Source: Bdellovibrionota bacterium
GTDB lineage: Bacteria; Bdellovibrionota_C; UBA2361; JBGSMV01
Reading direction: 5' to 3'
DNA: 22,161 bases
NCBI GenBank assembly: GCA_044356455.1
Contig: JBIKWF010000069.1
Location: forward strand, 1 to 22,161
The position numbers were made by a program, and so were the translations under genes. Every line of letters begins with the position of its first letter. Within the stretch, counting starts at the first letter, position 1. The notes beneath the pieces were generated by a model that was not told the origin of the DNA, searched no databases, and worked only from the letters and a program-made list of their open reading frames with translations. Shown here one piece after another: positions 1-22,161 of this stretch.

Positions 1-236
1 GAATAGTATCGATTCTTTGTTCTGCGCATAAAATTCAGACGGTTAGGCGTTCTATTGTAGCATTTGTGAATAGAAAGACGAATGATATTTTTGATGATTC
101 AGACCTAGTATGCTCTCTCGGAACGGCTAGGACTTCCCGTCAGATGTAGAGGATGGGGGAGGTCAAGTTTGGCAAATAATTGATCTTTGCCTCTTTCGGG
201 GTTGTAAGAAATTCCCACGAGGAGATTGCTATCCTC

Positions 237-1289
237 TTATGGCGCCACCCATGGAGCGAATCGCAGATCAAACGCCGCCTGCCGATCCTTCCACCCCTGA
301 AACCCGAAAGCCGGGTCCGCTGGTGCGTGAGCGAGCGAGTCCGCAACACAGCTGCCGTCGCCCCTCTTTCCTGCATCGGCGCAGGATCTCGCTGCTTGTA
401 AGAGCTGTTTGGTATGCAAGTAGCCGAGCATCATTGCCCCTGGATTTTCGTTGCTATCAGAAAAGCCTTCCGCAGTGATGCGTTGTAAGAACGCGGTAGG
501 CGCCTGTGGCAGGGAGAACGAGTATGCCCGGAGTGCGCCCTCGGGATATTCTGCCATGACCTTGGGATCCATGGCGTCGTGGTTCGCCGCAACAAATGGT
601 TGGAAGCGTATTTCCGCCATTGCCTTTAACATTCGCGAAAAATCAGGAATAAAAGCTGGGTTAATCACGCAGTCGGCGCCCTGTTTCTTTAGGGCGAGGA
701 TCTGAGTACGGAGGTCATCGCCGGTGCTATACTCAACCACAATCGGATTCTCGAAGACTTGTTTCATTCCTTGCAAGCACAGCTCTCCGAACTCATTTAT
801 CGATTTTAGGAGTGCGGGGGACTTCACCCCCTTCTTCTTAAACTCCGAGGCCGTCATGCTGCATGCCTCAATGTAATTCATGTAGGTCTTATAAACGCTG
901 CCTCCCATAGTGAGTGGGGAGGCTGCCGCGGCTGAATACAACAAGAGGACGTTACGTTGAACGAGGACTGGCGCTATCGCTACCGTGGTGGGAGTAAATT
1001 CGGAAAACACTGCTTCGACTTTGTCCGTCGTCAAGGCTTTCATGACCTCGCTCACCGCAGATTTCGCTTGCAGCTGAGTATCTCCGAAAACGATATCAAC
1101 ATCTTGGCCTGCTGCGTGAAGCTCCTTGAGCGCGAGGCGGGCACCCGCTTGAGTTTGCTTGCCCCAGCTCGCCATTGGGCCAGAGAGATCCGTCAGGATC
1201 GCAATTTTTGAAGTCTCGGCACGTGCGGAGATAGCAGGAAGGCTGGTAATCGAGAGGATGATTAAAACGATCCATTTGCCTATGTGCAT
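237..1289 (-). CDS. ABC transporter substrate-binding protein, type-1 periplasmic binding fold (LivJ/Leu-Ile-Val-binding-like), standalone
   Basis: 350 aa with an N-terminal signal peptide (MHIGKWIVLIILSITSLPAISARA), then KIAILTDLSGPMASWG...GARLA...IVFGDTQ, typical of the PBP1 branched-chain amino acid binding family. No permease or ATPase genes are adjacent in the window. Confidence 0.8.
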   Translation of the reverse strand: MHIGKWIVLIILSITSLPAISARAETSKIAILTDLSGPMASWGKQTQAGARLALKELHAAGQDVDIVFGDTQLQAKSAVSEVMKALTTDKVEAVFSEFTPTTVAIAPVLVQRNVLLLYSAAAASPLTMGGSVYKTYMNYIEACSMTASEFKKKGVKSPALLKSINEFGELCLQGMKQVFENPIVVEYSTGDDLRTQILALKKQGADCVINPAFIPDFSRMLKAMAEIRFQPFVAANHDAMDPKVMAEYPEGALRAYSFSLPQAPTAFLQRITAEGFSDSNENPGAMMLGYLHTKQLLQAARSCADAGKRGDGSCVADSLAHAPADPAFGFQGWKDRQAAFDLRFAPWVAP

Positions 1290-1498
1290 GTACTCTTCTC
1301 TCCAGAAAATTGTGCAGCCGAGAATTTCAGAGGCAATACCACGGCCCTCCCGTATCTGGAAGGCATATCACAGGTATCCTCCGAGGTACTGGCTTCGTGT
1401 TTCGTCTTAGCTGGAAGTTCGCGAGGGCTTGCCCGCGGTTTTTGCAATATGTTGCGCCCGGTCGTATCTGGCAGGCGAAGGTGGGGAGACAGTTATTT

Positions 1499-2079
1499 CG
1501 GCACCGCGGGGACGCGGCGCCCTACCTAGATGCTGCGTCAATTGGTAGGGCGCGCCGTCCCCGGCGTGCCGCATCAAATGCGGCGGGGCTACCCTTCCTG
1601 CTCGTGGTGGTGATTTTGCAATCAGCAATGTGGCAAAAACCCGCCACGTGCCGGGGGCGAGGGATCGTGCGGCACGCCGGGGACGGCGCGCCCTACCAAG
1701 ATGCCTCAATTGGTAGGGCGCCGCGTGCCGGCGTACCGCATCAAATGCGGCGCGGCTGCGCTACTTGCTCGTGTGGTGATCTTGCAATCAGTAAAGTGAC
1801 AAAGAACCGGCCACGTGCGAAGGCGAGGGATCGTGCAGCGCCCTAGGGACAGGACGCCCTACCAAGATGCTGCGCCAATTGGTAGGGCGCGCCGTCCCCG
1901 GCGTGCCGAATCAAATGCGGCGGGTCTGCCCTTCCTGCTCGTGGTGGTGATTTTGCAATCAGCAATGTGGCAAAAACCCGCCACGTGTCGGGGGCGAGGG
2001 ATCGTGCGGCACGCCGGGGACGGCGCGCCCTACCAAATGACGCGGCATCTTGGTAGGGCGCCGCGTCCCCGCGGTGCCG
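1499..2079. repeat. BIME-like array of 8 GTAG-family REP sequences
   Basis: GGTAG-GGCGCGCCG-TCCC-CGGCGTGCCG-type units in alternating orientation: 1499-1526(-), 1544-1571(+), 1670-1697(-), 1712-1738(+, degenerate), ~1836-1863(-, degenerate), 1881-1908(+), 2007-2034(-), 2052-2079(+). Period is ~168-171 bp; 1544-1697 and 1881-2034 are near-identical. Confidence 0.9.
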
Positions 2080-2093
2080 CACGATTTCGCAGG

Positions 2094-4073
2094 CTACCGA
2101 GAGGCAAGTAGATTCGGCTCAATATCAATCTTCGCCTGAGCTTTGCGCTCATTGAGAAGCGAAGTGAGAACCAATCGGGCGAGTTCCTGACTTTCTCTCT
2201 CCCGGGCTTCGATCACTTCTTTTTGGATATCCGTGACCGTGGGCGTTTCAAGCTTCGTCACTTGGAAGACGTAATAAGTTCCGTCTTTCGTGATGACGCG
2301 GGAAGGCGCAGCCATGGCGGTTTGGGCGCTAAAGAGCTCGCTTCTTAATTCCCCTTGATTAAAGGGGGCTGCGGGCTGAGCGCGTGAGAGACTTGCAAGG
2401 CTTTCAAGCTTTTGCCCGGCCGAGGCTGCTGCCGACTTAAGGTCTTTGTATTTTCCGGCCTTCATCTCATCAACAATGGACTGCGCCATTGCTTTTGCTT
2501 GATTGCCGGCTTCGCGGCGCTTAAGGAGCGCTACAATCCTCTCTTTCACTGAATCAAGCGGCTGCACTTCTGGCTCTTTCGACTGAGCTACTTCAACGAG
2601 CACAAACTTATCTCCAAGGTCGACAAGCTGTTGCTTCTCGTCAACTTGATCGAGTACCCGCTCGGTGAGGCCTACGAGTCCTGTTGGGTCGATGCTCTTG
2701 TCTTGGAGTCCTGCAGCAGGCACCGCGACGAGGGCGCGCGACGCCAGGTCACCTATGGTCACAAAGTCGCTGAGCGGCTTTGAGGCGGCCTTCCATGCAT
2801 CAAGCAGTTCGGCAGATTTCGCTGCGGTAAAGGCTGGGGCTTCGCGCTTCCTGATAATAGTTTCGATTTCAGGACGAACCTCCGCAAGTTCCTTCGCCTT
2901 TTCGGGGGTGATGGTATCGACAGAGAAAATGCGGATGCTTGCACCCTCAACCAGCGACTCGCTCGATTTTCCGGCTTCAAGTGCAAAAACAGCCTTAGCT
3001 GCCTCTTCCCCAAACTTGGTTACAAGTTCTGCGCGGGTGAAGGTTCCAATTTCGCCGCCTTTAGCTGCGGATGCGTCTTTCGAATTAGCCTTTGCGAGGT
3101 CCGCAAATACTCCACCACTCTTAAGAGAGGCAACAAGTCCCTCTGCCTGCTTTTTAAGTTCATCGGAGGGGGCTTTGGGCGCCTCTTCTTTTGCGGCTGC
3201 CTTCTTGTCGCCCTTGGCGCTTGTCTTCTTGGCGGCGGCGACATTTTCCTTGAGTTCAATCATTCGCACGCTGCGCTTTTCTGGCAGCATGTATTCTGAT
3301 TGATGGTCGGTATAATAAATCTCAACGTCGTCAGGGAATACCTCAACAATATCAAGGAACTTGTCGGGGCTAAGCACGGCATAAGAGTAGGACACGCGCG
3401 CGGGGATCTCAAAATCGCTAGCGTTGTCGTCGTAGTGCTGTTTGATCGCTTCTTCTGAGGGGTCTTTGATCTCGCCTAGAAAATTATCTGGGGTAAGCGC
3501 GAGGTAATCTACGGAAGCGGTGGTCTTTTGTTGTAGCACGGCAGCCGCTGTTTCTTTTTCAGAAGAAATCGAGGCGTCACGTACCGCTTGCTCGAGCTGG
3601 GACCTGACGAGGTCTTTGGAGAGGCGGGACTCAAATTCCTGGGCCGTCATGTTCATCTCGCGAAGCAACATGCGATACTGATCGGCTGGGTTTGGCGAGC
3701 CCGCGAGTTCTTTCTCAAGTTGTGCTCGCACAGAATTTTTACCGGCACCGAACCCGAGTGCGCGAGCTTCCTTGTCCATGATGGCCGATTGCACGGCGCG
3801 GTCTACGGCTTGCTGCTGGATACTGAGGCCCGCGGACTCAAGGACTTTGTGATAGTTAAAGCCAAACTGGGCGCGGTACAGCCGGTCGAGCTCTTGGCGC
3901 TCGTTATTGACGTCTTCGTAAGTGAGTTCGGAATCATCTATGCGAATCGCCGCGGCTGAGTTGCGTTGGGGCGCCATCCACTGGTAAGCAAAACCACTCA
4001 TCGCCAGGGCGATGGAAGCAACACAAAGAAATGCCAAGAAGAAGATTCGAAATCTATGTAATGTCCGTAGCAT
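2094..4073 (-). CDS. ppiD: PpiD-like membrane-anchored periplasmic folding chaperone (SurA N-terminal plus parvulin domain)
   Basis: 659 aa with an N-terminal membrane anchor, a SurA_N-like helical region and the parvulin motif FADLAKANSKDASAAKGGEIGTF. Size and layout are typical of PpiD. Confidence 0.8.
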   Translation of the reverse strand: MLRTLHRFRIFFLAFLCVASIALAMSGFAYQWMAPQRNSAAAIRIDDSELTYEDVNNERQELDRLYRAQFGFNYHKVLESAGLSIQQQAVDRAVQSAIMDKEARALGFGAGKNSVRAQLEKELAGSPNPADQYRMLLREMNMTAQEFESRLSKDLVRSQLEQAVRDASISSEKETAAAVLQQKTTASVDYLALTPDNFLGEIKDPSEEAIKQHYDDNASDFEIPARVSYSYAVLSPDKFLDIVEVFPDDVEIYYTDHQSEYMLPEKRSVRMIELKENVAAAKKTSAKGDKKAAAKEEAPKAPSDELKKQAEGLVASLKSGGVFADLAKANSKDASAAKGGEIGTFTRAELVTKFGEEAAKAVFALEAGKSSESLVEGASIRIFSVDTITPEKAKELAEVRPEIETIIRKREAPAFTAAKSAELLDAWKAASKPLSDFVTIGDLASRALVAVPAAGLQDKSIDPTGLVGLTERVLDQVDEKQQLVDLGDKFVLVEVAQSKEPEVQPLDSVKERIVALLKRREAGNQAKAMAQSIVDEMKAGKYKDLKSAAASAGQKLESLASLSRAQPAAPFNQGELRSELFSAQTAMAAPSRVITKDGTYYVFQVTKLETPTVTDIQKEVIEARERESQELARLVLTSLLNERKAQAKIDIEPNLLASR

Positions 4074-4461
4074 TGGTGCAATTTCCGAAATACATATCGC
4101 GGGCGCTCCGTCCCTCCGGCGTATCCGGAGGGGAAGGGTAGTATGCCCATCCTACTTGTGTTCTGACCTGCTCAAGTGCCGTGTGGCAGTCTTGGGCCTG
4201 AGAGGGGCTCGTTAAGATACAGATGAGCGAGGGTTCATCCCCCCGCGCCCCTTCCTCGCCCAGTGGCGTTTCCTTTCGCGGTTTTTCCTCCCGCCCTGGA
4301 ATTGATGCGCTTAGCGTACGCACCATACCAAGTCCCTCATAGAGCTCAAAGTAGCCCTGCAACAGTACCACCCCCCGGCGCGGGACCTCAAGGTAAATGA
4401 CCGTGGTGCTCTCGTCGAGGTGTTCGGTGGCCTGACGTGAGGTAGTCTCGCTTCCTGTCAT
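4054..4461 (-). CDS. DUF4911-like small protein
   Basis: IYLEVPRRGVVLLQGYFELYEGLGMVRTL resembles the DUF4911 core. It overlaps the ppiD start by 20 nt. Start codon uncertain. Confidence 0.6.
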   Translation of the reverse strand: MTGSETTSRQATEHLDESTTVIYLEVPRRGVVLLQGYFELYEGLGMVRTLSASIPGREEKPRKETPLGEEGARGDEPSLICILTSPSQAQDCHTALEQVRTQVGWAYYPSPPDTPEGRSARDMYFGNCTNATDIT

Positions 4462-4471
4462 AGTCGTTCTT

Positions 4472-4591
4472 GGTAGGGCGCGCGGTCCCCCGCGTGCCGA
4501 ATATTCATGCCGGCTGTCCGCCAGGGTGCCGGGACATTGTTTATTTCTTCATTTTATTTTTTTCGGCACGCGGGGGACCGCGCGCCCTACC
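4472..4591. repeat. Inverted REP pair (GTAG ends outward)
   Basis: GGTAGGGCGCGCGGTCCCCCGCGTGCCGAA at 4472-4501 and its reverse complement at 4562-4591, downstream of gatB. Confidence 0.9.
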
Positions 4592-4615
4592 ACAGCGTGT
4601 CCCGCCACAGGGCTC

Positions 4616-6058
4616 CTATTTGCCTCGTAACCGCGTAACCTCGGCAGTAATGAGTTCATTAACTTTCTTCGGGTTCGCGCTGCCCTTCGATAGCTTCATG
4701 GTTTGTCCGACAAAAAAGGCGTGCAGTCTGTCGTTCCCGCCGATGAACTCTGTCGCTTGCGTCTTATTCTGCTCAAAGACCTGACGAATAATACCGAGGA
4801 TGGCGCCATCGTCAGTTACTTGCTGAAGTCCTTTCGCTTCTACTATCGCCCTCGGGGATTGGCTCGTAGCGAACATTTCTTCAAACACTGACTTTGCCAT
4901 CTTGCCGCTGATGGTATCGCCTTCAACAAGCATGATGAGCTCGCCGAGGTGCTGGGCCGATACCGGCGAGTTCGTAATGTCGAGGCTTTGCTTATTGAGC
5001 GCGCCAAAGAGCTCCGAAGTCACCCAGTTGCACGCAGCTTTGGCGTTGTTGCAGACCTTAAATACTGCTTCAAAATAATCGGCGCACGCACGTTCCGCAG
5101 TTAGGATTGCGGCGTCGTAGGTGCTAAGTCCGTAAACTTCGCAAAGCTCCTTGAGACGCTGCTCGGGGAGCTTGGGAAGTTTGGAGCGAATTTCTTCTAC
5201 CCAGCTTTCAGCTATCACAAGCGGCGGGAGATCGGGGTCAGGGAAATATCGGTAATCAGCGGATTCTTCCTTGGAGCGCATGGGGCGCGTAACGCCTTGA
5301 GCGCTATCGAAGAGGAGCGTCTCTTGCTGCACTTCCTTGCCGCTCTTGAGGACCGCCATCTGGCGCACAATCTCGTACTCAAGCGCTCTTTCGACGAATT
5401 TAAAGGAGTTGATGTTCTTAATTTCGGTGCGGGTACCAAATTTAAGAGTCCCTACAGGGCGCAAAGAAATGTTGGCGTCGCAGCGCAAGCTTCCTTCTTC
5501 CATGTTCCCGTCGCTCACGCCTAAAAAACGCGCGATTTGGCGCACGGATTTAAGGTAGGCACTGGCTTCAGCGGGAGAGCGGATATCGGGCTCGGAGACG
5601 ATTTCAAGCAAAGGCACCCCGGCGCGGTTGAGGTCGACAAGGGAAGAGTGTGTGCGGGTGTCGTGGATGTTCTTGCCTGCGTCCTCTTCCATATGAATGC
5701 GCTTGATGCCGATAGTTCTTACGGCGTCCCCAATGTGCACTTTTATGTGCCCACGTTCGCAAATAGGCTCGTCGAACTGAGAAATCTGATAGCCCTTAGG
5801 AAGGTCAGGGTAAAAATAGTGCTTACGCGCAAAGCGATTAAACTGCCGAATTTCACAGTTCATTGCGAGGCCCATCATGACCGCAAACTCAGCAACGCGC
5901 CGATTGAGCACGGGAAGGCTGCCGGGAAGTCCGAGGGTGAGAGGGTCAATAAACTCGTTCGGGCTTGCACCAAAATCTGCGGAAGCGCCGCAGAAGATTT
6001 TAGTTTTTGTTTGGAGCTGGAGGTGCACCTCAAGTCCCATGACTGCTTCAAATTCCAT
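4616..6058 (-). CDS. gatB: Asp-tRNA(Asn)/Glu-tRNA(Gln) amidotransferase subunit B
   Basis: GLEVHLQL, RKHYFYPDLPKGYQISQ, HMEEDAGK, NRAGVPLLEIVSEPD, YRYFPDPDLPP motifs. Confidence 0.98.
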   Translation of the reverse strand: MEFEAVMGLEVHLQLQTKTKIFCGASADFGASPNEFIDPLTLGLPGSLPVLNRRVAEFAVMMGLAMNCEIRQFNRFARKHYFYPDLPKGYQISQFDEPICERGHIKVHIGDAVRTIGIKRIHMEEDAGKNIHDTRTHSSLVDLNRAGVPLLEIVSEPDIRSPAEASAYLKSVRQIARFLGVSDGNMEEGSLRCDANISLRPVGTLKFGTRTEIKNINSFKFVERALEYEIVRQMAVLKSGKEVQQETLLFDSAQGVTRPMRSKEESADYRYFPDPDLPPLVIAESWVEEIRSKLPKLPEQRLKELCEVYGLSTYDAAILTAERACADYFEAVFKVCNNAKAACNWVTSELFGALNKQSLDITNSPVSAQHLGELIMLVEGDTISGKMAKSVFEEMFATSQSPRAIVEAKGLQQVTDDGAILGIIRQVFEQNKTQATEFIGGNDRLHAFFVGQTMKLSKGSANPKKVNELITAEVTRLRGK

Positions 6059-6162
6059 GTCTTACTCCCTTTCTCGTTCTCGCCCTTCGAAGCTCTTGCT
6101 TGGGCGTCTCGTCTCTCGCGGTTTCTTTCTTACTCTGTGCGCATGACTGTGGGCGCTCGCGT

Positions 6163-7620
6163 TTAGGCCTGGGGGCGCTTTTTGTGCCAGTCCGTAGCTG
6201 CCTCGTACGCGCCTGCTACCCTAAAAAGCGTTTCCTCGTCCCAGGGTTTGCCTATCAGCTGAAGTCCTACCGGAAGGCCCTTGCTGTCCATTCCGCAAGG
6301 GATGCTCATTCCGGGAAGTCCTGCCAAGTTGACCGGTATCGTGAACACATCGCTTAAATACATCGCGATGGGGTCGTTGGTTTTTTCGCCAATCTTAAAG
6401 GCGGTGGTTGGCGCTACTGGCGAGGCAATGACATCACACTGCGTAAAGGCATTGGTGAAGTCGCGCGCTACGAGAGTGCGCACTTTCTGAGCTCTTAAAT
6501 AATAGGCGTCGTAGTAGCCTGTGGAGAGCACGAAGGCCCCCACCATGATGCGGCGCTTTACTTCTTTGCCGAAGCCTTCTGAGCGCGAGCGGTAGTAAAG
6601 ATCTTTTAGGTCCTTTGCGTCCGGTACTCGGTAGCCGTAACGAATGCCGTCGAAGCGAGCGAGGTTTGATGAGGCCTCGGCGGGGGCAAGCACATAATAA
6701 ACCGCAAGGGAGTGTTCCGTGTGGGGAAGTGAGACTGGGACTACGGTAGCTCCTAGTTTTTCAATCTCCTTTACTGCTGTCCGAACGGCACTTTCCACTT
6801 CTGCGTCGAGGCCCTTAATAAAATACTCTTTGGGGACGCCGATCCTAAGTCCCTTCACGCCCTTGGTGAGCGCTGCCGTGCAAGAGGGCAGGGGCTGAGA
6901 AACTGAAGTGGAGTCGAGGGGGTCGTGTCCGGAAATTACTTCGGTGAGACTTGCAAGATCGGAAGCGCTTCTTGCGAACGTGCCGACTTGGTCAAGCGAG
7001 GACGCGAAGGCAACAATTCCATAACGACTTACGCGGCCGTAGGTGGGCTTTAGCCCGTACACTCCGCAAAGACTCGCAGGCTGGCGCACGGAGCCACCTG
7101 TGTCGGTTCCGAGAGCGCCGGGCGCAAGTCCAGCCAAAGTTGCTGCCGCAGAGCCGCCGCTTGATCCGCCGGGAACGCGGGAGTTGTCCCAGGGATTCTT
7201 TACAGTACCAAGGAACGAGGTCTCGTTGGAGGAGCCCATCGCGAACTCGTCCATGTTGGTTTTGCCAAGTATTACGGCGCCATTCGACTTAAGTTTCGCC
7301 GTGACCGTGGCGTCATAGGGCGATACGAAGTTGTTCAAGATTTTGCTGCCGCAAGTAGTCTTGGTTCCTACTGCAAGGATGTTGTCCTTGAGCGCAATGG
7401 GAACGCCAAGCAAGGGAGTTTTTTCGCCCCGCGCAAGTTTCTCGTCAGCCGTCTTGGCTTGCCCGAGAGCAAGATCCACCGAAACTTCGGCAAAAGTGTT
7501 TAAGCCTTTTTTTGCTTCGATGGATTCGAGCAGCGCCTTAGTTATCTCGACCGAAGAAGTTTCGCGCTTATCGAGGGCCGCTCGTAGCTCGCCTATTCCT
7601 AATTGGGAAAGATGTGTCAT
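6163..7620 (-). CDS. gatA: Asp-tRNA(Asn)/Glu-tRNA(Gln) amidotransferase subunit A
   Basis: Amidase signature GKTNMDEFAMGSS, PGGSSGGSAAA, GTDTGGSVRQPA. ATG at 7620 (MTHLSQ) is preferred over the ORF-track start that overlaps gatC. Confidence 0.97.
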   Translation of the reverse strand: MTHLSQLGIGELRAALDKRETSSVEITKALLESIEAKKGLNTFAEVSVDLALGQAKTADEKLARGEKTPLLGVPIALKDNILAVGTKTTCGSKILNNFVSPYDATVTAKLKSNGAVILGKTNMDEFAMGSSNETSFLGTVKNPWDNSRVPGGSSGGSAAATLAGLAPGALGTDTGGSVRQPASLCGVYGLKPTYGRVSRYGIVAFASSLDQVGTFARSASDLASLTEVISGHDPLDSTSVSQPLPSCTAALTKGVKGLRIGVPKEYFIKGLDAEVESAVRTAVKEIEKLGATVVPVSLPHTEHSLAVYYVLAPAEASSNLARFDGIRYGYRVPDAKDLKDLYYRSRSEGFGKEVKRRIMVGAFVLSTGYYDAYYLRAQKVRTLVARDFTNAFTQCDVIASPVAPTTAFKIGEKTNDPIAMYLSDVFTIPVNLAGLPGMSIPCGMDSKGLPVGLQLIGKPWDEETLFRVAGAYEAATDWHKKRPQA

Positions 7621-7633
7621 GGGTACTACTCTT

Positions 7634-7918
7634 TTACTCAACAATGAGGGGAACTCGAATGAAGCGCCCAGAGTGATCTGGCACGTTCTTCATCATGTCA
7701 TCGATGGAAAGCCCTGCCGCTGGGGTGTCGGCACGAAAAACGTTGGTTGAGCCATGCACATGACTCATCGGCTCGACGGCTGAGACGTCAACGGATTTGA
7801 GTTGATCTACGTGCCCAATAATCGCACTAAGCTTTTGGATAAGCTCAGCTTCTTCCTCTGGGTTGATTTGTAGATGAGCAAGCTTACCAAGCTTCTTTAT
7901 GTCGTCAGATGAAACCAT
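7634..7918 (-). CDS. gatC: Asp-tRNA(Asn)/Glu-tRNA(Gln) amidotransferase subunit C
   Basis: 94 aa with LAHL, VDVSAVEPMSH, NVFRAD and FIRVP motifs. It lies directly upstream of gatA and has a GGAG SD. Confidence 0.95.
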   Translation of the reverse strand: MVSSDDIKKLGKLAHLQINPEEEAELIQKLSAIIGHVDQLKSVDVSAVEPMSHVHGSTNVFRADTPAAGLSIDDMMKNVPDHSGRFIRVPLIVE

Positions 7919-8000
7919 GTCAGACTCCCTACAATACGCGTGCTCTTTAAATGACCCTGCCCAGCGGCATGCTTATCTCAATCAAATAGAGTATCCTCTC

Positions 8001-8062
8001 CCTTAGTGGTCTCTGTGGTCTTAGTGGTTGTTTTTTCAATAAGACCACAGAGGCCACTAAGG
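8001..8062. repeat. 9-mer-based palindromic repeat (ACCAC[AT][GA]AG family), copy A
   Basis: CCTTAGTGGTCTCTGTGGTCTTA (8001-8023) / TAAGACCACAGAGGCCACTAAGG (8040-8062), in the divergent gatC-sthA gap. Confidence 0.85.
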
Positions 8063-8276
8063 AATGGGATAGGCACCCTCAATCCGAGCTATATGAACCA
8101 CGAATTTGATGCTTTTAATAGTCACGACGCAGGGTTGCGGCACTCTTTTCGTAAGTGGTTCTTGATTGACAGCCCCGCGACCGTTTAGACTCGCTTTCTC
8201 CGAAAAACTTTCACTGAGATCGGAATCTTAACCCCTAGAGTCGGACACAGAATCTTAAGCCCGGCAATTGTAGTGT

Positions 8277-9704
8277 ATGGCAGATAGCAAACGCAGTTCT
8301 AAAAACGGCACTTCCGCCTTCGACTATGACCTTTTGGTCATAGGCTGTGGGCCTGCGGGTCAACGGGCGGCCGTTCAAGCCGCCAAGATCAGAAAGCGGG
8401 TTGGGATTGTCGACAAGCGCGAGGTAGTCGGCGGAGTCTGCGTAAACTCAGGCACTATTCCTAGCAAGTCTTTTAAAGAGGCGGTGGTCTTTCTCTCGGG
8501 GTTTCGCCAGCGCAGCATCTATGGCGCGGGGTACCGGGTTAAATCTGAAATCTCGATGTCTGATCTCACGTTTCGCTGCAATCGCATCATGCAGACTGAG
8601 ATCGACGTAATCCGTGCTCAGCTCACTCGCAACCACATCGATGTGCTGGCGGGGCATGCCCGTTTTGTTGATGAGCATAAGGTTGAGATTTCTTCTGCAA
8701 GTGGCGAAGTCATCACGAAGACTGCGGATAAATTTGTGATTGCCGCGGGAGCCAAGCCCTACCGCCCCCAGAATATTGAGTTCAATGGGGAGACCATCTT
8801 CGACAGTGACGATATTCTTTCCATGCGTGAACTTCCGCGCGATCTGACCGTCGTAGGCGGTGGAGTCATCGGAACTGAGTACGGCTCAATGTTTGCGGCC
8901 CTTGGGGTGCATGTAACCATTGTTGACGCGCGCAAAAGATTGCTTGGGTTCTGCGATGAAGAAATCATTGAGTGTTTGCAGTACCAGATGCGCGGCATGG
9001 GGGTCACGCTCAGGCTTGGGGAAGAGGTAAAGAGTTGCCGGCGCCGAGAGAACGGGCAGGTGGTCACTGAACTCAAGAGCGGGAAAGTGATTGTTTCGGA
9101 CTGCGTACTCTACTCGGCGGGCCGCCATAGTGCGACAGACGATCTCGGGTTGGGATCCCTTGGGGTTAAGACCGATGATCGAGGGCGTATCCAAGTTAAC
9201 GAAAATTATCAAACCAGCGTTGCTTCCGTTTACGCAGCGGGAGATGTAATCGGATTTCCTGCGCTTGCATCGACTTCCGCGATGCAGGGACGTCGGGCGA
9301 GTTGCAACGCCTTTGGCATTGAAGAAGATAGAATGGATGTGCCGCTTCCTTACGGCATTTATTCAATCCCCGAGATTTCTTATGTGGGTATGAGCGAAGA
9401 GGAGCTCACCAATGCGGGCGTACCTTACGAAACGGGAATTGCGCGTTACCGTGAAATTGCTCGTGGACACATCCTTGGCGATGAAAATGGAATGTTAAAG
9501 ATGCTCTTCCACCGGGAAACCAAGCAACTTCTTGGTGTTCATATTATTGGAGAGTATGCGACCGAGCTCATTCATACGGGACAAGCCGTCATGGCCCTTA
9601 AAGGAGGCCTTCGCTACTTTATGGATGCCGTATTCAACTACCCAACTCTTGCTGAGTGCTACAAGGTAGCAGCTTACGACGGCTATAATAAGCTTACCGC
9701 CTAA
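8277..9704 (+). CDS. sthA: Soluble (Si-specific) NAD(P)(+) transhydrogenase
   Basis: GCGPAG FAD motif. GGVCVNSGTIPSK has a single Cys, unlike dihydrolipoamide dehydrogenase. VGGGVIGTEY and the C-terminal FNYPTLAECYKVAA are characteristic of SthA. Confidence 0.93.
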   Translation: MADSKRSSKNGTSAFDYDLLVIGCGPAGQRAAVQAAKIRKRVGIVDKREVVGGVCVNSGTIPSKSFKEAVVFLSGFRQRSIYGAGYRVKSEISMSDLTFRCNRIMQTEIDVIRAQLTRNHIDVLAGHARFVDEHKVEISSASGEVITKTADKFVIAAGAKPYRPQNIEFNGETIFDSDDILSMRELPRDLTVVGGGVIGTEYGSMFAALGVHVTIVDARKRLLGFCDEEIIECLQYQMRGMGVTLRLGEEVKSCRRRENGQVVTELKSGKVIVSDCVLYSAGRHSATDDLGLGSLGVKTDDRGRIQVNENYQTSVASVYAAGDVIGFPALASTSAMQGRRASCNAFGIEEDRMDVPLPYGIYSIPEISYVGMSEEELTNAGVPYETGIARYREIARGHILGDENGMLKMLFHRETKQLLGVHIIGEYATELIHTGQAVMALKGGLRYFMDAVFNYPTLAECYKVAAYDGYNKLTA

Positions 9705-9710
9705 TAGGGC

Positions 9711-10331
9711 ATGCAGATGAGCGAGGCGCCGCTTACAAGTTTAGAAATCCTTAGCGCCCTGAGTCATGCACTCAGTCACCAGATTCGCACACCGCTTTCC
9801 GTTATCTCTAACGACCTCTTTTATCTCCAATCACTTGTTCCTGAGGGTGAGTGCGCGCGTGCGCTTAAACGGTGCCAGGAAATAAGTGCAGTCTTGCAAA
9901 GCGTGGCGCTTCAAGAAGAGCTTTTTGAGTCACCCGCGGCTATTTCTGCGAGAGAGGCCTTTGGGCTGTTTTCTTCTGAGGAACAGCGCGGCGCAGATAA
10001 GATTCTCGTTCAAGCTTCCCCAGCTATTTTGGAGCTGCTTGGAAAAAGTCTCAAGGAGCTGCTTGCTCTTCTAGGAACTGAGGCGGCGCGCTTTTCTCTA
10101 CGCTCTGCAGACTCGTGGGCGGTGCTCACGTTTTCTCAAGCGGTGAGCGCCGATTTTGCGGAGGGAGCTTTTGCGTCCTTTACCCGTTATTTTTCAGGGC
10201 ATGCGGCGCTTGATGCGGTGCAGCCCATGCTGCTTGACGCAATGACTGGGCATCTTAAGGGCACTGTTAAAGTGTGCTGCCATTCTGGGCTTCTTGAAGG
10301 GGAGATTTGTCTTCCCGGGAGGGTAGGATGA
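9711..10331 (+). CDS. Histidine-kinase-like (HisKA H-box) protein with degenerate ATPase domain
   Basis: H-box LSHQIRTPLSVI near the N-terminus. No sensor domain and no recognisable N/G1/G2 boxes. ATGA overlap with the downstream regulator. Confidence 0.65.
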   Translation: MQMSEAPLTSLEILSALSHALSHQIRTPLSVISNDLFYLQSLVPEGECARALKRCQEISAVLQSVALQEELFESPAAISAREAFGLFSSEEQRGADKILVQASPAILELLGKSLKELLALLGTEAARFSLRSADSWAVLTFSQAVSADFAEGAFASFTRYFSGHAALDAVQPMLLDAMTGHLKGTVKVCCHSGLLEGEICLPGRVG

Positions 10332-11692
10332 GTTCTGACGCTCGCCTGCTTTTAGTCGATGATGATGGAGAAGCCGTGCTTAGTCTCTCCCGCGCTTTGC
10401 GCGCGGCGGGATTTAAGGGGGCGCTTGAGGCTGCGGGCAATGCTGAGAAAGCCCTCGCGTTAGCCCTTGAGAGAGACTTCCACGTGGCGGTTATTGATCT
10501 CACCCTGGACGTACGAGAAGGGCCTGAAGGCGGATTTAGGCTTCTTGGTCAGATAGTGCGGGACTTTCCGCTCTGCCGCATCATTGTGCTCACCGGCAAC
10601 GCGAGTTTGCAGCATGGCGTGCGCGCCTTAAGCTCTGGAGCTGCCCATTTCTTAGAGAAGCCTGCGGACCCACGGCATCTTTCGGCGCTTATAGAAGACT
10701 CGGTACGTCAGTCTAACCTAAGGCGTGAATTTGAAGCGCTCAAGCGAAATGAACCTAAGGATGGAATTCAGCTTATCATTGGTAGTTCTCCGGCTGCGGA
10801 GCGAATTCGGCAGGAGGTGCGCTTCGCGGCCAGCCATGCGCAAGCGGTGTTGATTACGGGAGAGACGGGCACAGGAAAGGGGCTTTGTGCGCGCGCAATT
10901 CATGAAGCGAGTTCTAGGAGAGCCCAGCGCCTGGTGCGTTATCAACCAAGCTTCTCCAATGCCGACCTTGTGACGAGCGATCTTTTTGGTCACCAAAAGG
11001 GTTCCTTCACTGGCGCGGAGGGGACTCGCATGGGACTTATTGAACAAGCTGAGAACGGAACGCTTTTTCTTGACGAGATAGATGCGCTCCCGCTAGAGAC
11101 ACAAGTGAGTCTTCTTGGTGTGCTTCAAGAGAAGCGTTATCGCCCAGTCGGCGCTTCCGAAGAAAAAGAAGCGCGCTTTCGGTTACTTTGCGCCTCTAAT
11201 CAAGATTTGGAGCAGTGCGTAAAGAATGGGAGCGTGCGCCGTGACTTTTTTCACCGCGTAGCGCACGCGACCATTCACTTACCGCCCCTCCGTGAGCGCG
11301 CTTCCGATATCCCTGAGCTTGCGGCCTATATTCTTTCTCAGGTGCGAACTCGTGAGCAGCTTAATGTGTTTGAGTTTTCGAGCGCCGCGCTCACCGCTCT
11401 TCAGCAGCATGCCTGGCCTGGCAACATTCGCGAGTTTGAAGCCGTGGTTGAGGGCGCCGTTTTTCGCGCTCAGTTTGAGCAACGCAGCATAGTGGAAGCG
11501 AGTGATGTGCACGTGCTTTCAAGAAGCCCCTCTGGTTCTGAGCTTACGTTCAGCGACCAAGTAGAAGAATATAAGCGAAAGTTAATCCAGGATGCTCTTG
11601 ATAAGAACGCGGGGAATCAAGCAAAGGCAGCGCAGAGTTTGGGGCTTGACCGTTCTACCTTGAGACGAATTCTTGAGCGGACGGGCCGATAG
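10328..11692 (+). CDS. Sigma-54-dependent NtrC-family response regulator (REC-AAA+-Fis HTH)
   Basis: REC motifs LLVDDD, VAVIDL, VLTG, FLEKP. Walker A GETGTGKG, GSFTGA loop, Walker B LFLDEI, WPGNIRE. C-terminal NQAKAAQSLGLDRSTL HTH. Start at ATG 10328. Confidence 0.95.
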   Translation: MSSDARLLLVDDDGEAVLSLSRALRAAGFKGALEAAGNAEKALALALERDFHVAVIDLTLDVREGPEGGFRLLGQIVRDFPLCRIIVLTGNASLQHGVRALSSGAAHFLEKPADPRHLSALIEDSVRQSNLRREFEALKRNEPKDGIQLIIGSSPAAERIRQEVRFAASHAQAVLITGETGTGKGLCARAIHEASSRRAQRLVRYQPSFSNADLVTSDLFGHQKGSFTGAEGTRMGLIEQAENGTLFLDEIDALPLETQVSLLGVLQEKRYRPVGASEEKEARFRLLCASNQDLEQCVKNGSVRRDFFHRVAHATIHLPPLRERASDIPELAAYILSQVRTREQLNVFEFSSAALTALQQHAWPGNIREFEAVVEGAVFRAQFEQRSIVEASDVHVLSRSPSGSELTFSDQVEEYKRKLIQDALDKNAGNQAKAAQSLGLDRSTLRRILERTGR

Positions 11693-11705
11693 CCGTCGCA
11701 GTTAG

Positions 11706-11835
11706 GAAACCTCTGAAAAATTCACCTCTGTGTACCTCCGTGTCCTCTGTGGTGAAATTCTTCATGAAAAATTTCACCACAGAGGACACGGAGGTACACA
11801 GAAGTGCATTAAGAAAACAGATTTTTAGAGTCTCC
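11706..11835. mobile_element. MITE-like element with internal 33-bp perfect inverted repeat (9-mer family copy B); probable bidirectional terminator
   Basis: Left end GAAACCTCTGAAAAA. Inner IR 11727-11759 / 11770-11802. The degenerate right end TTTTTAGAGTCTCC abuts the flagellin stop. It lies between convergent genes. Confidence 0.7.
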
Positions 11836-13089
11836 TCAGGAATCTTGAAGAAGTTTTAGCAAGAGCGCCGGTGATTGATTCGCTTGTGCGAGCACGGCGG
11901 AGGCTACGTCTTGCTGAATTCTTGATTTAAGAAGAGCGCCCGCCTCGCTTGCCACATCAACATCCTGAATTCTTGATGCCGCCGCTTCGGTTGTTTCTCG
12001 CATGCTGCCGAGGAGATTCTTCGCACTTTCGAGGCGGCTTAAAAAAGCGCCGAGCTGACCGCGAGACGATTGAAGCTGAGCCACTCGATTTTCAATGACG
12101 TCCAAAGCTTCGAGGGCGTAGGCTTGAGTGTCGATTTGCGTAAATTCAAGGGCAGAGACTGGAGCGGTTTGTCCAGGGCTGCCGTCGGCAGGGAGTTCGT
12201 TAAAAAATCTTAAGCCTCCGAGATCAATTCCTGCTCGTGTTTGGCTTCCTGAGATTTGTCCGGTGCTTGAGTCGTAACTGAATGAGGCTGAGCTTTCATA
12301 GATCAATTCTCCTGCTGCGTTTCTGCTAGCGACAAGCATGCCGACGCCGCTCGCAAAAAAGTCGGCATTTCCGCTAAATACTACATATTTCGTGCTGCCA
12401 TTAACTTCTACCCGTCCAATTGAGCCATTCCCAAACTTTCGGAAAAGTTCCTCGTCGACCACGGCTCCTTCGGAGAGAGAGGTAATTAAATTAGTGAGTT
12501 CAACGAGATCGCTCCCATCGTAGGTTCCATCCGCGGGGCCTGAGCCACCTCCATCAGTGAAGTCTGCCGAGATAAGAATGTTGCCGCTCAGCCGCCCGCT
12601 GTCGGTAAGATTAAAACCCGTCACGGGGTCTCCAGTTCCACGAATCCCCACTTGAAAGGAAAGTGAGCTTGGGGTTCCTGTACGCCCACCTCGCAATAGC
12701 TTTACCGAGTTAAATTCAGCGGTTTCGCCCTGACGGCCGATCTCAGCAACGAGGCTAAGGTATTCGGTGTCGAGAGACTCGCGCTGAGTGGCGGAGAATG
12801 ATCCGTTTGCAGCTTGGGTGGCTAATTCGCGGAGCCGGTCAAGAATTGAAACTTGGGTAGAGAGTGCGCTCTCTGCAACCGAGAGAGCGGATATGGCATC
12901 GTTAGTGTTTCTGAGAGCTCCGGCATAAAGTCGAGAATTGACTTGAAGACGCGCGGCAACCGCGAGTCCTGCTGGGTCGTCGCTCCCACGGTTGATGCGC
13001 AGACCGGACGCAAGTCTCTCCGCCGAGCGTTCAAAGTCGCTCGTTGCGCGCCCTAGTTGGCGCTGTGCTCTGAGAGAATCGATCTTCAC
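11836..13089 (-). CDS. fliC: Flagellin with shortened N-terminus
   Basis: SLRAQRQL...ERLASGLRINRGSDDPAGLA, RLRELATQAANGS, RGQLGAFLSRLE, SRIQDVDVASE, VLAQANQSP. Probable GTG start at 13089 after AAGGACGAG; the ORF-track start at 13125 is also possible. Confidence 0.9.
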   Translation of the reverse strand: MKIDSLRAQRQLGRATSDFERSAERLASGLRINRGSDDPAGLAVAARLQVNSRLYAGALRNTNDAISALSVAESALSTQVSILDRLRELATQAANGSFSATQRESLDTEYLSLVAEIGRQGETAEFNSVKLLRGGRTGTPSSLSFQVGIRGTGDPVTGFNLTDSGRLSGNILISADFTDGGGSGPADGTYDGSDLVELTNLITSLSEGAVVDEELFRKFGNGSIGRVEVNGSTKYVVFSGNADFFASGVGMLVASRNAAGELIYESSASFSYDSSTGQISGSQTRAGIDLGGLRFFNELPADGSPGQTAPVSALEFTQIDTQAYALEALDVIENRVAQLQSSRGQLGAFLSRLESAKNLLGSMRETTEAAASRIQDVDVASEAGALLKSRIQQDVASAVLAQANQSPALLLKLLQDS

Positions 13090-13276
13090 CTCGTCCTTGA
13101 AACTTTGGCGGTGCTTCTTGCACACGTCCTCAACATCAGAAATCGGTAAGAATATAAGGGGGGTAGATACTTGGGGGCGGAATGAACATCACGAGGGCTC
13201 GGGAAGCATGAATTGGCGGCTTTCTTAGTGAATGCTCGTAGGGGAAACAATGAGAAACAGGGGGCGAGGGAACAGA

Positions 13277-14390
13277 ACCTGAGAGGCAGAGCGCTACGCT
13301 GGAGAATTCCTTTGGGGGAAAACCTCTCTGGCGCGGCGCTCTTCAGTCGTGGACGAGTGTCCATACGCGACCGATGCCATGCCCAATGAACCTCTCAGGT
13401 AGGAAGACCGCGCGGAGTGGCGGTGTCCATTTTGTTCGCGTTCTAAATCTCCAATTGGGGTTGAAAGTGCTGTCTCAAAGCACTTCGATGATGCTTCTTC
13501 CCGCAGTCAAATTGCGGCGTCGGACTCTACATAGTCAGGCGGTGGCTGCAGCCTTCCTCGGAGCAGGCTTGCGGCCCCTCGCGAGATGCTCGGCCTTGAG
13601 CTGCAGATGCCGCTCGTGCAACTGCCTCCAGGCCGAAATGGCATGGGTCGGGTCGCTGCCACGGAAGACTGGCAGTCTGTCCTTGGCCGGCTTGTCGAGC
13701 TCGCGAAGCGCCCCAGCTGAGGCAGCAACGAGAGTTGTCGGGCCGAGGAATGAGAGCGGAACGAGCTTGTCACGGAAGGTTCCGTGTAGCACGAGCGCCT
13801 TCTCCACTGGACAGTGCCGAATGTCGAGGGCAGGCCTTGGGAAGCCCGCGTCCTTCAGGTGTGCGATGATTTGCACCCGAAGCAGCTCTCGGCTCTTGGG
13901 GGACTTGGGAAGATCTGCCACGGGGAGCTCCACGAGATGCTCCCCGAACAGTCCGCCCGGCTGCTTCATGGCTTCGGCGACAACCAAAAGCCCGTAGAGC
14001 ACCATGCCAGAAGCGAGAGTTGGGTTAACGCCGAGCTCCCTTTCCGCGTAGTGCGCTTCGATGTGCGCGAGCACATCCTTGCCAAGATGCCGATCTTTTC
14101 CGTCAATTCTGATAACTGCCATGAGAACTCCTCTGTCTGAGGGCCTTGCCACACTAAGAGCGTCTCTTCTCTTAGGTGACCCCCCTCATGCCACGTGCAT
14201 GAGGGTAAACGCCCCGCCACGAGCGGATGCGCTTCACTGAGTCGTGGGGACTGCCACGGCTTAGCGAAGCGCATCTATTCGGACGAACAGAAGGAGGAGC
14301 AGGAAACGTGAACTACCTAAAAACCTTTACAGCGTAGCGCTGCCTCTCAAAAATCGTACGCCATGGGCGTGCAATTTTTGAGAGACAACG
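13277..14390 (-). other. Structured cassette 1 (terminal inverted repeats enclosing an ORFan)
   Basis: TGAGAGGCA-GA-GCGCTACGCTG (13280-13301) is complementary to CAGCGTAGCGC-TGCCTCTCA (14330-14349). Local stems 13277-13286/13391-13400 and 14338-14390. Confidence 0.7.
13535..14122 (-). CDS. Hypothetical protein, 195 aa, basic C-terminal tail (cassette 1 ORFan)
   Basis: Long GC-rich ORF with AGAGGAG SD before ATG 14122 (MAVIRIDGKD). No family recognised. Confidence 0.75.
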   Translation of the reverse strand: MAVIRIDGKDRHLGKDVLAHIEAHYAERELGVNPTLASGMVLYGLLVVAEAMKQPGGLFGEHLVELPVADLPKSPKSRELLRVQIIAHLKDAGFPRPALDIRHCPVEKALVLHGTFRDKLVPLSFLGPTTLVAASAGALRELDKPAKDRLPVFRGSDPTHAISAWRQLHERHLQLKAEHLARGRKPAPRKAAATA

Positions 14391-14594
14391 ATGATAGTCT
14401 TACTCAATTCAAAGCTTTGAAAGAACACCTGAGAGGCACGCAGCATGAGAAGAAGAACCTTCTCAAAACCGAGTGGCGCTCGCTTACTCCTTGGTGGGCG
14501 GGAGTGCGGCGCAAGATCCTCTCAGGCTCAGGGCAGCGCGTGGTGGCGCGGCCCTGATGGTGGGGAGGGGGGCGAGAAGCTGTGTGCTCAGCGA

Positions 14595-15194
14595 TTAGGT
14601 CTTGGGCTCAGCATAGCTGACCCAGGTGTCCTTGTTCTCTGACTTCCGCACCGAATTCGGCCAGCCATTCTTCTGGCGCGACTTCATGAAGCGCACCAAA
14701 TAGCGAGCGATGCCGTGCGCGAGGTCAACCCCGAAGAGCTGCTCGAAGGGGATGACCACTGGAGAGCCACTGGCATTCACGCCGTGGCCCCGGAGCCGCG
14801 AAGGCTCCTTTCGCCCTCCGTCCTTGATGCCGAAGCGCGGGAGGAACTTCAGGGCCTCCACACCTTGGCATGCGGCCTGAAGATTGCGCGGCAAAGCGAG
14901 ATCAAGTCCGTTCCGCGTGAAGATGTCTCCGCTGAGACCTTCGAACATGGGATCCTGGCCCGTGATCCCGCAGACCACGTGCATGGCATAGGCCTTGGCC
15001 AGGAGCTTCTGGTCCCGATCGAGCCCGAGCTTGGCCTGCGCGGCCAGCTTCTGGATGAGCGCGTCATAGACGCACTCGGCGTTCCTGCGCTTCGTCACAA
15101 GAGCAGGCTCTTGTGACTGACTTCTCCTGCGGCTTGCCCTCGAAAGGGGGCCGCGGGGTGCCTTGCTTCGGCGAACTGCAACGGTACTGCTCAT
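14595..15194 (-). CDS. Hypothetical protein, 199 aa, Arg-rich N-terminal arm (cassette 2 ORFan)
   Basis: AAGGAG SD before ATG 15194 (MSSTVAVRRSKAPRGPLSRASRRRSQSQ). GC-rich; no family recognised. Confidence 0.75.
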   Translation of the reverse strand: MSSTVAVRRSKAPRGPLSRASRRRSQSQEPALVTKRRNAECVYDALIQKLAAQAKLGLDRDQKLLAKAYAMHVVCGITGQDPMFEGLSGDIFTRNGLDLALPRNLQAACQGVEALKFLPRFGIKDGGRKEPSRLRGHGVNASGSPVVIPFEQLFGVDLAHGIARYLVRFMKSRQKNGWPNSVRKSENKDTWVSYAEPKT

Positions 15195-15311
15195 GCTTAC
15201 TCCTTGTCTCTGGAGCCTAGCGGTCCACTCAGCCACGAACTGAGTGCGACGAGTTGCTCTGGCGAATTTTGCCATGAGCACCTCGCCTCATTTGCGAAGG
15301 AAAATTCCCCC

Positions 15312-15378
15312 CTTAGTGGTCTTGGTGTTCTTAGTGGTTGTTTTTAAAACCACCACTAAGAACACAAAGACCACTAAG
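15312..15378. repeat. 9-mer-based palindromic repeat, copy C
   Basis: CTTAGTGGTCTTGGTGTTCTTAGTGGT (15312-15338) / ACCACTAAGAACACAAAGACCACTAAG (15352-15378). Confidence 0.85.
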
Positions 15379-15678
15379 AGGATGGGGGGGCGAGCGCCGC
15401 AAATGAAGCGAAGTGCTCAAGGAAAAGACGATTTTAGAGGGGAGCGGGCATAGAAGTAGAGGTACGGTTATCAAAACCTTTTAGTTACATGCTGCTGCCT
15501 CTCGTTCAGAGCTTGCTCTCGGCGCAGCCTCAAAAGAGGCGCGTAGGGGCAAGGCGCTGAGCGAGAGACAGGAAAATGCTAACTACCTTAATCTACTGTA
15601 AATGAACGGCCTCTGGTCTATCGGGCGACCAGCAAAAGAGTCTCCTGGAATGTTCCTGTGAGCTGCTGTTTGTGTGTC

Positions 15679-15706
15679 CTAACAAGGCGCTAACACTTTG
15701 CTAACA
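15679..15706. promoter_or_regulatory. Three helically phased CTAACA direct repeats (candidate OmpR/PhoB-type operator)
   Basis: CTAACA at 15679, 15690 and 15701, an exact 11-bp period. Confidence 0.45.
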
Positions 15707-15773
15707 TTGGCTGGGGGGGCTAGTAAAGCACCATTTGTAGTTTAAAAGGTAAATTTGGATTTGCGCTTAATTT

Positions 15774-16118
15774 TTAATCCGCTCGTCTTGGCGGGCGCCC
15801 TGTGACTTCAGATGGATTCGAGCGAGACGAGCCTAACTCTCTTGAGGCGTGTGGGTATTGTTGCTGAGGCTGCTCTGTGGTTCCAAAGCCTCCCTCTCGG
15901 TGAGGGGTGCCTTGGTGAGGGGTGCCTTGGTGAGGGGTGCCTTGGTGAGGAGTGCCATTGAAGGATGCGGGCAAGGTCAGCGAGGAGTAGTTGATTGGTA
16001 CGCGAATGACGCCTTCGTCTCCGGTAGGAAATTCATAAACTTGCGGAGTACCAGCTGTTTCTCCGCTGGTCTTTCCGGCGCCACCAACTTGAGGGGTATC
16101 TTTTTGCATATCAGCCAC
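15774..16118 (-). CDS. Hypothetical low-complexity protein with GTPH[QR] repeats
   Basis: GGAGGTG SD upstream of GTG 16118. In-frame 15-bp repeats; 114 aa. Confidence 0.55.
   Translation of the reverse strand: MADMQKDTPQVGGAGKTSGETAGTPQVYEFPTGDEGVIRVPINYSSLTLPASFNGTPHQGTPHQGTPHQGTPHREGGFGTTEQPQQQYPHASRELGSSRSNPSEVTGRPPRRAD
15899..15958. repeat. 15-bp tandem repeat x4
   Basis: GGTGAGGGGTGCCTT x3 plus GGTGAGGAGTGCCAT. Confidence 0.9.
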
Positions 16119-16235
16119 GCAACACCTCCGTTTGAAAGGGCTGACTTCGTATCGCTAATCTTGGGGCTACGCAAGAGGGGAGCTGTTCGAAGGCTCTGAA
16201 AAGAGTCCGCTCGGTGGACTCTCCTTTCCATGTTT

Positions 16236-16307
16236 TAAATCAACCACAGGAGGCGCGGAGGACGCAGAGAGAGAAAAAATAACATGCTGAGGTTTTTCAA
16301 AGGTTCC
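16236..16307. mobile_element. Right half of the MITE-like element (copy D)
   Basis: AACCACAGGAGGCGCGGAGGACGCAGAG...AAAAAATAACATGCTGAGGTTTTTCAAAGGTTCC resembles 17168-17230 and abuts the stop codon of the SnoaL gene. Confidence 0.6.
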
Positions 16308-16739
16308 TCAAGAATGTAACCGGCGCTTGATGGCCCGAATCGCGCTCCCAAGAAGGGGAATGTGCTCATAGATAAAGGCGCCCATATCAAAATAGTCGCG
16401 GTGGTAGTCGACAAGCAAAGACCCTGGAGCAAAAATGATGTGCGAAACTCCGGGAAGCGCAATTTCATTGCCGCCGTTGAGCCTTCTCGCTTTAAGGCTC
16501 ATGGTCCATACGGCGGTGCAGGTCTCGCCTTCCTCTACGAGGGATGGAAAATCAAATCGAATTGACTCGACATTCTGATAGAGCCCTCGATAATATTCCG
16601 CAATCTTTGCGCGTCCTTTGATGTGTACGATAGGGTCATTAAATTCGGCTTCTGAAGCATAGAACTCGTTTACGAGTGCTAGGTTTGAGACGCTGAGCGA
16701 GTTGAAGAATTTTTTTATATGGTCTTTTCTTGCACTCAT
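16308..16739 (-). CDS. NTF2-like/SnoaL-like protein
   Basis: FYASEAEFNDPIVHIKGR, WTM, GVSHI and HRDYFDMG motifs. AAGGAG SD before ATG 16739. Confidence 0.88.
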   Translation of the reverse strand: MSARKDHIKKFFNSLSVSNLALVNEFYASEAEFNDPIVHIKGRAKIAEYYRGLYQNVESIRFDFPSLVEEGETCTAVWTMSLKARRLNGGNEIALPGVSHIIFAPGSLLVDYHRDYFDMGAFIYEHIPLLGSAIRAIKRRLHS

Positions 16740-16769
16740 GGGGCGATTTCTCCTTAGGAGATTAGTAGT

Positions 16770-17102
16770 ATGACTTCGCAATCGGTCCGTCAGATTTCAC
16801 CTAAAGAGCTTAAGAAGAAACTCGACAATGGGGAACAGCTCACGCTTATCGACGTGCGAGAGCCACACGAGCGAGAGATCGCTTCCTTGGGGGGCGATTT
16901 AATCCCCATGAGCGCAGTCCTTGATGCTCTTGCGAGAATTCCACGTGAGGGGACGGTGGTGGTTTACTGCCGAAGCGGCGGCCGGAGTGGGAAAGTTGTT
17001 GAGGCTCTTCAAGCGCAGTGTGGGTATACGAATCTTTGGAATCTTGAGGGGGGGACTCTGCGCTGGAGTGATGAGGTAGATAGTTCGGTGCAGAAATACT
17101 AG
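16770..17102 (+). CDS. Single-domain rhodanese-like sulfurtransferase
   Basis: LIDVREPHE, active loop YCRSGGRS and NLEGG; similar to the MoeB/MoeZ C-terminal rhodanese domain. Confidence 0.9.
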   Translation: MTSQSVRQISPKELKKKLDNGEQLTLIDVREPHEREIASLGGDLIPMSAVLDALARIPREGTVVVYCRSGGRSGKVVEALQAQCGYTNLWNLEGGTLRWSDEVDSSVQKY

Positions 17103-17230
17103 GGCGCATCTGAAAAAGTCTGCTCTGTGAACTCTGTGCCCTCTGTGGTTGGTTTAAATTGTTGAAAAACCACAGAGGACACAGAGCTCACGGAGAAAAA
17201 AATAAAATATCGAGGTTTTTCAGAGGTTCC
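17103..17230. mobile_element. MITE-like element (copy E) flanked by CTAG on both sides
   Basis: CTAG|GGCGCATCTGAAAAA ... TTTTTCAGAGGTTCC|CTAG, with inner IR 17123-17150 / 17168-17195. Confidence 0.75.
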
Positions 17231-18631
17231 CTAGGGGACAGACTTCTCACGCCTTTTTCTGGCGTGACTAAACGCGCTGCGCAGCTTTGATCGGAGCGCT
17301 TTTTCAATGCGCGGCTCTTTTTGACCCTTGGCGAGGTTCTTCATTTGGTAAGGATCTGCTGCGAGGTCGTACAGCTCAGGCTCTCCGCCTTTGCTTTCTA
17401 CGTAAACGTGTGTGCCCGTATGAATTGCGCGGAAAGGGCGCCTATTGGCGTCATTGCGCCAACCTTCGATGATAATCGATTCGCGCCAGGCGGTTGCCGT
17501 TTGATTGAGGAGAGGTACGAGCGAAGTTCCGTCCATCTCTGCGGGAACAGGCAGGTTCGCGAGATTCAGTAAGGTAGGTGCGATGTCAATGTTCGCAACC
17601 TGGCGACTTTCAATTCGGCCTGAGGGAATAAGTGGTGGATATCTTATCGCGAAGGGGACGCGAATCGCCGGCTCGTAAACACAGTCTTTGCTTGTAAGGC
17701 CATGTTCTCCCCAAAGCACGCCATTATCAGAGATGAAAAGAACCACGGTGTTATCAAGTACGTTTAGTTCACGCATGCGCGCAAGGATAGCGCCAACGGC
17801 TCTATCAACTGCGAGATTGGTTCGAAGTTGATTCTTTCGAAAGATATCGATGCGAGCGAGACGTGTTTTAGAGAGCTGCTCTCGCTCTCGAATCCAGCGC
17901 GGTTTGCTGGAGAGGTCTTTGGTGCCGTAATTCGGGGGGCGAAAGGGAGGCAGGTCCTCAAATTTCGCGGCATCCTCAGGCAGTGGTTCCGAAGGTGCAT
18001 GGGGCGAGAAGGGCGTGAAGAGAAACATAAAGGGACGTGGCTGCGCTGCCGCCTCCGTCAGAAAATCAAGGGCATCGTCTTTGAGAAGGTCGGTAAGGTA
18101 TCCCTCGCGAGGCGCTCTAATTCCATTGCGATTGAGGATTGGATTGAAGTAAGCAGAATCCCCAAAACGGAAGACAGACCAGAAGTTAAACTCAGGCCGC
18201 GGTATGCCAGGCCAGGAATTTAGATACTTTCCCGCAATGCCCGTGAAATAGCCCGCTTGAGAAAGCATTTGCATGAAGGTGGTTTTGGTGAGCTTTAGCT
18301 CATTGAGGCGCACCCCGTGATTATGCGCATACATGCCGGTAAAGATACTGGAGCGACTGGGGCAGCAGGCGGGCGTGGTGACGTACGCTTTTTCAAACGC
18401 GACTCCCTGGTCGAATACTTCAGCTTGAGTGATGGGCATAAAAGGGCCCATGGTGTCGTAGCGCTGATCGTCGGTGATAATGATGAAAAAATTGGGCGGC
18501 GTATTCTCTGCGAGGGCAGAATCAACAAAGACAGAGCGAGACGCGGCGGGCAAGAGGGCTGCGCATAGGGCGAGGGCAAAACTAGCGCGTCTAAGGGCTA
18601 CAGAAAATGAGTCGCGAAAGATTCGAGGCAC
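17231..18631 (-). CDS. Secreted formylglycine-dependent (S1) sulfatase, N-acetylglucosamine-6-sulfatase-like
   Basis: Signal peptide, then NFFIIITDDQ, CCPSRSSIFTG (CxPxR), GKYLN, FISDNG, NIDIAPT and ELYDL..DPYQM. Confidence 0.9.
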   Translation of the reverse strand: MPRIFRDSFSVALRRASFALALCAALLPAASRSVFVDSALAENTPPNFFIIITDDQRYDTMGPFMPITQAEVFDQGVAFEKAYVTTPACCPSRSSIFTGMYAHNHGVRLNELKLTKTTFMQMLSQAGYFTGIAGKYLNSWPGIPRPEFNFWSVFRFGDSAYFNPILNRNGIRAPREGYLTDLLKDDALDFLTEAAAQPRPFMFLFTPFSPHAPSEPLPEDAAKFEDLPPFRPPNYGTKDLSSKPRWIREREQLSKTRLARIDIFRKNQLRTNLAVDRAVGAILARMRELNVLDNTVVLFISDNGVLWGEHGLTSKDCVYEPAIRVPFAIRYPPLIPSGRIESRQVANIDIAPTLLNLANLPVPAEMDGTSLVPLLNQTATAWRESIIIEGWRNDANRRPFRAIHTGTHVYVESKGGEPELYDLAADPYQMKNLAKGQKEPRIEKALRSKLRSAFSHARKRREKSVP

Positions 18632-18706
18632 GAGAGGTGACCTTTAACAAGGAAGTGGTCCCTGACTCTTTCCGGTAATCAGTCTTCTGTCAATTCTCTA
18701 ACCCGT

Positions 18707-18746
18707 CCAGGATGCCCCATCCAGAATGCCCCATCCAGAATGCCAT
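18707..18746. repeat. 14-bp tandem repeat, ~3 copies
   Basis: CCAGGATGCCCCAT CCAGAATGCCCCAT CCAGAATGCCAT. Confidence 0.8.
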
Positions 18747-18757
18747 GGAGTATTTGA

Positions 18758-18834
18758 TTCGGCACCGCGGGGACGCGGAGCCCTACCTGGTGGTGCAGCG
18801 TTTTGGTAGGGCGCCGCGTCCTCGCGGTGCCGAA
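18758..18834. repeat. Inverted REP pair (GTAG ends inward, 17-bp linker)
   Basis: TTCGGCACCGCGGGGACGCGGAGCCCTACC ... GGTAGGGCGCCGCGTCCTCGCGGTGCCGAA, downstream of the feo operon. Confidence 0.9.
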
Positions 18835-18864
18835 TGACCTTTCGCGCCAGCACGTGGTAGGTAA

Positions 18865-19050
18865 TCATCCCGCTCGTCGATTGCGCAACTCCTCAGCAGC
18901 ATCAGAGGTTCCTTTGCACCCACAATTGCCGCATCCCGCTGCCCCACCTCGCCGGCGCGCGTAAAAAGCCCGGTAGAAGCGCGACCCAAGAAAGAGCGCA
19001 GCGAGAAAAACTAAACCGTAAGTGATAAGGCCTTCGGTGGAGAACGTCAT
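18865..19050 (-). CDS. FeoB-associated Cys-rich membrane protein
   Basis: 61 aa, MTFSTEGLITYGLVFLAALFLG...GCGNCGC: a TM helix plus CxxCxC. It starts 11 nt after the feoB stop and has a GGAGAGG SD. Confidence 0.8.
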   Translation of the reverse strand: MTFSTEGLITYGLVFLAALFLGSRFYRAFYARRRGGAAGCGNCGCKGTSDAAEELRNRRAG

Positions 19051-19061
19051 AGAAGCCTCTC

Positions 19062-21173
19062 CTACGCGCCAAGCATGAGAGCAATTCGGTACGTGACCCA
19101 GGCTGCGCCGTACCCAAGAGTGGTCATGTAGGTGAACATAAAGGCAGTCCAGCGCCATGAGCCAGTTTCTCGGTAACATACTGCAAGAGTTGACATGCAC
19201 ATGCATGCAAAAACATAAAAAACGAGAAGAGCCAAAGCGGAGGGGAGAGAGAAGAGGCCCTGCTCGTGTTGTGCGCGAAGCACATTAAGCAAGCTTGTAG
19301 GTTCTGACCCTTCGTTGCTTAAGTTGTAAACAGTGGCAAGGGCGCTCACAAAGACCTCGCGGGCTGCAAAGGACGCCACAATTCCTACTCCCACCTCCCA
19401 GCTCAGCCCAAGTGGCTCAAGTACCGGCTCGAGAACGTGTCCAATTTGTCCTGCGTAGCTCTCACGTGGTGGTGCGTCCAGGGGATGGCTCGCGAGAAAC
19501 CACAGCACTACCGAACACGCGAGGATAATTGTTCCCGCGCTTTTCACAAAAAGGAGCACACGGTCGAGGACGTTGCGCAGTACCGCAATAAGGGAGGGCC
19601 TCCGAAACTGAGGCATTTCCATAATAAAAGGAGCCGGCTCCCCTTTGAGAAGGGTGTGCTTGAGAATGAGGGCTACTGTCATAGCCCCTATTATCCCAAG
19701 ACTATACATGCCCAGCATCACAAGTCCTTGCAGTGAGAAAATTCCCGCAACGGTGATGGATGGAATAAAAGCGGCAATGAGGAGCGAGTAAACTGGCAAG
19801 CGCGCACTGCAGCTCATCAGAGGTGCAACGAGAATCGTCGTCAGTCTATCTGCAAAGGTTGGGATCGTGCGTGTCGACATGATGCCGGGAATCGCGCAGG
19901 CGAAAGAACTGAGCAGCGGAACAAAGGAGCGACCTTGAAGCCCCACTTTGCGCATAATTCTGTCGGTGACATATGCAGCTCGGGCGAGATAGCCACTGTC
20001 TTCAAGGATTCCAATGAAGAAGAACAAGATTGCAATTTGAGGAATGAACACGAGGACGCTACCGACGCCCCCGATAATGCCGTCCACGACTAAACTCTTA
20101 AGTTCTCCTTCTCCGAGATGGTGGGAGAAAAAGCTGCCTAAGGCGCTCACCGAGGCGTCAATCAAATCCATGGGCCAAGCGGCTCCTATGAATATGGATT
20201 GAAAAATGGCGGCCATGATCAGGCCAAAAATAACGAGTCCCATCACGCGATGTGTGAGAAAGGCATCAATTCGATCGTTGCGTAGGCGGTGTGTGTCGTT
20301 CTTGAACACCGTGGATTGTTTTACGAGCGTGCGAATCCAGTCGTAACGCCTGGCTGCTTCCGCGCTTGATGGGTCTACCCCGACAGCCCGAAGGCGCGTG
20401 TGCGCGAGTTCAATTACCTCTCGGATGTGGGGGGCGCTGGAGCTACGAGCACCGCTGAGGAGGGCGAGTGCCCTCAATTTTGGCGATCGGGCGCTCGGTA
20501 GAAACTTCTCAACAGCCTCGCTTACCGTCGCAAATTCTGCTCGAAGCGGGTCCTCCTTCGATAGCCACTTAAAGGGGGTGGGAGCCTGACCCTTGGCAAG
20601 TGCCGACACAAGTTCTGCTTTGAGGGACTCGAGTCCTGATTTTGCTTTAGCGCAGACGGGGATGACTGGAACGCCGAGAGCGCGGGAGAGGAGTTCCGAT
20701 CGAATCTCAATTCCTTGACTTTCAGCGAGGTCGCTCATGCTCAGCGCTACTATGACGGGCACACCAATATCTATGAGCTGAGTACAGAAGAATAAGTTAC
20801 GTTCGAGGTTTGTGCTGTCGACTACTGCAAGTACGAGGTCAGGCGGCTTCGCCGAGGCGGGGTCAGAACTGAACTCCCCAAGCAAAGCTCTGGTTGCAAT
20901 TTGTTCATCCACGGCGTGGCTATCGAGGCTGTAAGCGCCGGGTAAGTCGACGAGCGAGGCAATGCTGCCGTCGGGCAATGCTAAGGCACCCTCTTTTTTC
21001 TCGACGGTGACGCCTGGGTAGTTTGCGACCTTGTAGCGTAGGCCCGTGAGGGCGTTAAAGAGGGAGGTCTTTCCGCTATTCGGATTTCCGGCAAGTGCAA
21101 TTAACTTTGATCGGGCAGTCGAAGGCTGGAGAGGTATTCCGTGCTGAGCCGATTCCCCATTCGCTACTGCCAT
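19062..21173 (-). CDS. feoB: Ferrous iron transporter FeoB
   Basis: GNPNSGKT, NYPGVTVE and DLPG G-motifs; LEDSGYLARAA, FACAIPG, MSCSARLPVY, FIMEMP and FAAREVFV. Confidence 0.97.
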   Translation of the reverse strand: MAVANGESAQHGIPLQPSTARSKLIALAGNPNSGKTSLFNALTGLRYKVANYPGVTVEKKEGALALPDGSIASLVDLPGAYSLDSHAVDEQIATRALLGEFSSDPASAKPPDLVLAVVDSTNLERNLFFCTQLIDIGVPVIVALSMSDLAESQGIEIRSELLSRALGVPVIPVCAKAKSGLESLKAELVSALAKGQAPTPFKWLSKEDPLRAEFATVSEAVEKFLPSARSPKLRALALLSGARSSSAPHIREVIELAHTRLRAVGVDPSSAEAARRYDWIRTLVKQSTVFKNDTHRLRNDRIDAFLTHRVMGLVIFGLIMAAIFQSIFIGAAWPMDLIDASVSALGSFFSHHLGEGELKSLVVDGIIGGVGSVLVFIPQIAILFFFIGILEDSGYLARAAYVTDRIMRKVGLQGRSFVPLLSSFACAIPGIMSTRTIPTFADRLTTILVAPLMSCSARLPVYSLLIAAFIPSITVAGIFSLQGLVMLGMYSLGIIGAMTVALILKHTLLKGEPAPFIMEMPQFRRPSLIAVLRNVLDRVLLFVKSAGTIILACSVVLWFLASHPLDAPPRESYAGQIGHVLEPVLEPLGLSWEVGVGIVASFAAREVFVSALATVYNLSNEGSEPTSLLNVLRAQHEQGLFSLPSALALLVFYVFACMCMSTLAVCYRETGSWRWTAFMFTYMTTLGYGAAWVTYRIALMLGA

Positions 21174-21233
21174 ATTGCCTTCGAGATCAGCATAGAAATG
21201 AGCTGAGAGGTCTAGTGCCTCACGTACTGAGAG

Positions 21234-21662
21234 CTAGTTAGTATATGAAGCGAGCGGAACCACTTTGACGTGGGCTGCTTCACATTTTCTCAGAGAAAGT
21301 TTGTATCCGAGAGCCTCAATTTGAATAGGATCGCCTAACGGGGCGATGCCCTTTAAGGTAACAATTTGCCCCTCGACAATTCCCATGGAGAGTAGCTTGT
21401 GACAGATGGGGTGGTTGCAAGAGGAGACGCTGGTAATTCTCGCCCGAGCGCCTACGGCGAGCTGGTGCAGACCAATTTCCAAGAAGGAGGCACAGTCTTC
21501 AGAAGAGAGGCCCTTAGAGACAGGATTGCCAGCAACTGTGGGAGAAGAAGGTAGAACCGCAGAGATGGGTGTATTAGTTCCTGCCAAGAGTGAAGGATCG
21601 AGGGCAGTTACGGAAGGAGTGCTATCGGTAGGCTCAGCGTATTCCATTTGTTTCAGTGCCAT
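21234..21662 (-). CDS. feoA: FeoA family protein with N-terminal low-complexity extension
   Basis: LHQLAVGARARI...KLLSMGIVEG...APLGDPIQI...LSLRKCEA, upstream of feoB. Confidence 0.9.
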   Translation of the reverse strand: MALKQMEYAEPTDSTPSVTALDPSLLAGTNTPISAVLPSSPTVAGNPVSKGLSSEDCASFLEIGLHQLAVGARARITSVSSCNHPICHKLLSMGIVEGQIVTLKGIAPLGDPIQIEALGYKLSLRKCEAAHVKVVPLASYTN

Positions 21663-21719
21663 ATATGGCTATCGCCAAGGGCGCGCCGGACATTGAGTAG
21701 GGGCTTATAACTAAGCGTT

Positions 21720-21748
21720 AGGTTATGGTTCTTGCGGTAGTGTGTCAA
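21720..21748 (-). promoter_or_regulatory. Candidate sigma-70 promoter of feoAB
   Basis: Minus strand TTGACA (21748-21743), 17-nt spacer, TAACCT (21725-21720), ~60 nt upstream of feoA. Confidence 0.55.
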
Positions 21749-22161
21749 GTTGTCTGTATCTCAAATATGAATTGTTTAGTCAGATTACTTGCTTGGCATG
21801 CCGAGCAGGTGCATGCGTAGTTGAGATTAAGAGACTTAATGCCACTGTAGGTCGTATCACTGTTCGACGATTGTAGTGCCTTCCGGGTGTATAAGAAGGC
21901 GATATCTTCAAACTTGAAAGACATTGGAATTCTATAAGTCCAGCTCAAAGGGAGACTGTCGAGCATGGCCTTTGCCATATCTAAAGTTCCTCTGCTTGCC
22001 ACCAAGCTGTTGCATACTCACAGCACTTTACTAGCCGTCATATCTCAGTGCGCCGTAACCGGCGCACTCGTCTAGCGGATGCAAGTTCCGCGGTGGGAGT
22101 TGGTTTTTCGCCCACGTAACTATCTACAACGTATAACGGAGGACCGGAATATGTGAGCTGT

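Follow-up and report, generated by a model that had tools for sequence, protein, structure and literature searches.

The two tandem cassettes described here each carry one ORFan between long-range inverted repeats that share an outer helix and differ in the inner one, and a further copy exists in a related genome. The best explanation is that each mRNA carries a 5'/3'-UTR fold-back that controls its stability or use, in the manner of hok, icaR and hbs; we put this forward tentatively, at close to but below an even chance. The pairing in RNA, the starts and ends of the transcripts and the role of the pairing are what we infer.

Architecture of the two cassettes

The window, by which the whole analysed stretch of 22,161 nucleotides is meant, comes from a Bdellovibrionota bacterium. 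Direct reading and a repeat search place inverted repeats about 1.07 kb apart around each of two minus-strand ORFans. In cassette 1, positions 13280-13301 (TGAGAGGCAGAGCGCTACGCTG) pair with 14330-14349 (CAGCGTAGCGCTGCCTCTCA), with 20 of 20 nucleotides paired and a 2-nt bulge in the left arm. In cassette 2, positions 14431-14447 (GAGAGGCACGCAGCATG) pair with 15488-15503 (CATGCTGCTGCCTCTC), with 16 of 16 paired and a 1-nt bulge in the left arm. An earlier, sequence-only reading had given these repeats and their pairing at the same coordinates, together with the one-sided bulge of 2 nt versus 1 nt, which sits in the left arm every time. It had also described the units as head-to-tail and 37 bp apart; they do lie in tandem, but the gap was counted from where a local hairpin (14338-14390) ends, not from the repeat arm. 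The outer helix GAGAGGCA/TGCCTCTC, which had been called invariant, is 8 bp long in both window cassettes but only 7 bp in the same-genus relative (G001). The inner helix (X with X') is cassette-specific and measures 8-12 bp.

The stems of the three cassettes are 16, 18 and 20 bp long with an asymmetric bulge, and their 16-20 paired nucleotides lie outside the ORFs in all three. The pairs were assigned by hand, a full-length MAFFT alignment having set the 3' arms out of register. The stem lies at least 200 nt upstream of the Shine-Dalgarno sequence. Each cassette has four oriented copies of the GAGAGGCA-type motif, and the same 12-mer, ACCTGAGAGGCA, stands at 13277 and at 14427.

On the sense strand, the 3' arm of cassette 1 (13278..13301, minus strand) reads X'-bulge-UGCCUCUCAGG and is followed by the U-rich tail GUUCUGUUCC (13268-13277), while the 5' arm (14330..14349, minus strand) consists of UGAGAGGCA and the inner helix GCGCUACGCUG. 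The 3' arm of cassette 2 (14427..14447, minus strand) is followed by GUGUUCUUUC on the sense strand, and its 5' arm (15488..15503, minus strand) is GAGAGGCA plus GCAGCAUG. The U-rich tail is present at this position on the sense strand of all three copies (UUUUCUUUCC in the relative), and none of the three has a mirrored A-tract before the 5' arm. Because it occurs on the sense strand only, the tail is what would be expected of an RNA 3'-end signal, unlike symmetric DNA sites. The arms and hairpins are all found at UTR positions, outside coding sequence.

Two further features adjoin these elements. A nested-palindrome, MITE-like repeat (15309..15381, no strand assigned) is inserted in the 5' UTR of cassette 2; it belongs to a dispersed family and is separate from the panhandle. 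The flank at 15571..15780 (no strand assigned), which is kept in the same-genus genome and contains three TGTTAG direct repeats, CTAGTAAAGC, is a candidate promoter or regulatory region.

Local hairpins competing with the long-range helix

The conserved strands also have partners close by, TGAGAGACA at 14379-14387, GAGAGACA at 15563-15570 and CCTCTCAGG at 13391-13399 and 14518-14526, and since each strand has such a local partner the long-range helix competes with local hairpins. The 3'-UTR hairpin H3 of cassette 1 (13278..13399, minus strand) is closed by CCUGAGAGG (13391-13399) and CCUCUCAGG (13278-13286), and folds at -61.1 kcal/mol on the minus strand. The corresponding H3 of cassette 2 (14428..14526, minus strand) has CCUGAGAGG at 14518-14526, and its loop contains a 12-nt copy of the Shine-Dalgarno region of ORF2 (14482-14493). 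At the 5' side, H5 of cassette 1 (14338..14390, minus strand) brings UGUCUCUC (14380-14387 on the plus strand) together with the same GAGAGGCA strand, and in its apical part it resembles a terminator on both strands; H5 of cassette 2 (15496..15571, minus strand) is formed by UGUCUCUCG and CGAGAGGCA.

A sense transcript would read UGUCUCUC (strand a), a loop, GAGAGGCA (strand b), X, a structured leader of about 200-300 nt, the ORF, and then CCUGAGAGG (strand c), a loop, X', UGCCUCUCAGG (strand d) and the U-rich tail. With a start upstream of strand a, the minimum-free-energy folds consist of H5 and H3, the panhandle is not formed, and long-range pairs reach probabilities of at most 0.37 for cassettes 1 and 2. 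With a start at strand b, partition-function calculations give panhandle pairs with p = 0.86-1.0 in all three cassettes, and the inner helix of the relative stays at p of about 0.96 even with 115 nt extra upstream. Because G-U pairs are absent from the panhandle helices and the folding energies have no consistent strand bias (H5 of cassette 1 favours the minus strand, H5 of cassette 2 the plus strand), pairing in RNA looks the same here as complementarity in DNA.

Conservation in a same-genus genome

The sequence-only reading had left it to be seen whether a homologous locus with complementary ends exists, and one does. The one genome of the same genus has a third copy at the matching locus, framing an ORF2 homologue of 24% identity in the same orientation as in the reference. 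The flanking sigma-54 activator is 61% identical between the two genomes, against the 24% of the framed protein, and the sulfatase is 52% identical to a homologue that sits on another contig of G001. The G001 locus has neither cassette 1 nor the flagellin gene.

The inner helices of the three copies are all complementary yet different (GCGCUACGCUG in cassette 1, GCAGCAUG in cassette 2 and GCAGCGUGCAU in G001), in agreement with the covariation proposed earlier from the window cassettes. Cassette 2 and the G001 copy differ by one compensatory inner-helix change, from A-U to G-C, and their 5' arms are otherwise identical over CGAGAGGCAGCAGC.UG, so the long-range pairing was kept through the change; the inner helix of cassette 1 is wholly different and still complementary. 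This covariation comprises three sequences, one locus and one stepwise compensatory change, and covariation would also be seen in inverted repeats that recombination keeps identical.

The framed proteins

ORF1 (P0001; 13535-14122, minus strand) encodes 195 aa and ORF2 (P0002; 14595-15194, minus strand) 199 aa, the N-terminus of the latter being basic and disordered. Both have a ribosome-binding site of the GGAG type. The expectation of one GC-rich ORFan of about 200 aa per cassette is borne out: the GC content of both is 0.62 against 0.525 for the genome, with GC3 values of 0.70 for ORF1 and 0.77 for ORF2 against 0.50 in the neighbouring flagellin gene. Across the framed ORFs of both host species (n = 3) GC3 is 0.70-0.78, in genomes of about 0.525 GC.

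The two proteins have zero matches in Pfam, NCBIfam, PHROGs and PADLOC, and both a search for related loci in genome, metagenome and viral contigs and tblastn against plasmids and phages were negative. AlphaFold models were obtained with pLDDT values of 85.5 and 71.1. Searched with Foldseek against the PDB, neither gave anything at E <= 0.001; the best Z scores of VIA-align against 48,161 chains, 6.7 and 5.3, came exclusively from helical-hairpin matches, and the ESM Atlas yielded no usable match for either protein. The models suggest the same order of secondary structure for both (three helices, a three-stranded sheet, two helices), and hhalign of the ORF1 family against the ORF2 family detects no similarity (probability 0.2). 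The proteins are real but extremely rare, and are best explained as products of lineage-restricted, fast-evolving genes arranged in tandem. Further members of their families, P0003, P0004, P0005 and P0009 for ORF1 and P0007, P0008 and P0013 for ORF2, are encoded on short contigs (0.8-2.8 kb).

Occurrence in this and other genomes

An anchored test found 204 GAGAGGC...GCCTCTC pairs spaced 300-3000 nt apart in the 4.7-Mb genome. Only two of them extend inward by at least 8 nt, and both are in the window (12 and 8 nt); the other 202 extend by 5 nt or less. In an unanchored genome-wide scan for low-copy bulged inverted repeats, 28 scored at least 17 compared with 20 in a mirror-repeat control, the maximum score of which was 23, so one such inverted repeat alone is unremarkable. 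What makes the locus significant is therefore that the core is shared, that the cassettes stand in tandem and that a second genome has a replicate. As a dispersed repeat the motif was not found in this genome.

Across the phylum 124 genomes were compared, and the exact pattern turned up only here and at the matching same-genus locus. Pattern matches in G066, G078 and G100 were rejected, because they either fall within the coding part of an IS200-like gene or lack a partner arm, and a search allowing one mismatch gave noise, with a partner arm at none of 17 checked loci. Three further candidates lie in this genome. The one at C192:9376-10074 is ascribed to chance because it falls within two coding genes, and that at C120:34747-36132, around a PilT-type ATPase, is not preserved in the G001 orthologue, where the best repeat scores 11 against 12 for the mirror control. 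A candidate at C152:2493-3297 surrounds a lipoprotein-like ORFan and has no homologue in 40 relatives. Rfam returned nothing at the gathering score, its E-value matches being generic hairpin-shaped miRNA models, and a tRNA search gave none.

RNA and DNA libraries

Within 11000-17200, the only unique sequence represented in contigs from RNA libraries, which were made in two studies, is 13371-13968 and 14609-15162; the contigs are unstranded and come from runs chosen for containing this stretch, and DNA carry-over could account for them. None covers the arms or the 5' UTRs. In a promoter and terminator scan the single sigma-70-like site fell on the wrong strand, terminators were seen only at hairpin tops, and no transcript end or promoter could be placed. 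Reading GAGAGGCAGC... as a sigma-54 -24/-12 site was rejected because, by eye, the GG-N9-GC spacing is one nucleotide short and cassette 2 is without the GC. The genome codes for RNase III, which scored 229 bits and passed the cut-off.

The stretch is chromosomal DNA, present in 20 DNA runs and with housekeeping genes on its flanks. Contigs from two other lake metagenomes, X2 (13352-14421) and X3 (14323-14692), have the reference arrangement and run across the right-hand boundary of cassette 1, the junction of cassettes 1 and 2 and the left arm of cassette 2; as listed, they leave about 13024-13352, from the flagellin gene to cassette 1, unbridged. No credible inversion or circle joint was seen in these contigs, which drop rare variants. 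The only two joints found have sides of 20-21 nt and resemble other organisms.

Possible explanations

The sequence-only reading had favoured modules of a new family, with excision, circularisation, replication or packaging as possible roles. This is not supported, given the restriction of the motif architecture to one locus in the genome and, for exact matches in the phylum, to the matching same-genus locus, the lack of relatives of the proteins in plasmids, phages and viral contigs, and the reference arrangement of the X2 and X3 contigs. The same reading had seen no transposase, recombinase or reverse transcriptase and no target-site duplication. Both observations stand: Pfam detects none of these enzymes among the 21 longest of the 55 ORFs of at least 80 aa in the 22-kb window, and the flanks of all three copies are free of target-site duplications. 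In the searches made, no sign of mobility was found, be it extra copies, target duplications, a recombinase, joints or plasmid, phage or viral matches. The fallback then offered, a fold-back regulatory mRNA, is the best fit in view of the sense-strand U-rich tail, the UTR position of the arms and the conserved complementarity. RNA-library contigs that include sequence of both ORFs, the folds predicted for a start at strand b, the RNase III gene and the precedents of hok, icaR and hbs also favour it. Against it count the local hairpins predicted for longer transcripts, the small number of instances and the distance of the stem from the Shine-Dalgarno sequence, in which it differs from icaR and hok.

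Such a fold-back would have two mutually exclusive states. In one, the local hairpins a:b (H5) and c:d (H3) are formed. In the other, b-X pairs with X'-d in an end-to-end stem of 16-20 bp with the conserved one-sided bulge, and this would take place in the mature or processed transcript. By pairing the termini, the stem could shield both of them from ribonucleases, or it could offer a bulged double-stranded site for RNase III-type processing from a longer transcript. It might also keep the mRNA inactive until processed, as in hok.

The main rival, in our view rather unlikely, is that the repeats are DNA-level substrates for a recombinase encoded elsewhere, so that the 1.07-kb segments are invertible or the locus is a hotspot for exchange of GC-rich foreign cassettes; the homology needs of strand exchange, or gene conversion, would then keep the arms identical. 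Repeats made of a conserved part and a segment-specific identical part are consistent with this, as are the foreign composition of all three framed ORFs, the missing cassette 1 and flagellin gene at the G001 locus, and an ORF2 that has diverged far more than the flanking genes, as if different cassettes had entered. A search for co-occurring recombinase genes did find an integron integrase, on contig C92. However, Pfam places no recombinase among the window ORFs searched, further copies in the genome are absent, and orientation is unchanged in G001 and at the boundaries bridged by the X2 and X3 contigs, the two short joints looking like other organisms. The attC-like repeats that belong to this integron are unrelated and do not occur in the window, and a 1-2-nt indel between the arms together with a U-tail on the sense strand only is unexpected of recombination sites. 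Improbable as well, and somewhat more so, is a kind of framed gene cassette not described before, delimited by an end-to-end stem that has a bulge and a conserved apical motif, in which foreign-composition, fast-evolving ORFans are moved or silenced as modules of about 1 kb. The high GC3 kept in both host species and the different gene content of the locus in the two are compatible with it.

Long-range complementarity could also be a relic of tandem duplication without present function, inherited or due to chance, with GAGAGG/CCTCTC serving only local hairpins of a terminator or leader. The dominance of local hairpins in the minimum-free-energy folds and the chance occurrence of isolated inverted repeats this strong in the genome agree with this, and the order of secondary structure common to both models would suit very old paralogy. 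We regard it as distinctly improbable, because the inner helices X/X' (8-12 nt) pair only at long range and are left unexplained by local hairpins, because their complementarity is perfect in all three copies despite different sequences, and because hhalign shows no similarity between the protein families. Non-autonomous transposons carrying a passenger gene are an already weak proposal and very improbable: the ends do resemble terminal inverted repeats with a common outermost sequence, the cassettes are alike in size and the genome is MITE-rich, but target-site duplications and dispersed copies are missing, no matching autonomous element was found, and a shared transposase would not tolerate an inner repeat half that differs between copies. 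Hardest of all to credit are paired operator sites, where a DNA-binding protein would recognise GAGAGGCA at the two ends as well as in the additional copies, loop the DNA and so silence the foreign genes. The four oriented motif copies per cassette and a sigma-54 activator encoded beside the locus in both genomes would suit such a protein, whereas inner helices that vary and remain complementary would go unexplained, the b-X segment is not a sigma-54 promoter for the reasons given above, and other places show no enrichment of the motif in a similar arrangement.

A viroid-like or Obelisk-like circular RNA was rejected, as the stretch is chromosomal and its folds are branched and not rods. The most likely reading is an mRNA fold-back, which would be a new variant of the hok/icaR/hbs kind, rather than a new mobile element.

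Comparison with known systems

Natural bacterial mRNAs with pairing ends amount to a handful of cases, the documented ones being hok, icaR and hbs, and our literature search on natural panhandle or paired-termini mRNAs found only an engineered design. Three natural variants of one design are on offer at the locus in an uncultured lake bacterium and its relative: the outer helix is common to all, the bulge stays in place, the inner helix is free to vary and competing hairpins are built in. The effect of end-pairing on the lifetime and translation of an mRNA could readily be examined with them. Should the framed genes turn out to move between genomes, their stems would amount to a cassette boundary of a new type; framed cassettes, if real, would mean that structure-specific machinery inserts modules at hotspots or that bacteria restrain new genes by end-pairing generally.

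Like these units, integron gene cassettes are about 1 kb in size, carry a single promoter-distal ORFan apiece, all oriented alike, and have an imperfect hairpin of 95-120 nt 3' of the ORF; the genome also encodes an integron integrase. An integron identity was rejected: the attC boxes R'' (RYYYAAC) and R' (GTTRRRY) are missing, the H3 stems being CCUGAGAGG/CCUCUCAGG, with AAC...GTT flanking the H3 stem only in G001, and the two attC-like repeats of the integron, whose intI is on contig C92, match nothing else in the genome. The cassettes also differ from attC in having two hairpins per unit and long-range complementarity of 16-20 nt, where a split attC is expected to give 6-7 nt.

The hok mRNA, from the hok/sok system of plasmid R1, is about 0.4 kb long and encodes a toxin of roughly 50 aa. 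Its tac/fbi fold-back pairs the 5' end with the 3' end, and alternative local partners of the same strands allow the fold to switch after processing (PMC9841398). To that extent hok and the cassettes are alike, as the two ends of one mRNA pair and the same strands have local alternatives. In hok, the fold-back controls the Shine-Dalgarno sequence and an antisense RNA acts on the mRNA, whereas the cassettes have a loop of about 1 kb, proteins of about 200 aa, a stem far from the Shine-Dalgarno sequence and no known antisense RNA. In icaR of Staphylococcus aureus, the 5'/3'-UTR pairing is cut by RNase III (PMC3868564); there a UCCCCUG motif pairs with the Shine-Dalgarno region, while the cassettes pair their extreme ends and have no anti-SD. 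The long-range inter-UTR stem of hbs in Bacillus subtilis is of similar length, 14 bp, and modulates ribonuclease access (PMC5737220). However, hbs is one housekeeping gene, cleaved by RNase Y, with neither a motif common to neighbouring genes nor competing hairpins made from the same strands, both of which the cassettes have. Engineered paired termini make RNAs abundant and stable (PMC1635301). In pre-rRNA, inverted repeats around an RNA of 1.5-3 kb form a stem cut by RNase III, and where units follow one another in a transcript each has its own stalk (PMC6582327). A processing stalk of this type takes about two helical turns of double-stranded RNA. The pre-rRNA stalks frame rRNAs, whereas the 16-20-bp stems of the cassettes frame mRNAs, and here cleavage would be hypothetical.

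Locus and encoded proteins

The two cassettes lie on a chromosomal stretch, contig C26 of the 216-contig, 4.7-Mb assembly of an uncultured lake-water bacterium, and the window is present, in full or in part, in 20 DNA and 4 RNA runs with lake-water or freshwater-metagenome labels. According to Pfam the surrounding genes are ordinary (gatCAB, a SurA-like PPIase, a sigma-54 activator, flagellin, a SnoaL-like protein, rhodanese, sulfatase and feoAB). Two further minus-strand genes, both preceded by a GGAG-type ribosome-binding site, lie in the interval that separates the flagellin gene (11836-13125, also on the minus strand) from the SnoaL gene: ORF1 (P0001, 195 aa, 13535-14122) in cassette 1 and ORF2 (P0002, 199 aa, 14595-15194) in cassette 2.

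The ORF1 and ORF2 proteins are real. Relatives of ORF1 (P0003-P0005 and P0009) show 48-69% identity and those of ORF2 85%, 62%, 28% and 24%, and both families keep their length and many invariant columns. The proteins are extremely rare, with about five clusters apiece among 5.8 billion proteins, and when 91 genomes of the order were searched with P0001 and with an ORF2-family profile, nothing matched outside one same-genus genome (G001). Four family libraries yielded zero matches, an Atlas search found nothing, fold searches with usable models (pLDDT 85.5 and 71.1) gave no convincing match for either protein, and no similarity was detected between the two families. The three framed ORFs are compositionally unusual, their GC content being 0.62-0.66 and their GC3 0.70-0.78 against a genome GC of about 0.525; GC3 is 0.50 in the adjoining flagellin gene. 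Residues 110-173 of P0001 gave a phmmer match to six stretches of the 1822-aa DUF5018/peptidase-M1 protein P0010 (E 6e-9), possibly reflecting a common small beta-rich module.

The window also contains nested-palindrome repeats of dispersed families (8000-8035, 11726-11800, 15309-15381 and about 17109-17195). The repeat at 15309-15381 has more than 80 blast matches across the genome, and two of these sites have metagenome contig depths of 240-1470. A 15-nt tandem repeat, TGAGGGGTGCCTTGG, present at 15896-15958 in three exact copies and one diverged copy, lies inside the overlapping unannotated ORFs 15774-16118 (minus) and 15849-16199 (plus), for neither of which family searches matched anything.

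End-to-end repeats and a third copy

The complementary ends described in the sequence-only reading were confirmed for both cassettes. In cassette 1, 13280-13301 pairs with 14330-14349 (20/20 nt; left-arm bulge of 2 nt), and in cassette 2, 14431-14447 pairs with 15488-15503 (16/16 nt; left-arm bulge of 1 nt). The outer helix GAGAGGCA/TGCCTCTC is common to both, and a repeat search of the window found the same 12-mer, ACCTGAGAGGCA, in the two cassettes, whereas the inner helices differ (GCGCTACGCTG, cassette 1; GCAGCATG, cassette 2). When all GAGAGGC...GCCTCTC pairs spaced 300-3000 nt apart in the genome (n=204) were scored for inward extension, only cassette 1 (12 nt) and cassette 2 (8 nt) reached at least 8 nt, the other 202 extending by 5 nt or less. 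When bulged inverted repeats of any kind were sought without an anchor, 28 low-copy pairs scored at least 17, against 20 in a mirror-repeat control with a top score of 23, so a lone bulged inverted repeat of such strength is unremarkable in 4.7 Mb. The case for the panhandles rests on the common core, the tandem layout and the replicate in G001.

At the matching locus of G001 (L022), a single minus-strand cassette separates the orthologous sigma-54 activator gene (61% identity) from the rhodanese gene; neither a copy of cassette 1 nor a flagellin gene was found there. The arms are GAGAGGC at 4309 and GCCTCTC ending at 5443, spaced 1128 nt apart. The inner helix (GCAGCGTGCAT) has a length of 11 nt, and the position of the bulge in the window cassettes is taken by a 2x1 internal loop. 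The encoded 208-aa protein is a distant ORF2 homologue (24% identity over 172 residues, E 3e-9). The 5' arm is nearly unaltered between cassette 2 and G001 (CGAGAGGCAGCAGC[A/G]TG), and the sole inner-helix difference, A to G, is compensated by T to C in the opposite arm. The earlier claim that the inner helices differ yet remain complementary holds for all three copies. The flank past the 5' arm (window 15571-15780; L022 5447-5720) is an intergenic block kept in both species, in which TGTTAG is directly repeated three times at intervals of about 11 nt and CTAGTAAAGC also occurs. The cassette, or else a divergent transcript, may have its promoter or a regulator-binding region here.

Pattern searches produced one homologous locus with complementary ends, that of G001, and none else among 124 genomes of the phylum. 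In these genomes the pattern CTGAGAGGC-N(68-106)-CCTCTCAG matched the three known copies and four other places, which were dismissed because they lie within coding sequence or lack a partner arm. For a second pattern, taken from the 5' module, the three known copies were the sole exact matches, and its one-mismatch matches were noise (partner arm in 0/17 loci checked). At L029 (G066:C22), L032 and L030 a search pattern occurs by chance in the coding sequence of a multi-copy 324-aa gene, which by eye looks like an IS200/RAYT-type transposase with an HIHLV motif.

A search for like frames around other genes of the window's genome gave three matches, none of which is counted as a family member. 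The C192 frame lies inside coding sequence and is a chance match. The C120 frame (34747-36132, PilT-type ATPase; 7+12 bp, 1-nt bulge) was rejected on its G001 orthologue, where the best repeat scores 11 versus 12 in the mirror control. The C152 frame (2493-3297; 17+4 bp, starting GAGAGAG) encloses a GC3-rich (0.78) lipoprotein-like ORFan without a homologue among 40 relatives. The framed genes of C152 and C120 are GC-rich, and their repeat arms have GAGTAGTG in common.

Sense-strand anatomy and folding

On the sense strand, the 5' side reads UGUCUCUC (a), a loop, GAGAGGCA (b), the inner strand X and a conserved AAGGUUU, after which a leader of 200-300 nt with strong hairpins precedes the ORF; in cassette 2 one leader hairpin has acquired the dispersed palindromic repeat at 15309-15381. 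The 3' side reads CCUGAGAGG (c), a structured loop, X', UGCCUCUCAGG (d) and a U-rich tail. Strand b has two possible partners, a close by (hairpin H5) and d at the far end. Strand d can likewise join c close by (hairpin H3) or b at the far end. The sole partner of X is X'. Whole-transcript folds that include strand a give the two local hairpins, and folds starting at b give the panhandle in 3/3 copies, with pair probabilities of 0.86-1.0; the G001 inner helix still has a probability of about 0.96 with 115 nt extra upstream. The U-rich tail (GUUCUGUUCC, GUGUUCUUUC and UUUUCUUUCC in the three copies), which resembles that of a terminator or 3'-end signal, has no mirror image before b; no other feature is clearly asymmetric and specific to the sense strand.

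The ORF2 Shine-Dalgarno region (15195-15206, sense CAAGGAGTAAGC) has an exact 12-nt copy at 14482-14493, within the 3'-UTR hairpin loop of cassette 2; we estimate the chance of such a copy within 1.1 kb at about 0.04. Cassette 1 has a looser counterpart (AGGAAUUCUC versus AGGAGUUCUC). Such a copy could serve as a decoy or as an antisense-RNA target.

RNA and DNA contigs

Contigs from two RNA libraries of different studies fall on both ORFs (X19: 13371-13531, 13556-13968 and 14609-15125; X23: 13523-13673, 13833-13981 and 14991-15162), and elsewhere in 11000-17200 they touch dispersed repeats only. As a sign of cassette expression this is weak: the runs were picked for containing a stretch of the window, the contigs are unstranded, none crosses an arm, and DNA carry-over is possible. 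DNA contigs from two further samples (X2, 13352-14421; X3, 14323-14692) have the reference arrangement and span the right-hand boundary of cassette 1, the junction between the cassettes and the left arm of cassette 2. Only two joints were reported, with sides of 20-21 nt and loose ends typical of other organisms. Of the discrete forms anticipated earlier, inversions, circles and empty sites were not seen in the DNA contigs, a data type blind to rare forms.

Possible roles of the frame

The frame around the two ORFan genes is real, conserved and unusual. The earlier proposal of a new family of mobile or replicating elements found no support in any test made here and seems improbable, and mobility of the cassettes is likewise not supported. 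As had been noted, there is no target-site duplication, and Pfam gave no transposase, recombinase or reverse transcriptase for the 21 window ORFs submitted to it; no further copies were found in the genome, and no relatives of the proteins in plasmids, phages or viral contigs.

The main rival appears unlikely to us: the locus would be a hotspot where GC-rich foreign genes enter, with the repeats as its DNA recombination sites. It would agree with the foreign composition of the framed ORFs, with the different genes that each species has at the locus and with the very low identity between two ORF2-type proteins; recombination, too, would hold the arms identical, and the helices lack G-U pairs, which would separate RNA from DNA pairing. 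The genome encodes an integron integrase (contig C92:1-2791; TIGR02249, 428.8 bits versus a cut-off of 265), upstream of which lie two attC-like repeats of the classical kind, each about 95 nt long (121-220 and 961-1062, 88% alike), that match nothing elsewhere in the genome; the array is cut off because the contig is only 4450 nt. Unlike integron attC sites, the window hairpins have no R boxes.

The panhandles are best explained as mRNA 5'/3'-end pairing of a new form, a fold-back that we favour tentatively because selected end complementarity, competing hairpins and a 3' tail occur together. End complementarity would be kept under selection at both termini of a transcription unit, and the built-in competing hairpins with the sense-strand 3' tail would follow the design of known 5'/3'-UTR interactions such as those of hok, icaR and hbs. 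The fold-back might protect the ends, direct processing of a read-through transcript from cassette 2 into cassette 1 (and flagellin), or keep the message inactive. For hok, a long-distance 5'/3' stem (tac/fbi) is described as keeping the mRNA locked until 3' processing (PMC9841398). The icaR 5'/3' pairing is reported to create a substrate for RNase III (PMC3868564), an enzyme also encoded in the present genome, and in hbs a 14-bp interaction is described as modulating RNase Y (PMC5737220). In E. coli, RNAs given engineered paired termini are reported to become abundant and stable (PMC1635301).
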